58,651 nucleotides of DNA, from assembly GCA_964581035.1 (NCBI GenBank), contig CAZOLO010000005.1:1-58651 (forward strand), in the 5' to 3' direction. Of this stretch, positions 1 through 58,651 are shown one piece after another (the first letter of the stretch is position 1; each line of letters begins with the position of its first letter). The notes under the pieces were generated by a model, which ran no database searches, had not been told where the DNA came from, and was given only the letters and a program-made list of their open reading frames with translations. The stretch is from an uncultured Candidatus Saccharibacteria bacterium. GTDB lineage: Bacteria > Patescibacteriota > Minisyncoccia > Phycocordibacterales > CSBR16-119. The position numbers and the translations under genes were made by a program.

Positions 1-86
1 AGAAGGGTCAAGATAATATATTCCAATTAGTGAAAATAACCTTACTGGGTAAGGAATCACATGGTTCGAGCTCGAGAAGGCTCACA

Positions 87-133
87 TAAAACAGTTAGGC
101 CCGGACACACAGTGTTCGGGTTTTACTGTTTTA
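87..133 (+). terminator. Stem-loop upstream of structured element copy 1
   Basis: TAAAACAGT/ACTGTTTTA outer stem, plus AGGCCCGGACAC/GTGTTCGGGTTT inner stem with G-U pairs and an ACA loop. Confidence 0.55.
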
Positions 134-144
134 CTGACGGTAAA

Positions 145-273
145 GGAATCGAAAGACGAAGCCGGTATACAAGACGAGCTACAGCGAGTGCTTGTCGGCG
201 AGCCGGGGTCGCGAGCACTTGGGCTTTTTCGAGTTTTGCGAAGAAAAAGACTTAGTGACTTGTGACCGATTCC
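145..273 (+). repeat. Structured non-coding element, copy 1 (three-way junction)
   Basis: Closing stem GGAATCG/CGATTCC; arm GCCG..ACAAG..C-GA-GCT-ac-AGC-GA-G..CTTGT-CGGC; arm GGTCGCGAG-CACT..CTTTTTC/GAAAAAG..AGTG-CTTGTGACC; same architecture as 4727-4852. Confidence 0.6.
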
Positions 274-286
274 CCGTACCCTCACA

Positions 287-325
287 AATATAAGAAGTCA
301 CGTTTGAAACGTGACTTCTTATATT
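287..325. terminator. Perfect 19-bp inverted repeat (terminator/palindrome)
   Basis: AATATAAGAAGTCACGTTT-G-AAACGTGACTTCTTATATT, just past the stop of the minus-strand regulator gene. Confidence 0.7.
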
Positions 326-337
326 CTTAAGCATTAT

Positions 338-1090
338 CTATTCCCCGTCCCACATATACCGAAACATATTCTCAAAAGTTTTTGCAATGTCTTCGCTTTC
401 AATAATAGTTGTTACGATTTCATCTTTCATTGATGTAATGCTCACAGTGTTGTTGTAAATCATTACCTGGGCAGGCATTGTAAATCTCTCAACAGGAATT
501 ATCTTTCTAGTAATATTCCTCTCTAAGTTATGTGCCAACTTTTTTGTACCCATGTGAGGTAGGTGTGGTGTTAGAACAAAAGAGCGTATACCTTTCATAG
601 ACTGCCTTTCTAATTGCTCTGTAACCATACTTCTAATATCCTTATTCTCTCTATCATAAAGAGAGCGTATAACTCGAACCTCTTTAGCGCTTTTTAAGAT
701 ATCTTCATATGTTTTCTTAACACCCTCTAAGCCTTCATAGAATTCGATATGAGGCTTGTTGTGAGCCATATTATAGTCAGACATCATTTCTGTAATATTT
801 TCCTCGTATGCCCTGCTGGCTCTCTTTAGCTCTTTTTCTTTTTTTTCAATAAGCGACCTAACATTTTTAGGATGCTTCGCTCTAAACAATCGAATTTTTC
901 CTTTCTCTTCTCTTTCCACTAAACCAAGATCTTCTAGCTGACCCAGAACTATATAAGTTAGCTCTCTCCCAATCCCGGATTTTGTGGCTATAAGCCTAAC
1001 AGGTAAGACTCTTGCGGAAACAAGTGATTCATATATTTTCGCTTGATTTTCAGACAAACCGAGCTTTTCTAAAGAATTTAAATACTTCAT
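338..1090 (-). CDS. TrmB-family HTH transcriptional regulator
   Basis: N-terminal LEKLGLSENQAKIYESL..IATKSGIGRELTYIVLGQL winged HTH; FYEGLEGVKKTYEDIL and C-terminal effector-like domain; start moved to MKYLNS. Confidence 0.8.
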   Translation of the reverse strand: MKYLNSLEKLGLSENQAKIYESLVSARVLPVRLIATKSGIGRELTYIVLGQLEDLGLVEREEKGKIRLFRAKHPKNVRSLIEKKEKELKRASRAYEENITEMMSDYNMAHNKPHIEFYEGLEGVKKTYEDILKSAKEVRVIRSLYDRENKDIRSMVTEQLERQSMKGIRSFVLTPHLPHMGTKKLAHNLERNITRKIIPVERFTMPAQVMIYNNTVSITSMKDEIVTTIIESEDIAKTFENMFRYMWDGE

Positions 1091-1249
1091 TGTAAATAAT
1101 ATTTTACAAAATAAACAATTATAAATCAACTATTACTCTTGCTGTAAAACACTTTTTAATGATACCCCTTATAAATGTAATTTAGATGTGTACATACTAG
1201 TCTTAATACCCCACAATATAGTTAAAGAAACATTAAAAACAAAATAACA

Positions 1250-1573
1250 ATGGAAACGAAAAAGAAAGTGCTTTGTCAAAAATGGGAAGAATCAGAATAT
1301 GAACCAGGTTGGGGAGTTAGTGTAAGACCTGATGGATGCTCTCTCCACACATCAGAAAATGAACTGTCTAAGTATGTAAAAAAATATTGGGATAGCATGC
1401 CAGACGAAACGCCCGACATATACTCTAGACCAGATGGAGATGGTGTGTGGTGCGAAGTAAGCTTGGATTTCTTTAGAGAAGTTAAAGAAATAGAAGAAAG
1501 AGATCTGTGGGTTCGAGTGTTCCAGAGACATATGAATGGTGATATAAACACTTGGCTTGATATTAAAAAATAA
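1250..1573 (+). CDS. Hypothetical protein (107 aa, Trp/acidic rich)
   Basis: ATG after an A-rich leader; 12 nt upstream of the next gene; no family recognised. Confidence 0.65.
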   Translation: METKKKVLCQKWEESEYEPGWGVSVRPDGCSLHTSENELSKYVKKYWDSMPDETPDIYSRPDGDGVWCEVSLDFFREVKEIEERDLWVRVFQRHMNGDINTWLDIKK

Positions 1574-1585
1574 AGAAATGAAATC

Positions 1586-2239
1586 ATGAAAACAATCACA
1601 GAAAATAGACAAAGATTCCTAGACAGACTTGCTGGTCACTTCTCCATAGAAGACATGAGGCTGATCGAGTATGCTTATGACCTGTCTAAGGAGGCGCATC
1701 GAACACATGTTCGTGACAGTGGAGAAAGATACTTTGAGCATCCACGAGAAGGAGCCCTTATCATCATTGATGAACTTAAGCTCTATGATAGAGATCTCAT
1801 TATAGCCTTCCTTCTTCATGATACCGGAGAAGATAGTCCTATTTTTGGAAATCGAAATGTTTCATACAAGCTTTTCCGGGAAACACTACTTTTCAGAACT
1901 AAGCTTCTTTTCGGGAATAGAGTAGCCTCTATTCTTCTTAGACTCACCAAGCCATCGATTGACCGGGTTATCTTTAATTCAAAAGATGCGGTAAAGAGGT
2001 TTTATCTGTCAGGAATCAGAAAGAGCGCGGACGCAATTATTGGCAAGATGGTGGACAGGCTTCATAACCTCCGAACACTTTCTGAGTGTAGTAAGGATAA
2101 GGTGCTTAGCCAGATCAAAGAAACAGAAGAAGTATACATTCCAATCTTTTCCTCGGTGACCGGAGAAAAGCAAAAGTATGCAGACATGCTTCTTTCTAAG
2201 ATCTTTGCAGAATTACAAACATTAAAAGCGAGTCTTTAG
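1586..2239 (+). CDS. Stand-alone RelA/SpoT-type HD hydrolase (small alarmone hydrolase-like)
   Basis: AH..RDSGERYFEHP, LLHDTGED, LTK and KMVDRLHNLRTL motifs; no synthetase domain. Confidence 0.85.
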   Translation: MKTITENRQRFLDRLAGHFSIEDMRLIEYAYDLSKEAHRTHVRDSGERYFEHPREGALIIIDELKLYDRDLIIAFLLHDTGEDSPIFGNRNVSYKLFRETLLFRTKLLFGNRVASILLRLTKPSIDRVIFNSKDAVKRFYLSGIRKSADAIIGKMVDRLHNLRTLSECSKDKVLSQIKETEEVYIPIFSSVTGEKQKYADMLLSKIFAELQTLKASL

Positions 2240-2249
2240 ACTCGCTTTT
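2224..2249. terminator. Bidirectional terminator-like hairpin
   Basis: AAAAGCGAGTCT-TT-AGACTCGCTTTT between convergent genes. Confidence 0.7.
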
Positions 2250-2257
2250 TTATGAAC

Positions 2258-2899
2258 CTATCTAAAAGGAATTATAATCTTTTCTCTTGACCTTTCTTCA
2301 TATTCTTTATCCTCGGTAAAAATCATCTCCACAGCCTCTGACTTAAAGTCAGATAAAAATGATAAGTCAATGAAACTGGATGCAACCTCTTCTGCATACC
2401 GCTCGTCTTCAAACTTAAAAAGAGTAATGTGGGGATTGAAATTTTTAAAGCCATACGGATAGCCCCATTTTTTCATGTTTTCAATCTCTTTAGGGTCTAA
2501 CCTCTTTAAGACGTCTGAATTAGTGTAGATATCCTTCACAAGACCTTCTCTTAGCGGATTTAACCTATTCATTAAGGTTTTGTGAAATAGCATTAAGTCG
2601 TCTTTCGCATAAAAACTAATAGATACATACCCGCTCTTATTCCCTAAACCTTTTGGATTAATTTCTATCGGTTTGAACCCAGAAGAAATATCTCTTACTG
2701 TATTAATAACTTTTTCTTTGTTTGAAACAGGAAAAATCCCAACATATAGACTAATATGGGCATGGTCAGGATTCTTTTCTAAAGATCTTGTTCCACTTTT
2801 ATCCTTAACGATGTCTCTAGTTACATCAACAAGTCCAGAAATGTATCGCTCTGGAACCTTAAGAGAGACAACTAGCATAAATGTATTTTTTATTTCCAT
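2258..2899 (-). CDS. 2H phosphoesterase (2'-5' RNA ligase superfamily)
   Basis: Two HxS/T motifs: AHISL and FNPHITL. Confidence 0.75.
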   Translation of the reverse strand: MEIKNTFMLVVSLKVPERYISGLVDVTRDIVKDKSGTRSLEKNPDHAHISLYVGIFPVSNKEKVINTVRDISSGFKPIEINPKGLGNKSGYVSISFYAKDDLMLFHKTLMNRLNPLREGLVKDIYTNSDVLKRLDPKEIENMKKWGYPYGFKNFNPHITLFKFEDERYAEEVASSFIDLSFLSDFKSEAVEMIFTEDKEYEERSREKIIIPFR

Positions 2900-2908
2900 A
2901 AGATAATA

Positions 2909-3577
2909 TTACCACTCAATCCCCTCCTCACCCCTTCCTTTCAAATACTCATTCGCTTGGGAGAAATGTTTACATCCTAAGAATCCAGTGTGAGCCGAAA
3001 GTGGTGAGGGGTGTGGAGCCTCTAGAACTAAATGTTTGGTTGTATCTATTAATCCCTTCTTTTCTTTCGCAAAGTTACCCCACAACATGAATACAGCCCC
3101 TTCTCTTTGGTCTGAAATTGTCTTTATAGCCATGTCAGTAAGCTTCTCCCACCCTTTTCCTCTATGCGATGCTGGCTCGCCTGACACGACGGTAAGAATT
3201 GAATTTAATAAAAGAACACCTTGGCTCCCCCATTCTTCCAAGTTTCCTTTTGTGAAATCTTTTTTAATACCAATATCACTTTCAATTTCCTTATATATAT
3301 TCTTGAGAGATGGTGGAAGTTTCACACCGTCTTGTACTGAGAAACACAAACCGTGGGCCTGCCCTTCTCCATGGTATGGATCCTGGCCGATTATTACAAC
3401 CTTCACTTTATCAAAGGGTGTAAGGCTAAAAGCATTAAAAAGATCTTCCTGTTTTGGATAAACAGCCTTTGATAAATACTCCTTTTGCACAAAATCTGAC
3501 AAGCTAAGCCACACATCAGAATTCAAGAAATTCTTAAGTTTCTCTTTCCAGCTTTTTTCTATCTGAACATCTTTCAT
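2909..3577 (-). CDS. ung: Uracil-DNA glycosylase family 1
   Basis: GQDPYH, GLCFSV, PPSLKNI, HPSPLS motifs. Confidence 0.97.
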   Translation of the reverse strand: MKDVQIEKSWKEKLKNFLNSDVWLSLSDFVQKEYLSKAVYPKQEDLFNAFSLTPFDKVKVVIIGQDPYHGEGQAHGLCFSVQDGVKLPPSLKNIYKEIESDIGIKKDFTKGNLEEWGSQGVLLLNSILTVVSGEPASHRGKGWEKLTDMAIKTISDQREGAVFMLWGNFAKEKKGLIDTTKHLVLEAPHPSPLSAHTGFLGCKHFSQANEYLKGRGEEGIEW

Positions 3578-3589
3578 GTTGTAAGTATA

Positions 3590-3617
3590 ACAAAAGACCT
3601 CTTTCGAGGTCTTTTGT
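3590..3617 (-). terminator. tRNA-Pro terminator
   Basis: ACAAAAGACCTC-TTTC-GAGGTCTTTTGT directly downstream of the tRNA. Confidence 0.7.
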
Positions 3618-3622
3618 ATTTG

Positions 3623-3695
3623 TCGGAGTGCCGGGATTCGAACCCGGAGTCACCCGTACCCAAAACGGGCATGTTAGCCGTTACACCACACTCCG
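3623..3695 (-). tRNA. tRNA-Pro(TGG), CCA not encoded
   Basis: Reverse complement CGGAGTG...CCCGT-TT-TGG-GT-ACGGG...CCGGG-TTCGAAT-CCCGG-CACTCCG-A. Confidence 0.95.
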
Positions 3696-3771
3696 TTGTA
3701 TGTGAAACTCCAATATCTTATCATAACGGCAAATAAATACAATTAAAAAAGAGGCAAAAGCCTCTTTAAAA

Positions 3772-3987
3772 TCAATAAGGATTATCTGTATCTATTTGAT
3801 CCGTTTTTTTACCAGAATTTCTTTCCCCTTCATCATCAGAGTCAACATAACCAGATTGATCTGGAAAATCATCCTCTTCATTAGGTTCCGAGTGACTTGG
3901 GTTCTCTGAACTAGATAACCTAGATTCAGAAATTATACCAAAGTCACCTGAGGACCTCTCTCCCTTACCCGATACTTTAATTGTCAT
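3772..3987 (-). CDS. Small acidic, probably disordered hypothetical protein
   Basis: 71-aa ORF downstream of yraN, followed by hairpin AAAGAGGC/GCCTCTTT (3748-3767). Confidence 0.5.
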   Translation of the reverse strand: MTIKVSGKGERSSGDFGIISESRLSSSENPSHSEPNEEDDFPDQSGYVDSDDEGERNSGKKTDQIDTDNPY

Positions 3988-4019
3988 GGTTTCATACTTT
4001 TGTTCATATGAATTTTACA

Positions 4020-4400
4020 CTATAAATCTATCATTTCAACTTTTGCCACTTTTTCATCCTGGTCTATCAAGACATTTAGAAGTTTTATATCTGTTTCACA
4101 TGAAACTTCATTATTCATGAGATATATATTTACAGCCTTCAAAAATCTTTCAATCTTCTTTGGATGCATGTTTTCTGCAGGATTGTATGTTTCATATGAA
4201 ACATCACGTTTGTATATACTACTTTTTACCTCAAAAAAGTATAAGATGCTGTCTTTTTTAGCAATAACGTCAATTTCCCCTTGTTTTACAGTGTAATTAC
4301 GGCAAATTATAGAGAAACCTTCTCTTTTTAGGAATTTAACAGCAAGATCTTCGCCTAGTTGACCAATTTTTTGCGTTTTTGATGTAAATACTCGAATCAC
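4020..4400 (-). CDS. yraN: YraN-family (UPF0102) PD-(D/E)XK-like protein
   Basis: GQLGEDLAVKFL, RNY..GEIDVIA..FFEVK. Confidence 0.9.
   Translation of the reverse strand: MIRVFTSKTQKIGQLGEDLAVKFLKREGFSIICRNYTVKQGEIDVIAKKDSILYFFEVKSSIYKRDVSYETYNPAENMHPKKIERFLKAVNIYLMNNEVSCETDIKLLNVLIDQDEKVAKVEMIDL
4092..4107. promoter_or_regulatory. parS: parS-like site (inside yraN)
   Basis: TGTTTCACATGAAACT vs consensus TGTTTCACGTGAAACA. Confidence 0.7.
4188..4203. promoter_or_regulatory. parS: parS-like site (inside yraN)
   Basis: TGTTTCATATGAAACA, perfect palindrome. Confidence 0.8.
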
Positions 4401-4407
4401 GTTGATA

Positions 4408-4423
4408 AGTTTCAGATGAAACC
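4408..4423. promoter_or_regulatory. parS: Degenerate parS-like site
   Basis: AGTTTCAGATGAAACC. Confidence 0.55.
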
Positions 4424-4432
4424 ATATATTTA

Positions 4433-4448
4433 TGTTTCACGTGAAACA
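4433..4448. promoter_or_regulatory. parS: Consensus parS site
   Basis: TGTTTCACGTGAAACA exact match, inside a perfect 32-bp palindrome (4425-4456). Confidence 0.92.
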
Positions 4449-4533
4449 TAAATATAACTATTGTCCATTAAAATTGTTGTAAAATAAGGCTTTTATGCCT
4501 TTAAAGACATTCTTATTATACCAAATTGTGTCG

Positions 4534-4576
4534 TTTATCCCCTTTATCAACACACTTATCCACACAAGGGGATAAA
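4534..4576. promoter_or_regulatory. DnaA-box cluster inside the parS region
   Basis: TTATCCACA (4556-4564) and TTATCAACA (4544-4552), flanked by inverted TTTATCCCCTT/AAGGGGATAAA. Confidence 0.55.
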
Positions 4577-4587
4577 TGTCTTTTATA

Positions 4588-4603
4588 CGTTTCATATGAA
4601 ACA
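4588..4603. promoter_or_regulatory. parS: parS-like site
   Basis: CGTTTCATATGAAACA. Confidence 0.75.
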
Positions 4604-4726
4604 TAATTGTATAAATACACTGATTTGTATGAATTTTGACTTCAGAATTGTATATCAGGGGGAATTACCACTTTATTTAGTTATTCTGAGATTCAACCAT
4701 AAATAGTTATTTTGTAAGTTGAAGGA

Positions 4727-4852
4727 GGGGTATCGATCCCGGAGTTGCTAATATTCTCGAAAATCAGAGATTTTCTGCGATATAAGTACTCCTGGACGCA
4801 GCTCGCCTTTTCTCACTTCGCTCGAAATATGGCTCCACTGGCTCGAATCCCC
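4727..4852 (-). repeat. Structured non-coding element, copy 2 (downstream of tRNA-Arg)
   Basis: Minus strand GGGGATTCGA..CAGT-GGA-GCC..TTT-C-GA-GC-gaa-GT-GA-G-AAA..GGC-GA-GCTG..GTCCAGGAGTACTT..GAAAATC/GATTTTC..TAGCAACTCCGGGATCGATACCCC. Confidence 0.6.
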
Positions 4853-4892
4853 GCAAAGAAAGAAGTTTCTTTGCTCCTCTTGTGTGTCACGG

Positions 4893-4933
4893 AATAGCAA
4901 AAAACACACAAATATTGTGTGTTTTTTGCTATT
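4893..4933 (-). terminator. tRNA-Arg terminator, perfect 19-bp inverted repeat
   Basis: AATAGCAAAAAACACACAA-ATA-TTGTGTGTTTTTTGCTATT. Confidence 0.75.
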
Positions 4934-4935
4934 TG

Positions 4936-5007
4936 TGCACCCGGAGGGATTCGAACCCCCAACGACGGTTCCGAAGACCGGTATGATATCCATTTCACTA
5001 CGGGTGC
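4936..5007 (-). tRNA. tRNA-Arg(TCG), CCA not encoded
   Basis: Reverse complement GCACCCG..CGGT-CT-TCG-GA-ACCG..GGGGG-TTCGAAT-CCCTC-CGGGTGC-A. Confidence 0.93.
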
Positions 5008-5018
5008 TTAGTTAAATG

Positions 5019-5034
5019 CGTTTCATATGAAACA
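5019..5034. promoter_or_regulatory. parS: parS-like site
   Basis: CGTTTCATATGAAACA just upstream of tRNA-Arg. Confidence 0.75.
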
Positions 5035-5118
5035 GGGTAGATTATATGACGTTTCCCCAAATAAAGCAATACATTTTAGTAAAAAAGTGTTATGATTTAA
5101 TAGTTAATCATTAAATAT

Positions 5119-5171
5119 GTGGGTATAAGCCATCGGGGCAATATACCAGGGTTCGAATCCCTATATCCGCA
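5119..5171 (+). ncRNA. Anticodon-less tRNA-like element in the cca leader (candidate)
   Basis: GTGGGTA/TATCCGC-A acceptor-like stem; GCC-ATCGG-GGC D-like arm; AGGG-TTCGAAT-CCCT T arm; extended -10 TGTTATGAT at 5088-5096. Confidence 0.55.
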
Positions 5172-5181
5172 AAACAGATCA

Positions 5182-6693
5182 ATGCAAACAATGCATTTTA
5201 AAATACCAAAAGAAGTAGTCAAAGTTGTTGAAACCCTTAAAAATGGAGGTTTTGAGGCATTTTTGGTAGGTGGATGTGTTAGAGATCTTTTAACAAACAA
5301 GAATCCAAAAGATTGGGACCTAACAACAAATGCAAAACCAGAACAAATTCAGGGGTTGTTTGAAAAAACAGTATATGAGAATAACTTTGGGACAGTTGCT
5401 ATTGTGAACGAAGACTTAGAACAGGACAGCCCGGTTAGAGTAATAGAAGTAACTCCTTATAGGACAGAGACAACCTACAGTAATAATCGTCACCCAGATG
5501 AAGTATCTTTCAGTGAAAACCTGGAGGATGATCTAAAGAGAAGGGATTTTACTATGAATGCAATAGCCCTTGAAGTCAAAGGGTTTCTCATGGACAGCGA
5601 TAAAGGACAGGAGGTTATTATAAAAGACATGTATGGTGGCATAAAAGACATTCAAGAGCAGACTATTAGAGCGGTGGGGGATGCTAATGAAAGATTCCAA
5701 GAAGACGCTCTTAGAATTATGCGTGCTATAAGATTTTCTTCACAACTTGGTTTCATGGCAGATTCTGAAGTTCTAGAGGCTATGGAAAAGAACAAGACCC
5801 TAATGGCAAATATATCTGAGGAAAGAATTCGAGATGAATTAGTAAAGATCATAAACTCAGACGATCCAATGATAGCTTTCGTTACAATGCAACGAATCGG
5901 AATATTACCTTATGTAATCTCTGAGCTCGAGGAGATGATAAAAATTGAACAGGGAGGAGAGCATATCTACGATGTGTGGGAGCATTCACTGAGAGCCTTG
6001 CAGAATGGGGCTGACAAAAAGAATCCGTTTCACGTGAGACTTGCTGCGCTATTCCACGATATAGGGAAACCACGAACTAGAAAACCTGACCCAAAGGGGA
6101 AGGGTTGGACTTTCTATGCCCATGAGGTGATTGGGGCAAGAATGACTAAAAAGATCATGAATAGGCTACACTTTTCACGTGAAACCACAGAAAAGGTTGT
6201 TTCACTTGTGAGATGGCATATGTTTTTCTCAGATCCAGACCAAATAACACTTTCAGCTGTAAGGAGACTTATACGAAATGTAGGACCTGAGCTAGTTTGG
6301 GATCTTATGGATGTTCGCAGATGTGACCGAATAGGGATGGGAAGGCCAAAAGAAGCTCCATATAGACTAAGAAAGTTTGAGGCTATGATTGATGAGGTAA
6401 GTAGAGATCCAGTCTCAGTGAAACAGCTCAAACTCAATGGAGATATCATGCTGGCAGAACTTGGCATGAAACCAGGTAGGGAAATAGGTTGGATACTCCA
6501 CGCACTGCTGGAAGAAGTGCTAGATGACCCAAAAAAGAATGAATTGGAGTACCAAAAATGTCGTGCCCAAGAACTCCTAGATTTACCAAAAGAAGAACTT
6601 AAAAAGCTTGGTGAAGCAGGGAAGGAGGCAACAGAAGAGGCGGAAGAGGCAGAATTGAAGGAGATTAGAAAGAAACATAAGGTAGGTAAGTAA
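5182..6693 (+). CDS. cca: CCA tRNA nucleotidyltransferase with HD domain
   Basis: LVGGCVRDLL..KDWDL, DLKRRDFTMNA, RFQEDALRIMRAIRF, HS..FHDIGKP; start at MQTMHF (5182 or 5191) rather than the GTG at 5119. Confidence 0.92.
   Translation: MQTMHFKIPKEVVKVVETLKNGGFEAFLVGGCVRDLLTNKNPKDWDLTTNAKPEQIQGLFEKTVYENNFGTVAIVNEDLEQDSPVRVIEVTPYRTETTYSNNRHPDEVSFSENLEDDLKRRDFTMNAIALEVKGFLMDSDKGQEVIIKDMYGGIKDIQEQTIRAVGDANERFQEDALRIMRAIRFSSQLGFMADSEVLEAMEKNKTLMANISEERIRDELVKIINSDDPMIAFVTMQRIGILPYVISELEEMIKIEQGGEHIYDVWEHSLRALQNGADKKNPFHVRLAALFHDIGKPRTRKPDPKGKGWTFYAHEVIGARMTKKIMNRLHFSRETTEKVVSLVRWHMFFSDPDQITLSAVRRLIRNVGPELVWDLMDVRRCDRIGMGRPKEAPYRLRKFEAMIDEVSRDPVSVKQLKLNGDIMLAELGMKPGREIGWILHALLEEVLDDPKKNELEYQKCRAQELLDLPKEELKKLGEAGKEATEEAEEAELKEIRKKHKVGK
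6026..6041. promoter_or_regulatory. parS: parS-like site (inside cca)
   Basis: CGTTTCACGTGAGACT. Confidence 0.55.
6171..6186. promoter_or_regulatory. parS: parS-like site (inside cca)
   Basis: CTTTTCACGTGAAACC. Confidence 0.6.
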
Positions 6694-6742
6694 TTATATA
6701 AAAACCCCTCCGACCAGAGGGGTTTCTTTATATATGTCTGTA

Positions 6743-7033
6743 TTAAATTTTAGGTGGGCCTCTGCAAAGTTCATGAATGTAACTTTCCGAACAAATATTA
6801 CATGAATCCTGGGTGAAAGGCTTTTTCGGTGACAGGAAACTGTAATCATTGGGTTCGATAGTAACTGGATCATATTCGATGATCGCAACTTGCTCCAAAG
6901 GCTTAAAATGAAATTCTTCTGGGTAAAATATATCGTGCTCTTCCTGAGAAAGAACAAGATAATCCTCAATTTCTGTGTCCCAAACCATTACAGTTGGGGC
7001 AATAAGTCCACAACCGTAAATAAATATCTTCAT
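6743..7033 (-). CDS. Hypothetical protein with C-terminal CxxC..H..C
   Basis: Own TTGACT-17-TATTGT promoter (from 7086) and hairpin at ~6702-6726. Confidence 0.55.
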   Translation of the reverse strand: MKIFIYGCGLIAPTVMVWDTEIEDYLVLSQEEHDIFYPEEFHFKPLEQVAIIEYDPVTIEPNDYSFLSPKKPFTQDSCNICSESYIHELCRGPPKI

Positions 7034-7123
7034 TTAGATATGTTCGAGTTTTGTACAACAATACACTCACAAGCTTTTAAAGTCAATAATTTAAAAAACG
7101 AACCATTTTGGCTCGCTCTTAGA

Positions 7124-7333
7124 CTAGCAACACTGCCCAATCTTTTCTATTAACATCTCGTACATACTTTCAAATGTTTCATATGAAACCTCTGGTAAGA
7201 AATATGCAGATATAGCCCACAGAAACATGATGAATATTAATCCCCAGAATAGTATTCTTACCCAAATTGGGTGCAACTCTTCTTTTTTATTCTCTCTAGC
7301 CCAAAAAGGGTCAATTCCGCTCTTGTCTGACAT
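7124..7333 (-). CDS. Small single-pass membrane protein
   Basis: Hydrophobic stretch ILFWGLIFIMFLWAISAYF. Confidence 0.55.
   Translation of the reverse strand: MSDKSGIDPFWARENKKEELHPIWVRILFWGLIFIMFLWAISAYFLPEVSYETFESMYEMLIEKIGQCC
7175..7190. promoter_or_regulatory. parS: parS-like site
   Basis: TGTTTCATATGAAACC. Confidence 0.7.
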
Positions 7334-7396
7334 GACCGTAGTATTTAATGATTTATTTCTACTATAGAAGATAAAGAAAAACCCCGCAAGGGGTCT

Positions 7397-8188
7397 CTAT
7401 TTTATTTCTAACATAATAGGGCAGTGGTCTGAACCCATAACATCTGGGAGTATTTTCGAGGATTTTACTTTTGATTTTAGTTTCGCTGATACAAAAAAGT
7501 AATCTATACGCCAACCAACATTCCTTTCTCTTGATTTTGCAAAATTACTCCACCAAGTATAGTGACCATTTCCTTGTGTAAACATTCTAAATGTATCAAT
7601 AAAGCCTTTTTCTATTATATTATCAGCACCCTCTCTTTCTTGGTCTGTGAAACCTGCATTCTTTTTGTTATCTTTTGGGCGAGCCAAGTCATCCTCCGTG
7701 TGAGCAACATTGAAGTCCCCGCATACAACAACGGACTTCTTCTTCTCTAAGGTTTTTAAATACTCTAGAAAAGCTGGATCCCAAGAGTCGTGTCGAAAAG
7801 AGAGTCTTTCAAGGTCACGCTTTGAATTTGGTGTATATACATTTACCAAGTAAAAATCTTTATATTCAGCTGTCATTACGCGACCCTCTGTTGTTGTGTC
7901 GCCAAAGCTGTCCTCTAAATTGTACTTCTTGTTTAGCCCATCTCCGAAACCACAAGTTATAGCCAAAGGTTCGCTTTTAGTAAAAATTGCAGTTCCGCTA
8001 TATCCCTTTCTTTCAGCAGAGTTCCAAAACTCTTCGTAGTCAGTAAGATCAACAGGGGATTGATCAGGCTGAGCCTTTGTCTCTTGAAGACAAATAATAT
8101 CTGGCTTGTATTTATTTACAAAAGGCTCAAATAAACCCTTATTGTGCACAGCCCTTATTCCGTTTACGTTCCATGAGACTATCTTCAT
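7397..8188 (-). CDS. xth: Exodeoxyribonuclease III / AP endonuclease
   Basis: MKIVSWNVNGIRA, CLQETK, GDFNVAH, GWRIDY, GSDHCP. Confidence 0.96.
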   Translation of the reverse strand: MKIVSWNVNGIRAVHNKGLFEPFVNKYKPDIICLQETKAQPDQSPVDLTDYEEFWNSAERKGYSGTAIFTKSEPLAITCGFGDGLNKKYNLEDSFGDTTTEGRVMTAEYKDFYLVNVYTPNSKRDLERLSFRHDSWDPAFLEYLKTLEKKKSVVVCGDFNVAHTEDDLARPKDNKKNAGFTDQEREGADNIIEKGFIDTFRMFTQGNGHYTWWSNFAKSRERNVGWRIDYFFVSAKLKSKVKSSKILPDVMGSDHCPIMLEIK

Positions 8189-8272
8189 GTTGGAAATTGT
8201 AACATAGCTTTGTAGTGCTTGACTTTTATATAGTTTCATGTATAATATAAGCAAACTTAAAACAAACTGAAC

Positions 8273-8776
8273 ATGAAAAAGACGATGATGGCCGTAGTGC
8301 TTGTTCTGTTGATAGCTGGACTATTCCTGGCTTTTCTCGTAACAGAATATGGCGACCCAAAGCTTCCAGTATGGGAGAGAGTAAAAAAAGTAGTAGCTGA
8401 ACAGGTTTTTGTAACATCAGATGAATCTGATGAAGAAACTGCTGTGATAGATCCTATCAAAACAAAGAAGGTGGAATCCTCTGGTTCTGATAGCGACAAA
8501 AAACTCGCTTTGGCGCGTGAAACTGTTGTAGTTAGCGTTATAGCCAAAAAGACCTGGCCCAAGGACCGTGTCCACTGGGACAAGTTTAAAGCTAAAACAA
8601 AGAAACCCAAGGTTAAACACCGCAAAGTTTCACTTTCACCAGAAGAAGCTCGTAAAAAGCTTGAGCGAGAAAAGGCCAAAGGCTTATCTCCTGGAGAGGC
8701 CAGAAAAAAGCTGAAAAATGTGATGAAGCGTCTACCAAGAGGTAAATCTCCTGGAGAGGCAGCAAAGAGTCTGTAG
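8273..8776 (+). CDS. Membrane-anchored basic hypothetical protein with three SPxEA(R/A)K repeats
   Basis: N-terminal hydrophobic helix; SPEEARKKL/SPGEARKKL/SPGEAAKSL; terminator hairpin at 8797-8820. Confidence 0.7.
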   Translation: MKKTMMAVVLVLLIAGLFLAFLVTEYGDPKLPVWERVKKVVAEQVFVTSDESDEETAVIDPIKTKKVESSGSDSDKKLALARETVVVSVIAKKTWPKDRVHWDKFKAKTKKPKVKHRKVSLSPEEARKKLEREKAKGLSPGEARKKLKNVMKRLPRGKSPGEAAKSL

Positions 8777-8900
8777 TGTAAACTACATCTAATTTTAAAA
8801 GGGAGCATTTGCTCCCTTTTTTCTATACATGATTAAATCTTGATAATTCTTAATTAATATGTATAATCACGATTAAACAAAGAACCTAAAAATAATTGGT

Positions 8901-10403
8901 ATGAAGAAGAATTTGATATTTCTTTTCCTGGCACTTGTAACTAATCTTAGCTTCGGACAAAACAGAAGCTCTTATAGATCTAGTGAAATTGTCTTTAATG
9001 ATGGGGCTAGGAAGTATCGAAGTATTTCTGAGTCCACAAAAAAATATGAGGAAACAGAGGTTTCTTACAAAAAGAAATCTGTTTCACCCCCTAGTTCACT
9101 TAAGCATTTTGTTTATCCAAAAACAGAAGCAGAGCAAAACAAGATTACAATGATTCCTATAGAAAGAATTAGAACTCCTAAAGAGATCAATGTCTTTAAT
9201 GTTGATGAGCCTGAATTAATCCCAGCAGTTGTTGATGCTATTACTTATGAACAGAGTTCAATAAATGAACGAACATGGGTTATTAGAGTCATTGATTTAA
9301 CAACAGAGATAGGGGAGCTGCGATATGCAATGAGAGAGTCAAAGGGTTCGCCTAAGATGGACTCTAGAGTCTGGGAGATTGCAGACAGTCTACTTAGTGT
9401 AGATAATGGCAGAATTCCTAGTTTGGTAATTCAGGAGATGGAAGCATACGCCAGAGACTACGAGGAGAAAGACATGGAACTTCTGAACATCCCACAAAGG
9501 AAGATTCAGGATGTGGTTGTGGCTTATCGATACCAAGAAACCCTTGATGAATCCAAAAGGTGGGTAGGAAGATGGTGGAATGCTAGACCATATAAAGATG
9601 TGGATCTAAACCCCAGACTTATGGCTCGTCTTAGATTAACCATGGAGGAAGATGGAACTTATGGGTGTTTTCCTCTTAAGACTCCGAGAAGACCTGTGGT
9701 TTACTCACCTTTTGCAGTTAGAAACTCTCAAGGAGCAAAGTATTGCGAGGAAACTGGAACCTTTGAAAGAGGTGGTCATGCTGATATGGATGGTTATAAA
9801 CCAGACAAACATGAAGGCATTGATATTCCTTTTGGAGATGATAAAACACCCCCAATACACGCATGGAGGAGCGGGGTTGTCGTTTACTCTGGGTACAACG
9901 CTTCTAAAAAATGGAGAAATGGAAGATTGGTATCAAGTGGTTATGGAAATATTATCATCATAAGACACACAGAAGCTGACACTACAGATGAAGGGAAGAT
10001 TCTTCCATTGGTATCTGCCTACGCCCACTTATCAAGAAGGGATGTAGAAGTTGGTGATGTTGTAGAGATTTGTGATGTTATAGGTCTTGGAGGTTCATCA
10101 GGTGGTGTACCACCACATCTTCATTTCGAAATTCGTTATGGAGACATGCCTCTTGACCCTGAAGCCTTTCTAAACCTAAGGGAGAAAGATGATAATTCGT
10201 TTAGAAATTATCATATTGGTACGCCATTGTTTGGAATGTCTGGTGGAGATTATGTTATCTTTGCTTTAGGTGACTGCCCAAAGAATAAGTTTGCCTGTGA
10301 CTGGACATATACTACGGCTCCAAGCTTTGCATGCAAAGATGTTGGAAAAGACAAAAGTCCAAAAACTAACGGTATTGTTCTTACTAAATATACAAAACCA
10401 TAG
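8901..10403 (+). CDS. Secreted M23-family metallopeptidase with unknown N-terminal region
   Basis: Signal peptide; HEGID, GYGNIIIIRH, YAHL, HLHFEIR. Confidence 0.85.
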   Translation: MKKNLIFLFLALVTNLSFGQNRSSYRSSEIVFNDGARKYRSISESTKKYEETEVSYKKKSVSPPSSLKHFVYPKTEAEQNKITMIPIERIRTPKEINVFNVDEPELIPAVVDAITYEQSSINERTWVIRVIDLTTEIGELRYAMRESKGSPKMDSRVWEIADSLLSVDNGRIPSLVIQEMEAYARDYEEKDMELLNIPQRKIQDVVVAYRYQETLDESKRWVGRWWNARPYKDVDLNPRLMARLRLTMEEDGTYGCFPLKTPRRPVVYSPFAVRNSQGAKYCEETGTFERGGHADMDGYKPDKHEGIDIPFGDDKTPPIHAWRSGVVVYSGYNASKKWRNGRLVSSGYGNIIIIRHTEADTTDEGKILPLVSAYAHLSRRDVEVGDVVEICDVIGLGGSSGGVPPHLHFEIRYGDMPLDPEAFLNLREKDDNSFRNYHIGTPLFGMSGGDYVIFALGDCPKNKFACDWTYTTAPSFACKDVGKDKSPKTNGIVLTKYTKP

Positions 10404-10453
10404 TACAAAGCCCGACCATTGATGGTCGGGCTTTTTAATATAAACTTAGCATC

Positions 10454-11098
10454 TTATTTTTTCTTTAAAAGAGTAAACAGAAGTACTGTCTGATCTTTTG
10501 CGACAAAAGACTCTTCTTTTACTAGTTCATATGTTGGTCCAAAAGTACTTCTTATTTCATTTTCTTTGAAGAAGTGATATCTGGCTCCATATTTTTCAAA
10601 ATCTGCTGTATCACTATTCTTTGGATGAAAATCCATATATCTCATTGTTTCTTTTGAAAGAGAAACAGATAAATACAATCCACCTCTTTTTAAAACTCTT
10701 CCAACTTCTTTTTTATATAAATCCCAATCCTCTAAATGAATATGATGAAGCAGTCCAGCATCTAAAACTATACCCACAGATTCATCTGTGAGTGGAATAT
10801 CGAAAATATCACCAGCAACAAAAGCCAGTTTCCCAGCAAGACTTTTTGCTTTTACCTCATAGTTGTTTACATCAACAATCTTTTTTATATAATCCATACC
10901 TATTACCTTGTATCCAATCTCAGCAAGAAGAAAAGACAGCAAGCCACGCCCGCATCCAACATCTAAGATTGTAGCCTTGTCTGGGAAGTATGTGATGTAC
11001 TCTAGGAGCTTTGTTTTAAAATCAATCTGCGTCCAGTTATCAGTCCCCGTATTATAAGCAGTTTGAAAATATTCTTTTTGAATTTTATATTCAGCCAT
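10454..11098 (-). CDS. Class I SAM-dependent methyltransferase
   Basis: ILDVGCGRG motif I; RVLKRGG. Confidence 0.88.
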   Translation of the reverse strand: MAEYKIQKEYFQTAYNTGTDNWTQIDFKTKLLEYITYFPDKATILDVGCGRGLLSFLLAEIGYKVIGMDYIKKIVDVNNYEVKAKSLAGKLAFVAGDIFDIPLTDESVGIVLDAGLLHHIHLEDWDLYKKEVGRVLKRGGLYLSVSLSKETMRYMDFHPKNSDTADFEKYGARYHFFKENEIRSTFGPTYELVKEESFVAKDQTVLLFTLLKKK

Positions 11099-11125
11099 AA
11101 ATTAATTGTATCATTAAGTCTTTAT

Positions 11126-12052
11126 TTATTTTCTCTTACCATGAAACTTTTTGTGGACTTCTTTTAGATGTTTATTTGTGACGTGGGTATAGATCTGAGT
11201 AGTAGATATATCTGCGTGACCTAGAAGTTGCTGCACAGCTCGAATGTCCGCACCATTCTCAAGCAGGTCTGTTGCGAAGCAGTGACGAATTACGTGAGGT
11301 GTAACTTTCTTTGTGATACCGGCAAGAGTGGCGTATTTCTTTACTATTCTCTCCACTGATCTTCGATCGAGTCCTTTATTTTCGTCTATCTTATTTTTAT
11401 TCTTAGAAACATTTACAAAAAGCGCATCAGACATATCTTTCCTAACTGAAAAATATTTTCTCAAAGCATCTTTTGCAACAGGGGATAGGAATACAATTCG
11501 AACCTTCCCACCTTTTCCTCGAACAGAGAATTCATCGCGAGAAAGATCAATATCACGAGTAAGCGCACACAACTCAGACACACGGAGCCCCGTAGAAAAA
11601 AGCATTTCTAAAATTGCCTGGTCTCGATATTTTATCTCAGGGTTTTCCTCCTTGCTTGGAGCTTCAAATAGTCTACCCATTTCTTGTGTGGAAATAATAT
11701 CGATCTGTCTTTCTGGAACCTTTGCCAACTCTATCTGATCAGCAGACAGAGTGGTGTGACCATGCTTAGTCATATGTTTCAAAAAAGATCGAATGGCAAT
11801 CATGTAATAATTCTGAGTTTTCTTACTCATTGTCTTACCGGTGGCACGATTGTTTCCTGCAGACTGCCTATTGAGCCAAAGACGAAAAGCTCTAACAACT
11901 GGCTCAGTGATGTCTTTTGGTTTTTTAACACCAGTCTGGTTTAAAAATACAGTGATGTAGTGATCATAATTCTGAATTGTTTTTACAGCACGCCCCTTTT
12001 CTATTTCTAAATATTCTAGGAATTGCCTTTTGAGTGTCTGCAAATCTTTCAT
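11126..12052 (-). CDS. XerC/XerD-type tyrosine recombinase
   Basis: RDQAILEMLFSTGLRVSEL, GKGGKVR, TPHVIRHCFAT, LLGHADISTTQIY; start moved to MKDL. Confidence 0.92.
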   Translation of the reverse strand: MKDLQTLKRQFLEYLEIEKGRAVKTIQNYDHYITVFLNQTGVKKPKDITEPVVRAFRLWLNRQSAGNNRATGKTMSKKTQNYYMIAIRSFLKHMTKHGHTTLSADQIELAKVPERQIDIISTQEMGRLFEAPSKEENPEIKYRDQAILEMLFSTGLRVSELCALTRDIDLSRDEFSVRGKGGKVRIVFLSPVAKDALRKYFSVRKDMSDALFVNVSKNKNKIDENKGLDRRSVERIVKKYATLAGITKKVTPHVIRHCFATDLLENGADIRAVQQLLGHADISTTQIYTHVTNKHLKEVHKKFHGKRK

Positions 12053-12156
12053 GTGTACATTGTCGCACAATACCTCAATAGAGACATGTTGATATTTAAA
12101 CAATTGACATTAGTAATTGTAAGTTGTAATCTAATTTTAAATTTAAAATAAGGAAG

Positions 12157-12675
12157 ATGTACAAACGAACAAGAAGTATCGCCTTAAACCACTCTTTTTG
12201 GGGCTTAATTTTTTCTTTAATAATTGCCCTTATCGGAGTGCTAGCAGACGCGCCACTTTTAGAAAGTGGATCACTAATGGCAAGATCAAATATTGAAGGA
12301 GATTGGGTTACCCTAACTCTTCCGACAATCGAAATTTGGTGGTCAATAGCTTTTATGCCAATTCTTTTCTTTATGTTTTCCTACCTGGTTAACACAATTA
12401 GGTGCAATGGATTAAGAGGGTTAGAGGCATCTATATTTTTCATATGTATTTTAATTGCAATAATCGCTACTATCTACATTGAAAATAATCTTTTCGTTAA
12501 AGGAACATTTGGGGTTCTTGATCTAATATTGCATTCATTATTTTTCTTTATCGGATGCATGATATTACTACTATGCATGGTTAGCATGTTAACTATGATA
12601 GTGGCAATATTTGAAAGACTGATCGGTATCTTGAAGCTTGTCTGGAGATCAAAAGAATTACGTCATGGTGTTTAA
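12157..12675 (+). CDS. Multi-pass membrane hypothetical protein
   Basis: About 4 hydrophobic segments; own TTGACA-17-TAATCT promoter (12104-12132); terminator at ~12682-12712. Confidence 0.65.
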   Translation: MYKRTRSIALNHSFWGLIFSLIIALIGVLADAPLLESGSLMARSNIEGDWVTLTLPTIEIWWSIAFMPILFFMFSYLVNTIRCNGLRGLEASIFFICILIAIIATIYIENNLFVKGTFGVLDLILHSLFFFIGCMILLLCMVSMLTMIVAIFERLIGILKLVWRSKELRHGV

Positions 12676-12720
12676 TACGCTAAAAGAGTCACTACTTTGT
12701 AGTGACTCTTTTTTATTAAT

Positions 12721-14232
12721 TTACTTAAACTTATAGAAGTATCCATCTCTGTTTCCAAGATACATGGCTCCTTTCCAGATCGCTGGAGTAGACTCTATGC
12801 AACCCTCTCCAACTCTTTTGTTCCAAAGAAGTTTTGGTTCTGCTGGGTCAAGCAAGTCGTAAGCTTGAACACCTCCAAGCTGGCAAGTAGCAACAATCAA
12901 GGTGCCGTCTATTACAGAAGGGGAAGACCACTCGTGTGACCCAATGTTCTTCCTCCACACTATCTTTCCATTATCCTTATTAACAACAAGTAGCTCTCCT
13001 AAATGTGTAGGTACATATATATAGTCTTTGTATATTGCTGGTGTCGCCCAGATACCACTTTTCACTTTTGCTGGATCGCTCGGTAATGAGATGTTCCATA
13101 CAACAGGGTCTTTTTTCTTTGGGTTTAGCTTTATTAGCTGACCAATCTCTTCACTTCTATCATTAAATCTTTCTTCTTCCACTGCCACATAGATAGCACC
13201 AGTTCCATCAGTTACCATAGTTGCGTCAATATCATCTCCTGCCCAGAAGTCAAAAACAAGAGGGTCTTTTCCATTCTTAATTTTCTTTATATCAAATCCC
13301 ATAATTCTTCCACCACCATTTGCAATATAAACAACATCGTCTACAACAAGAGGGGAATTTTCTATTGAAAGATTTTCATCAGTAAGGGCTATTAAATCTT
13401 CATTGTAAGAAATGTACTGATAAATGATTTCTGGATTCACAATAACCTTGCCGAATTCATCAAACGACCGATTGATCTCTATAGCGTAGAAAATACCATT
13501 CTCTCCACCTTCATACATAACACCATCTACTATCACAGGGTTACCATCCCAGTCGTTGTTCCAAATACCATCTTTCAATTTTTCAGAGTCTAGCGCCCAA
13601 ATCTCCGTTGGAACTTTTCTATCCAAAGCAATGATTCGAAGTTTGTTGTCACGAGAGCCACCATAAAGAACAGGGAAGCCGTCTGTATCTAAGGTAAATG
13701 AACCCTTAATAATATCTCCAGTTTGGAAGTTGGGTCTAGTATTCTTACCGGTCTCAGCATTTACAAAATGTATCGCACCATCATACGCCCCAAAAATAAC
13801 CTCAGTAATTCCATCTGGACGCTCCCAAACAACGGGTTGACCAGTCCACCCAGAACCACACCAGTAATTTGTTATTTCAAGCGAGGTTGAGTACTTACAC
13901 ATAGGCTCATCAGGGTAGCGCCACTGAACTATCGGAGAGTTTGATATTGGGCCAGTTCCGTAGAAGTTTCTTTCCTTGTTTCCTCGAAACATGGTTAAAC
14001 CAGAGATTTGAGGCTTCTCGTCCACTACTTCAATAACCTCAAGAGGTAGAACCTCTTCTTCCTCTTGTGCATTAATCTCATCCAAATTGTCTAGGGCAAC
14101 AACAGCAGAAGCAACCTCGGAGCTACCCAGGCTCGGAATTAGTGTATTTATAGAGTGAATACCCTCTAAAAAAAACAGAGAAACTCCTAATCCAGTAAAT
14201 ATTGATAGGGATATGTATAAAAAATTACGCAT
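12721..14232 (-). CDS. Membrane-anchored PQQ-like beta-propeller protein
   Basis: TMFRGNKERN; repeated SP/TP-xx-DG and G..VW motifs. Confidence 0.8.
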   Translation of the reverse strand: MRNFLYISLSIFTGLGVSLFFLEGIHSINTLIPSLGSSEVASAVVALDNLDEINAQEEEEVLPLEVIEVVDEKPQISGLTMFRGNKERNFYGTGPISNSPIVQWRYPDEPMCKYSTSLEITNYWCGSGWTGQPVVWERPDGITEVIFGAYDGAIHFVNAETGKNTRPNFQTGDIIKGSFTLDTDGFPVLYGGSRDNKLRIIALDRKVPTEIWALDSEKLKDGIWNNDWDGNPVIVDGVMYEGGENGIFYAIEINRSFDEFGKVIVNPEIIYQYISYNEDLIALTDENLSIENSPLVVDDVVYIANGGGRIMGFDIKKIKNGKDPLVFDFWAGDDIDATMVTDGTGAIYVAVEEERFNDRSEEIGQLIKLNPKKKDPVVWNISLPSDPAKVKSGIWATPAIYKDYIYVPTHLGELLVVNKDNGKIVWRKNIGSHEWSSPSVIDGTLIVATCQLGGVQAYDLLDPAEPKLLWNKRVGEGCIESTPAIWKGAMYLGNRDGYFYKFK

Positions 14233-14489
14233 AATAGTTGTATATTGGGCTCAGTTTATCATAAAAGGCTTATAATCAAAGCTTTTCTATGTTTTAAGGG
14301 CAAAAATGCTTGACATATAAGACTGATTGTGATATTATATAAGAACCTTTTGGTATTTTAAATAAAAATAAGATACGAAATAGAAATTTTGAAATTGCGA
14401 ACATACTGATTTACACAAGTAAAAGACCTGTAAAATAACCAGTATTTAAGCTTGCAATATATAGGTTTCTGTAGTAGTATTGCTCTACG

Positions 14490-14756
14490 ATGTTAAAAAC
14501 AGCTAAAAAACAAAAAGTGATCAAAAAGGCGCAAGTGAACGACAAAGACACAGGTTCTTCATCAGTTCAGGTTGCAATCCTTACTGAGCGAATCAAGGAG
14601 CTAACTGGCCACCTGAAAAAGCACAACAAAGATGTTCACTCACGACGTGGTTTGATCAAAATGGTTGCTAATCGACGAAAACACCTTAAGTATCTTGAGA
14701 AGAATGACTCAAAAGCTTACACAAAGATCGTTGCCGACCTTAAACTTAAAGCATAA
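14490..14756 (+). CDS. rpsO: 30S ribosomal protein S15
   Basis: DTGSSSVQVAILTERI..HNKDVHSRRGL. Confidence 0.98.
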   Translation: MLKTAKKQKVIKKAQVNDKDTGSSSVQVAILTERIKELTGHLKKHNKDVHSRRGLIKMVANRRKHLKYLEKNDSKAYTKIVADLKLKA

Positions 14757-14918
14757 TTTATTTTTTTACATTAAAGGGCGCTACAAAGCGCTTTTTGATT
14801 TGCTACAATATATATAGTAGTTTTTATATATAAATTTAAGTGACAATTTTTAATACAATATATTTATTACCAAAAAGGTATTTACAAACTAAGTACTGAC
14901 CTAGGGTCAGAAAAAACA

Positions 14919-15455
14919 ATGGCTATAACAAAGCACAAAGAACAGCGGGTGGCTGTTTTCATAGATACACAAAATCTATACCACTCAGCAAAAGCACTTT
15001 ATAAGAAAAAAGTAAACTTTGGAAATATTCTAAAGGATGCAGTAGGGGATCGAAAACTAGTTCGAGCTCTAGCATACGTAATTGCAAGTGAAGCAGGGGA
15101 TGAAGAATCATTTTTTGAAGCACTTGGAAAAGTTGGAATCGAAACAAAGGTAAAGGATCTACAAATATTCTCAAGTGGAGCCATGAAGGCTGACTGGGAT
15201 GTAGGGCTTGCCGTAGACGCAATTACAATTGCTCACAAAGTAGACGCCGTGATAATTGTTTCCGGTGATGGAGACTATGTTCCACTAGTGCACTATCTAC
15301 AGATCCATTCTGGGATTCAAGTGGAGGTAGTAAACTTTGGTAAATCTACAAGCGCTTGGCTTCGAGAAGAGGTGAATGACTTCTTCGATCTTTCAGAAGA
15401 TCCAAAACGATACCTTCTTCCAGGAAGACGACCAACAAAGAAAAAGATTAAATAG
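14919..15455 (+). CDS. NYN/LabA (DUF88) PIN-like nuclease
   Basis: VAVFIDTQNL, KADWDVGLAVD, VSGDGDY. Confidence 0.9.
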   Translation: MAITKHKEQRVAVFIDTQNLYHSAKALYKKKVNFGNILKDAVGDRKLVRALAYVIASEAGDEESFFEALGKVGIETKVKDLQIFSSGAMKADWDVGLAVDAITIAHKVDAVIIVSGDGDYVPLVHYLQIHSGIQVEVVNFGKSTSAWLREEVNDFFDLSEDPKRYLLPGRRPTKKKIK

Positions 15456-15461
15456 GAAATT

Positions 15462-15494
15462 AAAAAGCCGCGCACCAAAGGTGCGCGGCTTTTT
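15462..15494. terminator. Bidirectional terminator
   Basis: AAAAAGCCGCGCACC-AAA-GGTGCGCGGCTTTTT. Confidence 0.8.
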
Positions 15495-15510
15495 CATTGC
15501 TAGGCTAAAG

Positions 15511-15969
15511 CTATCCAACCTCAGCTACACCTCCTTTTTCAGAAGGGTCTAGTTTTGTATTTTTCTCCTTTTTCAAGCCTTGTGATCTCCAATAATAAAT
15601 ACTCATTAGACCGACTGCATTTCCAAATATTGGAGCATAAACTACCCACTCTGTTAAACCAAAAACATTTGAGTAAATAAATATCTGCAAAACTAAGCTT
15701 ATAAATATATAGATGTTTCTGATGTCTTTTGTTGAGACTGGAAATAGATCCAGAACAATGTTTAAGGTCAAAGCAAAAAAAATGATCATGGACAAGCCTG
15801 CTGCAAGACTAGACTCCCAAGACAACACACTCAATGTTACGCCCCATATTACTCCAAAAAACAAGAGTTGAATCAGGCTTAATAACATCGGAGAGAGTTT
15901 ATCCGCAACAGCCTTTTGACACAATGATGTAGTTACTGATGTGAGAACAAAAATAATTAAAATTTTCAT
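15511..15969 (-). CDS. Multi-pass membrane hypothetical protein
   Basis: About 5 hydrophobic segments; own TTGACA-17-TAATGT promoter (from 16025). Confidence 0.65.
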   Translation of the reverse strand: MKILIIFVLTSVTTSLCQKAVADKLSPMLLSLIQLLFFGVIWGVTLSVLSWESSLAAGLSMIIFFALTLNIVLDLFPVSTKDIRNIYIFISLVLQIFIYSNVFGLTEWVVYAPIFGNAVGLMSIYYWRSQGLKKEKNTKLDPSEKGGVAEVG

Positions 15970-16076
15970 GTTTACATATTTAATTAATGTTTATCTCACA
16001 TTAACAGCGAACTGTGCTTTGTCAAGATTTATGAATTAGCATATTTTGTTAAAGTAAAAATATTAGTAATTAATTA

Positions 16077-16139
16077 TAGATAGTTTCCAGACGGGTAGCG
16101 TTGCTCAAAAGAACAACTCTAAGGTCTGAAAATTATCTA
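16077..16139 (+). promoter_or_regulatory. Long stem-loop in the pnp leader
   Basis: TAGATAGTTTCCAGAC / GTCTGAAAATTATCTA, 15 of 16 positions paired, ending 8 nt before the ATG. Confidence 0.5.
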
Positions 16140-16147
16140 AGAATAAT

Positions 16148-18283
16148 ATGCAAACAAAAGAATATTCTATCAATCTAGCTGGCAAGGAAATTATTGCTCG
16201 CTTCACTGATTTAGCAGACCAGGCAAATGGTTCTGTAATTTTAGAATCTGAAAATACTGTAGTTATGGCGACAGCTGTCATAAGTAAGAGTGGGGGGAAT
16301 AACCCCGGATTCTTTAATCTAACAGTAGAGTACATGGAAAAGTTTTATGCAGCAGGTTTAATTCTTGGAAGTCAGTACAATCATAGAGAGGCCCGACCAT
16401 CTGATAAAGCCGTTCTTGGAAGTCGTGTCATTGATAGAACGCTTCGGCCTCTTTTTGAAAAGCACATCAAGAATGCAGTTCAAGTAATCATCACAGTACT
16501 TGCTGTAGGAAAAGCGGATCCAGTTGTTCTAGCTATTAATGCATCATCCATTGCACTAGCAACTAGTGACATTCCTTGGGCGGGACCAGTAGGTGCTGTG
16601 CATGTAAGCAAGACCGAAAAGTCAGCAGAACTTTTGGTAAACAATTACCTACAAAAAACAAAAGGTGCTGATCCATATTCTTTGGATATGACAATATGCG
16701 GAAAAGAAGGAACTATCAACATGATTGAAACAATGTCATTTGAAGACAGCGAAGAAACAATCGGTGAGGCTTTTGAACTAGCTGTGTCAGAAATTTCTAA
16801 ACTAGAAAAATGGCAAAAAGAAATTATTTCTGATCTTGGAAAAGAAAAACTATCGTTTCCAAAACCACAGCTTCCAGAAGGAATAGCAGATTTGTATAAC
16901 GAGATGGTTGACTCAAAATTGAATGAAAAAGTTTTTGACAATCCTAAAAAGGGAGCTAATGGAATACATGACTTGGAAAATATTTGGAGGGATAAAATTA
17001 GTGAAATGTTTCCAGGTGAAGATGAAAAAGAAAAAAACCATGCTTCAATCGATCACTTCTTCCAGAGAATTGACGAGAGGGTTCACACTGAAGCAATCGT
17101 AAACAAAAGAAGGGGAGATGGTAGAGCTCTAGACGAAGTAAGAAAAATTTATGCAAAGGCTGGAGGTGTTTCACCGGTCTTGCACGGATCTGGAATCTTC
17201 TATCGAGGAGAGACTCATGTACTTTCAGTTCTTACACTCGGAGGACCAAAGGACACACTTGTGGTAGAGGGGATGGAAGTTCGAGATGAAAAAAGTTTCA
17301 TGCATCACTACAACTTCCCACCATACTCAGCAGGTGAAACAGGAAGGGTTGGAGGGTTCAACAGAAGAGAGCTTGGTCATGGAATGCTCGCTGAGAAAGC
17401 GCTCTACCCTGTGATTCCAAGTAAAGAAATTTTTCCTTACACAATTCGACTTGTATCTGAATCACTAGCTTCAAATGGATCTACTTCCCAAGCTTCTATA
17501 TCTGCGAGCTCTGTTGCTCTTATGGATGGTGGTGTTCCCATCAGCAGACCTGTAGCCGGACTTGCAATGGGCGCAATGCTTTCTGCTGATGGTAAAGATT
17601 TTGTAGTAGTTACAGACCCCCAAGCAGCAGAAGATCACTTTGGAGATATGGATTTCAAAGTGGCTGGAACTCGAGTTGGTGTGACAGCGATACAGTTGGA
17701 TATAAAAGTTGGAGGTATGCCCGTTGCTGTTCTTAAAGAAGGTCTTGTAGGTGCAAAGAAAGCGCGACTTCATCTAATAGATGTTATTGAGGAAGAGATA
17801 TCTACCCCACGAACTGAGGTTGCAGCTAGTGCACCAAGAATTGTTTCATACAAAATCAAAGAAGATCAGATCGGAATGGTTATTGGAAAAGGAGGTGAAA
17901 CCATCCAAGGATTACAAGAAGAAACTGGAGCTGAAATATCTATCGAAGATGATGGAGTGGTCACAGCAACTGGTAGAGATGGAGCCGCTGAGATGGCGAT
18001 AGAAAAAATTAAAGCCTTAACAAAAGAGTGGACAATAGGTGAAAGAGCGGAAGCTGTTATCACAAAGATCATGGACTTCGGAGCCTTTGCAAAACTTCCA
18101 AACGGACACGAAGGACTTATTCATGTTTCAGAGATTGCAGGATTCCGAATAGAAAATGTTTCTGAATACTTAGCAGAAGGACAGACTGTCCCTGTTGTAG
18201 TGAAGAAACTTGAAAGAGGAAAGATTGGTTTGTCATTAAAAGATGCACAACCAGACTTCGTGAAACAAAAGGAGGCTAAATAA
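16148..18283 (+). CDS. pnp: Polyribonucleotide nucleotidyltransferase (PNPase)
   Basis: Two RNase PH domains (RVIDRTLRPLF, HYNFPPYS, SNGSTS, GDMDFKVAGT), KH (VIGKGG) and S1. Confidence 0.97.
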   Translation: MQTKEYSINLAGKEIIARFTDLADQANGSVILESENTVVMATAVISKSGGNNPGFFNLTVEYMEKFYAAGLILGSQYNHREARPSDKAVLGSRVIDRTLRPLFEKHIKNAVQVIITVLAVGKADPVVLAINASSIALATSDIPWAGPVGAVHVSKTEKSAELLVNNYLQKTKGADPYSLDMTICGKEGTINMIETMSFEDSEETIGEAFELAVSEISKLEKWQKEIISDLGKEKLSFPKPQLPEGIADLYNEMVDSKLNEKVFDNPKKGANGIHDLENIWRDKISEMFPGEDEKEKNHASIDHFFQRIDERVHTEAIVNKRRGDGRALDEVRKIYAKAGGVSPVLHGSGIFYRGETHVLSVLTLGGPKDTLVVEGMEVRDEKSFMHHYNFPPYSAGETGRVGGFNRRELGHGMLAEKALYPVIPSKEIFPYTIRLVSESLASNGSTSQASISASSVALMDGGVPISRPVAGLAMGAMLSADGKDFVVVTDPQAAEDHFGDMDFKVAGTRVGVTAIQLDIKVGGMPVAVLKEGLVGAKKARLHLIDVIEEEISTPRTEVAASAPRIVSYKIKEDQIGMVIGKGGETIQGLQEETGAEISIEDDGVVTATGRDGAAEMAIEKIKALTKEWTIGERAEAVITKIMDFGAFAKLPNGHEGLIHVSEIAGFRIENVSEYLAEGQTVPVVVKKLERGKIGLSLKDAQPDFVKQKEAK

Positions 18284-18388
18284 AAAAGTGAAACAATGAG
18301 AAGCCCACACATGTGGGTTTTTTATTATACTTGATAAAGCAGATATCTTATGATATTTTAGCTTCAACAAGAACCTTAAATTCAAATC

Positions 18389-18988
18389 ATGAAGAAATTT
18401 TTTGCAACATTGATTATTTCAGTAGTTATCACTGGAATGTACTCTTGTGAACCCAGAAACAAAAACCTCAATAACAATTTTGTAGAAGGAGCTCAGGCTT
18501 CTGAAGAAGATGCCATGTCCACCATAGACAGAAAAAAATGGATACCGAAAACTAAAATGGATTCCATCTTTGTTGAGACGGTGAATGAGGCAGAAAACTT
18601 CATAGACCTCTATGGGGACACTCTTATCCACGATGACTTTTGGTGGGACTCAAACCTTGCAAAAGATATCGAGTTTAACAGAATTAGAATTTGCCCACTC
18701 CGAAACATGCTGACCATAGAAAAGAGACCTTTTCCATGCAAACCAAATGTTCCAGTGATTAGAATAAGCCTTGAAAGGAATTTTAATGGCAGCTATTTTA
18801 TTGAAAAAAGCTACTTCGAAAACAATCAAGAGGTTGTTGAACAGAGGATGCAGATTCACATATACACCAACGAAGAGATGGAGAAAGCTACTGCTATTTT
18901 CAAAAGCCGCATCAAGGAAGCCCACGGATACACGGATGGGTTCCGAGAAAAATCTTTAACCTATCGATTAAAACAGATATCTGAGTAA
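18389..18988 (+). CDS. Putative lipoprotein, hypothetical
   Basis: MKKFFATLIISVVITGMYS-C signal; own promoter and terminator (~19002-19030). Confidence 0.65.
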   Translation: MKKFFATLIISVVITGMYSCEPRNKNLNNNFVEGAQASEEDAMSTIDRKKWIPKTKMDSIFVETVNEAENFIDLYGDTLIHDDFWWDSNLAKDIEFNRIRICPLRNMLTIEKRPFPCKPNVPVIRISLERNFNGSYFIEKSYFENNQEVVEQRMQIHIYTNEEMEKATAIFKSRIKEAHGYTDGFREKSLTYRLKQISE

Positions 18989-19061
18989 GATAATTGTTGA
19001 TGAGCCTCCCACATTTTTGTGGGAGGTTTTTTGTTTTCAATTTCAAGGTATAATAATTCTA

Positions 19062-20063
19062 ATGGAAGGAAATAACAAAAATGAAAAAGAGTTTTCAGGT
19101 GGAGTAGAGTTTCACAAAGAGGCTCCTGTAGAAACACCCAAAGAGGAGCTTTCACAAATGAAAGACAAGCCAACAGAAACTGTTGGGGGTATTGAGTTTG
19201 CAAAGGAGAAAAAAGAAGAAGAAAAAATAGAAGCAAAAGAAATCTCAGCAGAGAAAAAAGTTTTTCGTACAATGTCAGCAGACATCGGAAACAGAGCGGG
19301 CCAAAAACAAGGGGCGGCTCTGCAGGCTATTTTAAAACAAGAAAGAGAGAATAAAGAAGCTCAGAAAAGGAGGCAAACTAATCTGGTTTTTGGTCTTGTT
19401 AGTTTAGTTCTTTTTGTTTCAGCCGTAGGAATATTTTTCTATGCAACAAGAGAAGAAGCACCCGTAGAACAGAAGACTCAGGTGGTTCAAAGGTCAATAG
19501 TCTATGCAGAAAACCACAACAGAATCGACACAACAAATATTCTACCAATTACACTTGTCTCAAAAATAAGTAGTAAAGTTTCTTCAGGAGGTTCTGATAT
19601 TGGAGAAGTGACAAACTTATACTTCACAAAGAATATTGGAGATAATAAAGTTCAGACACTTAGCTCAAAAGAATTTCTTGGGGCAATCCAAAGTAGCATT
19701 CCTGGTGCCATGATAAATTCACTAGGAAAAGATTTTATGCTTGGAGTTTATTCAGGGGATACAGTTAAGCCGTTTTTAATTCTTGAAGCACCTATAAGAA
19801 ACACCTCTTCACAGATGAAAATTTGGGAGTCAACGCTTCTACAAGACATGTCTAGAATATTAGATATTGAAGTCATGGACACAGACCTCTATATTAAACC
19901 TTGGCAAGATGTTCAAATACAAAACAAGAACACTAGAGTATTATTGGATAATGAATCGAACCTAGTCTTGAGCTACACATATATATCAGATGATCTTCTG
20001 GTTATAACAACCAGCCAAATAGCAATTCAAGAAATATTACAGAGGCTTGCAACACAGTTTTAA
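19062..20063 (+). CDS. Single-pass membrane hypothetical protein
   Basis: Charged N-terminus, one TM helix (LVFGLVSLVLFVSAVGIFFY), extracytoplasmic domain; ATG 7 nt after TATAAT. Confidence 0.75.
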   Translation: MEGNNKNEKEFSGGVEFHKEAPVETPKEELSQMKDKPTETVGGIEFAKEKKEEEKIEAKEISAEKKVFRTMSADIGNRAGQKQGAALQAILKQERENKEAQKRRQTNLVFGLVSLVLFVSAVGIFFYATREEAPVEQKTQVVQRSIVYAENHNRIDTTNILPITLVSKISSKVSSGGSDIGEVTNLYFTKNIGDNKVQTLSSKEFLGAIQSSIPGAMINSLGKDFMLGVYSGDTVKPFLILEAPIRNTSSQMKIWESTLLQDMSRILDIEVMDTDLYIKPWQDVQIQNKNTRVLLDNESNLVLSYTYISDDLLVITTSQIAIQEILQRLATQF

Positions 20064-20081
20064 TTAACTATAATTAACCTT

Positions 20082-20447
20082 ATGAACACAGACAAACTAC
20101 AATACTATAAAGAATTACTTTTAAAAGAAATGGATCAGATGACAGGCGAACTTTCAAGGCTTGGAATTAAGGACCCAGAGAACGGAGACTGGGGTGCAAC
20201 CCTAGGAAAGGAAAATGAAGGAGATAACGCAGACCCAAACACTCAAGCTGACCGAGATGAAGAATTCCTAGAGAGAGCAAATGTATTAGGAGAAATCGAG
20301 ACAAGATATAGAGAGCTTCAAAGTGCTCTATATAAAATCAATCACGAACCTGAGAAATATGGAATATGTGAAGAGTCAGGTCAACCAATTGAAGAAGATC
20401 GACTTACTGCAAACCCATCTGCAAAAACTTGTAAAGCTCACATGTAG
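20082..20447 (+). CDS. TraR/DksA-family protein (degenerate Zn finger)
   Basis: Coiled coil, then YGICEESGQPIEEDRL.ANPSAKTC. Confidence 0.85.
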   Translation: MNTDKLQYYKELLLKEMDQMTGELSRLGIKDPENGDWGATLGKENEGDNADPNTQADRDEEFLERANVLGEIETRYRELQSALYKINHEPEKYGICEESGQPIEEDRLTANPSAKTCKAHM

Positions 20448-20490
20448 AAAAAACCGCGAAAGCGGTTTTTTGTTTTGATATAATAAAAAC

Positions 20491-21999
20491 ATGTCATTTT
20501 CTCGTGTGTACTCAGCACAACCTTATCTCCTAAAAGGAGCACTTGTGACCATCGAAACAGACTTATCATCTGGATCTCTTCATGCTTTTAATATTGTAGG
20601 ACTAGGAGACAAAGCGGTGGACGAGGCCAAAGACCGGGTAAGCTCAGCTATAAAAAATTCTAACTATAAGTCTCCTAAAAAAGAGAACATGAAGATTGTC
20701 GTTTCACTTTCACCGGCCGACATGAAAAAAGAAGGTTCATACTTTGACCTTGGGATTGCCATAGGGTACTTATTAGCACACGAAGATATTTATTTTGAAA
20801 CTGACGGGAAACTATTTATCGGAGAATTAGCATTAGATGGGACAATCAAACCTCTCAGAGGAGTCCTACCGCTTGTTGAAGCTGCAAAGCAAAATGGATT
20901 TAAAGAAATCTTTGTTCCAAAAGAGAATGCGCTTGAAGCAGCTCTAGTAGATGACATAAATGTTTATGGCGCATATTCTTTAGAAGAAGTAATTAACCAT
21001 CTTGATCAAGGGAAGTCCGAACTTTATATTCCTGTACAACCAAAAACAAACATTAGTTTTGAGTCACAGGAATCCACATTGGATTTTTGTGATGTAAAAG
21101 GCCAGGCTATGGCAAAAAGAGGATTAGAAATAGCTGCCGCTGGTGGACATAATATCTGTATGTATGGACCACCTGGAACAGGAAAAACAATGTTAGCAAA
21201 ATTATTTGCAACCATTCTGCCAAATCTATCAAAAGATGAAGTTCTTGAGGTGACCGGTATACACTCTATCGCTGGAACGACAGGAGGATCGCTTGTAACC
21301 CAACCTCCATTTCGATCACCACATCACACAAGCTCTTATGTTTCACTTATTGGGGGAGGTTCAACACCAAAGCCAGGAGAGGTTACTCTAGCCCATAAAG
21401 GAGTTCTATTTCTAGATGAATTCCCAGAATTTGAAAAAAGAGTCTTAGAAAGTTTGCGCCAGCCCTTAGAAGATAGGGTGGTGACAGTTTCTAGGGCAAA
21501 AGGAACGGTAGTTTTCCCAACAAATTTTATACTAATAGCGGCTATGAATCCGCCAGAAAAAGATGCGTCTTTTATGGAAAAATTACGCCAAAAGAAAAAA
21601 ATATCAGGACCAATTATGGACAGAATAGATATGTGGGTAGAAGTTTCTGAGATTGATTATGAAAAACTAGGATCTAAAGAAAAGGAGGGTGAGGAAAGCC
21701 TAGCTATTAAAAATAGAGTTAAATCAGCAAGAGATATACAAAAGAAAAGGTTTGAATCTGGTAAAAGGTCTGTAAACAACGAAATGAACGTTCGAGAGCT
21801 ACATAGACACGCAGAGCTTAATGAAGAAACAAAACAGATTCTAAATAAATCAGCTGAAAAGTTGAGTCTATCAGCCAGAGCTTATCACCGAGTAATCAAG
21901 CTAGCTAGAACAATAGCAGATTTAGATAAAAAAAATACTATTGAGACAAATCATATATTAGAGGCCTTACAGTACAGACCAAAAGATCTTTTTGAGTAA
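20491..21999 (+). CDS. comM: ComM/YifB Mg-chelatase-like AAA+ ATPase
   Basis: KKEGSYFDL, GPPGTGKT, PFRSPHH, GEVTLAHKGVLFLDE, ARTIADL. Confidence 0.93.
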   Translation: MSFSRVYSAQPYLLKGALVTIETDLSSGSLHAFNIVGLGDKAVDEAKDRVSSAIKNSNYKSPKKENMKIVVSLSPADMKKEGSYFDLGIAIGYLLAHEDIYFETDGKLFIGELALDGTIKPLRGVLPLVEAAKQNGFKEIFVPKENALEAALVDDINVYGAYSLEEVINHLDQGKSELYIPVQPKTNISFESQESTLDFCDVKGQAMAKRGLEIAAAGGHNICMYGPPGTGKTMLAKLFATILPNLSKDEVLEVTGIHSIAGTTGGSLVTQPPFRSPHHTSSYVSLIGGGSTPKPGEVTLAHKGVLFLDEFPEFEKRVLESLRQPLEDRVVTVSRAKGTVVFPTNFILIAAMNPPEKDASFMEKLRQKKKISGPIMDRIDMWVEVSEIDYEKLGSKEKEGEESLAIKNRVKSARDIQKKRFESGKRSVNNEMNVRELHRHAELNEETKQILNKSAEKLSLSARAYHRVIKLARTIADLDKKNTIETNHILEALQYRPKDLFE

Positions 22000-22057
22000 T
22001 TGTTGACGGGTCATTGATTTCGTGTAATATTGAGAACAAACAAAAAGGTAAACAAAA

Positions 22058-22819
22058 ATGGTACTAAAACAAGGAGGGGGTGGAACACATCTCCGAACAA
22101 AAAATGGAAGCCTTGGGATCACCTCGACCTCAAAAGAGGCTGACGCAAGACTACAAGAGTTAGGGAATTGTTTGACTAAGAGATTTAAGTCTCTTGGATT
22201 TCCCATAGTCACCCCAATGCTCATCCCAGTAGGAGATTCGGAAAACAAAAAAAGGTTGGTGTTCCAGCTTCCTAGTGGGACCAATATAGACAAATTGGAC
22301 GGCTTTACAGTTATAACAAATGGGACCAATAGAGTTGCGGCATTCCCTGCGACATTCCTATCTTCTAAACTTGGTGAATTATCAGAATTACTGAATTCAT
22401 CTAATTTCAAAATTACTCGATATAGAATCAGTCGAGATAATGAGCTAGATGTAATCATAAAAGTCAGCACTATTGAGGAGGTGAATGATTTAATGGCTTT
22501 AGTAAAAGATAAGCACCCAATTAGAACCTTCAACAGTGATGCTATGGGGTGTGTAATACATCTAGAGATAGACCCGTCATTGGCAAAAGAAAAAAAAGCG
22601 GAGAGTTCTGAAAAAGAGCCGGAAAGCAATCTAATGATAGAGATGAAAAATCTTGTATCTAAAATGATTAACGATCCAGACTTTCTTTCTGATGAGCAAA
22701 AGCAAGAGTACATTAAAGCTTGGCTTCCTCCAGAAATGGGAATCTTCAAAAAAGAAGGATCCGTTTTAGTCCCTGGAACAAAGGATGTTTACATGATTAA
22801 ACTGGAAAACCTTATTTAA
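22058..22819 (+). CDS. Hypothetical protein (253 aa)
   Basis: Own TTGACG-16-TAATAT promoter (22003-22030) and terminator 22822-22849. Confidence 0.65.
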   Translation: MVLKQGGGGTHLRTKNGSLGITSTSKEADARLQELGNCLTKRFKSLGFPIVTPMLIPVGDSENKKRLVFQLPSGTNIDKLDGFTVITNGTNRVAAFPATFLSSKLGELSELLNSSNFKITRYRISRDNELDVIIKVSTIEEVNDLMALVKDKHPIRTFNSDAMGCVIHLEIDPSLAKEKKAESSEKEPESNLMIEMKNLVSKMINDPDFLSDEQKQEYIKAWLPPEMGIFKKEGSVLVPGTKDVYMIKLENLI

Positions 22820-22848
22820 TCAAAAAAGGACCGCTTGCGGTCCTTTTT

Positions 22849-23970
22849 TTAATAGTTTAGATATGTTTGATAGAAGACATTATCTTCCATTTGTTTTCCA
22901 TTTGCATCTCTAATTTCAAAGTGAACATGAGGCCCTGTGACTCGTCCAGTTGAACCAAGCTTAGCAATAACCTGACCCTGGACAACTCTCTGACCTTTCT
23001 TTACGGAGTTACTTGTATTGTGACCATATCGAGTAATTGTACCGTCGTCATGTTTTATTTCAACTAGGTTTCCATAACCATAGTACCACTGGCTCATAGT
23101 TACCACACCGTCTTTTGCAGCAACAATGGCTGTTCCCCTAGGTGCCCCAATATCAACTCCTCCATGATTGTTTCCCTTATAATAACCACTTCTATTTGCA
23201 AAGCTGGTGCTTCCATAACCTTGAGTAACAACACCTCCGTTTACCGGCCACATCCACTCTCCAAGTTTGTCAGATGAAATTTGAGAAGGAACAGATGATA
23301 AAACCTTTACATAAGTAGATTTTTGAGAAGATGAAGATGTTTGAGTCTTTACAGCAACAGAAGACTTTCCTCCGGGTATAAATATCTCTTTACCAACCTG
23401 AAGGCCTGAAGCATCAACTACTCCGTTAAATGTCTTTATGGCGCTTGTTTCTGCTTTATAAGCCTTAGCTATACCTCCTAAAGTGTCACCTTTTTTAATC
23501 TTATGATAAACACCATCTGCTGGTGGAATCTTCAAATCTTGACCTGCTCTTATATATTCTTTTGCACCAAGATCATTTCTCCATCTAATAGTTTCTGATT
23601 TTACATTAAACAACTCAGCAATATGAGAAAGGGTGTCTCCAGGTCTTACAATGTATACATTCTCCTCTTTTCCTGTAGCAGAAACATACTCACCAGGAAG
23701 TAGTGAAAACAACCCTGTTTCAGCAACAATAAACATTCCAGTTTCATCAAAAGATACTTCTGGACCACCTTTGTCAGCATCTGGGTCTGGAGAAATTGAA
23801 GCAGCCAGAAGGGGGATTGTTTGTGAGTTGTGATATACAACATCTTGAGCCTCAACGTTTGTTATAAATAGGCTTTGAACAAAGGAAAATACCCCAGCAT
23901 ATGTCATAGCAGGAATAAAAAGAAGCAACAAAGAAGCCAATAGTGCTTGGTTGGTTGGGTTTTTTGTAAT
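22849..23970 (-). CDS. 2x LysM + M23 peptidase (NlpD/MepM-like); start uncertain (TTG 23940 or ATT 23970)
   Basis: YIVRPGDTLSHIA and HKIKKGDTLGGIA LysM repeats; HGGVD, RYGH, GPHVHFEIR. Confidence 0.88.
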   Translation of the reverse strand: MTKNPTNQALLASLLLLFIPAMTYAGVFSFVQSLFITNVEAQDVVYHNSQTIPLLAASISPDPDADKGGPEVSFDETGMFIVAETGLFSLLPGEYVSATGKEENVYIVRPGDTLSHIAELFNVKSETIRWRNDLGAKEYIRAGQDLKIPPADGVYHKIKKGDTLGGIAKAYKAETSAIKTFNGVVDASGLQVGKEIFIPGGKSSVAVKTQTSSSSQKSTYVKVLSSVPSQISSDKLGEWMWPVNGGVVTQGYGSTSFANRSGYYKGNNHGGVDIGAPRGTAIVAAKDGVVTMSQWYYGYGNLVEIKHDDGTITRYGHNTSNSVKKGQRVVQGQVIAKLGSTGRVTGPHVHFEIRDANGKQMEDNVFYQTYLNY

Positions 23971-24226
23971 ATAAAACCCTCTATATATCTTCTGAATTCG
24001 CCCTTGGAAGGAACTTGAGGGTTCAGAGTCTTGTGAGTTTGTAATTATAAGCCAGTGTTTTTGGTTTTACACAGAAAATCTATGATAAACCATGGAGCAG
24101 CGCCGTTTTCTATCTATACATATATATAGTAAAACCCAGAGCACCTCCTCTTCTAGTGATATCTAATATGTTACCCGAGCCAAGATCTAAGTCAATAGGG
24201 ATGGGGAAAAGATATGTGGTCTTATT

Positions 24227-24235
24227 TTATCCACA
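24227..24235 (+). promoter_or_regulatory. Perfect DnaA box upstream of pcrA
   Basis: TTATCCACA. Confidence 0.5.
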
Positions 24236-24296
24236 AAATAGGCCCAAAATAGCCTTTATTGATAGGGTTATTTTCAGATGTGTTATTATTGTCTTC

Positions 24297-26264
24297 ATGC
24301 AACATCTTGAAGGTTTAAATGACAAACAAAAGGAGGCTGTCTTAACTATAAAAGGACCACTTTTAATTCTAGCTGGGGCTGGAGCCGGAAAAACCAAGAC
24401 TCTAACACACCGAATAGCCCACATTGTTCACGAGGGGGTGTCTCCATCACAAGTTCTGGCTGTGACTTTTACAAACAAAGCTGCAAAGGAGATGCGAGAC
24501 AGGGTTTCCACTCTCTTGGAGCACGATAATCTGATGGGAAGAGGTCTCCCGTTTGTTTCAACCTTTCACTCTCTTGGAGTAAAGATGATAAAAGACCATC
24601 CTTCAGTATTCAATACAAAAAAACACTTTTCTATCCTTGACCAAAAGGACGCACTAAGACTTATCAAAGCATCTTTGGTTGATTCTGGTTTTGATCCAAA
24701 AGAGTTTGAACCAAAAAAAGCCATGGGAATAATTTCCAGACAAAAAGGTCTTGGAAACACGGTAGAGGAGATGAGAGGTAATGTTCAATCTGCTGTAGAA
24801 GAGCTTATCGTAGAGGTGTGGGATAAGTATGAAAAGAAAAAGAAAAAAGAAGATGCTTTTGATTTTGATGACCTGCTTCTTCTGCCTATGAGAGCCTTAG
24901 AAGAAAATAAAGTTCTAAGAGATTTCTATAGAAAAAAATGGACCTATGTACATATAGATGAATATCAAGATACAAACGAGGTTCAGTACCGAATGGTCTT
25001 GTCTTTGATTGGACCAGATAAGAATATTTGTGTGGTTGGAGACGGGGACCAAAATATTTACAGTTGGAGAGGTGCAAACTTAAAAAACATTCTAAACTTT
25101 GAACATGATTTCTCTGGGGCTAAGACTGTATTGCTTGAGCAGAACTATAGATCAACAAAGAATATTCTATCTGCAGCAAATAACGTTATAGAAAAAAACA
25201 CAAAAAGAAAAAAGAAAACTCTCTTCACGAAAAATAAAGAAGGTGAGTTAATACACTATTACACAGCTAGAAATGAGTGGGATGAGGCTAGTTTTGTGGG
25301 GGAGACAATCCAAAAACTTATAGAAGAAGGTGCAACGCCTAAAGACTTTGCCATTCTGTACCGAGCGAACTTCCAATCACGTATCTTAGAAGAGGCTATG
25401 CTCTCTTCGTCTATTCCATATACAGTTCTTGGAGTTAAATTCTTTGACCGAAAGGAAGTAAAAGACGTTCTTTCATATATTAAAGCTGGCCTAAATAAAG
25501 ACAGCCTATCTGATGTCGCTAGAATAATTAACTTCCCAAAAAGAGGTATAGGAAAGGTGACAATAGCCAAGCTTTTCGCAGGTGATGGTGATAGCTTACC
25601 CGTAAAAACACAGATTAAAATTAAAGATTTTTATAATACACTAGGGAAAATTGGTGAAGCCGCTGAGAATCTAGAACCAAGCGCTGCAGTATTATTGGCT
25701 ATTCAAAAAAGTGGAATTGAAAATGAATACAAGACAGGTGGAACAGAAGAAGACTTTGAAAGGCTGGAAAATATAAAAGAGCTTATAACTTTTGCAAAAA
25801 AATACGATGAGATAGAAGATGGACTAAGCCTAATGCTTGAAGAAGCGGCATTAGCTTCAGACCAAGACACACTTACTCTGGAAGAAAAACAATCAAAAGA
25901 TGCCGTAAAGATGATGACTGTTCACGCATCAAAAGGTTTAGAGTTCCCACATGTATTTATTGTTGGACTTGAGCAAGATTTGTTTCCACACAGACGAGGG
26001 GATTCTCAGACAATTGAAGAGTCAGAAGAAGAAAGAAGGTTGTTCTATGTAGCCCTAACTCGAGGAGAGCAAAAGGTATATCTTAGTAGAGCAGTAATGA
26101 GAACAATCTTTGGAGAGACAAAACTACAATACCCTTCAGAATTCATCTCTGATATCCCTGAGGAGCTTCTAGATGCAACAGAGTACGAGGAGACTTATAT
26201 CAGTAGCAATAAAAAAGACAGTGGTGGAGATTCTTTCTTTGATTCAGTTGTATATCTTGATTAA
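24297..26264 (+). CDS. pcrA: PcrA/UvrD DNA helicase
   Basis: LAGAGAGKT, TFTNKAA, DEYQDTN, GDGDQNIYSWRGA, TVHASKGLEF, EERRLFYVA; start MQHLEG. Confidence 0.95.
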   Translation: MQHLEGLNDKQKEAVLTIKGPLLILAGAGAGKTKTLTHRIAHIVHEGVSPSQVLAVTFTNKAAKEMRDRVSTLLEHDNLMGRGLPFVSTFHSLGVKMIKDHPSVFNTKKHFSILDQKDALRLIKASLVDSGFDPKEFEPKKAMGIISRQKGLGNTVEEMRGNVQSAVEELIVEVWDKYEKKKKKEDAFDFDDLLLLPMRALEENKVLRDFYRKKWTYVHIDEYQDTNEVQYRMVLSLIGPDKNICVVGDGDQNIYSWRGANLKNILNFEHDFSGAKTVLLEQNYRSTKNILSAANNVIEKNTKRKKKTLFTKNKEGELIHYYTARNEWDEASFVGETIQKLIEEGATPKDFAILYRANFQSRILEEAMLSSSIPYTVLGVKFFDRKEVKDVLSYIKAGLNKDSLSDVARIINFPKRGIGKVTIAKLFAGDGDSLPVKTQIKIKDFYNTLGKIGEAAENLEPSAAVLLAIQKSGIENEYKTGGTEEDFERLENIKELITFAKKYDEIEDGLSLMLEEAALASDQDTLTLEEKQSKDAVKMMTVHASKGLEFPHVFIVGLEQDLFPHRRGDSQTIEESEEERRLFYVALTRGEQKVYLSRAVMRTIFGETKLQYPSEFISDIPEELLDATEYEETYISSNKKDSGGDSFFDSVVYLD

Positions 26265-26284
26265 ACACGCTAGTCTACATATAT

Positions 26285-27058
26285 ATGAGGGCAAAAAAAT
26301 CTCTTGGTCAGAATTTCTTAAAATCAAAGCAGGCTTTGTCCGCTATTTCTGATGCAGGAGAAATAAAGGAGGGAGAGCTGGTAATAGAAATTGGACCAGG
26401 AAAAGGCGCCCTTACAAAATATCTACTAGAAAAAACATCACGTGTTGTAGCAATAGAGAAAGACCGAGAGCTAATAGAATTTTTGAATGAGAAATTTCAA
26501 GAAGAGGTATCTGGTGGAGCTCTTACTATTATAGAGGGGGATATATTAGATTTTGATGAGAAGACTATTGAAAAGCCCTACAAACTAATCGCAAATATCC
26601 CATACTACATAACAGGGGAAATCATGGAGAAGTTTCTTTCAAGCTCAAATCAGCCAGAAAGAGTGGTTTTCCTTCTTCAAAAAGAGGTGGTAGATCGAAT
26701 TATGGTTCGAGACGGCAAAGAATCCATACTATCTATGAGTGTAAAGGCCTTTGGTGAACCCAAATACATTCAAAAAGTACAAGCAAAGGCATTCTCTCCG
26801 GCGCCAAAAGTGGATTCTGCCATTCTAGCCATTGGCGGTATCTCTAAATCTCGTTTTAAAGGTATTTCTGAAGATAAGTTCTTCAGAGTTCTTAAAACAG
26901 GTTTTGCTCATAAAAGAAAAATGTTAATAAACAACCTCGAAAAGCTAGCTTCAAAGGAAGACCTGGTGAATCTATTTAGAAAACTTGGTTTGGAAGCTAA
27001 AACCAGAGCGGAGACACTCTCTGTAGATAATTGGATAGAATTATCAAAAGAACTATAA
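26285..27058 (+). CDS. rsmA: 16S rRNA adenine dimethyltransferase
   Basis: KKSLGQNFL, EIGPGKG, ANIPYYIT, PAPKVDS. Confidence 0.96.
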   Translation: MRAKKSLGQNFLKSKQALSAISDAGEIKEGELVIEIGPGKGALTKYLLEKTSRVVAIEKDRELIEFLNEKFQEEVSGGALTIIEGDILDFDEKTIEKPYKLIANIPYYITGEIMEKFLSSSNQPERVVFLLQKEVVDRIMVRDGKESILSMSVKAFGEPKYIQKVQAKAFSPAPKVDSAILAIGGISKSRFKGISEDKFFRVLKTGFAHKRKMLINNLEKLASKEDLVNLFRKLGLEAKTRAETLSVDNWIELSKEL

Positions 27059-27091
27059 AACTGCGACACTAAGTGTCGCAGTTTTATAGTT
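27051..27091. terminator. Perfect 20-bp inverted repeat between rsmA and the T4SS-like cluster
   Basis: AACTATAAAACTGCGACACT-A-AGTGTCGCAGTTTTATAGTT. Confidence 0.75.
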
Positions 27092-27160
27092 ATTAAGTCA
27101 GTTTTAAGATGTTGATTTCTTTTAAGGGTAAATATTTTTTGATGCTATAATATGTTACAT

Positions 27161-27574
27161 ATGAAAATCAAAAAATCTCACATCAAATCTGGAGTAAAGC
27201 ATGGCATATTTCTTGTTTCACTTTTTGCATCTATTGGAATGATGCTTTTTAGTCATTATGCATATGCTTTCGGAGATACATCTTTTGGTGGAATCTTAGA
27301 GTACCAGTATACATACCCATTTGGATGTAATGCTCAGTATAGTCCATTCTATGTAAACCCTTATGGAAACACAAACGAACCAACAGGTTTTGGTGAAATA
27401 TCAGCAGACTCAGATCATGTAACAGGAAACATAACAAATGGTGTTGAAATTCTAGGCCTTGTAGAAGCCAACAAACCTTCTGATAGCTGTTATATGTGGG
27501 TACTGTTTGATCAAGTTCAAATAAACACATCTATTTTCAGCTACTTTGGAACCAGCGAATTGCCTTCATTTTAA
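27161..27574 (+). CDS. Small exported protein, first gene of the T4SS-like cluster
   Basis: Signal/TM ending YAYA-F; two Cys; ATG follows TGCTATAAT. Confidence 0.7.
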   Translation: MKIKKSHIKSGVKHGIFLVSLFASIGMMLFSHYAYAFGDTSFGGILEYQYTYPFGCNAQYSPFYVNPYGNTNEPTGFGEISADSDHVTGNITNGVEILGLVEANKPSDSCYMWVLFDQVQINTSIFSYFGTSELPSF

Positions 27575-27586
27575 ACAATCTTACTT

Positions 27587-28468
27587 ATGAGTTTTAGAGA
27601 TTATTTACCAAGTAGAAATTTTAGAATAGTTATTGGTATAGCTGTTCTTTTTTCTATAGTTTTTCTATTATTTTCTCTAAAAAAATCTTCTGCTGATAAT
27701 TATGAAAAAGACGCAATAGACTTAAATATTGAAACAGTACCGCTTGGGAAAATAGTTTACAAAGACTCAGATGGTGATGGGGTTTTAGATTGGGAAGAGG
27801 CTTTGTGGGGTACAGACCCAAACAACCCTGATACAAATGGCGATGGAATAGGGGATAAAGAAGAGCTTGATAAGAAAAAACCATCAGGAAATCTGGGTGA
27901 TTCTGGAGAAACCCTAACTGAGACTGGCTCTTTTGCTAGAGAGCTATTCAGCAGCATCTTCTCTCTAAACCAAACAGGCAATCTTAATGAATCAAATCTA
28001 ACAAGTATTGCGGATGGTCTTGCTAAATCAATTGAATCATCTGTTTATGATGAATACAACCTAGATTCCCTAACAGTGATTCCACCAAATCAAACCTCTA
28101 TCAAGTCTTACTTTAAGGAGACCGACAAAATATTCTTAACACTTAAAAACACAGCAATAGGCCAGGAGTTGACTATCCTACCTGAATATATTGAAGACAG
28201 TGTTTCAAACCAATCAAAGTTAGAAGAAATAGTATCAGAGTACAAAAAACTAGCTCTGGATTTAAGTAATGTAGTCACACCAGAATCAATATCAATTGCC
28301 CATCTTGAACTAGTAAATACTTACAACAAAATAGGTCAATCAATTGAAGGTTTCCTATATATAAATGAAGACCCGATGAAAACATTAGCGGGGTTATCTA
28401 ACTATGAAAAATACTCAAATAAGATAGATGACATTTTCAAGGCTATAGACACCCACTACATAAAATAA
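27587..28468 (+). CDS. Membrane-anchored protein with thrombospondin-3-like Ca-binding repeats
   Basis: DSDGDGVLDWEE..GTDPNNPDTNGDGIGDKEE. Confidence 0.75.
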   Translation: MSFRDYLPSRNFRIVIGIAVLFSIVFLLFSLKKSSADNYEKDAIDLNIETVPLGKIVYKDSDGDGVLDWEEALWGTDPNNPDTNGDGIGDKEELDKKKPSGNLGDSGETLTETGSFARELFSSIFSLNQTGNLNESNLTSIADGLAKSIESSVYDEYNLDSLTVIPPNQTSIKSYFKETDKIFLTLKNTAIGQELTILPEYIEDSVSNQSKLEEIVSEYKKLALDLSNVVTPESISIAHLELVNTYNKIGQSIEGFLYINEDPMKTLAGLSNYEKYSNKIDDIFKAIDTHYIK

Positions 28469-28489
28469 TAGGTGTTATAATTATTTCAC

Positions 28490-30952
28490 ATGAATAAATC
28501 TAAAATAAATAAAATATCTAAAATAACTCTTTCTTTATTTTTATTTGGATTTTTAATAATACCATCTGTTGGTCACGCTCAAATAAATGCACAGGGAATT
28601 GGTGGTCTTCTGATTCAGTGTGCAAAGGTCACATCAGCAAACCAAGAGGATTTTGGACCATCAACAGATTCAGCCGAACAAAGAGCGGTTAAAACAACAG
28701 AAAACAATGCTAAAAAACTTGTGAAGAAGGAGGCTTGTTCTGACGCCATAGCAAAATATACAATGGGTGAACTTCTAAAGAAAATGTCTCAGGAGGCAGT
28801 AAACTGGATCAACGGTGGATTCCGTGGTGACCCAGCTTTCGTTCAGAATCCAGAAGCCTACTTCCAGTCAATAGCTACCCAGCAACTTAGTAGTTTAACA
28901 AGTTTGCTGCAGTTCAATGCAGAAGACCTTCCTTTTGGGAGAGAGTCTGCTAGATCTATTATACTTTCAGAGATTTCTGGATCTTTTGAAAATAGAGCCA
29001 GGTTTACTTTAAACAACTATATTCCAACAGGAAATTTGGCTGACTTCCAGGCTGACTTTAGAATTGGAGGATGGGATGCATTTTTGCACCAAGCTTTCGA
29101 TACACAAAATAACCCTGGTGGTTTTGCAATTCTGGCGACCCAAGAAAAAGAACGTAGGTTGGCGGGGAGAAACGATCTTCAAAGTGAAATACAGCTTGCG
29201 TCAAAAGAGCTACAGCAAAATAGTGGATTCCTTAGCTTAAAGAAGTGCGTTGAATCAAAAGCAAATGGTGAGTATATACCACCAGAAGAAGAGGGTGGTG
29301 TGTTAGTATCAGAGGCTCAATATGAGTCACGGGCTGCATATGAACTATATGAGAATGATGACATGGCTGCCGCTGCTGAAAATCTTTCTCATGTATGTAA
29401 GACATGGGAAAACCAAACCCCCGGAACTGTTATTGCTCACGCATTAAACAAAACAATTATTGATATACCAATAGAGCAATCAGTGATTGCAGATGAGCTA
29501 AACGAGTCACTAAACGTAGTTTTCTCAGCGCTACTAAATCAAGTATTTAAAAATGGTGTAAAAAGCCTAGAGAACACACAAGACTGGGCACAAGAAGGAC
29601 TAAACTCTGTAAATATTGGGTCAATCGGGCTTGGTGACTTACTTATGGACCCAGTTGGTACACTTGGCGCTGAGTTTGGAGGTGGCGACCAAGACTACTT
29701 CGGTGGTAACGGTCTAAACATATCAGACTTTGAAACTGCTCAAGGTGACCTACTTGGATGGTCACAACAAGGAGAGAATTTTGATATATTCAACCAGCTG
29801 CCATATATCATTTATCTACAGGAACGATTTATAGGGTCTCCAAATGGAGTCATACCAGAGCTTCCTGTGGACCCAGAAACTGGGGAGGTAGGAATAGACC
29901 AAAGCACAGGAGAACCTTTTGTGGACCCTACACCTGGGTTTAATGGAGTAATCCAACAGACAGCAATGTTAAACGAAAGTATTCTCAACCTAGAACAACT
30001 TGACGTATGTATTCCTGGCCCTTCTCCAATGTACAAAAGGTACCTGGGAGAAGCTCTAAAGCATTGGGAGGGAGAAATAATGAAAGCTCAAGAGCAAATG
30101 CTAAACGTCTTTGGAATCTTTGACCCAGGAGGTATAACAGCGGGGACAGTTCAAGATAACACCCAAAAGGGAATCCAAAGACTCAGAGGTGCAGCAGATC
30201 AGTATATGGAGCTTATTGATACAAAGTACAACTGGCTAACCCCAGGAAACATGCCTTCAATTACCCCTGCTGCAAATAATGAAATTGCAAAAATTGACCA
30301 ATACATGGCCACAATTGCCAAGAATTCTCAGATAAGTCAGGAAGTAAGCAGTCAACTGGTAAGCCTGGAGTACTTATTGCAAAAGATAGAGGAGTTAAAA
30401 GTGAATGCACCCAATATGCCAGTGGAAGTTGTAAAAGCTCAGGGAGATGCATTGGTTCAAGCTTTTTATGAATCTGCCCCTAGCGCAGTAACAGCTGAAG
30501 ACATAGTAAAACTTCAGTCTTCAGCAATATTAGCAGAGGCGAATAACCTAAAGGTTCAGACATACGCTCAACAATGCCTAGATGAAAAACTCAGCCAAGA
30601 CTACTCAGGTCAAACACGCTTCCAGTGGTATAGATCTAGAACAAACCCATCTATAGTTCTTGGCTCATCATCACGACCAACAAACCCAAATAATGTACCA
30701 AGTAGCCCAGTTCCACCAGGGGATAGTGGAAACTTCCTGTATAACCCTCAGCCGATTCTGGAGTATGGACAACACGAAGCAGGTGTTATCATTGCCCAAA
30801 TTATGGGAATTATGCAAGGAAAGATCAGTGGATACACCGTTCTTCAAACACTTACAAATGAAGGTGTTCTACCGCCAGACTTCTCTCCAGGAACTCAATG
30901 GTTTGAAACACTTCTAGGTTGGAGCTATCCAGGACAAAATAGCATCCAATAG
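28490..30952 (+). CDS. Large exported hypothetical protein (T4SS-cluster associated)
   Basis: Signal peptide VGHA-Q; six Cys; helical/coiled-coil; 820 aa. Confidence 0.75.
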   Translation: MNKSKINKISKITLSLFLFGFLIIPSVGHAQINAQGIGGLLIQCAKVTSANQEDFGPSTDSAEQRAVKTTENNAKKLVKKEACSDAIAKYTMGELLKKMSQEAVNWINGGFRGDPAFVQNPEAYFQSIATQQLSSLTSLLQFNAEDLPFGRESARSIILSEISGSFENRARFTLNNYIPTGNLADFQADFRIGGWDAFLHQAFDTQNNPGGFAILATQEKERRLAGRNDLQSEIQLASKELQQNSGFLSLKKCVESKANGEYIPPEEEGGVLVSEAQYESRAAYELYENDDMAAAAENLSHVCKTWENQTPGTVIAHALNKTIIDIPIEQSVIADELNESLNVVFSALLNQVFKNGVKSLENTQDWAQEGLNSVNIGSIGLGDLLMDPVGTLGAEFGGGDQDYFGGNGLNISDFETAQGDLLGWSQQGENFDIFNQLPYIIYLQERFIGSPNGVIPELPVDPETGEVGIDQSTGEPFVDPTPGFNGVIQQTAMLNESILNLEQLDVCIPGPSPMYKRYLGEALKHWEGEIMKAQEQMLNVFGIFDPGGITAGTVQDNTQKGIQRLRGAADQYMELIDTKYNWLTPGNMPSITPAANNEIAKIDQYMATIAKNSQISQEVSSQLVSLEYLLQKIEELKVNAPNMPVEVVKAQGDALVQAFYESAPSAVTAEDIVKLQSSAILAEANNLKVQTYAQQCLDEKLSQDYSGQTRFQWYRSRTNPSIVLGSSSRPTNPNNVPSSPVPPGDSGNFLYNPQPILEYGQHEAGVIIAQIMGIMQGKISGYTVLQTLTNEGVLPPDFSPGTQWFETLLGWSYPGQNSIQ

Positions 30953-31072
30953 AATATTTAAAATAATCTTTCTTTTACGAGAAAGATTATTTTTATTTAA
31001 TTCATGTTAATTCTTGTTTTACACAAAAATAAGTAGGGTAGGGCTAGAAAACTGATATACTTTATACATAAC

Positions 31073-34000
31073 GTGATACAGCTTTTACAAAACAAACTAG
31101 TAAAAGGTGCTTTATTTACATTTATTGCAAGTGTGATGTTTTTTGGTTTATTCTCATTTGGAATAAAGACAGCTGAGGCTCTAAGCTGGGGAGACATGGG
31201 GAGTGTAGTGGAGGTTAATTGGGATAATACAGATTCAATTACTGCTTCTAGTTTTGCACAAAGTGGAAAAATCAAGGTTATAAACCTTGAGACCGTAGAT
31301 GGCACCCCAGCCACTCCACCAAAATATCCTTGGTGGGACGATAGTCAGTTCTCTTCTTATCTAATAAATGAAACAGATAATGGTCTTTATTGGGATAACG
31401 GAACAGATTTTACTACTGTTGGTTGGTATGTTGAATTTAAAATAAAAATCACACAAATAGAAGCACCCGCTGGCCAACAAGGCTTTGAACAATTATATCC
31501 TGGATTTTTTGATTGGAACTCAAGCTTACAACTTTCATCTTCTGGATTTAACCCAAAAGAAAAGCTTTTCAGTGGACAATTTGGAAACCTACCATTAAAC
31601 GGAAAATTCGAAGTGAGCCTTGTGGCTCAACAATGCCCTTATGTTCTTGCTTCAACAGCGGCACCTTGTGTTTCAGTCTCTGGAGATTCAAATCATATAA
31701 CAGTTCAACTAGTAAATAGTTCTGAGCCTGTATTCACTGAGGATTTCCAAGATACAGGTGGAGCCACTGGTTTTGGTGGTCTTATAAAACATCTAGAATG
31801 CGGCCCTGAGACGATTTTTACAGGTTGTTTTATACAGGGTTTATATAATTGGATTTACCCAGCATCGACTTACCTGGTAGCTATTTCTGGTAATCTGTTT
31901 GATTTCTTTACAAGTATGACAATATCTAACCATGTATATAGCAGCCCGGTGCTTATTACAAAGGGTTGGACAATAGTTAGAGATATATCTAATGTTTTCT
32001 TTATTTTTATACTTCTTGTGGCCGCTTTCCGAACAATGATGGGAGACAGTGACGTTAAGAAAACTATAAAAAACGTAATAGTGATAGCGCTACTTATAAA
32101 CTTTAGTTTATTTATGACAAAAGTAGTCATAGACAGTTCAAATATTATTGCTCATCTATTTTATAATCAAATAAGCTCAGCTGGTGGCCCCATAACACAA
32201 CTTAATAATGTTGGAGAGAATAAGGGTATATCTAAGGGAATTAGTGCCGGTCTAGATATTCAAAATTTTATTAGTGGTAGTGAGGTTGAAAAATTTACTG
32301 ACGAATTCAGCCAAAGCCCAGGTGCTCTAGCAACTATTGTAATCTTTGCGATAGCAATAAATGTAATAGCTGCATGGATGTTTTTTCAAGTTGGATTTTT
32401 GATGCTCGGAAGGATTCTTGGTTTATGGATGTCAATGATATTTTCACCTATTGCTTTTATGATGTATCTAATACCAGGAGCCACTGTCTATGTTAAAAGT
32501 TTTAGTTTCAAAAAATGGTCAACAGATCTGGTTAAATTTGCATTTTTGGCACCAGTTTTTCTTTTCTTTGTATACATAATTATGCTTTTCATTGGGGATA
32601 GTAGTGGAAGTACAGGATTTTTAGATGGACTAATTTCCAATACCGACCCAAGCGGATCAGAGGGTCTAATACTTCTAAGTCTTGGATTCTTTTTGATAAT
32701 CGGAATTCTTAAAATTGCTACGGATACAGCCAAAGACATGGCGGGTGAAATAGGCGGCATGATAGCTGGTTATGCAACTAAAGCCTTTGGCGCTGTAGCT
32801 GGAGTTGCTGGAGGAGTTGCTCTTGGAGGGGCTGGATCGGTACTTAGGGGAACTGTTGGAGCCGCAGCAGCAAAAATATCTGAAAGTAAAGACCTTAAGG
32901 AAACAGCTGCTAAAAAAGGTGTTGCTGGATGGATGGCCAGACGAACACTTAGTCAGGCAGATAAGACATCGAAAAGAGATTTCGATGTCCGAACTGGTGG
33001 ACTTGGAAAAGGTATTCAATCAAGTCTATCTAAATTCACAGGTGCTAAAATTGATTTCAACAACCAGGCTGTTTCAGCTGCTGGATTTGATAAGAGCAGA
33101 GGAAAAGGTGGTCATGATCAGCTTGTGAAAGATCAGGAGAAAGAAGACCTACGAACTGCAAAACTACTCGAACTTAAAGGTTCTGGAGCAGACAAGCAAG
33201 ATTCTAGACATGAAGAATACGAAAAGGACGCAAAGGAAAGAAGTGAATACCTTACAAGTAGAGGCTATACACCTGAAGAAACAGAAAAGGAAATGGCTGA
33301 TTTCAAAGAGCAGTACGAGAAAGGCGGAAAGGTTAAAATCACAGATACTGTTGACAAAGAAGTTAAAGGAGGTAGTGTTGCAACCTCAAAGCAGGCTAGC
33401 CTAGACAATAAAGTAGACTTTGCCAAAAATGTTTTGGCAGATGGTCAAGATACAGCATTCAAAGCTGCTAAGGATAGTGTATCAACTGGAACTGAGAACA
33501 CTCGTGACTATGTTAAAGATAAGCTTGGCATAACAGACAAAGAGCAAGATGCTAGACATGAAGAATTTAAGAAAGATGAAGTCGCTCAAAGAAAAGACCT
33601 TGAAACAACTCCTTCTTACCTTCTAAAAGAAAGAAGATTTGTGGCAGACAAGGACGGTAACATGGTAGAACACAAAGCTGGAACACCCGACATTGCAAAG
33701 ATAAACGCAGCTATGACTAAATTTAAAGCAGACTACGAAAAGGGTGGCGAGCTAACAGTTGCTGGAAAGAAGAAGAAGGTTGGAGGAGGTAGTGTTGCAA
33801 CCGCAGGTGAAGCAAAGACAAAGCAAGAATCAAAGAAGAACGAAGATGCGGTAAAAGCTGGAACAAAAAATAATCTAGCTGGAGATATTGGGGTTGGTAT
33901 AGCCACTGGAGCAGTCGCAGCAGCAGCAGGGGCTGGAGCGGTTACAGTTGGAAAAGTTGCTACTGTGGCAGCTGGAACAACAGCAGTTCCTACACTCATG

Positions 34001-34492
34001 GAATCATATGGTAGAAACAAAGGTTCTCAGTCTGCTTCAAAGAAGATTCAATCTGAGGCAAAGAAAGGAGCACAACCAGCTGTTGCAAACTTGGAAGAAT
34101 TGAAAGAAATCCTTTCTGAGGCAAAGACAGCTCATCCAGGTAAGTCAGATAGTGAGGCAATCAAAGCTATGACAAATGAGTTGAAGAAAATACAAGATCT
34201 ACAAAAAATGGAGTACGAAACAGCGAGACTTACATATATAGATGCAAAAACAGCCCATGCTAAGAAACCCGCTGACCCATCTGTTGTTGCAAACCTTGCA
34301 ACTGCAAAAAGAGAATACTCAACCCAATTTTCTGAAAAAATGAATATTGAGGATAAGTTGTCTAAGTTTAATAACTACGAAAAAGAAGTGAAGAAGAATA
34401 CAGATATCCTTTCTGGGAAAAAACCTGAAAAGGAAAAGAGTGGTGGAGAACAAAAAGAAGATAAACCAAAAGAAAGTAAACCTGAAGAATAA
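31073..34492 (+). CDS. VirB6/TrbL-like polytopic membrane protein with long charged tail
   Basis: GWTIVRDISN..ALLINFSLF..VIDSSN core with several TM helices; Gly/Ala-rich helices; duplicated tail. Confidence 0.65.
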   Translation: MIQLLQNKLVKGALFTFIASVMFFGLFSFGIKTAEALSWGDMGSVVEVNWDNTDSITASSFAQSGKIKVINLETVDGTPATPPKYPWWDDSQFSSYLINETDNGLYWDNGTDFTTVGWYVEFKIKITQIEAPAGQQGFEQLYPGFFDWNSSLQLSSSGFNPKEKLFSGQFGNLPLNGKFEVSLVAQQCPYVLASTAAPCVSVSGDSNHITVQLVNSSEPVFTEDFQDTGGATGFGGLIKHLECGPETIFTGCFIQGLYNWIYPASTYLVAISGNLFDFFTSMTISNHVYSSPVLITKGWTIVRDISNVFFIFILLVAAFRTMMGDSDVKKTIKNVIVIALLINFSLFMTKVVIDSSNIIAHLFYNQISSAGGPITQLNNVGENKGISKGISAGLDIQNFISGSEVEKFTDEFSQSPGALATIVIFAIAINVIAAWMFFQVGFLMLGRILGLWMSMIFSPIAFMMYLIPGATVYVKSFSFKKWSTDLVKFAFLAPVFLFFVYIIMLFIGDSSGSTGFLDGLISNTDPSGSEGLILLSLGFFLIIGILKIATDTAKDMAGEIGGMIAGYATKAFGAVAGVAGGVALGGAGSVLRGTVGAAAAKISESKDLKETAAKKGVAGWMARRTLSQADKTSKRDFDVRTGGLGKGIQSSLSKFTGAKIDFNNQAVSAAGFDKSRGKGGHDQLVKDQEKEDLRTAKLLELKGSGADKQDSRHEEYEKDAKERSEYLTSRGYTPEETEKEMADFKEQYEKGGKVKITDTVDKEVKGGSVATSKQASLDNKVDFAKNVLADGQDTAFKAAKDSVSTGTENTRDYVKDKLGITDKEQDARHEEFKKDEVAQRKDLETTPSYLLKERRFVADKDGNMVEHKAGTPDIAKINAAMTKFKADYEKGGELTVAGKKKKVGGGSVATAGEAKTKQESKKNEDAVKAGTKNNLAGDIGVGIATGAVAAAAGAGAVTVGKVATVAAGTTAVPTLMESYGRNKGSQSASKKIQSEAKKGAQPAVANLEELKEILSEAKTAHPGKSDSEAIKAMTNELKKIQDLQKMEYETARLTYIDAKTAHAKKPADPSVVANLATAKREYSTQFSEKMNIEDKLSKFNNYEKEVKKNTDILSGKKPEKEKSGGEQKEDKPKESKPEE

Positions 34493-34498
34493 TAAATT

Positions 34499-34960
34499 AT
34501 GGAAGAACTAACACCAGAACTATTAGAGAAATACTATAAAGCGTTACCCGACAACCTTCGGAGCGCTCTTCGTGATAAGAGCATTGAGAACGAAGTATTC
34601 ACAATAGGAAAAAAAAGGGGTCTACACATAGATCTATTAGAGATCTTAATGTCAGAAGTGCACTTCTTTATACTCGGAGCGACTCATCCAGCAGACTTTA
34701 AACGCAATATTTCAAAAAAATTAGATCTAGACTCTATGGCCACAAATGATCTGGTGGAGGACCTGAACAAAGAAATATTCTTACCCATAAGAGAATCTCT
34801 TCAAGTCGTGCACGGTGACGGGGGGGAGGCAGAAAGAAAAGCCGCAAAAAACTTTGTAACTCAAAAACTAAATCAAACAGAACAAGCTAGTGAGAAAACA
34901 TCAGACCATTCAATAACAAGATCTGCTGATCACGACCCATACAGAGAGCCAATAGACTAG
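34499..34960 (+). CDS. Hypothetical cytoplasmic protein
   Basis: 153-aa ORF tightly coupled to the upstream gene; ends DPYREPID. Confidence 0.75.
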   Translation: MEELTPELLEKYYKALPDNLRSALRDKSIENEVFTIGKKRGLHIDLLEILMSEVHFFILGATHPADFKRNISKKLDLDSMATNDLVEDLNKEIFLPIRESLQVVHGDGGEAERKAAKNFVTQKLNQTEQASEKTSDHSITRSADHDPYREPID

Positions 34961-35018
34961 TCGGCGCTTTACCAACAAGAAAACTTTGTTTGATGTGTTT
35001 TCGCGCTATAATAAACAC

Positions 35019-35429
35019 ATGAGATTTAAAGTTCCGCAATTTATTGATATTGAAGACAAGATATTTGGACCGCTAACTTTTAAGCAGTTTATGTACTTAG
35101 CTGGTGGAGCAGGGCTAGCTTATGTCTCATATGTTCTATTTCCCATATATGTAGCTCTGCCATTAATTATCGCGGTCGCAACACTGTCTTTTTCTCTTAC
35201 TTTTGTAAAGATAAATGGTAAGAATTTTATTTTTATCCTTGAAGCATACTTTAGATACATGCTTGATTCAAAGATATTTATTTGGAAAAAAGTTTATAAA
35301 AAAGATAATAATAAGCAGGTCGTAGACTCAGCAGATAAAAAGGAGAAAATTGTGCATAAGCTTACTCAAAATAAGCTCCAGGAACTTTCTTGGGGTCTTA
35401 ATATTGTAGATAGAGATACTGAAAAATAA
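35019..35429 (+). CDS. prgI: PrgI-family (VirB3-like) membrane protein
   Basis: MRFKVPQFIDIEDKIFGPLTFKQF plus two TM helices; upstream of VirB4. Confidence 0.8.
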   Translation: MRFKVPQFIDIEDKIFGPLTFKQFMYLAGGAGLAYVSYVLFPIYVALPLIIAVATLSFSLTFVKINGKNFIFILEAYFRYMLDSKIFIWKKVYKKDNNKQVVDSADKKEKIVHKLTQNKLQELSWGLNIVDRDTEK

Positions 35430-35431
35430 TT

Positions 35432-36061
35432 ATGGCATCTAAACCAACACAAGACTTTATACCAATAAAAGAAATCCGGGATGGGATCATTATTCTAAAG
35501 GACGGATCTTTGCGAGCAATCCTAATGACCTCAGCTGTGAACTTAGCCTTAAAATCAGCAGACGAACAACAGGGGACTATTTATATGTTCCAGAATTTTC
35601 TAAACTCATTAGATTTTTCCGTACAAATTATTGCCCAATCCAGAAAATTAGATATAAAACCATACCTTGCATCACTTAGGGCAAGGGGTGAAGTTGTCGA
35701 GGAACCACTATTGCAGCTTCAAATAAGAGAGTATGTAAACTTCATAAAGAATTTTACAGACCAAATAAATGTCATGAAAAAACACTTTTTCGTTGTTGTA
35801 TCTCTTGTACCATCAGGTACTTCATCTGGTAGCTCAAATCCATTCTCAGGAATTTTTGGAGGCAACAAGGAAAAAACAATGAATAAGGAGGATTTTTCTG
35901 AAAACTTCTCACAACTCGAACAGAGAGTTGCTCTGGTAAAATCAGGTCTTTCTAGGGTTGGAGTTAGAAGCTCTCTTTTAAACAACGAGGAGTCTATAGA
36001 GCTGTTTTATAATATATTTAATATGGGAGATGGTTCCAGCTCTCTTAGCATAGACGACTAA
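35432..36061 (+). CDS. VirB4/TraC N-terminal-like partner protein
   Basis: IRDGIIILKDG..VNLALKS..FLNSLDF; echoes the N-terminal domain of the next gene. Confidence 0.65.
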   Translation: MASKPTQDFIPIKEIRDGIIILKDGSLRAILMTSAVNLALKSADEQQGTIYMFQNFLNSLDFSVQIIAQSRKLDIKPYLASLRARGEVVEEPLLQLQIREYVNFIKNFTDQINVMKKHFFVVVSLVPSGTSSGSSNPFSGIFGGNKEKTMNKEDFSENFSQLEQRVALVKSGLSRVGVRSSLLNNEESIELFYNIFNMGDGSSSLSIDD

Positions 36062-36066
36062 TTAAT

Positions 36067-38130
36067 ATGAGTATTATAGACAAAATATTAAATAAAGATC
36101 AGAGCAAGCAGGAAGGTGTAAGAGCTATGCCGGTTCTTCCTGAGGAGATTTATAGAACAGCTAATCTTGAGCTTCAAGATATTATTGCGCCAGCAGCCCT
36201 AAAGGTTGAGCCAAAACTTCTTCACCTTGGTAGCAAGGTTGCCAGAACATACTTTGTTGTTTCATACCCAAGATACCTAACAGACAACTGGTTCACCCCA
36301 ATAATCAACCTCGACAAAATATTTGATGTATCAATACATATCCACCCAGTGGACACATCAACTATTCTAAAGAAATTTGAAAAAAAGGTAGCTGAAGTTC
36401 AAAGTCAAATAGAATCAAGGTCACAAAAAGGTGTTGTAAGAGACCCAATCTTAGACACTGCTTATAGAGACCTAGAGGATCTACGGGACAGCCTACAACA
36501 AGCTCAAGAAAAAATGTTTGAGGTTGGTTTGTATGTGACGATATATGCTGATGATGAAAAAGAGTTGACGGAGATTGAAACAAAAATGAAGTCTATTCTG
36601 GAGTCAAAACTTGTTTATCTTAAACCTGCGCTCTTTCAACAAAAAGAAGGTTTTTTAAGCTCTATTCCAGTAGGGGATGACCAACTAGGGGTAACACAAA
36701 AAATGAACTCAGAACCTCTGTCTAGTCTTTTTCCTTTCGTATCATTTGACCTTACAAAAGAAAGTGGGATTCTTTACGGAATAAACCGACAGAACTCTAG
36801 TTTGGTTATCTTTGATAGATTCTCTATGCCAAACTATAACTCTATTACTTTTGCCACCTCTGGAGCAGGAAAGTCATTCGCTACAAAACTTGAAGTTCTA
36901 AGATCAATGATGTTTGATACAAACGTGATTGTAATTGACCCAGAAAGGGAGTACGAAGCCTTGGCTGAAGCTGTGGGCGGAAGATTTTTCAACATTTCAC
37001 TTTCTTCAGAGCACCACATCAACCCTTTTGACCTTCCAAAGCCTACAGAAGATGAGACACTCACTGATGTGCTTAGAAACACAACAATTAGCCTTGTTGG
37101 ATTGTTTCGAATCATGCTTGGTGGCCTGACACCAGAAGAGGACGCTCTTGTTGATGGTGCTATAACCCAAACATATGCACTAAAGGACATAACCTCTGAA
37201 ACAGACTTTTCTGAGAAAGAGCCACCACTTCTGTCTGATTTTGAACTTGTGCTTCAGGGTATGGATGGTACAGAATCAATCCTACAGAGACTATCTAAGT
37301 TCACAACAGGATCTTGGTCTACATTTATGAACAGACCAACAAACGTAGATATTGATAAGAAATTTATCGTTTTCTCTGTGCGTGATATGGAGGACGACCT
37401 AAAGCCGGTAGCTATGTACTTGGTTACACAGTTTATCTGGGCTGCCATTCGAAAGAAGATTCAAAAAAGAATCTTGGTTGTTGATGAGGCTTGGTGGATG
37501 ATGAAATCAGAAGACACTGCCAGCTTCCTTTATGCTATTGCCAAAAGAGGGCGTAAGTACTACCTAGGTCTATCAACCATCACCCAAGATGTTGGAGACT
37601 TCATGCGTTCAAAATATGGAGTACCTATTGTAACAAACTCATCAATCCAACTTCTTCTAAAGCAATCACCTAGTACCATTGATGTTCTTCAGAAAACATT
37701 TAACCTTACAGACGAGGAGAAATATCTTCTTCTGGAAGCAACCGTGGGGGAAGGTATCTTCTTTGCAGGGCTTAAGCACGTTGCCATTAAGATCATTGCA
37801 TCATATACAGAAGAGCAGATTATTACCTCAGACCCGGCTCAAATTCTAGAGATCCAAAGAGCGAAGACCGAGAAAAGAGATGAGGATAATCAAACAAAAA
37901 GACAAAACCAAGAGAAGCTAGAATCTGTTGTAACAGAACAATTAAAATTCCAACAAGAAAAAGAAGCTGAAGAGATAGAAAAAGCAAAAAAAGAAGTCTT
38001 GGAAGTTAAAGAAATTGAAAAAGCAGAGCTTGCTGCTGCCCCAATAATAAAAGATGATTCATTTGGTGGGCTAACTGATGATTTAGATAATGAAATATCA
38101 ACACTTGAAGACGAATTGGGTGCATTTTAG
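36067..38130 (+). CDS. virB4: VirB4-family secretion/conjugation ATPase
   Basis: Walker A ATSGAGKS, VIDPEREY, INPFD, Walker B LVVDEAW, KRGRKY, TQD. Confidence 0.88.
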   Translation: MSIIDKILNKDQSKQEGVRAMPVLPEEIYRTANLELQDIIAPAALKVEPKLLHLGSKVARTYFVVSYPRYLTDNWFTPIINLDKIFDVSIHIHPVDTSTILKKFEKKVAEVQSQIESRSQKGVVRDPILDTAYRDLEDLRDSLQQAQEKMFEVGLYVTIYADDEKELTEIETKMKSILESKLVYLKPALFQQKEGFLSSIPVGDDQLGVTQKMNSEPLSSLFPFVSFDLTKESGILYGINRQNSSLVIFDRFSMPNYNSITFATSGAGKSFATKLEVLRSMMFDTNVIVIDPEREYEALAEAVGGRFFNISLSSEHHINPFDLPKPTEDETLTDVLRNTTISLVGLFRIMLGGLTPEEDALVDGAITQTYALKDITSETDFSEKEPPLLSDFELVLQGMDGTESILQRLSKFTTGSWSTFMNRPTNVDIDKKFIVFSVRDMEDDLKPVAMYLVTQFIWAAIRKKIQKRILVVDEAWWMMKSEDTASFLYAIAKRGRKYYLGLSTITQDVGDFMRSKYGVPIVTNSSIQLLLKQSPSTIDVLQKTFNLTDEEKYLLLEATVGEGIFFAGLKHVAIKIIASYTEEQIITSDPAQILEIQRAKTEKRDEDNQTKRQNQEKLESVVTEQLKFQQEKEAEEIEKAKKEVLEVKEIEKAELAAAPIIKDDSFGGLTDDLDNEISTLEDELGAF

Positions 38131-38167
38131 TGTTTTATGTAACACAAATCCATAGTATGATATACAC

Positions 38168-38551
38168 ATGGATCCAGACGAACAAAAAACATCTGAAGAA
38201 CTACAAGATTTAGAAAAAGCTTTCCAAGAGGAAGCCCTATCATCACCATCTATAGAAACACCATCTCCGAGCGCTCCAGTGGTTTCTCAGAGTGGTTTTG
38301 ATAATACTAAAAAATCACTAACTGAAACTGACACAAAAATAGCAGAAAAAGTTACACTTTTAAAAAACCAGGCAAAGCAAGAGCTTGAAACACTCAAGAG
38401 TTTAAAAGCTGGTATTGGAAAAAAAATATCTGACATAAAAGAATTAGAAGAAACAAGAGAAAAGATAAAGAAAGAATTAGACAAAATATCTAGCCTAGAG
38501 TCGGAGGTTGATTCAATAACAAATGAAGCAAAAGATGAGCTTGCTGGATAA
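38168..38551 (+). CDS. Coiled-coil hypothetical protein
   Basis: Heptad-like K/E/L pattern; ATG 6 nt after TATGAT. Confidence 0.7.
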   Translation: MDPDEQKTSEELQDLEKAFQEEALSSPSIETPSPSAPVVSQSGFDNTKKSLTETDTKIAEKVTLLKNQAKQELETLKSLKAGIGKKISDIKELEETREKIKKELDKISSLESEVDSITNEAKDELAG

Positions 38552-39548
38552 AAACGAACTAGGAATTTTTATTATCCCAATGGTTATTCTTTTTGGGTTT
38601 TTTGTTATATATACAACATCTTTTGCCCAGCAGTCACAAACAGAAAGTTTTTCTTTTACAGTAGCCCCACAAAACCCTGAACCGTTTAGCCAGGTTAGCG
38701 TTTCTATATCCAGCTTCTCTGTTGACCTAGATAGGGCGCTTATAAAATGGAACATCAATGGAGAGCTAACACTATCAGGGATAGGGGAGAAGAGTACTCA
38801 AGTAAGAGTTGGTGACTCTGGTGATGTAACAATAATAAAAGTTGAGGCTCTTTTTGCCAATGGAAATAAGCTAAACAAAAACCTTGTATTACAACCAGCA
38901 AGCATGGATATACTTTGGGAGGCTACAGACTCTTACACACCACCGTTTTACAAAGGAAAAGCACTTCCTTCACCCGAGGCAAAAATAAAAGTTATAGCAA
39001 ACCCAGAGCTAAAAAGTCTGGGTGGAAATAGATATGATACAAAATCTCTTATCTATACATGGAAAAAAGGGGGAGATACGCAACAGAGTGTTTCTGGTTT
39101 TGGGAAACAGTCCTTCTCTTTTCAACACAACTTTTTTGATAAAGAGCAAGACATAAGAGTTACAGTAGAAAGCCCAAATGGAATAAGTACAGCTGAAAAA
39201 TCAATTGTAATACCTTTTAGTAGACCACTTGTTGGTGTATACAAAGAAGATATACAAAAAGGTATAAATTTCTCAAAAGAGATATCAAAATCTTCTGATT
39301 ATTTTTCTGGAAAAGTTAGTCTGGTAGCTGTACCTTATTTCTTCTCTGTAAAAACAGCAAACGACAAAGACCTTTCTTATGTTTGGAAAATAAACGGGAA
39401 ATCTTCACAACAACAGGAAATAAAAAATAAATTAACTGTTTCTAAGGGTGGTGAGGATGCCGGGTCTGCTGGAATTGAAGTGAAAATAGAAAGTGTTTTA
39501 AAATTGTTTCAAGAAGGATTTAATTCATTTAATTTAAATTTACAGTAG
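38523..39548 (+). CDS. Exported protein with about three Ig/PKD-like domains
   Basis: Signal ending SFA-QQ; repeated (I/Y)xWxxNG beta-strand motifs; start uncertain. Confidence 0.7.
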   Translation: MKQKMSLLDKNELGIFIIPMVILFGFFVIYTTSFAQQSQTESFSFTVAPQNPEPFSQVSVSISSFSVDLDRALIKWNINGELTLSGIGEKSTQVRVGDSGDVTIIKVEALFANGNKLNKNLVLQPASMDILWEATDSYTPPFYKGKALPSPEAKIKVIANPELKSLGGNRYDTKSLIYTWKKGGDTQQSVSGFGKQSFSFQHNFFDKEQDIRVTVESPNGISTAEKSIVIPFSRPLVGVYKEDIQKGINFSKEISKSSDYFSGKVSLVAVPYFFSVKTANDKDLSYVWKINGKSSQQQEIKNKLTVSKGGEDAGSAGIEVKIESVLKLFQEGFNSFNLNLQ

Positions 39549-39549
39549 T

Positions 39550-41565
39550 ATGAAAAAATTTATTACATCAATCCTTTTAATATTTACTGTATTTTTAATA
39601 ATAAAAACCCCTGTTTTTGCACAAACTCCATCTCTGTCTATAATAGGGCCAAACTTTAATCCAGAGGTAACATCTTTTTCTTTTGGATTTAGTGTAACTG
39701 GTCTGCCTGAGAACAACCCTCAACTATACGGAATCACTGTTAAAAAATTAACGGCTTCAGGTGCACAAGGCCCAACCGTTTATGGTCCGGTATATAATTC
39801 ACCACCAGTTACAAATGGCTCTTACACCAGCTCATCTAACTTAGTAACGGTGCCAGTTGCCCCAGGAACACCTGGATATTGGATAAGTATTAGATGGTAC
39901 CAAGATAATGATTATAACGGACCTGTTTCTCCTTGGTTTGCTTCAAACTATGAAACTCCTGAGCCAACTGTTACAAATCCACCTCCAACCCAAACAGGTC
40001 TGGTAGATATATCAGATGGTCAAATAGATATGTCAGCAGAAGAGATTGGTCTAACTCTTGTAGGTACAAACCTCCCAATAAGCAATAGTGGTAACTATAC
40101 TGTAAAAATATATGCAGGACCTAATACCTCTAGCCCTCTAGAAGCTACCTTAACAGGATCTGCTCAAACAAACGGGAGTGGTTCTTGGGGGCCACAAACA
40201 ATAACAAACCCTGTAAATACATCTATAGCCCAACACCATGTAACACTAGATTGGTTTGCTGCTGGACAAACAACATCATCAGCGCAGGATGAACTTCTTG
40301 TAACGGGTGTTAGCCAGAATGCTACAGGGAATATTGATGTGCTTGGGCCAGGGAATAACCCACCAGGAATTCACTTTACCTTCACTGGAGAAAATTTTAC
40401 TCCTGGATCTAATACACTTTTAGTAGAATACTATACGACAGACAACAGTCTTGCTGGAGCCCCTTCACACACAAATAATATGGTTGTTGGTGTTGAGCCA
40501 AATGGAGAAATTTTTGAGTCTTTTTCTTGGGATCCTACAGACTCTGGAACTTATGTTGTTAAAATATACAGTGGAAGTGATCCAACACCAGAAAATCTTA
40601 TAGACGAAGCTGGTTTTCATTTTGATGGAGAAGATGATGAGACAGTTAACATAACAACAACACCACAAGACTTATCAGGATGTGATCTGCCTGGAGTATA
40701 CTGTCTATTAGAACCATTGGGTAATGGAGGAGGAATTTTAGATAGAGTTAATGTTGGTTCTGGTTTTGGTGAATATTTAGATACTATATTCCAAATAGGT
40801 GTAGCCATGGCGGGAATCTTTGGAATTCTTATGATTGTTGTTGGTGGATTTACTTATATGACAACAGACTCTTACTCAAAGAAAAATGATGGTAAGGATC
40901 AAATCAAAAATGCTCTTATGGGTGTTGTTCTAGCCTTAGTTTCTTGGCTACTTCTTTACACACTTAACCCAAATCTTACCAGTTTTGACATTGGTATAAA
41001 CACAGTAGGCACAGGATCTTCTTCGTCTCATCCTTGGAATAATGGAGCGGCTGCCGCAGGAACCAACATTTGTCCAAACCAACAAGTTTTAGTTGGAGGT
41101 ACACCCACTGAAATTACAATGGGTGGAGTGTGGCCAAGTGATACTGCACAAAGAGGTCAACTTACAGGAGTAACTGTTAATAATGGATCCTGTGGTACAG
41201 CAGGGGCAAACAGTTGTACATCACTTCTTTTTCAAGGGAGCTCTACAGATATCCCAGGAAAAATAAATGCGTTTAAGGTTGCTTGTGATAGTTGGAGTGG
41301 TTCTGGATTTTCTTCTGGAAACTCATGTAGAGTTGTTGTAACAGGAGGTAGTGAATGTTGGCCACACTCATTAGGCACAAACCACAAACCAAGCGGTAGA
41401 GCTATTGATTTTAGAAACACACCAGCTGATTCATCTGAAACCCAAGGTATAAATAAACTAAACGCGTTTATTGAATCGGGTGCGGCTTCTTCTTTTGGAT
41501 CTTTTACAGAAGAGGGAGCAGGTGGTGGATCCAGCGCCCCTCATTGGCATGCAGTTTTAAACTAA
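39550..41565 (+). CDS. Ig-like domains + VirB2/TrbC-like pilin + M15-like Zn-peptidase fusion
   Basis: Signal PVFA-Q; LMIVVGGFTYMT..GKDQIKNALMGVVLALVSWLLLYTLNPNL pilin-like hairpin; NHKPSGRAID...PHWH. Confidence 0.65.
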   Translation: MKKFITSILLIFTVFLIIKTPVFAQTPSLSIIGPNFNPEVTSFSFGFSVTGLPENNPQLYGITVKKLTASGAQGPTVYGPVYNSPPVTNGSYTSSSNLVTVPVAPGTPGYWISIRWYQDNDYNGPVSPWFASNYETPEPTVTNPPPTQTGLVDISDGQIDMSAEEIGLTLVGTNLPISNSGNYTVKIYAGPNTSSPLEATLTGSAQTNGSGSWGPQTITNPVNTSIAQHHVTLDWFAAGQTTSSAQDELLVTGVSQNATGNIDVLGPGNNPPGIHFTFTGENFTPGSNTLLVEYYTTDNSLAGAPSHTNNMVVGVEPNGEIFESFSWDPTDSGTYVVKIYSGSDPTPENLIDEAGFHFDGEDDETVNITTTPQDLSGCDLPGVYCLLEPLGNGGGILDRVNVGSGFGEYLDTIFQIGVAMAGIFGILMIVVGGFTYMTTDSYSKKNDGKDQIKNALMGVVLALVSWLLLYTLNPNLTSFDIGINTVGTGSSSSHPWNNGAAAAGTNICPNQQVLVGGTPTEITMGGVWPSDTAQRGQLTGVTVNNGSCGTAGANSCTSLLFQGSSTDIPGKINAFKVACDSWSGSGFSSGNSCRVVVTGGSECWPHSLGTNHKPSGRAIDFRNTPADSSETQGINKLNAFIESGAASSFGSFTEEGAGGGSSAPHWHAVLN

Positions 41566-41581
41566 GTGTTATAATAAAACA

Positions 41582-43087
41582 ATGATAAAAAAGTTTTTAA
41601 AAATATTTTTAATTCTACTTCTAGCAATTGCGGTTTTCGGAGCATATCTTTTCTTCACACAAAAAGGGGATAGTGGCCAAAACCCAGAAGACAAGAATCT
41701 CTTTTCTTTTTTTCCTTTTGGTCAACTTTCTGAAGAAGAGTTTGTTCCAAACAATGAAGGTTTGGGTGATGGGGAAAATAATACACCAGACGAGGGTGAT
41801 CAGCTGGTTTTAGAGCCAAGACTAAGAAGGCTATCTAATACTGATGTGGCAGGGGCTACTTTTCTATATAAGGAAAGGCCAAAACCTAATGAAGATAGAA
41901 TATCTTTTACTTTTGTTGACTTCTCTGAGTTTCCACTTATGAGACTAGGTTTTGAAGGGGAAAAGGTTGCTAGACTTGAAAACACACTAACTCTACTGGC
42001 GACAAACGTGGAAGGGGTTTCGGAGAAAATGATATTTGATGAAGAAACTGAGAATCTTCTAAAAGACTTCCAGTCATCAAATGGATTAAGAGCTGACGGT
42101 AGGGCGGGGGCTTCTGTTTGGTCAGCTATAAATAAAGCACAAGAAGATTTAGCTGAAGAGAAAATGGATAGTGTCTTATCTGTAAGATATATTCAAAAAG
42201 AAGACGGGTCTATTATAGATATGTTTCTAGACTCCCTAAAAACAAGCATTTCATCAGACACTGTGATACCCAGAATTCAAGAAGCTTTCTTTAACAGTGA
42301 TGCTAGCCAACTAATAATTAGGTACTTGAAAAGCGATAATGAGACAATAGAAACCGTAGGTGGAACAATAGAGGATGGTTCACTTTCTGGTAAACTATTC
42401 CCTCAAAACATACCTTTTGTTTCTGTGTCACCAGAGAAAGACCAAGTTTTCTATCTAGAGCAAGAGGGTGATTTTACAAACGGGATAATAAGTACTTTCA
42501 GTAACCTAGAAAGAAAACCTATCTTTGAGCATGCATTTTCAGAATGGATACCTAATTGGGGTACAGACTCTGTTATATCACTAACTACAAAAGCTTCTTT
42601 TGGAACACCTGGGGGAGTATACAGTTTAGGTGTAACCCAAAGTAATTTTATAAAAGAGTTTGGTGGTAAAAATGGTCTTACAACACTGATGTCTCCAAAC
42701 GGAGCAAAGATCTTGTACTCGGAAAACTTAAATGGAAACATAAAATTATCTGTGTTTAATATGCAAGATAACTCACATACAGACTTGGGAATAAGAACAT
42801 TACCTGAAAAATGTACTTGGGATACAGACTCTATTACAGTATGGTGTGCTGTGCCAAAAAATATAAACAGTTCCAGATTACCTGATTCATGGTACCAAGG
42901 AACAGAATCATTTGTTGACTCACTTTGGCTTCTAAACACAGATGAGAACGCCCACCAGCTAATAATAGACCCAACAACAGAAGGTTTATACTCACTAGAT
43001 ATAACAAATATCCAACTATCACCTAAGAAAGATTATCTTATCTTCATAGACAGGAAATCAAGTATTCTTTATGGATTAACTCTTTAA
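41582..43087 (+). CDS. Membrane-anchored protein with peptidoglycan-binding domain and TolB-like propeller
   Basis: G..VARLE..L..FDEETENLLKDFQSSNGLRADGRAG; SPEKD, SPNG and SPKKD blade motifs. Confidence 0.7.
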   Translation: MIKKFLKIFLILLLAIAVFGAYLFFTQKGDSGQNPEDKNLFSFFPFGQLSEEEFVPNNEGLGDGENNTPDEGDQLVLEPRLRRLSNTDVAGATFLYKERPKPNEDRISFTFVDFSEFPLMRLGFEGEKVARLENTLTLLATNVEGVSEKMIFDEETENLLKDFQSSNGLRADGRAGASVWSAINKAQEDLAEEKMDSVLSVRYIQKEDGSIIDMFLDSLKTSISSDTVIPRIQEAFFNSDASQLIIRYLKSDNETIETVGGTIEDGSLSGKLFPQNIPFVSVSPEKDQVFYLEQEGDFTNGIISTFSNLERKPIFEHAFSEWIPNWGTDSVISLTTKASFGTPGGVYSLGVTQSNFIKEFGGKNGLTTLMSPNGAKILYSENLNGNIKLSVFNMQDNSHTDLGIRTLPEKCTWDTDSITVWCAVPKNINSSRLPDSWYQGTESFVDSLWLLNTDENAHQLIIDPTTEGLYSLDITNIQLSPKKDYLIFIDRKSSILYGLTL

Positions 43088-43139
43088 TAAAAGATTAATA
43101 TAATATAAAAAACCCAAATATGTGGGTTTTTTATATTTC

Positions 43140-43622
43140 TTATTCAGAAGAGGGTTTTTGGTAGAAAATAACAACCTTTCTGTCTTTACCAAAACCAGCT
43201 GATTCTGTTTTAAGATCTTCTTGGCCAGACAAATGATCATGGATAATCCTTCTCTCGAAAGAGGTCATGGGTGGTGCTTCTACACTGCTTTTAAAGAATC
43301 TTGCTCTCTCTGCCAACATGTGAGCATGAGACTTTATAGAATCAACCCTCTTTTTCTGATACCCATTTATATCTAACATGAAATCTGTATAAGGTAGATC
43401 AGCATCTCTTAATCTTTTTTCCAGTATTCTTTTCAAGATAAAGTTTAGAGCTATCAGAGCTTCACCATCTTTACCTATTAAATGACTAGAGTCACTTGAG
43501 GTAATAGAGCACCAAATATTAGAATCACCTTCTTGGGTGCTTATTTTAATCTCTTCAACAGAAAAGGGGGTTGTTTTTAAGAGATCCTGTATTGTTTTTT
43601 CCAGTTCTTTCTCAAAACCCAT
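43140..43622 (-). CDS. jag: Jag/EloR-like KH + R3H RNA-binding protein (short form)
   Basis: LIGKDGEAL; PMTSFERRIIH; SAGFGKDRKV; position after yidC. Confidence 0.88.
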   Translation of the reverse strand: MGFEKELEKTIQDLLKTTPFSVEEIKISTQEGDSNIWCSITSSDSSHLIGKDGEALIALNFILKRILEKRLRDADLPYTDFMLDINGYQKKRVDSIKSHAHMLAERARFFKSSVEAPPMTSFERRIIHDHLSGQEDLKTESAGFGKDRKVVIFYQKPSSE

Positions 43623-43627
43623 ATATT

Positions 43628-44404
43628 TTAAAGATTATATTCTTTTAATCGTAAGTCAATGTCGTCTTCAATAGTCTTTAGGCGGCTCTTTATAACAAGC
43701 TCCTGACCAATTGTGAATACTGTGTTTGTGATCCAGTACAGCACAAGAGCAGCGGGGAACATAAAACCAAACACAACAACCATTCCAGGCATTATATATT
43801 TAACAAATACTCCCATCTGACTTTGCATCATATCCATTGGCCCCATATCTTTCTTATCTTTAACTTCTTCTTCTTTCTTCTTATCCTTTTTAAAAGCAGG
43901 GGATAGCCACACCTGGATGTATTGGAAAACACCCGCTAGAACAGCCAGAACAGCGCTTGGTGTATTTATATCTGCTATACCAAGGAAATGCATGTTTACT
44001 GTGGTTGGTAGAGTAAGGAAGTGATACAGAAGGTTCTCTTGTAAAACAAACCCTTCTCTAAGAAGAGAATACAGCGCCAATACAACTACGATTTGAACAA
44101 TAGTAGGTATACAACCAGAAAATGGATTTACTTTTAGTTTTTGGTAAATTTCAAGCTGTTTTTGAGACTGAAGCTGCTTATCATCTGGATGATCTTTCTT
44201 AATTTGATCAATAATTGGCTGAATTTTCTTGTTTTTAATTTGAGAAACAAGAGCTTTATATGAAAATGGTGATAAAACGAGTTTTACCAAAAGAGTAAGT
44301 AATATAACCGCTAAACCAAGATTGTTACCTGGTATAAATAAAATAAAAACTAAAAGTAGGTTAAATAATGGCTTGTGTAGAATGACATTAAATATTGTTT
44401 TCAT
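43628..44404 (-). CDS. yidC: Membrane protein insertase YidC (short form)
   Basis: GLAVILLTLLVK, NPFSGCIP, PAALVLYW. Confidence 0.93.
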   Translation of the reverse strand: MKTIFNVILHKPLFNLLLVFILFIPGNNLGLAVILLTLLVKLVLSPFSYKALVSQIKNKKIQPIIDQIKKDHPDDKQLQSQKQLEIYQKLKVNPFSGCIPTIVQIVVVLALYSLLREGFVLQENLLYHFLTLPTTVNMHFLGIADINTPSAVLAVLAGVFQYIQVWLSPAFKKDKKKEEEVKDKKDMGPMDMMQSQMGVFVKYIMPGMVVVFGFMFPAALVLYWITNTVFTIGQELVIKSRLKTIEDDIDLRLKEYNL

Positions 44405-44448
44405 GAAAACAAGTGTAGCAAAATAAGAGTTCAAATACCAGTCAACTA

Positions 44449-44673
44449 TTATATAAGAGGTTCATGCTTATACTCTTTACACCCTCCGCATTTTGAAATC
44501 CTCCTTATGCCTAAAAAAGACCCTTTTAATAGACCATATTTAGTGATTGCCTCTTTTGTATACTCTGAGCAACTTGGAATAAAACAACATTCTGATGCGA
44601 TACCAAGAGAAAGAAGTATTTCTCTTATAAAATTCTGATAAAACAGAACAAGTTTTATACCAATATTCCTCAT
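44449..44673 (-). CDS. yidD: Membrane protein insertion efficiency factor
   Basis: CCFIPSCSEY..AITKYG..RISKC. Confidence 0.9.
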   Translation of the reverse strand: MRNIGIKLVLFYQNFIREILLSLGIASECCFIPSCSEYTKEAITKYGLLKGSFLGIRRISKCGGCKEYKHEPLI

Positions 44674-44984
44674 TATTTAATTTTTAACAATAAATCTTTT
44701 AAATCATCAAAAAGACCAGTTTCTTTGTTTTTCTGAAGAAATATAACCATATCAAAACCTTTAAGTCTTTCTGCAAGAGGGGACACTGTCTCATATATTT
44801 TCCTACGAAGGGAATTTCTCTTTACAGCCAATTTTGATATTTTTTTAGATACAACTGGGGCAACCCTCATATCTTCTGAGGTTTTTAGGTACCTAACACG
44901 AAAAGAGGGTGAGGATACTATCCCACCTCTTTTTAAGATACCTGCTATTTCTTCTTTTTTAAGCCTTTGTTTTTTAGGAAGCAT
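44673..44984 (-). CDS. rnpA: Ribonuclease P protein component
   Basis: MLPKKQRL..VVSKKISKLAVKRNSLRR; synteny. Confidence 0.9.
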   Translation of the reverse strand: MLPKKQRLKKEEIAGILKRGGIVSSPSFRVRYLKTSEDMRVAPVVSKKISKLAVKRNSLRRKIYETVSPLAERLKGFDMVIFLQKNKETGLFDDLKDLLLKIK

Positions 44985-45000
44985 TGGCTTTATTATAAAC

Positions 45001-45144
45001 CTATCTACCAGAAGTAGAAAGAGACACACGACCTTTTCTTCGTCGCGCTAGTAGGATGTTTCTACCAGACCCTGTTTTTGACCTAGATAGAAATCCGTGT
45101 GTTTTTGCTCGTTTTTTAGTTTTTGGTTTATATGTAAATGACAT
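45001..45144 (-). CDS. rpmH: 50S ribosomal protein L34 (absent from ORF track)
   Basis: Hand translation MSFTYKPKTKKRAKTHGFLSRSKTGSGRNILLARRRKGRVSLSTSGR*. Confidence 0.97.
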   Translation of the reverse strand: MSFTYKPKTKKRAKTHGFLSRSKTGSGRNILLARRRKGRVSLSTSGR

Positions 45145-45282
45145 GGAGATGAGTATACATTAGGTATAAAACTAAATCAAGTCTTTTTATTTGTTATAAA
45201 GCCTCATGATTTTTACACCTACATGGATCAATCTTTTTGTCTATACTATATTTGTTAGGTTTTTTTATTGGCTAATGTATAA

Positions 45283-45291
45283 TTATCCACA
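45283..45291 (+). promoter_or_regulatory. Perfect DnaA box upstream of dnaA
   Basis: TTATCCACA. Confidence 0.75.
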
Positions 45292-45349
45292 GGTTTTTAA
45301 CAGAAAGCCGATTTCCCGCAAAGATAATAAAAGCGGTTATAATGTTTTT

Positions 45350-46708
45350 ATGCAAACAGAAACCATTAACAACAAAGAGCTGTGGGGTAGATGTTTAGAG
45401 GAGCTAGAGGGTCAACTCTCAAAAGCTAATTTTTCTACTTGGTTCAAGAATACTCATATCTACAAGCGAGACCGTGGTATAGCCACTGTTGGTGTACCTA
45501 ATGAATTTGTAAAAGATTGGCTTGGTAATAAATATCTTAAACTTATATTAAAAACAGTAATGCTTTTTGACCCTGGGGTTAAAAACGTTGAATTTACAAT
45601 ATCAAAAACAGAACCAAAGGAGGATAAACGGAGTTCTTCATTTCTTTCATCTTATGGAGGAGAGCTTCCATTACAAAATTTATATATAAACAAAGAAGAT
45701 AATCTTAACCCAAGATATGTTTTTGATACCTTTGTTGTTGGTTCTTTTAACGAATTAGCATACGCAGCTGCCCAAGCCATTATAAAAAATCCAGGTATGG
45801 CTTATAGCCCATTCTTTATTTATGGACAAACAGGTCTTGGAAAAACTCACCTTATACAAGCTATAGGTAACGAAATAAAGAAAAAACACCCAGGTAAGAA
45901 GGTTCATTATGCAACCTTGGAGAAATTCTCTTTAGATTATGTTACATCTCTTCAAAAAAACCGACCAAACGAGTTTAAACAAAAATATAGACAATATGAT
46001 GTACTTATAATGGACGATATCCAGTTTCTTTCTGGTAAAGAAAAGACTCAGGAGGAACTTTTTCATCTTTTCAACACATTATATGAACAAAATAAGCAAA
46101 TTGTTTTTTCATCTGATAAACACCCAAACTATATTCCAGGTCTTGAAGAACGTTTAAAATCAAGGTTTGGTTCTGGGATGATTGTAGATGTATCTATTCC
46201 AGAGTATGAATCAAGATTAGCTATTGTTAAAGCAAAGGTAAAAGAATCTGAAATAACATTAGCTGATGACATAGTTGATTATATAGCCTCATCTTTAGAG
46301 GGAAGTATCAGAGAGTTAGAGGGTAGTCTAAACACAATTCTCTGTCAGGCACAGTTAAAAACAAAACCTATAACGATTTCTGAGGTTAAGAACCTAATTA
46401 AGAACAATATTAAACCAAAGAAAAATGTTTCTATTACAGATATCGTTAAAATGGTTACAGATTTCTATAATATAAATGAACAATCTGTGTACGAAAAAAC
46501 AAGAAGGAAAGAGATTGTAAAAGCTAGACAGATTATAATGTATATATTAAGAGAAGATTTTAATATATCTTATCCGATGATTGGTCAAAAATTAGGAGGG
46601 AAGGATCATACAACAGTAATTCACTCTTGTTTAAAAATTAAAAAGGAAATTGAAAATAAAACAGAGGTTGTGGATGAAATAGAAAGATTAAGAATAATGT
46701 TTAAATAG
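45350..46708 (+). CDS. dnaA: Chromosomal replication initiator
   Basis: FSTWF, GQTGLGKTHL, MDDIQF, GGKDHTTVIH; start MQTETI. Confidence 0.98.
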   Translation: MQTETINNKELWGRCLEELEGQLSKANFSTWFKNTHIYKRDRGIATVGVPNEFVKDWLGNKYLKLILKTVMLFDPGVKNVEFTISKTEPKEDKRSSSFLSSYGGELPLQNLYINKEDNLNPRYVFDTFVVGSFNELAYAAAQAIIKNPGMAYSPFFIYGQTGLGKTHLIQAIGNEIKKKHPGKKVHYATLEKFSLDYVTSLQKNRPNEFKQKYRQYDVLIMDDIQFLSGKEKTQEELFHLFNTLYEQNKQIVFSSDKHPNYIPGLEERLKSRFGSGMIVDVSIPEYESRLAIVKAKVKESEITLADDIVDYIASSLEGSIRELEGSLNTILCQAQLKTKPITISEVKNLIKNNIKPKKNVSITDIVKMVTDFYNINEQSVYEKTRRKEIVKARQIIMYILREDFNISYPMIGQKLGGKDHTTVIHSCLKIKKEIENKTEVVDEIERLRIMFK

Positions 46709-46964
46709 CTGTTTATAAGTCTGTATAAAAGGTTAATATCTAAAGCAAAAGCCCTTTATTAAATGTTTAAAAGATAAAAGTTATAAACATCTTAATAATT
46801 AATTAAAAAGTTATAAGTTTTAAACAACTTTAAATTATAGAGTTTCAAACAGGTTGATTTAATTTAAAGACTACAAACAAACGTCATTTAACACTTATAC
46901 ACTTATACACAACCCTAATAATAGTAATAGATTATATATAAGAACTAACTGTGAATAGAAAAAC
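46709..46964. other. oriC: Probable oriC (dnaA-dnaN intergenic region)
   Basis: Very AT-rich; degenerate boxes at 46710-46718 and 46781-46789; tandem TTATACAC-TTATACACA (46895-46911), then ACCC and trio-like CTA ATA ATA GTA ATA. Confidence 0.7.
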
Positions 46965-48068
46965 ATGCGAGTTAAAACAAATACACAAAAAATAAAAAAC
47001 GCTGTTATTCAAGCAGATAAGATAACTAGTAAAAATGCTAGTCATCCTGTTCTTGGTTCTATTTTATTAAAAACAGAAAAAGACCAAATAAGTATACGAT
47101 CAACTAATTTAAGTTTAGGGGTAGATATAAAAATTCCAGCGAAAGTAGAAGAGGAGGGGGAGGTAGCTGTATATGGATCTCTTTTAGTTGGAATTTTTTC
47201 TTCTCTTTCTGGTAAAGAAGAAACATCTTTAGATCTTATAGATGAAACATTATCTGTCTCAACTGCTGGAGTTAACTTGGTTGTTAATACTTTAGAGACT
47301 GAAGAATTTCCATCTATTCCTAATGTTGAAGGATTATCTTTTTCTGTTAAGACAAAACTTTTCCTTAAAGGATTAAAATCTGTATACTACGCATCTTCTG
47401 TTTCAGATATTAAACCAGAGATATCAAGTGTATTTATATACCCAGAGAATAATGACTCATTAGTTTTTGTAGCGACAGACACTTTTCGTCTAGGAGAAAA
47501 ATCTATAGAAGTAGAGTCTGTTCCAGATTTCGAAGGTTTATTAATACCTTTTAAAAATATATCTGAGATTATAAGGGTTTTAAACGATCATGAAGAAGAA
47601 GATGTAGAAATTACATTTAATAAAAACCAAATTTCATTTAAAGTTAAAGATATATATCTAACCTCAAGACTTATAGACGGAAGTTTTCCAGATTATCGAC
47701 AGATTATTCCAAAAGAAAACAAAACACAGGTAATAGTACTTAAACAAGATCTTATAAATGCTCTTAAGTTGGCAAATATCTTCTCAGACAAGTTTAATCA
47801 GGTAACAATGGTAATAGACCCGAAAGACAGTATTTTTGAGATCTCATCGAAGAATACAGGTATAGGAGAAAATAATACAACCCTAGAAGCCACTCTTTCT
47901 GGAGACTCTATTACATTAAATATAAACTATAAATATCTTCTTGATTGTTTTCAATCAGTATATGAAGACAGTGTTGTTTTAGAATTTACAGAATCTAGAA
48001 AACCAATGATTATAAAGAGTATTTCAGATAAATCATTCTTATATCTAATAATGCCTATAAACAGGTAG
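46965..48068 (+). CDS. dnaN: DNA polymerase III beta clamp
   Basis: STNLSL, EEFP, VATDTFRL, SRLIDGSFPDY, YLIMP. Confidence 0.97.
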   Translation: MRVKTNTQKIKNAVIQADKITSKNASHPVLGSILLKTEKDQISIRSTNLSLGVDIKIPAKVEEEGEVAVYGSLLVGIFSSLSGKEETSLDLIDETLSVSTAGVNLVVNTLETEEFPSIPNVEGLSFSVKTKLFLKGLKSVYYASSVSDIKPEISSVFIYPENNDSLVFVATDTFRLGEKSIEVESVPDFEGLLIPFKNISEIIRVLNDHEEEDVEITFNKNQISFKVKDIYLTSRLIDGSFPDYRQIIPKENKTQVIVLKQDLINALKLANIFSDKFNQVTMVIDPKDSIFEISSKNTGIGENNTTLEATLSGDSITLNINYKYLLDCFQSVYEDSVVLEFTESRKPMIIKSISDKSFLYLIMPINR

Positions 48069-48069
48069 T

Positions 48070-48327
48070 ATGTTAAATAATTTAGATAAATTTCTAAATG
48101 TTTTTGAGAATCTAATTAAATCAGAGATAGGTTCAAAGAAAATAATACAAGAAACCTTAGAGGAGGTTTTGAAAATTAAAATCGATAGCTCTAAAATAGA
48201 AATAAGAGAATTTAATTTATATATAGAAACTCATCCTGTTATAAAGAATGAGATTAAGATTAACTACGAAGAAATCCTTCAAAAACTTGAAAATAGAACA
48301 GGTAAAAACTTTGACAGTATTAGTTAG
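48070..48327 (+). CDS. DciA/DUF721-like small protein
   Basis: Directly after dnaN; LYIETHPVIKNEIKINYEEILQKLE resembles the DciA core. Confidence 0.5.
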   Translation: MLNNLDKFLNVFENLIKSEIGSKKIIQETLEEVLKIKIDSSKIEIREFNLYIETHPVIKNEIKINYEEILQKLENRTGKNFDSIS

Positions 48328-50911
48328 TCAAAATTACAGGTATCGTTATAGTTGTTTTATTAAAGACAGTGTCAAACACATAAGCTCTTATAATATGCTC
48401 TCCTTCGCTAAATTTTTCTTCATCAAAAGAAGCTGTTAGTTTAAGGGATCCATTTCTCGCTGTACCAATATATGTATTGTCTATAAAGAAATCAATCTTT
48501 GTTAAAGCTGAATTAATGGGGCTAGAGTATTGAACTATAAAGATTACATTCTCACCAAATTTAATAGATTGCCCTGTTTGTGGAGATAGGAAAGTAGCTA
48601 TAGGTTTAGATAATTCTGTGTGTATATTATCCTCGTATGTTGGAATATCGGCTTCAGTTGTTGATGAATAATTTCCTCCATTTTCTGCCCACCATTTCAT
48701 AACACCATATTCCCAACCAAAATATTGGTCATCATTTTCAGGATTTTCAGGGTAAGGACCGAGCGGATCTTTTTTATCTATCCAGTGAAGTATAGAGTGA
48801 ACGTTTGGTATTACAATTTCTCCAAGAGTTTCTTTTGGTGTGTGTTCTGTAGCTAATCCACCAGATAATACATCTATTAATATTGGTTCACCACCCATCC
48901 ATTGACCACGTATAATAGGTTTAACTGTTTTTGGTGGCACTTCTGTTGAGGGTGTGAATTTATTATTATCTGTTTTTGTTAGAGCGTAACCCATAAACTC
49001 TCCCCATAGAGACCCAGAAATACCAGACCCCTTTTTCATTGGGGTGTTATCGTTATTACCAGACCATACTCCAGTAACAATATCTGGTGAATAACCCATC
49101 ATCCAAGCATCTTTCTTGCTATCTGTTGTTCCTGTTTTACCTGCAACATCATAACCTGGGAAATACATGAAGCTTCTAGAACCCCAAAGAGGTGTTCTCG
49201 CTTGGTTGTCTGAAAGAATACTATTAATTTTTATAGCTGTATTTTTATCTAAAACTTGAGCACTTGAATTTTTATATGATTCTATTATAGATCCATCCTG
49301 CCTTGATATTTCAAGAATACCTGTTGGTTCATTTCTAACTCCTTCTGTTGCAAATACACTATAAGCTGAGACCATCTCTAATAATTGAACTTCACCACCT
49401 CCAAGAACAAGAGTTAATCCATATCTAACCGGATCATTTAAAGAACTAATACCCATCTTCTGAGCTGTTTTAATTGTGTTGTTTATTCCAACTAAATAAA
49501 GCATTTTAACAGCGGGTACATTTCTTGATTGAGCAAGAGCATTTCTTATACTCATTGGTCCGTTGTATAAATCATCAAAGTTTCTAGGGTTGTAACATTT
49601 ATCATCTCCGTCCATTTTTTGACTACCATCCAATGCACAATTTGGATTAAATTCAGTTGGTGTGTCAAAAACTATTGATTCTGGTTCAAATCCATTATCA
49701 AAAGCTGTAGCATAAACAAAAGGTTTAAAAGATGACCCGGGTTGTCTATAAGCTGTTGCTATATTGAAATTTCCATCAATCTCCTCATCGAAGTAATTTT
49801 TTGATCCAACCATGGCTAATACCTGACCTGTTCTAGGGTCCATAGAAACTAAAGCGGCGTTACTTGCATTGTATAAATCTTTATTTATTTCTGCGTGTTT
49901 TTTTACTACTTCTTCTGCTTTTTCTTGTAGGTCATAATCAAGTGTTGTTTTAACAATTAAACCACCACGAAGAACGGCATCTTCTCCATATTTACTTTCC
50001 AGGTAATCTCTCACCCAAAAAACAAAGTGGGGAGCTTTAATACCAACTTCTTTTTTAGGAGAAAACTCAACATCTACAAGTTTTGCTTCGAGAGCTTCTT
50101 CGTCAGATATAAAACCTAATTCACTCATTTTTGATAAAACAAGATCTTTTCTATTATCTAGTGCATCTTTATGTTTACCATAAGGAGAAAAATATGTTGG
50201 TGCATTTGGTATGGCAGCAAGATATGCAGATTGGGCTAGATTTAGATCTACAGCATCAATACCAAAAAATGTCTTAGAAGCCTCTTGAATACCATAGATA
50301 CTTCCACCATAAGGAGCCTCATTTAGGTATATTTCCAATATTTGTTCCTTTGAAAATTCCTTCTCAACCTTTACAGCCAGTATCCATTCCTTAATTTTTC
50401 TAGAAATTCTTTTATCTTGTGTTAATAGAGTATTTTTTACAATTTGTTGAGTAATAGTAGACCCTCCTTGAGAGAATTCCCCTGATTTAATGTTTGCTAA
50501 TATAGCTCTAAACAATGCTTTTGGTCTAATACCTTTATGGTTGTAAAATTCAGAATCTTCTATTGCTACAGAAGCATTTCTTACATAAACAGACATATCT
50601 TCAAAAGAAACCTTATTTCTTTTTATATCTTCATAAATATCATAAAGGAGTATTTCACCTGTTCTGTCATAAATTTTTGTTGAATTTGTGATTACTCTAT
50701 CGTTAAAAGCTCCAAAATCTGGTGTTTTTAGTGTTGCTAGCCATATAAAAATAAAACCAGCCATAAAAACACAAAAACTAAGAAGAAGCCACCAAATATT
50801 TGATTTATGGTTTTTCAAGTGGTTTCTTGCGTGAGATAAACTAGAAGATGTTTTTTCTAATACTTTTTTCCCTACTTTTTTTGCATGTTTTATATGTTTT
50901 TTATGTTTCAT
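48320..50911 (-). CDS. Class A penicillin-binding protein with C-terminal Ig-like domain
   Basis: EDSEFYNHKG, GGSTITQQ, RKIKE; GSSFKP, SRN, KTGT. Confidence 0.95.
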   Translation of the reverse strand: MKHKKHIKHAKKVGKKVLEKTSSSLSHARNHLKNHKSNIWWLLLSFCVFMAGFIFIWLATLKTPDFGAFNDRVITNSTKIYDRTGEILLYDIYEDIKRNKVSFEDMSVYVRNASVAIEDSEFYNHKGIRPKALFRAILANIKSGEFSQGGSTITQQIVKNTLLTQDKRISRKIKEWILAVKVEKEFSKEQILEIYLNEAPYGGSIYGIQEASKTFFGIDAVDLNLAQSAYLAAIPNAPTYFSPYGKHKDALDNRKDLVLSKMSELGFISDEEALEAKLVDVEFSPKKEVGIKAPHFVFWVRDYLESKYGEDAVLRGGLIVKTTLDYDLQEKAEEVVKKHAEINKDLYNASNAALVSMDPRTGQVLAMVGSKNYFDEEIDGNFNIATAYRQPGSSFKPFVYATAFDNGFEPESIVFDTPTEFNPNCALDGSQKMDGDDKCYNPRNFDDLYNGPMSIRNALAQSRNVPAVKMLYLVGINNTIKTAQKMGISSLNDPVRYGLTLVLGGGEVQLLEMVSAYSVFATEGVRNEPTGILEISRQDGSIIESYKNSSAQVLDKNTAIKINSILSDNQARTPLWGSRSFMYFPGYDVAGKTGTTDSKKDAWMMGYSPDIVTGVWSGNNDNTPMKKGSGISGSLWGEFMGYALTKTDNNKFTPSTEVPPKTVKPIIRGQWMGGEPILIDVLSGGLATEHTPKETLGEIVIPNVHSILHWIDKKDPLGPYPENPENDDQYFGWEYGVMKWWAENGGNYSSTTEADIPTYEDNIHTELSKPIATFLSPQTGQSIKFGENVIFIVQYSSPINSALTKIDFFIDNTYIGTARNGSLKLTASFDEEKFSEGEHIIRAYVFDTVFNKTTITIPVILTN

Positions 50912-50975
50912 GGTATGTGACAAATATATCACGAATAGGTATGGCGGTATACTGTAATTTTGCTAATATATACAC

Positions 50976-52178
50976 ATGTTCGGATTAAATATGAGTAGCA
51001 ATATAAATACAGACGAAGCAGAGATAGAAAAATTACTCAGAAGAGGTGTGGATGAGATAATTGGTCTAGAGAATCTTAAAAAAAGGATGTTTTCAGGTGA
51101 AAAATTAAGGATTAAACTTGGTGTAGACCCAACCAGTCCTAATATTCACTTAGGAAGATCTGTTCCATTACTTAAGCTTAGAGACTTTCAGAAATTGGGC
51201 CACCAAGTGGTTTTTATAATTGGAGATTTTACAGGTACTGTTGGAGATACTTCAGATAAAGATTCAGAAAGACCAAATCTTACAAAAGATCAAATAAAAG
51301 AAAATATAAAAACATACAAGAACCAAGTTTCAAAAATAATTGATTTAAATAAATCAGAGGTTCATTTTAATTCTAAATGGTTAGGAAAATTAAATTTCTC
51401 AGAAATAGGAGATTTGGCAAGTATTTTTTCAGTAAATCAATTTATATCAAGAGATCTTATTTCAAAAAGACTCAAAGAGGGAAAAAGGGTTTCTTTAAAA
51501 GAAACTTTATACCCCCTTATGCAAGGGTATGACTCTGTTTCAATAAAAGCTGATGTAGAACTTGGTGGATCAGACCAAAGATTTAACATGTTGGCAGGTA
51601 GAGATATTCAAAAACATTTTGGACAAAGAGAGCAATCAATAATCACAGGACCAATAGTAGAAGGTCTTGATGGTAGAAAGATGAGTAGTAGCTGGGGTAA
51701 CACTATAAATTTCCAAGATACACCTGAAGATATGTATGGAAAAGTAATGTCTTTGAACGACGAGTTTGTTGTTAAGTACTTTACATTACTTACACGTGTT
51801 CCTGAGGATGAAATTTCTATATATGAAAAAGAGGTTACCATAAACCCAAAGGGTGTAAAAATGAGTCTTGCTAAAACAATTGTTGAAATGTATCACTCTC
51901 TTGACGAGGCGGAAAAGGCGGAAAAAAACTGGGAGAAAACATTTTCTCAAAGAGGTATTCCAGAGGATATAAATGAAATATATGTTGAAGAAGGAGAAAC
52001 TTTAATAGAAATATTTATTAAAAAAGACCTACTTCCATCAAAAACAGAATTTAGAAGAAGGTTTGAAGCTGGGGCTATAAAGAATGCTGAAACGGGCGAC
52101 ATTGCTCCAGAAGAAATTTCAGAAACAATAACCATAAAATATGGCAAAAAAGATTTTATTAAAATAATTAAAAAATAA
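50976..52178 (+). CDS. tyrS: Tyrosine--tRNA ligase
   Basis: GVDPTSPNIHLG, YPLMQGYD, GGSDQRFN, KMSSS. Confidence 0.96.
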   Translation: MFGLNMSSNINTDEAEIEKLLRRGVDEIIGLENLKKRMFSGEKLRIKLGVDPTSPNIHLGRSVPLLKLRDFQKLGHQVVFIIGDFTGTVGDTSDKDSERPNLTKDQIKENIKTYKNQVSKIIDLNKSEVHFNSKWLGKLNFSEIGDLASIFSVNQFISRDLISKRLKEGKRVSLKETLYPLMQGYDSVSIKADVELGGSDQRFNMLAGRDIQKHFGQREQSIITGPIVEGLDGRKMSSSWGNTINFQDTPEDMYGKVMSLNDEFVVKYFTLLTRVPEDEISIYEKEVTINPKGVKMSLAKTIVEMYHSLDEAEKAEKNWEKTFSQRGIPEDINEIYVEEGETLIEIFIKKDLLPSKTEFRRRFEAGAIKNAETGDIAPEEISETITIKYGKKDFIKIIKK

Positions 52179-52206
52179 ATAAAAAACCGCTTAAGCGGTT
52201 TTTTAT

Positions 52207-52452
52207 TTAACTCCAGTCATCCATATTGTTATCTTCCAGTGGGTTGTATCCCTCATCTTCATCATCAACACCACCAAAAAGTTTAGCATCGTCTATATCT
52301 TCTTCATCTTCTTCATCTTCATCTTCATCTTCTTCAACCTTTTCATCACTTTTTAAATCAGCAAGAGGATCAGATTCCTCTTCATCATCAGTGGTTTCAT
52401 CTAGGTTATCTAAAACATCATCATTGAGTTCTTTTTCGTCATCAAAATCCAT
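52207..52452 (-). CDS. Extremely acidic small protein
   Basis: 81 aa, more than half Asp/Glu; converges on terminator 52178-52207. Confidence 0.65.
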   Translation of the reverse strand: MDFDDEKELNDDVLDNLDETTDDEEESDPLADLKSDEKVEEDEDEDEEDEEDIDDAKLFGGVDDEDEGYNPLEDNNMDDWS

Positions 52453-52523
52453 TTTGTATTAATAGTTAAAAATAATAATTAAGATGGTTTGTTTATATCA
52501 GAACCAAGAAACCTTAGCAATAG

Positions 52524-53021
52524 CTATAAATTTTCTTTGTGGATATTTATGTTTTTAGAGTGAGCAAAAGCTGTTATTCCAACAGCAATAGCATCTATTT
52601 CATCATCAATATGTTTTCTAGTTTCTAATTTTAAAATCATAGAAACCATTCTATGAACCTCTTCTTTTGTAGCTCTGCCGTGACCAGCCGTTGCCACTTT
52701 TATTTGAAGGGGGGTAAACTCAATAACGGGAAGACCTTTTGATTTTGCTATATAAATCATTACCCCACGAGCTTCAGCAACAGCCATAACTGTCTTTTGG
52801 TTGTTTGTCATAAAGAGATTTTCAATAGCGAAAAGATTTGGTTTATATTTTTTTATTAATTCACTAACTCTCTCTCCAATAGAAAAAATACGATCCTGTA
52901 TAGAATCTTTTTTATTTGTCTGAAAACACTCAGAAAAAATAACCACTTCTTTTCCAGAAATTTTTTCCATTATAGCTACCCCCACACGGTCATAACCTGG
53001 GTCAATTGAAATAATTCTCAT
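52524..53021 (-). CDS. ruvC: Holliday junction resolvase
   Basis: IDPG, AIENLF, EARGV, TPLQIK, DDEIDAIA. Confidence 0.95.
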   Translation of the reverse strand: MRIISIDPGYDRVGVAIMEKISGKEVVIFSECFQTNKKDSIQDRIFSIGERVSELIKKYKPNLFAIENLFMTNNQKTVMAVAEARGVMIYIAKSKGLPVIEFTPLQIKVATAGHGRATKEEVHRMVSMILKLETRKHIDDEIDAIAVGITAFAHSKNINIHKENL

Positions 53022-53068
53022 TAGTGTAGTTTACTAAACCCCAATAAAAAAAACACCCCTTAGGGTGC

Positions 53069-53599
53069 TTAGCTTGCGTTTGTGTATACATCTTGAGTGT
53101 CATCATACTCTTCTATAGCGTCGACAATTCTTTCTAATTTTTCCATGTCGGAATCATCTAAGTCAATTGTTGTTTGTGGCTCCCAGTCACCGGTCTCTAT
53201 ATTTTTAGTGAAATTCCAGGAAACAGAACCTTGAGCTCCAAATGATGCTCCTTGCTTACTAAGTAGATGCTTAATTTCAGCACTCGTTCTGTTGTTGTTA
53301 TCTGTAAGAGCTGTAATTATAATTCCAACACCACTTGGTCCATATGCCTCAAACATAACAGGGGACACATCACCCATTTCAGAAGCTTTTTTAATAGCTC
53401 TATCAATATTGTCTTTTGGCATGTTGGCTTTATTCGCTTTTTCTATAGCCATTTTAAGACCTGGGGAGTCAACGTTTCCATTAGCCTTCTTAGCTTCTAC
53501 TTGAATAAGTCTTACTAGTTTTCCAAAAGTAGCAGATTTTTTTGCGTCTGTTGCTGCTTTTTTATGTTTAATTTTACTCCATTTATTGTGTCCTGACAT
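53069..53599 (-). CDS. yebC: YebC/PmpR-family protein (short, 176 aa)
   Basis: MSGHNKWSKIKHKK, NMPKDNIDRAI, TDNNNRT, DDTQDVYTN. Confidence 0.93.
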   Translation of the reverse strand: MSGHNKWSKIKHKKAATDAKKSATFGKLVRLIQVEAKKANGNVDSPGLKMAIEKANKANMPKDNIDRAIKKASEMGDVSPVMFEAYGPSGVGIIITALTDNNNRTSAEIKHLLSKQGASFGAQGSVSWNFTKNIETGDWEPQTTIDLDDSDMEKLERIVDAIEEYDDTQDVYTNAS

Positions 53600-53612
53600 A
53601 TATATAATTTAC

Positions 53613-54587
53613 TTAAATCTTCTGAATTTGTAAATGCTCATACGCTTTATCAGTGGCCACACGGCCACGAGCTGTTTTATCAAGTAATCCTTGTTGGATC
53701 ATATATGGCTCTATTACATCCTCTATTGTAGATTCATCTTCTCCGGTGGCTGCAGCAATAGTTTTAAGTCCAACTGGTCCTCCTCCAAACTTTTCAATAA
53801 TAGTTCTAAGTATAAATCGGTCATTTTCAAATAAACCCAATTCATCAACACCTAGAAGCTCAAGAGCTTCTTTTACTCGAGAGTCATTCAGGGAGTCATT
53901 TTTTATTTGAGCATAATCTCTACATCTCTTTAAAAAATAATTTGCTGTCCTGGGTGTAGACCTGCTTCTTCTTGCGATTTCTTTTGTTGCAGCCTCTTCT
54001 AGTGTTGCCCCAAGTTTTTCTGCAGATTGATTTAGGATTCTACCAATCTCTCCTTCTGTGTAGTATTCCAAACGGTGAACCCCTCCAGAGAATCTAGATC
54101 GTAGTGGTGCTGAAAGAAGAGACATTTTTGTTGTTGCTGCCACAAGTGTAAATGGTGGCAGGTCTAATTGAAGAGTTCTAGCTGATGGTCCTTTGCCAAT
54201 TATAATATCAAGCACACCTGACTCCATGGCGGGGTAGAGAACCTCTTCAATCATTTTGTTTAATCGGTGGATTTCATCTATAAATAAAATATCCCCCGGC
54301 TCTAGATTTGTAAGAATACTTGCCAGATCTCCAACTTTTTCAATTGCGGGACCTGATGTCGTTTTTAGACTTCTACCTGTTTCTTTTGCTATTAGATGAG
54401 CCAGTGTTGTTTTACCAAGACCGGGTGGCCCATAGAAGAGAAGGTGGTCAGCTGGCTGGTTTCTTTGTTTTGCAGCTTCGAGAAGAATGTTTAGATTTCT
54501 TTTGATACCTTCCTGACCAATGTATGTATCCCAAGAGTTTGGGCGCAGACTTTGATCTAGGTGATCTACTTTTTGTTCATCTTTCAT
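53613..54587 (-). CDS. ruvB: Holliday junction branch migration ATPase
   Basis: LRP, GPPGLGKTTLA, FIDEIHRL, LYPAME, IEPY; start MKDEQ. Confidence 0.97.
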   Translation of the reverse strand: MKDEQKVDHLDQSLRPNSWDTYIGQEGIKRNLNILLEAAKQRNQPADHLLFYGPPGLGKTTLAHLIAKETGRSLKTTSGPAIEKVGDLASILTNLEPGDILFIDEIHRLNKMIEEVLYPAMESGVLDIIIGKGPSARTLQLDLPPFTLVAATTKMSLLSAPLRSRFSGGVHRLEYYTEGEIGRILNQSAEKLGATLEEAATKEIARRSRSTPRTANYFLKRCRDYAQIKNDSLNDSRVKEALELLGVDELGLFENDRFILRTIIEKFGGGPVGLKTIAAATGEDESTIEDVIEPYMIQQGLLDKTARGRVATDKAYEHLQIQKI

Positions 54588-54696
54588 GGTTAAAGTATAC
54601 CATTTTATGTATTTTCTTATAAAAAGCTTGACAGACACGTGTTAGTATGTTAATTTATATGAAATTCACAAACAAATAAGTAAAAACGTAGAAAGA

Positions 54697-55068
54697 ATGA
54701 AAAATATAATTTTTTTGACTCTTATGATAATTTTCTCAGGCACTTCTTCCTTCGCACAAAACAGTGAGGGTGGCCCGGGAGGCGCTGGGAACAGTGATAA
54801 GTTGGATGTTAAAAAACCAAGAAGAGTTGAGTTCGAAAGACACGCTCCTGTATTTACTCTTTCAACAAGAGAGAATATGGTGGCTGATCAGAAAGAAAAA
54901 TGTGGCCCTGGTGGTGCTGGTAGTTACACCGTAATTGCAAAACCAAGCAATCATCTGTGCACACCTTCTTGCTCAGTCACCATAAAATCGCCCGCAACGC
55001 TAATTCGTAAAAAACAGCTGCAAGGAAAACGTTTTATGCGTAGCAATCAAAGTTTAGATCAGTTGTAG
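54697..55068 (+). CDS. Small secreted hypothetical protein with two GPGGAG motifs
   Basis: Signal SSFA-Q; own TTGACA-17-TAATTT promoter (54628-54656); hairpin 55138-55167. Confidence 0.6.
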   Translation: MKNIIFLTLMIIFSGTSSFAQNSEGGPGGAGNSDKLDVKKPRRVEFERHAPVFTLSTRENMVADQKEKCGPGGAGSYTVIAKPSNHLCTPSCSVTIKSPATLIRKKQLQGKRFMRSNQSLDQL

Positions 55069-55182
55069 AATAGGTGTAGGAGATGCCTTGTTATCAGAAA
55101 ATTAGGATAGAGATTTATCCTCAATGTTTTATACTACAAACCCCACATTCAATTGAGTGTGGGGTTTTATTTTTATAAAGAC

Positions 55183-55211
55183 TTGACAAACGTATTTATA
55201 CATGCTAAGAT
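55183..55211 (+). promoter_or_regulatory. Strong sigma70-type promoter with no downstream ORF
   Basis: TTGACA-17-(TGC)TAAGAT; a second TTGACA-16-TATGAT at 55294-55321. Confidence 0.55.
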
Positions 55212-55364
55212 GTTTTGTAACAAGGTTTGGAAGTTTAGAAACCCTTGAAAAATAAGGTCAAATATCGATTATGATTTTACTCATAAAATATAGTTGACAG
55301 GAAATGATAGATGGGTATGATGTATATCCATTTGTTTTTAATTGACAAATCATATAAAGAAAGT

Positions 55365-55510
55365 TCTAACCTCTAAGTAATCAGCGTTCGCTCGCCCTGC
55401 AGTTCTAAAAAGGACGCCCTGGTTTCCGGTCCGCCGGAGTTACTGCGACTATCCTTTGAGGCTCTGCTACCTTTAGAACATAGTTCTAGAGGGATTGTTT
55501 GGGGGTTAGA
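55365..55510 (+). ncRNA. Candidate structured ncRNA (6S-RNA-like rod)
   Basis: 18-bp closing stem TCTAACCTCTAAGTAATC/GATTGTTTGGGGGTTAGA with G-U pairs; apical TCCGG/CCGGA; then a T-run and hairpin 55524-55556. Confidence 0.5.
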
Positions 55511-55604
55511 GATTTTTTTTACAAAAAAACACACAGTCACAAACTGTGTGTTTTTTAATATTGACTTTTTTATTAGTATTGGTATTGTTTGGAAAAAAGA
55601 AAAA

Positions 55605-55781
55605 ATGAGTGCAATAAAAAAAGTATTAGCGGCTATGGAGTCTCTTTTGGGAAATGATAAATTTTTTGAAATAGAAGCTCAAATTTACTGGAAAAGATAT
55701 AGTGCATTATTGAAGGTTGGATTTTCAAAAGAAGAGGCGATTGATATATTGAAATCCAATCAAGACAATTATAGCGCCTGA
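55605..55781 (+). CDS. Small hypothetical protein (58 aa)
   Basis: MSAIKK..YSALLKVGFSKEEAIDIL; ends at hairpin ~55792-55815. Confidence 0.5.
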   Translation: MSAIKKVLAAMESLLGNDKFFEIEAQIYWKRYSALLKVGFSKEEAIDILKSNQDNYSA

Positions 55782-55813
55782 AGAATTTACAAAAAAGAGC
55801 CATTTGGCTCTTT

Positions 55814-57526
55814 TTAATATACCTCTGATAGGTCAACTGACCTTTCTACTTCAGCGATAGAAGTGATTCCTTTTAGGGATTTAATGACACCATCCTCCTG
55901 CATGGTCAGGAATCCTTGCTTGGCTGCAACTTCTCGGATCTCTCTCTCACTTGGGTTTGTTGGAATAATTTTTTCTATCTCTTCGTCTGCTGCCACAGCT
56001 TCAAATACACCAAGTCTTCCTTTGTATCCGGTTGGGGCTATTTCAGATGGCACTGGTTTGAATAATACGTATCCTTTTTTTTCTACAAGAGATATATCAA
56101 TTCCATATTTTGAGAAATCTTTTCCTTGAGATATCCCATGTTTCAAAACATTTAATATTTTTGCGTGCTCTTCCTCTGTTGGTGAGTAACTCTTTTTTGT
56201 TTCTGGATACAGAACTCTAACAAGTCTCTGGGCGATAGCTAGCGACAGAGCGGATGGAATTGTTTTTGCATTTACACCAAGGTCAATAAGTCTAGGGATT
56301 GCACCAGCGGCATTGTTGGTGTGGAGTGTTGAGAAAACAATGTGCCCAGTAAGAGCAGACTCTATGGCGATTTTAGCTGTTTCTCCATCTCGAATCTCTC
56401 CAACCATGATTACGTCAGGGTCTTGTCTCAAGGCACTTCGGAGACCTTCAAGGAATGTATAGCCTTTTTTCTTGTTTGTTTGTGTTTGTGTTATTCCAGG
56501 CAGGTGGTACTCAATAGGGTCTTCAATAGTAATAATTTTCTTCTCTGTAGAGAATATCTTCTGAAGGAAAGAGTACAGACTTGTTGTTTTACCAGAACCC
56601 GTTGGGCCAGTTAGAATGATAAGACCATTTGGTTTTGTGATCTCCTTCAGCACTCTTTCAAGTAGGAAGGGGTCCATACCCAAACTTTCCATACCTGTTT
56701 TTATATTTCTTGGGTCAAGAAGTCTAAGAACAATTGATTCCCCGTAAGCCCCAGGAATAGCAGATGCACGAATGTTTATTTCTGCGTTATCTATAATAAT
56801 TGAAAATCTACCATCTTGGTTTTTGTTAGAAACGGTTATTTTCATTCCAGATAGAAGTTTGATTCTTGCAGACAAAAGTTTGAACATTTTTTGAGGGAAA
56901 GACACAAGCTCTTGTAGAACTCCATCTATTCTAAATCGAAGCTTGATTTCATCTTCTTCTGGTTCTACGTGGATATCAGAAGCCCCGAGACCAATACTTG
57001 CAGCTAGAATAGCTTCAAGTAGGGAAGATACTGTTGAAACACCACCACCATCAACTATTTCTTGAATAGCAGTTCTTGCTGAGCTTAGTGTCTTAGTTTT
57101 TTCTTTTAGGCTCTCCAGAGACTCGCTATGAATCTCTAGACTTCCTGCAGATGAATTTTTTGAAAGAGAAATTTCTTCATATCTAAGATGAACCTTAGCG
57201 ATACTTTTAGTAGATGCCATAAATAAGTTAGGAAAAAAACCTTGTTTTTCAAGGACTTTTACCAACGCAAGAGTCTCTGGAAAGTGAGGTGACCTCACTG
57301 CTAGATCTATACTTTTTCCTTTGATATGAAAAGGGCCAACCATAGCCTCTTTTGCTAGTTTTTCTGGAACAACCTCAAGGGCGGCATTTTCAATAAAAAC
57401 CTGATTTAGGTCGATATATGGAAGGTTGTATTTAGTTTCAGCTAGAACTTGGACTAAATCCTCCTCTTCTTTAAGGTGAAACTCGTGAAGTTTAGCATCT
57501 TGGTAATCATCTTTAAATTTGGCCAT
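55814..57526 (-). CDS. PilB/GspE-family secretion/pilus assembly ATPase
   Basis: ASDIHVEP, GPTGSGKTT, TIEDPIEY, LRQDPDVIMVGEIRD, TGH..STLHTN. Confidence 0.93.
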   Translation of the reverse strand: MAKFKDDYQDAKLHEFHLKEEEDLVQVLAETKYNLPYIDLNQVFIENAALEVVPEKLAKEAMVGPFHIKGKSIDLAVRSPHFPETLALVKVLEKQGFFPNLFMASTKSIAKVHLRYEEISLSKNSSAGSLEIHSESLESLKEKTKTLSSARTAIQEIVDGGGVSTVSSLLEAILAASIGLGASDIHVEPEEDEIKLRFRIDGVLQELVSFPQKMFKLLSARIKLLSGMKITVSNKNQDGRFSIIIDNAEINIRASAIPGAYGESIVLRLLDPRNIKTGMESLGMDPFLLERVLKEITKPNGLIILTGPTGSGKTTSLYSFLQKIFSTEKKIITIEDPIEYHLPGITQTQTNKKKGYTFLEGLRSALRQDPDVIMVGEIRDGETAKIAIESALTGHIVFSTLHTNNAAGAIPRLIDLGVNAKTIPSALSLAIAQRLVRVLYPETKKSYSPTEEEHAKILNVLKHGISQGKDFSKYGIDISLVEKKGYVLFKPVPSEIAPTGYKGRLGVFEAVAADEEIEKIIPTNPSEREIREVAAKQGFLTMQEDGVIKSLKGITSIAEVERSVDLSEVY

Positions 57527-57570
57527 ATGTAAGTAAAGTATAGCTTATTTAGGCTTTTTTTGCTTATTTT

Positions 57571-57579
57571 TGTGGATAA
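57571..57579 (-). promoter_or_regulatory. Perfect DnaA box upstream of the pilB-like gene
   Basis: TGTGGATAA. Confidence 0.45.
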
Positions 57580-57687
57580 AAAGACCTCCGCCAGGACCTA
57601 AAATAGACACTTGCAGAGGGCTTGACAAGAGTATTCTTTTATGCTAAGCTTATACAAAATAAATTAAAACAGAAAAACTGATAGCAC

Positions 57688-58651
57688 ATGAAAAATCTAA
57701 TGATTACGTTACTGGTAGCAATTACTTACGTAGTAAATGCCCAGGAGACAAACTTTCGCGCTGGTATCCAGATCGGAGAAGACGCGGAAATGCTTACTCT
57801 TGTTGAGTGCCAGCTGGCACTCCGAGATATTGAAGAGCAGCTTGACTCTTCTATCCCTGAAGAGGTTTGGAAGGGAGAAATTGTTGAGGTACTAAAGTAC
57901 TACAACAAAGCCTATGACCTGGGCCTTAAGGACATCACTTACGAAATGTTTGCAGCTTATGCAGGCAAGGGTAAACTGATGACTTTGAGTGACACAATGA
58001 CTGTAGCTCTCTATGAGCTAACAGACAAAGAAGTTACTTGGGTTGTTAGGACGTCTTACGATGATGAAGAATTCTTTTGCATTCCTGTAAAGGTTGATGG
58101 AAAGGAAATCTGGCTGCCTATTTTTTCTAATTTTTGTTTGAATCCGACCTACTCACCAATTGATGAGAAGTTGGTTGAAGAAATCAAGAAGGCTAAAGAG
58201 CTTGAAGGGTTCTCTCACGCAGAAGATGGTAAAGATGGGTCCGATGGTCTTGACGGTGAAGACGGTGATAGTGGAAAGTCTGCTAATGCCGAAGCTAACA
58301 ACGAAGGAGTTACCATCAACAACTATTACTCAGATGGTAATGGTGGTGGCTACAACAACAATGGAGGCTATGTTTACCAACAAGGTGGAGGTTTTGGGTT
58401 TTCAGCTCAAGCAAGCATTGGATGGGGTCAACCGACTTACAACAATGGTTTCACAAATTGGGGGAACGGATGTTCCTTTAACCACAACACCGGACTGTAC
58501 GGGTATGGAGGTCAAACCTACCAAAACCCAGAACCTATAATCATCATCATTGAAGGTCAGCCAGGTCCTCCGGGAGCTGATGGCAACGATGGCCTTGACG
58601 GTGAAGACGGTGAAGACGGTGAAGACGGTGAAGACGGTGAAGACGGTGAAG
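57688..58651 (+). CDS. Secreted collagen-like (Gly-X-Y) protein, 3'-truncated by the window end (absent from ORF track)
   Basis: Open frame MKNLMITLLVAITYVVNA-Q... with DGKDGSDGLDGEDG, a G/N/Y-rich segment and GQPGPPGADGNDGLD(GED)n; promoter TTGACA-17-TAAGCT (57622-57650). Confidence 0.85.
   Translation, partial: MKNLMITLLVAITYVVNAQETNFRAGIQIGEDAEMLTLVECQLALRDIEEQLDSSIPEEVWKGEIVEVLKYYNKAYDLGLKDITYEMFAAYAGKGKLMTLSDTMTVALYELTDKEVTWVVRTSYDDEEFFCIPVKVDGKEIWLPIFSNFCLNPTYSPIDEKLVEEIKKAKELEGFSHAEDGKDGSDGLDGEDGDSGKSANAEANNEGVTINNYYSDGNGGGYNNNGGYVYQQGGGFGFSAQASIGWGQPTYNNGFTNWGNGCSFNHNTGLYGYGGQTYQNPEPIIIIIEGQPGPPGADGNDGLDGEDGEDGEDGEDGEDGE
58597..58651 (+). repeat. 9-bp tandem repeat (GACGGTGAA)6+
   Basis: Six perfect units run to the window end; a shorter copy lies at 58252-58268. 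Confidence 0.95.

What the first reader, a model, noticed from the sequence alone, without database searches (positions are those of the whole stretch)
145..273. Unnamed ~130-nt structured element in two diverged, covarying copies (145-273 + and 4727-4852 -)
Seen: both copies keep the same motif order GGAWTCGA...GRAGCC...CGAGC-N-AGYGAG...GGCGAGC...GTC..GAGYACTT...TTAGYRACT...GAYCGATWCCCC although their stems differ. Both fold by hand into a closing stem plus two arms. Arm 1 has C-GA-GC(loop)GY-GA-G tandem G.A pairs and a GRA/GA internal loop. Stems are swapped compensatorily (ACAAG/CTTGT vs TTT/AAA; CTTTTTC/GAAAAAG vs GAAAATC/GATTTTC). Each copy directly follows a separate hairpin. Both ends resemble tRNA T-arm sequence, one sense and one antisense. 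Copy 2 lies just downstream of tRNA-Arg; copy 1 ends in a tRNA-3'-end-like tail (CGATTCCCCGTACCCTCA) followed by a 19-bp palindrome. Known: GC-GAA-GC mini-hairpins and sheared G.A pairs are very stable in ssDNA and occur in REP-type elements. Inference: a tRNA-associated non-autonomous mobile element or an undescribed ncRNA family. No cognate enzyme is visible in this window.
Basis: partly seen in the sequence, partly recalled or inferred. Interest (0 to 1): 0.82.

Follow-up and report, generated by a model that had tools for sequence, protein, structure and literature searches.

The report
Gene-less structured element shadowing tRNA genes
Both copies belong to a widespread, undescribed family of about 130-220-base folded elements in Paceibacteria (Patescibacteria) that sit just after tRNA and tmRNA genes and carry both an antisense and a sense copy of that gene's 3' end, so they look like a new kind of tRNA-targeting insertion element or tRNA-mimicking RNA.

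Summary
The two window copies (145-275 +, 4876-4715 -) belong to a family with at least 5 copies in this 745-kb genome. A covariance model finds it in 103 of 151 genomes of the same order, with 1-18 copies each and some tandem arrays. It finds it in only 2 of 150 other genomes of the phylum. Rfam, phage and plasmid collections and five literature searches gave no match.

The fold is a 5' hairpin, a closing stem and two arms. It is supported by covariation: 41 of 42 pairs show changes on both sides.

The key new result concerns position and content. 69 of 109 elements lie 22-62 nt downstream of a same-strand tRNA or tmRNA. Each element carries three parts:
- an antisense copy of that tRNA's T-loop, T-stem and often its acceptor 3' strand and trailer;
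- a conserved core;
- a sense copy of the tRNA 3' end, starting at C56.

Congeneric genomes show exact empty versus filled sites. Cores at different tRNAs within one genome are each other's closest relatives.

Best reading (about 0.4): a gene-less insertion or duplication element aimed at tRNA 3' ends, whose folded single strand rebuilds the target duplex, with the enzyme unknown. Main rival (about 0.3): a tRNA-top-half-mimicking non-coding RNA co-transcribed with tRNAs. Expression could not be tested.

The parts
1..121 (+). Sequence at the contig edge upstream of copy 1. It holds a hairpin module (about 55-95, GGTTCGAGCTCGAGAAGG) like the one that follows copy 3 and tRNA-Gly elsewhere in the genome, then a terminator-like hairpin at 97-123.
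   Evidence: Read. Related module at C4:62978 and C6:45671. Terminator-like site 97-123.
122..144 (+). Copy 1: 5' hairpin (TTTACTG...CGGTAAA) in the position of hairpin H0.
   Evidence: Read. Included in the model match 120-286.
145..151 (+). Copy 1: closing-stem 5' strand P1a (GGAATCG), antisense to a tRNA T-loop/T-stem (CGATTCC).
155..204 (+). Copy 1: arm P2, with the GAC-GAA-GCC / GGC-GA-GCC tandem G.A internal loop and the C-GA-GC(loop)GC-GA-G tip.
   Evidence: Homologous columns in alignment A4.
207..266 (+). Copy 1: arm P3 (GGTCGCGAGCACTT ... TTAGTGACTTGTGAC) with a variable distal hairpin.
267..285 (+). Copy 1: P1b plus sense copy X' of a tRNA 3' end (CGATTCCCCGTACCCTCAC). It has 1 mismatch to the 3' end of this genome's tRNA-Gly(tcc), which lies on another contig.
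287..325 (+). Palindrome (about 19 bp arms) after copy 1, terminator-like.
   Evidence: Read.
4935..5007 (-). tRNA-Arg(tcg), the gene that copy 2 follows. Its T-loop to 3' end (segment X) pairs with the element's 5' part.
4893..4933 (-). Spacer hairpin (AAATAGCAAAAAACACACAA-TA-TTTGTGTGTTTTTTGCTATT). It forms the tip of the long inverted repeat between the tRNA 3' end and the element's 5' part.
4853..4892 (-). Copy 2: leader (degenerate acceptor-5'-strand-like, 4892-4875) and hairpin H0 (GCAAAGAAA-CTTC-TTTCTTTGC, 4874-4853).
4840..4852 (-). Copy 2: P1a (GGGGATTCGAGCC), antisense to the tRNA-Arg T-arm (GGTTCGAATCCC) with one G.T/U position.
4799..4840 (-). Copy 2: arm P2 (CAGTG-GA-GCC ... GGC-GA-GCTG, tip CGAGCGAAGTGAG).
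4736..4797 (-). Copy 2: arm P3 (GTCCAGGAGTACTTA ... TTAGCAACTCCGGGAT). Its 3' strand resembles a T-stem 5' strand.
4715..4735 (-). Copy 2: P1b plus a decayed sense copy X' (CGATACCCCTCCTTCAAC).
   Evidence: longest run shared with tRNA-Arg is only 7.

Best explanation
The two copies belong to a family of gene-less, structured DNA units that insert into, or duplicate at, the 3' end of tRNA and tmRNA genes. Write X for the stretch of the tRNA from T-loop position C56 to the discriminator and trailer. A unit then reads: X, a trailer hairpin that often looks like a terminator, the reverse complement of trailer and acceptor strand, hairpin H0, the reverse complement of the T-stem and T-loop (P1a), arm P2, arm P3, and then a second sense copy X'. 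The ancestral flank continues after X'.

Shown here: the architecture; its tight linkage and co-orientation with tRNA/tmRNA genes; the covarying fold; exact empty versus filled sites between congeners; tandem arrays; a patchy copy number of 0-18; and cores at different tRNAs within one genome being closest relatives while the tRNA-matching ends differ.

Inferred: the unit is, or recently was, mobile or duplicative. Its single strand (DNA, possibly also its transcript) folds so that the antisense parts pair with X. That pairing rebuilds a double-stranded image of the tRNA gene's T-arm and acceptor region with H0 and P2 as side branches. Integron attC sites and the CTX phage attP are comparable examples: they rebuild a recombination site from one folded strand. 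A recombinase supplied in trans would then act at the T-loop. The enzyme, and how new tRNA-specific ends are acquired, are unknown.
For: 1. Linkage. Of 109 elements, 98 have a same-strand tRNA/tmRNA upstream in the held locus. 69 lie 22-62 nt away and 22 lie 131-385 nt away, mostly as later units of arrays. Some sit between tRNAs of one operon.
2. Three copies of X. The sense tail shares an exact run of at least 12 with the neighbour tRNA in 45 of 91 elements, against a mean run of 5.2 with tRNAs from other loci. P1a has an antisense run of at least 9 in 62 of 91, against a control mean of 5.8. The leader is complementary to the neighbour's acceptor strand plus trailer over a run of at least 8 in 31 of 69, against about 2 of 68 in controls.
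3. Empty versus filled sites. For tRNA-Gly(tcc), the tRNA in G000 is followed directly by CCA and a flank hairpin. In G002 the same CCA and flank follow X' of the element instead. For tRNA-Asp, G000 is empty and G002 is filled, and the flank of X' is orthologous to the trailer of the empty site. At tRNA-Arg(tcg), G000 has core type A, G002 has type B, and G001 has none.
4. Intragenomic spread. The 16 most similar core pairs among G065/G165 copies are all within one genome, sit at different tRNAs, and have dissimilar ends. Mean core identity is 0.46 within genomes (136 pairs) and 0.36 between genomes (140 pairs).
5. Arrays and patchiness. Matches occur in 103 of 151 genomes, at 1-18 copies, with tandem units of about 148 nt period.
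6. Fold. 41 of 42 pairs have changes on both sides. G.U cells number 180 against 84 A.C cells out of 4198, so the sense strand is the one that folds. The window stretch from the tRNA-Arg T-arm to P3 folds as one branched hairpin, -53.3 kcal/mol, z = -8.98, with 0 of 200 shuffles as good.
7. Expression context. No sigma-70-like promoter match lies upstream of either window copy on its strand, and many spacers look like terminators.
8. The A3 part of X' decays in about half of the copies, as expected for a displaced pseudo-end.
Against: - No recombinase co-occurs convincingly. The genome has no reverse transcriptase, TnpB or IS110 transposase.
- Y1_Tnp is absent from 34 of 103 element-bearing genomes; the odds ratio of 2.4 is uncorrected for kinship.
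- At least 13 element-bearing genomes lack a Resolvase match, including G072 with 12 copies.
- Tyrosine recombinases are present, but they were not profiled across genomes, so they could not be tested as a partner.
- No excised form or within-population polymorphism was seen.
- An empty site can equally arise by deletion between X and X'.
- A conservative crossover in the T-loop cannot by itself explain how an element acquires ends that match a new tRNA.
- Loops are conserved in sequence (H0 loop CUGC, the GGC-G-GA-GCC/GGC-GA-GCC motif, ACUUA/UUAGUAAC). Operon-embedded copies must be transcribed. Both points fit an RNA role equally well.
- The closing-stem part of X' stays about 90% paired.
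Confidence: 0.4

Rival explanations
1. A family of non-coding RNAs co-transcribed with tRNAs or tmRNA. In this reading the leader/acceptor-like strand plus P1a pair with the 3' tail. That gives a coaxial helix imitating the acceptor and T-stem 'top half' of the neighbouring tRNA, with H0 leaving where the D and anticodon arms would. tRNA enzymes (RNase P, RNase Z, CCA-adding enzyme) would then cut the RNA out and stabilise it. The conserved P2/P3 core would bind an unknown partner or perform the actual function.
For: - Strong covariation and a sense-strand G.U bias.
- Strict co-orientation with tRNA genes, and copies inside tRNA operons without intervening terminators.
- Sequence-conserved loops and a tandem G.A motif across the order and even in two genomes of other classes.
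- The closing-stem pairs are kept at about 90%.
- Terminators commonly follow the element.
Against: - About two thirds of the spacers I read contain a hairpin plus T-run ahead of the element, and no promoter-like site lies between it and the element in the window.
- The acceptor-like stem within the element is barely above control: mean longest helix 6.0 against 5.2.
- The leader fits the upstream tRNA better than the element's own tail: 31 of 69 against 9 of 69.
- Copy number runs from 0 to 18, a third of genomes have none, and turnover between congeners is fast. That is unusual for a functional RNA.
- No expression data could be obtained.
Confidence: 0.3
2. A cis-acting part of the tRNA transcription unit (3' external spacer). 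The antisense segment would pair with the tRNA's own 3' third in the precursor, while the sense copy X' competes for it. Together they would form a switch or insulator that tunes termination, 3' processing or precursor stability.
For: The antisense parts match the upstream tRNA and trailer better than the element's own tail. The predicted long branched hairpin that includes the tRNA T-arm is very stable. Placement is always immediately 3' of the tRNA.
Against: Only a minority of tRNAs in a genome carry one: at least 5 of about 31 tRNA/tmRNA genes in G000. Many genomes have none. Second and third units in arrays have no tRNA of their own. Invading a folded T-arm would harm the tRNA. A conserved three-way-junction core is not needed for such a switch.
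Confidence: 0.12
3. Scars of larger integrative islands: attR-side remnants left after deletion of prophages or islands that target tRNA/tmRNA 3' ends.
For: tRNA and tmRNA 3' ends are used by islands in these genomes. In three loci a large serine recombinase gene abuts the tRNA/tmRNA, and a 5-7 kb island separates it from the matching element. Direct repeats of the tRNA 3' end are the classic att signature.
Against: In those three loci the island junction lies at the extreme 3' end of the tRNA/tmRNA, and the original trailer, hairpin and element follow it. So the element is chromosomal context, not the island's end. A neutral scar would not keep a covarying fold across more than 90 genera. No match was found in viral contigs, phage records or plasmid records.
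Confidence: 0.08

Closest known systems
Integron attC sites and the folded single-stranded attP of CTX phage / Xer-exploiting elements (recalled from general knowledge, not from a call)
   Same: A single strand folds into an imperfect hairpin that rebuilds a double-stranded recombination site. Extrahelical branches or bases interrupt the helix. Structure is conserved more than sequence. Units occur in arrays. The enzyme is supplied in trans.
   Different: Here the rebuilt duplex is the 3' third of a specific tRNA/tmRNA gene and differs from copy to copy. No cassette ORFs, attI or integron integrase context were seen. The T-loop (GTTCGAA) does not fit the attC core GTTRRRY. No strand-exchange evidence exists.
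tRNA/tmRNA-targeting genomic islands and their integrase-less derivatives (cis-mobilisable elements)
   Same: Insertion at the 3' part of a tRNA/tmRNA gene. The tRNA 3' end appears as a direct repeat at the far end. The gene stays intact. Units accumulate in tandem.
   Different: The unit is only 130-250 bp and has no gene. It additionally carries an antisense copy of the target and a conserved covarying three-way junction. Up to 18 different tRNA genes are occupied in one genome.
REP/BIME (REPIN) elements with RAYT (Y1 HUH) transposases
   Same: Extragenic, gene-less, hairpin-forming repeats 3' of genes, often in arrays, containing GCGAAGC-like mini-hairpins. Y1_Tnp genes are common in this order (91 of 151 genomes).
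   Different: The element is much longer and branched, tRNA-specific and co-oriented. It does not flank the Y1 gene of G000. The Y1 gene seen in G001 has its own unrelated flanking hairpins. 34 of 103 element-bearing genomes lack Y1_Tnp.
tRNA-like processing modules: plant mitochondrial t-elements, MALAT1 mascRNA, bacterial YrlA (recalled; papers seen only as search listings)
   Same: An acceptor/T-stem-like helix next to or within a transcript that could recruit RNase P, RNase Z or the CCA-adding enzyme.
   Different: There is no T-loop or cloverleaf; neither ARAGORN nor the Rfam tRNA model detects the element. The helix copies the neighbouring tRNA's sequence, and the T-loop nucleotides are paired.
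Retroviral/LTR primer-binding site and IS110 bridge RNA (recalled)
   Same: A nucleic-acid segment complementary to a tRNA's 3' terminal 18-25 nt (primer-binding site). A split guide embedded in a structured scaffold with sense and antisense target parts (bridge RNA).
   Different: No reverse transcriptase or IS110 transposase in the genome. The complementary segment is interrupted by hairpin H0. No adjacent enzyme gene.

Membership tests
Any Rfam 15 family | Match to a curated covariance model at or near its gathering score | tested here: not met
   At gathering thresholds, only the two tRNAs match in the whole window. At E<=10 over 1-5200, none of the 26 matches covers the cores at 145-273 or 4727-4852.
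tRNA / tmRNA gene | Cloverleaf with D, anticodon and T arms (or a tmRNA tRNA-like domain plus tag frame) | tested here: not met
   ARAGORN and RF00005/RF00023 detect the neighbouring genes but not the elements. Only the acceptor strands and the T-loop 3' half plus T-stem 3' strand are present.
tRNA-targeting integrative element | Direct repeat of the tRNA 3' end bounding the insert, with the tRNA gene left intact | tested here: met
   A sense repeat with an exact run of at least 12 in 45 of 91 elements. Empty and filled orthologous sites.
tRNA-targeting integrative element | Integrase or recombinase gene inside the element | tested here: not met
   Units are 130-250 bp with no conserved ORF. 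The recombinase genes of G000 lie elsewhere.
REP/REPIN-RAYT | A cognate Y1 (RAYT) gene flanked by the repeats and co-occurring with them | tested here: not met
   The single Y1_Tnp gene is at C6:24642-24920, and no model match lies on contig C6. The 2x2 table over 151 genomes is 69/34/22/26.
Integron attC | R''-L''...L'-R' hairpin with the GTTRRRY core, cassette ORFs, and IntI/attI nearby | tested here: not met
   From reading the sequences: the crossover-like boundary lies in GTT|CGA of the T-loop, and no ORF cassettes lie between units. IntI was not searched for specifically.
IS200/IS605 derivatives (PATE), TnpB omega-RNA | TnpA/TnpB partner; the RNA scaffold ends at the element border followed by a guide | tested here: not met
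   No Cas12f1-like_TNB match in G000. Y1_Tnp is not linked.
Retron or other RT-linked ncRNA | Adjacent reverse transcriptase | tested here: not met
   No RVT_1 match in the 99%-complete genome.
TIGR-Tas arrays | Arrays processed into 36-nt guide RNAs next to a Tas (Nop-domain) gene | tested here: not met
   Units here are 130-220 nt and tRNA-linked. The 36-nt figure comes from passages of PMC12045711. Tas genes were not searched for.
Structured ncRNA (generic) | A discrete, expressed transcript | not testable with these tools
   The four RNA runs laid on 4560-5060 cover only the tRNA-Arg part, from other organisms.

The most novel reading that the evidence does not exclude
The element is a programmable, self-templating insertion unit. 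Its split antisense segment (leader/acceptor strand, H0, P1a), set in a conserved scaffold, reads the 3' end of a tRNA or tmRNA gene by base pairing. It would do so either as folded single-stranded DNA that mimics the target duplex for a host recombinase, or as a guide RNA for an unidentified enzyme. New copies would acquire their target-matching ends by copying the new target. That would be nucleic-acid-guided targeting of tRNA genes by a gene-less element in ultra-small bacteria, a mechanism class not described so far.
Probability: 0.15. Interest if true: 0.92.

Novelty: new variant of a known kind. Interest (0 to 1): 0.8.

Why it matters
Paceibacteria have 0.5-1 Mb genomes with little spare DNA, yet many carry up to 18 copies of this conserved folded unit at their tRNA and tmRNA genes. 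If it is mobile, it is a gene-less element that keeps its target gene intact by carrying a replacement 3' end and that encodes its target in antisense. That would bear directly on how recombination sites can be specified by nucleic-acid folding, and on how genomes of uncultivated symbionts are reshaped. If it is an RNA, it is a large new family of tRNA-top-half mimics with an unknown partner. Either way it is a well-defined, easily testable family that current RNA and repeat libraries miss. It also affects tRNA-gene annotation, for example encoded CCA versus none, and false 'terminators'.

Tried and rejected
- Rfam at gathering and at E<=10 gave nothing on the elements.
- tmRNA idea for the C8 copy: rejected. 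The real tmRNA lies just upstream.
- Retroelement or primer-binding-site idea: no RVT_1 match.
- TnpB omega-RNA and IS110 bridge RNA: no TnpB or IS110 transposase.
- REP/RAYT: weak, uncorrected association only.
- Large serine recombinase as partner: rejected. At least 13 element-bearing genomes lack a Resolvase match, and in three loci the islands simply insert between the tRNA/tmRNA and the element.
- Phage origin: a strict H0 pattern gave 0 hits in viral contigs. A looser core pattern gave 45 loci, none confirmed by the model. BLAST against phage and plasmid records gave no match. These searches have limited sensitivity.
- Expression: of 24 runs found, the 6 RNA runs held only 0.04-0.08 of the sampled words. 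The four RNA runs laid covered only 4917-5018, the tRNA, from other organisms, with no cover on the element. This is no evidence either way.
- Acceptor-like stem inside the element: only slightly above control, so I do not claim it as conserved.
- Literature: five word searches and term look-ups in two 2026 preprints found no description. I saw only listings and abstracts, plus passages of PMC12045711. Supplements were not available and might list such motifs.
Full report
**1. What is in the window.**

The motif order is the same in both. There is a closing stem (GGAATCG/CGATTCC; GGGGATTCGA/TCGATACCCC) and two arms. The arm stems differ in a compensatory way. The hairpin tips have the form C-GA-GC(loop)GY-GA-G.

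Each copy is preceded by a small hairpin. Copy 2 lies 58 nt downstream of tRNA-Arg(tcg). Copy 1 ends in CGATTCCCCGTACCCTCAC followed by a palindrome with arms of about 19 bp.

Rfam has no model for the element. At gathering thresholds, only the two tRNAs match in the window. At E<=10, none of the 26 weak matches in 1-5200 covers either core.

On their own, the two sequences fold better than shuffles only for copy 1 (z = -3.76; copy 2 z = -0.74). The case therefore rests on comparison with relatives.

**2. A large family.**

The window is contig C5 of a 745-kb, 15-contig genome that is 99% complete.

- BLAST and nhmmer found a third copy after tRNA-Glu on C4 and a weaker one on C8.
- The C8 copy lies directly after the tmRNA gene. 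ARAGORN missed that gene at default settings, but RF00023 scores it at 117.6 bits.
- Reading C4 showed a fifth unit, with a different core ('type C'), after tRNA-Arg(cct).
- Two congeneric genomes and one from another family had BLAST-level relatives.

Six of these sequences gave an RNAalifold consensus of 42 pairs, 14 of them with compensatory changes, and model R1. R1 finds 4 copies in the own genome. It finds matches in 103 of 151 genomes sampled from the same order (94 of 134 good-quality ones), at 1 to 18 per genome, including tandem units with a period of about 148 nt.

In a sample of the whole phylum, only 2 of 150 other genomes matched, and those two have the same architecture.

A pattern scan of named genome records returned 44 loci. 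They come from MAGs labelled Kaiserbacteria, Nomurabacteria, Taylorbacteria, Yonathbacteria, Paceibacteria/Parcubacteria and 'uncultured Candidatus Saccharibacteria', plus two contigs in Sulfurovum bins.

**3. The fold.**

On 59 further copies, the structure is paired in 91.7% of cells. Shuffles give 65.9% and slid partners give 31-46%. 41 of 42 pairs show changes on both sides. The caveat is that this alignment was fitted to the model.

G.U cells outnumber A.C cells, 180 to 84 of 4198. So it is the strand co-directional with the tRNA that folds.

The conserved parts are:
- hairpin H0, about 9 bp, with loop CUGC or CUUC;
- P1;
- P2, with a GGC-G-GA-GCC / GGC-GA-GCC tandem G.A loop and a GA-NC-NNN-GN-GA tip;
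- P3, with GUACUUA...UUAGUAAC and a variable distal hairpin.

**4. The key result: each unit mirrors its neighbouring tRNA.**

ARAGORN was run on the loci holding 109 elements. 98 have a same-strand tRNA or tmRNA upstream. 69 of these are at 22-62 nt, 22 at 131-385 nt (mostly second or third units of arrays), and 7 at more than 1 kb. 11 have none. Of those 11, two follow tmRNAs that ARAGORN missed and three lie within 120 nt of a locus edge. Partners include at least 17 tRNA species, and tmRNA is a frequent partner. Some units sit between tRNAs of one operon.

Side-by-side reading shows this order of parts:
- the tRNA;
- a trailer and a hairpin;
- the reverse complement of the trailer and of the acceptor 3' strand, which reads as a copy of the acceptor 5' strand, usually preceded by TGT;
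- H0;
- P1a, the reverse complement of the T-stem 3' strand plus the T-loop, sometimes reaching into the T-stem 5' strand;
- P2 and P3;
- then, starting at C56, a sense copy of the T-loop 3' half, T-stem 3' strand, acceptor 3' strand, discriminator and sometimes the trailer and even the terminator. One such repeat is at least 43 nt, in G214.

The D arm and the anticodon arm are absent.

The numbers, for 91 elements whose tRNA lies within 400 nt:

| Comparison | Result | Control |
|---|---|---|
| Sense tail vs neighbour tRNA, exact run of at least 12 | 45 of 91 | mean run 5.2 with tRNAs from other loci |
| P1a antisense run of at least 9 | 62 of 91 | mean run 5.8 |
| P1a fits the tRNA better than the element's own 3' strand | 74 of 91 | exact Watson-Crick runs only, so G.U pairs in the own stem are not credited |

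For 69 first units, the leader is complementary to the neighbour's acceptor strand plus trailer over at least 8 nt in 31. The figure is 9 for the element's own tail and about 2 of 68 for other tRNAs. An acceptor-like stem inside the element is barely above control (6.0 vs 5.2).

In the window, the stretch from the tRNA-Arg T-arm through P3 folds as a single branched hairpin. The spacer hairpin forms the tip and H0 is a side branch. With DNA parameters it gives -53.3 kcal/mol, z = -8.98, and 0 of 200 shuffles fold as well. The element alone gives z = -3.35.

**5. Evidence that the unit behaves as an insertion or duplication.**

(a) tRNA-Gly(tcc). In G000 the gene ends in an encoded CCA followed by a flank hairpin. 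In G002 the gene lacks CCA and is followed by a hairpin and an element, and the same CCA plus flank hairpin follow the element's sense copy. The two flanks are identical at nearly every aligned position over roughly 48 columns.

(b) tRNA-Asp. G000 has tRNA, terminator, then the next gene. G002 has a different hairpin and an element, and the sequence after the sense copy is orthologous to the G000 trailer.

(c) tRNA-Arg(tcg), the site of copy 2. G000 has a type-A core. G002 has a type-B core like copy 1. G001 has no element; instead it has a Y1 transposase gene with its own flanking hairpins.

(d) Spacer hairpins at different tRNAs in the genus share a tip motif, so the hairpin belongs to the unit.

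(e) In two element-rich genomes, the 16 most similar core pairs all lie within one genome, at different tRNAs, with dissimilar ends. Mean core identity is 0.46 for 136 within-genome pairs and 0.36 for 140 between-genome pairs, by a crude gap-penalising measure.

(f) The acceptor part of the sense copy has decayed in about half of the copies, while the closing-stem part stays about 90% paired.

Deletion between the two sense repeats would also produce the 'empty' states. Direction therefore cannot be assigned.

**6. Search for a partner enzyme.**

G000 has no RVT_1, TnpB-type or IS110-type match. It has three tyrosine recombinases (one in the window at about 11171-11689), two large serine recombinases and one 232-aa Y1_Tnp protein. 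None is next to an element.

Across the order sample, Y1_Tnp is present in 91 of 151 genomes. The 2x2 table against the element is 69/34/22/26 (odds ratio 2.4). It is uncorrected for kinship and assumes that the samples are the same genomes. Resolvase is present in 97 of 151 genomes, but at least 13 element-bearing genomes lack it.

In three loci an element was 5-7 kb from its matching tmRNA or tRNA-Met. In two of them (L080, L092), Pfam shows that the ORF abutting the tmRNA is a large serine recombinase. In the third (L072), a 530-aa ORF overlaps the tRNA in the same arrangement, but I did not run it against Pfam. In the two tmRNA loci the island junction reads clearly at the extreme 3' end of the gene, and the original trailer, hairpin and element follow it; the tRNA-Met locus looks the same but is less clear. 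So the elements are not island ends.

No convincing partner emerged. A ubiquitous host enzyme, or none at all, remains possible.

**7. Expression.**

Neither window copy has a sigma-70-like promoter match on its strand. Many spacers look like terminators, while operon-embedded copies must be transcribed. The public RNA runs that could be laid cover only the tRNA-Arg part. Expression is therefore untested.

**8. Interpretation.**

What is shown: an undescribed, order-wide family of gene-less folded units. They are tied to tRNA/tmRNA 3' ends, each encodes its neighbour's 3' end once in antisense and once in sense, and they vary in presence and number between close relatives.

What I infer (confidence about 0.4): the unit is an insertion or duplication element aimed at the T-loop-to-3'-end region. 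It brings a replacement 3' end and hairpin. Its single strand folds so that the antisense parts rebuild the target duplex, with H0 and P2 as extrahelical branches. This works like integron attC sites or the CTX phage attP, but the element is not a member of those families.

The main rival (about 0.3) is a tRNA-top-half-mimicking ncRNA cut out of tRNA precursors. A cis-regulatory spacer (about 0.12) and island scars (about 0.08) are less likely. The readings are not mutually exclusive.

How ends matching a new tRNA arise is unexplained. Copying of the target, gene conversion between the repeats, and palindrome correction are all possible.

**9. Novelty.**

I found no Rfam family, no phage or plasmid match and no description in the searches named under Tried and rejected. 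I file the element as a new variant of tRNA-associated non-autonomous elements or ncRNAs. There is a 0.15 chance that it represents a new class of nucleic-acid-guided targeting.

Noticed in passing
window 4189, 4589, 5020, 7176: The 14-bp palindrome GTTTCATATGAAAC occurs 4 times in the 745-kb genome, all within this 3-kb stretch around tRNA-Arg and copy 2. The same motif lies just before the Y1 transposase ORF in G001 and downstream of the element in G002. It could be an operator, a promoter part or a repeat of another element.
   Followed up: partly
window about 55-95; also G000 C4:62978 and C6:45671, and G002 L016: A second conserved hairpin module (..TTCAAGCGCTCGAGAAG.. / GGTTCGAGCTCGAGAAGG) follows tRNA-Gly, copy 3 and a G002 element, and sits at the contig edge upstream of copy 1.
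   Followed up: partly
G000 C4:50262-50388 and C8:31752-31540: These are units with the same terminal logic but a different, H0-less, GA-rich core ('type C': GAGG..GGCGAAGCC..CGAGTGG..GAGGGAGTGAG..CACGAGAGTGA). The C8 copy after tmRNA is a composite of type C and type A. Model R1 misses pure type C, so copy counts are lower bounds.
   Followed up: partly
L184 (G001:C3, about 18840-19790): A Y1 (HUH) transposase-like gene lies downstream of tRNA-Arg(tcg). CTTAGAGGTT(C/G)AACCTCTAAG hairpins occur around and within it, where G000 and G002 carry the element. These hairpins have no copy in G000.
   Followed up: partly
L080 2269-7440; L092 418-7560; L072 658-6930: Islands of 5-7 kb are inserted at the extreme 3' end of tmRNA or tRNA-Met. 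In L080 and L092 they begin with a large serine recombinase gene confirmed by Pfam; the equivalent 530-aa ORF in L072 was not scanned. One island carries an 892-aa PHP + AAA_21/SMC-like protein and another a small-terminase-like protein.
   Followed up: partly
whole genome G000: ARAGORN finds only 30 tRNA genes and, at default settings, no tmRNA. No tRNA-Lys(UUU) was reported in this 37% G+C genome, and an odd 'tRNA-Ser(act)' lies at C10:50-138. Contig edges, or unusual tRNA genes, may hide some.
   Followed up: no
window about 11171-11689 (-): A 327-aa tyrosine recombinase (Phage_integrase, 145 bits), one of three in the genome. It is probably Xer-like and was not examined further.
   Followed up: no
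G000 C6:45582-45657 vs G002 L016: The same tRNA-Gly(tcc) has an encoded CCA where no element follows it (G000) and none where an element follows (G002, G001). So the element changes how the tRNA 3' end must be matured.
   Followed up: partly

What the first reader, a model, noticed from the sequence alone, without database searches (positions are those of the whole stretch)
5088..5184. Anticodon-less tRNA mimic 10 nt upstream of the CCA-adding enzyme start codon
Seen: 53 nt GTGGGTA-TAA-GCC-ATCGG-GGC-AATATAC-CAGGG-TTCGAAT-CCCTA-TATCCGC-A. This gives a 7-bp acceptor-like stem (2 G-U), a D-like arm, only 7 nt where the anticodon and variable arms belong, a canonical T loop and discriminator A. 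An alternative GGTATA/TATACC pairing competes with the acceptor stem. It lies between an extended -10 box and the cca ATG, and both tRNAs in this window need CCA addition. Known: Cca, RNase P and RNase Z recognise the acceptor/T-arm half of tRNA, not the anticodon. Inference: a cis-acting tRNA mimic through which Cca or tRNA-processing nucleases regulate cca mRNA, or a processed tRNA-like small RNA. I know of no described leader like this.
Basis: partly seen in the sequence, partly recalled or inferred. Interest (0 to 1): 0.78.

Follow-up and report, generated by a model that had tools for sequence, protein, structure and literature searches.

The report
Anticodon-less tRNA-Gly relic before cca
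The 53-base tRNA look-alike in front of the CCA-adding enzyme gene is what remains of a glycine tRNA gene that lost its anticodon arm, and it probably survives as a cutting signal that frees the enzyme's messenger RNA.

Summary
It is not a newly evolved mimic. It is the positional ortholog of tRNA-Gly(GCC). In 13 other Paceibacteria loci, and in a sister genus of the same family, that tRNA sits 4-23 nt upstream of cca in the same tRNA-Pro / yraN-like / tRNA-Arg neighbourhood. In this genus (3 genomes) about 18 nt covering the anticodon arm are missing, and no intact tRNA-Gly(GCC) was found elsewhere. The relic is exactly 53 nt in all three. It keeps 93% of stem pairs, three by compensatory change, and all 11 tRNA elbow/core nucleotides. 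It evolves at roughly a third to half the rate of cca four-fold sites. However, its predicted fold is weak and the flanking intergenic DNA is more conserved. cca is usually leaderless in relatives, and here nothing separates the relic from the ATG. My best reading (about 0.5) is a bacterial counterpart of plant-mitochondrial t-elements: a tRNA-shaped signal excised by RNase P and a 3' nuclease. Cca feedback is neither supported nor excluded. No expression data exist.

The parts
4935..5007 (-). tRNA-Arg(UCG), divergent neighbour, no encoded CCA
   Evidence: ARAGORN; Rfam tRNA 61.2 bits. 69-72 of 73 nt are identical among the three genomes of the genus. It is next to cca in most of the order.
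5088..5096 (+). extended -10 promoter box TGTTATGAT; a start near 5102-5104 is inferred
   Evidence: Read from the sequence. TG-n-TAnnnT is kept in all three genomes of the genus and upstream of full-length tRNA-Gly in the tRNA-Gly->cca loci. The simple promoter scan did not list it because it needs a -35 match. The start site is inferred, not shown.
5119..5171 (+). 53-nt anticodon-arm-less relic of tRNA-Gly(GCC)
   Evidence: Layout: acceptor 5119-5125 with 5164-5170; D-like hairpin 5129-5131 with 5137-5139; T stem 5148-5151 with 5159-5162; T loop 5152-5158; discriminator A 5171. Supporting calls: 1, 24, 25, 50, 51, 61, 65.
5172..5181 (+). 10-nt spacer AAACAGATCA without a Shine-Dalgarno motif or a -10 box at leaderless distance
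   Evidence: The spacer is 8 nt in G002 and 10 nt in G001.
5182..6693 (+). cca-like gene (class II nucleotidyltransferase with an HDIG domain), 503 aa
   Evidence: NCBIfam TIGR02692 276 bits and NF009814 252 bits, both below the equivalog cut-offs. HDIG domain 37.4 bits, above its cut-off. A match was found in 57 of 61 genomes searched, the window's own among them.

Best explanation
The element is the remnant of the tRNA-Gly(GCC) gene that, in this order of Paceibacteria, often forms a two-gene transcription unit with cca: promoter, tRNA-Gly, 4-23 nt, cca ATG. In the ancestor of this genus about 18 nt (the 3' strand of the D stem through the anticodon arm) were deleted. Decoding of GGN passed to the single tRNA-Gly(UCC). 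The remaining top half (acceptor stem, T arm, D-loop GG) was kept. Inferred mechanism: transcription starts about 15 nt upstream at the extended -10 promoter. The relic folds into a tRNA-like L-shaped top half. RNase P cuts at its 5' end, and the 3' tRNA-processing route cuts after the discriminator. This releases a cca mRNA with an 8-10-nt leader lacking a Shine-Dalgarno motif, close to the leaderless form that cca has in most relatives. The freed 53-mer is a by-product and a likely Cca substrate. The origin is shown; cleavage and its benefit for cca expression are inferred.
For: ORIGIN.
- A covariance model built from the three relics finds, in 85 of 150 other genomes of the order, mostly 71-nt matches. 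Those checked in the cca loci coincide with ARAGORN-called tRNA-Gly(gcc).
- Alignment to 11 tRNA-Gly(GCC) genes gives one 18-19-nt gap.
- 13 distinct loci have the order Pro-, yraN-like-, Arg-, Gly(gcc)+, then cca with a 4-23-nt spacer, the same as the window.
- In the sister genus g3 (G004) a full tRNA-Gly(GCC) ends 9 nt before the cca ATG. It aligns colinearly with the relic and has a single 18-nt gap.
- A tRNA-Gly(gcc) query finds full-length copies in G003 and G005. In the three genomes of this genus it finds only a partial match to tRNA-Gly(tcc). ARAGORN and Rfam find 30 tRNAs in the own genome, none of them Gly(GCC).

CONSTRAINT.
- The relic is exactly 53 nt in all three genomes, while the adjacent intergenic DNA carries a ~60-nt indel.
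- 92.9% of stem cells pair and 3 pairs changed on both sides; slid controls give 33-67%. RNAalifold predicts the same fold without being given it.
- Pairwise differences are 26-40%, against 53-63% at cca four-fold sites.
- All 11 positions chosen beforehand as tRNA core/elbow nucleotides (U8, A14, G18, G19, G53, T54, T55, C56, R57, A58, C61) are invariant, against 28 of 53 invariant columns overall (hypergeometric P = 2.8e-4).

CONTEXT.
- The extended -10 box upstream is conserved, and there is no room for a promoter in the 8-10-nt spacer.
- In relatives a -10-like hexamer ends 6-9 nt before the cca ATG in 75 of 135 loci. SD-like motifs occur in 5 of 135 loci, and in 0 of the 29 loci with a co-oriented tRNA nearby.
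- RNase P RNA is present in 2 of the 3 genomes of the genus.

PRECEDENT.
- tRNA-like t-elements lacking the anticodon stem-loop direct RNase P/Z cleavage at mRNA ends in plant mitochondria (PMC1920247 and PMC4836652, passages read).
- Bacterial RNase P binds the elbow and acceptor stem and cleaves minimal stem-loop substrates (PMC4836652, passage).
Against: - No transcript data. The RNA runs that share words with the stretch cover only the conserved tRNA-Arg and scattered cca pieces from other organisms.
- The predicted fold is weak and no better than shuffles in two species: -12.1 kcal/mol (z 0.05) and -6.6 kcal/mol (z 0.21). In G001 the minimum-energy structure is not the tRNA-like one.
- Two of the three species have a mismatch in the acceptor stem.
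- The pair-count shuffle control is only marginal: 42 of 500 shuffles reach the observed values. Three sequences give little power.
- The flanking intergenic DNA is more conserved (77-82% identity over aligned columns) than the relic (60-74%).
- No canonical RNase Z was found in the genus; only RNase J and an aCPSF1-like beta-CASP nuclease were found. The 3' cut therefore has no named enzyme.
- RNase P RNA was not found in the window's own assembly.
Confidence: 0.5

Rival explanations
1. Decaying pseudogene. After the deletion the relic has no RNA-level role. It persists only because it lies between the one promoter and cca, and its partial conservation reflects constraints on the cca 5' region.
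For: Low folding stability with z near 0 in two of three species. Acceptor mismatches in two species. It diverges about ten times faster than the neighbouring tRNA-Arg (14-21 of 53 differences against 1-4 of 73) and is less conserved than the flanking intergenic DNA. It is confined to one genus.
Against: There are no indels in 53 nt, although the neighbouring DNA has a 60-nt indel. It diverges clearly more slowly than four-fold sites. Changes in stems are mostly compensatory or wobble-compatible. All 11 elbow/core nucleotides are invariant (P = 2.8e-4). None of these four points is expected from a constraint that acts only on DNA or on translation.
Confidence: 0.22
2. Regulatory tRNA mimic. 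Cca, or RNase P load, binds or processes the element and thereby tunes cca translation or mRNA stability. Alternatively, the released CCA-tailed 53-mer acts in trans as a decoy for tRNA-binding enzymes.
For: The retained parts (acceptor stem, T arm, elbow) are also those that class II CCA-adding enzymes bind (established knowledge, recalled). The linkage with cca is tight, with only an 8-10-nt spacer. By my reading of the ARAGORN sequences, most of the genome's 30 tRNAs lack an encoded CCA.
Against: A full, functional tRNA occupies the same place in relatives. The position is therefore inherited rather than evolved for sensing. There is no conserved alternative structure that could act as a switch. 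Most relatives express cca from a plain leaderless promoter. There is no experimental support.
Confidence: 0.15
3. Uncleaved 5' stabiliser. The tRNA-like fold stays on the cca mRNA and protects it from 5'-3' decay by RNase J, and translation starts internally on the A-rich spacer.
For: RNase J is encoded: TIGR00649 450 bits, above the cut-off. No RNase Z was found for a 3' cut. The spacer is A-rich.
Against: A folded tRNA-like body 8-10 nt from the AUG would hinder the 30S subunit. The fold is too weak to be a good block. Retention of elbow nucleotides is not needed for a simple protective hairpin.
Confidence: 0.08
4. N-terminal coding extension of Cca starting at the GTG at 5119.
For: The frame is open from 5119 in this genome and in the same register in G001.
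Against: G002 has GCG instead of GTG at that position. Its spacer is 8 nt rather than 10, so the element is read in another frame there and no common peptide results. Cca of relatives starts at the position of the 5182 ATG.
Confidence: 0.01

Closest known systems
t-elements of plant mitochondria (tRNA-like processing signals at mRNA ends)
   Same: They are tRNA-like structures that lack the anticodon stem-loop and carry the GGTTCRANYCC T-arm motif. They sit directly beside an mRNA end and are thought to be cut by RNase P and RNase Z. The excised elements carry non-encoded C/CCA (PMC1920247 and PMC4836652, passages read).
   Different: This element is in a bacterial chromosome rather than an organelle. 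Its ancestry is traceable to one orthologous tRNA gene that is still intact in a sister genus. It precedes the gene of the CCA-adding enzyme itself. No RNase Z is detectable in the genus. Its ends are not mapped experimentally.
Co-transcribed tRNA-mRNA units and mitochondrial tRNA punctuation
   Same: A tRNA body directly abuts a coding region, so tRNA excision creates a leaderless or near-leaderless mRNA. The ancestral state here is tRNA-Gly(GCC) 4-23 nt before cca. The punctuation model and bacterial examples such as the tufB operon are recalled, not read.
   Different: Here the punctuating tRNA has lost its decoding part and seems to be kept only as punctuation.
mascRNA / menRNA (MALAT1, NEAT1 3'-end tRNA-like elements; Rfam RF01684)
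   Same: A tRNA-like module in a longer transcript is cleaved by RNase P and RNase Z and then CCA-tailed (PMC8457004, search listing and abstract start only).
   Different: Those are eukaryotic, retain a reduced anticodon arm and serve 3'-end formation. Rfam RF01684 does not hit the element; it gives only a weak match on the neighbouring tRNA-Arg.
tRNA gene fragments / att scars left by integrases
   Same: Both are partial tRNA sequences beside tRNA genes.
   Different: Scars are 3' fragments duplicated from an intact neighbouring tRNA. This element has both acceptor strands, an internal deletion, no intact parent in the genome and no mobile-element gene beside it.

Membership tests
Canonical tRNA (Rfam RF00005) | Cloverleaf with an anticodon arm; detected by tRNA gene finders | tested here: not met
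   There is no anticodon arm: only 8 nt lie between the D-like hairpin and the T stem. ARAGORN does not call it. RF00005 gives no hit in the region at E<=10 or in the three genomes at E<=0.01.
Canonical tRNA (Rfam RF00005) | 7-bp acceptor stem, T arm with T-Psi-C loop, U8/A14/G18/G19 core nucleotides | tested here: met
   90.5% of acceptor cells and 100% of T-stem cells pair. The T loop is TTCGAnn, and all 11 core positions are invariant.
Ortholog of tRNA-Gly(GCC) | Sequence homology to tRNA-Gly(GCC) over the acceptor stem, D region and T arm | tested here: met
   Model R1, built from the relics, hits 71-nt tRNA-Gly(gcc) genes. tRNA-Gly(gcc) is the best-scoring class in pairwise alignment for all three relics, although tRNA-Ser(act) is close for the own genome (20.6 against 19.8). 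The alignments have a single gap.
Ortholog of tRNA-Gly(GCC) | Same genomic position as tRNA-Gly(GCC) in relatives | tested here: met
   The order Pro-, yraN-like-, Arg-, Gly+, cca+ is seen in 13 loci and in G004 of the same family.
Ortholog of tRNA-Gly(GCC) | GlyRS acceptor-stem identity pairs kept (G1:C72, C2:G71, G3:C70; the identity set is recalled) | tested here: not met
   Pair 2:71 is U-G, C-G and U-A in the three species, and 3:70 is G-U in one. The anticodon is absent, so continued glycylation is unlikely.
t-element-like tRNA-shaped processing signal | Non-canonical tRNA-like fold lacking the anticodon stem-loop, with the GGTTCRANYCC motif, abutting an mRNA end | tested here: met
   GGTTCGAATCC lies at 5150-5160. 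Variants in the other two species are GGTTCGACCCC and AGTTCGAATCT. The element ends 8-10 nt before the ATG.
t-element-like tRNA-shaped processing signal | Transcript ends coincide with the element's ends; cleavage by RNase P or a 3' nuclease | not testable with these tools
   The only RNA runs are contigs that do not cover the element.
tmRNA tRNA-like domain | Acceptor and T arm enclosing a tag reading frame and pseudoknots | tested here: not met
   RF00023 matches only 15 nt of the T arm at 9.9 bits. The genome's real tmRNA is at G000 C8:31798-32174.
Integrase att scar / tRNA 3' fragment | A copy of the 3' end of an intact tRNA in the same genome, next to a mobile element | tested here: not met
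   There is no parent tRNA-Gly(GCC) in the genome. The genome holds a single copy of the element. The 5' acceptor strand is present. Only short spurious ORFs lie between 4400 and 5182.

The most novel reading that the evidence does not exclude
The relic has become a load sensor for tRNA maturation. Translation of cca would require excision of a tRNA-shaped leader by the same enzymes that prepare Cca's substrates. The excised 53-mer, once CCA-tailed, would compete with tRNAs for Cca or RNase P. Together these would give a feedback loop that couples Cca synthesis to the demand for tRNA 3'-end repair in a genome where most tRNAs lack an encoded CCA.
Probability: 0.12. Interest if true: 0.8.

Novelty: new variant of a known kind. 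Interest (0 to 1): 0.5.

Why it matters
It would be a dated, stepwise example in a free-standing bacterial genome of a tRNA gene losing its decoding half while its top half stays under selection. The intact form is still present in a sister genus. It would also show tRNA punctuation with a t-element-like signal outside organelles. It shows that cca in this order of Paceibacteria is either leaderless or fused behind a tRNA. This bears on how these reduced genomes start translation without Shine-Dalgarno sites. It also warns annotators that tRNA finders miss such relics, and that one genus reads all GGN codons with a single tRNA-Gly(UCC).

Tried and rejected
1. Expression. 24 runs were listed and four RNA or possibly-RNA runs were laid. 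Only tRNA-Arg and scattered cca pieces from other organisms were covered, and all were contigs, so they say nothing about the element.

2. Other anticodon-less relics.
- Model R1 was searched in 150 other genomes of the order, in the 19 other genomes of the family and in 178 cca loci.
- The seven short hits lie inside ARAGORN-called tRNAs: Ser-gga three times, Gly-gcc, Glu-ctc and Gly-ccc twice.
- Six hits that were not 71 nt long (L047, L062, L067, L093, L186, L195) were also checked and lie inside or overlap ARAGORN-called tRNAs.
- Two overlapping 31-nt AT-rich hits (L049:11-42, one on each strand, 20.1 bits each) and a few 73-nt hits were not inspected individually.
- No further relic was found outside the genus.

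3. The alternative GGTATA/TATACC helix is not conserved.

4. A coding extension from the GTG at 5119 is rejected by the frame difference in G002.

5. An att scar, a tmRNA piece and mascRNA are rejected.

6. Closer relatives in metagenomes: none was above 58% Cca identity. In genome contigs the only close ones are the two genomes of the genus already held.

7. Folding z-scores do not support the structure on their own.

8. RNase P RNA of G001 was used as a blastn query against the own assembly, with no hit.

9. Literature. Seven searches found no description of a tRNA-like leader of cca or of anticodon-less tRNA relics in bacteria. Papers outside the held library and all supplements were not seen.

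Full report
**What is there.** The cca-like ORF starts at the ATG at 5182, 10 nt after the discriminator A. TG-n-TATGAT lies at 5088-5096. ARAGORN calls only tRNA-Pro(UGG) at 3622-3695 (-) and tRNA-Arg(UCG) at 4935-5007 (-). Rfam's tRNA model does not hit the element. The minimum-energy fold is an acceptor stem, a small hairpin and a T arm, but at -16.5 kcal/mol it is not unusual (z -1.31). The genome (745 kb, 15 contigs, 99% complete) holds one copy. Record titles of the nearest genomes name Paceibacteria and other Patescibacteria.

**Conservation.** Cca was located in 57 of 61 genomes searched, the window's own among them. The two other genomes of the genus (Cca 84-85% identical) carry a 53-nt element of the same shape, 8 or 10 nt before the same ATG and behind the same extended -10 box.
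- There is no indel among the three copies. The adjacent intergenic DNA has a ~60-nt indel in one of them.
- With the tRNA-like structure, 92.9% of pair cells are standard pairs. Three pairs changed on both sides (2:51, 11:21, 32:42). Sliding the partner by 1-3 columns drops pairing to 33-67%. The shuffle control is only marginal (42 of 500).
- RNAalifold, given no structure, predicts the same fold.
- The competing GGTATA/TATACC helix is not conserved.
- Pairwise differences are 14-21 of 53 (26-40%). At four-fold sites of cca they are 53-63%, and in the neighbouring tRNA-Arg 1-4 of 73.
- All 11 positions that I fixed beforehand from general tRNA knowledge as core or elbow nucleotides (U8, A14, G18, G19, G53, T54, T55, C56, R57, A58, C61) are invariant. 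Overall 28 of 53 columns are invariant (P = 2.8e-4).

Results against constraint:
- The aligned flanking intergenic DNA is more conserved (77-82%) than the element.
- Two species have an acceptor-stem mismatch.
- The folds of the other two copies are weak: -12.1 kcal/mol (z 0.05) and -6.6 kcal/mol (z 0.21). The minimum-energy structure of the latter is not tRNA-like.

**Origin.** A covariance model of the three copies (R1) was searched in 150 other genomes of the order. 85 had a match, nearly all 71 nt long.
- In the cca loci these matches coincide with ARAGORN's tRNA-Gly(gcc).
- The seven short hits, and six further hits that were not 71 nt long, proved to lie inside or to overlap ordinary tRNAs. 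No further relic was found outside the genus. Two overlapping 31-nt AT-rich hits in L049 and a few 73-nt hits were not inspected individually.
- Among 175 distinct cca upstream contexts, the nearest upstream tRNA is Arg(tcg) on the opposite strand in 116 and Arg(tcg) on the same strand in 23. It is Gly(gcc) on the same strand in 13 and Arg(cct) on the same strand in 1. There is none within 400 nt in 11, and 11 loci held too little sequence.
- The 13 Gly loci have the order Pro-, yraN-like gene-, Arg-, Gly+, then cca after 4-23 nt. This is the window's own layout with the relic in place of tRNA-Gly.
- Within the family, G004 (genus g3) has a full tRNA-Gly(GCC) followed by C and a 9-nt spacer before the cca ATG. 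It aligns colinearly from the promoter to the ATG with a single 18-nt gap in the relics.
- MAFFT also places one 18-19-nt gap against 11 tRNA-Gly(GCC) genes.
- A tRNA-Gly(gcc) query finds full-length genes in G003 and G005. In the three genomes of this genus it finds only a partial match, at tRNA-Gly(tcc).
- The own genome has 30 tRNAs by two methods, with one tRNA-Gly(UCC) and single U34 tRNAs for several four-codon boxes. GGT and GGC nevertheless make up 44% of Gly codons.

The element is therefore a tRNA-Gly(GCC) gene that lost its anticodon arm before the three species split.

**Context of cca expression.**
- In 135 loci without a nearby co-oriented tRNA, a -10-like hexamer ends 6-9 nt before the ATG in 75. 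An SD-like motif occurs in 5. This group includes the three relic loci, because ARAGORN does not call the relic.
- In the 29 loci with a co-oriented tRNA within 70 nt, no SD-like motif occurs. Nine have such a hexamer 6-7 nt before the ATG.
- cca is therefore typically leaderless or follows a tRNA directly.
- Upstream of tRNA-Gly in the Gly->cca loci there is the same kind of extended -10 box as in the window.
- In the genus no -10 box lies at leaderless distance from the ATG. Transcription must therefore run through the relic.

**Mechanism (inferred).** The parts that were kept are the acceptor stem, the T arm and the D-loop/T-loop elbow. Bacterial RNase P contacts exactly these parts (PMC4836652, passage). 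Plant-mitochondrial t-elements are described as tRNA-like structures lacking the anticodon stem-loop. They direct RNase P/Z cuts at mRNA ends and carry untemplated C/CCA (PMC1920247 and PMC4836652, passages).

I therefore read the relic as a bacterial t-element. It would be excised from the promoter-relic-cca transcript, leaving a near-leaderless cca mRNA. RNase P RNA is found in two of the three genomes of the genus but not in the window's own assembly. No RNase Z reaches the family cut-off. RNase J and an aCPSF1-like beta-CASP nuclease are present, so the 3' cut has no named enzyme. That route must nevertheless exist, because most tRNAs here lack an encoded CCA. The Cca-like protein matches CCA-adding and poly(A) polymerase models below the equivalog cut-offs and has an HDIG domain.

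**Rivals.**
- A functionless decaying pseudogene fits the weak fold and fast drift. It does not fit the fixed length, the compensatory changes or the invariant elbow.
- A Cca-sensing or decoy role needs the same features and cannot be separated from processing with these data. It is disfavoured because the position is inherited from a working tRNA and no switch-like alternative structure is conserved.
- A coding extension is excluded by the frame difference in G002.
- No expression evidence could be obtained.

**Verdict.** It is a new variant of a known kind (tRNA-like processing signals). Interest is moderate.

Noticed in passing
Not in the window. G000 C9:25913-26043(-), C4:50252-50386(+), C13:297-425(-), C9:33838-33972(-), C8:31612-31755(-), C13:23024-23152(+) (the first four are held as L222, L221, L224 and L223); also downstream of tRNAs in L014, L021, L022, L031, L036: A multi-copy structured element of about 130 nt trails tRNA genes, and in one case the tmRNA gene. 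Its closing stem of about 13 bp has a 3' strand that copies the upstream tRNA's T-stem and acceptor 3' strand plus AC. Its 5' strand has drifted through G-U pairs, which points to RNA-level pairing. The conserved core folds as a three-way junction: 25 of 44 predicted pairs show compensatory change. Copies: 6, 18 and 9 in the three genomes of the genus, and sporadic matches in 10 of 38 other relatives. A related subset was searched in Rfam without a hit, and no paper was found. It could be a tRNA-targeting miniature mobile element or a minihelix-like RNA. It deserves its own study.
   Followed up: partly
cca loci L009-L195: cca appears to be a leaderless mRNA in much of this order. A -10-like hexamer ends 6-9 nt before the ATG in 75 of 135 loci, and an SD-like motif occurs in only 5 of 135. 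tRNA-Arg(UCG), tRNA-Gly(GCC) and tRNA-Pro(UGG) stay clustered with cca but flip strand often.
   Followed up: partly
G000 whole genome (e.g. C10:50-138, C6:45582-45657): The tRNA set is reduced to 30 genes by ARAGORN and by Rfam. Single U34 tRNAs serve the Val, Ala, Pro and Gly boxes. ARAGORN calls an unusual tRNA-Ser with anticodon ACT, and tRNA-Lys(UUU) was not found. Some genes may lie in assembly gaps.
   Followed up: no
G000, G001, G002 genomes: No RNase Z reaches the family cut-off in the genus, although most tRNAs lack an encoded CCA. RNase J and an aCPSF1-like beta-CASP nuclease are present. RNase P RNA was found in G001 and G002 but not in the own assembly.
   Followed up: partly
G000 C8:31798-32174 (-): ARAGORN reported no tmRNA in the genome, but Rfam RF00023 finds one at 117.6 bits.
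   Followed up: yes
window 4887-4938: A perfect hairpin of about 20 bp (GCAAAAAACACACAA...TTGTGTGTTTTTTGC) lies directly after the 3' end of tRNA-Arg. It showed up only as weak microRNA-like Rfam matches and is probably a terminator.
   Followed up: no
G036:C8:15841-17400, G040:C41:710-2251, G045:C2:21846-23486: The Cca match is split into an N-terminal piece and a C-terminal piece within one open frame in three genomes of the order. This suggests an insertion in the head domain.
   Followed up: no
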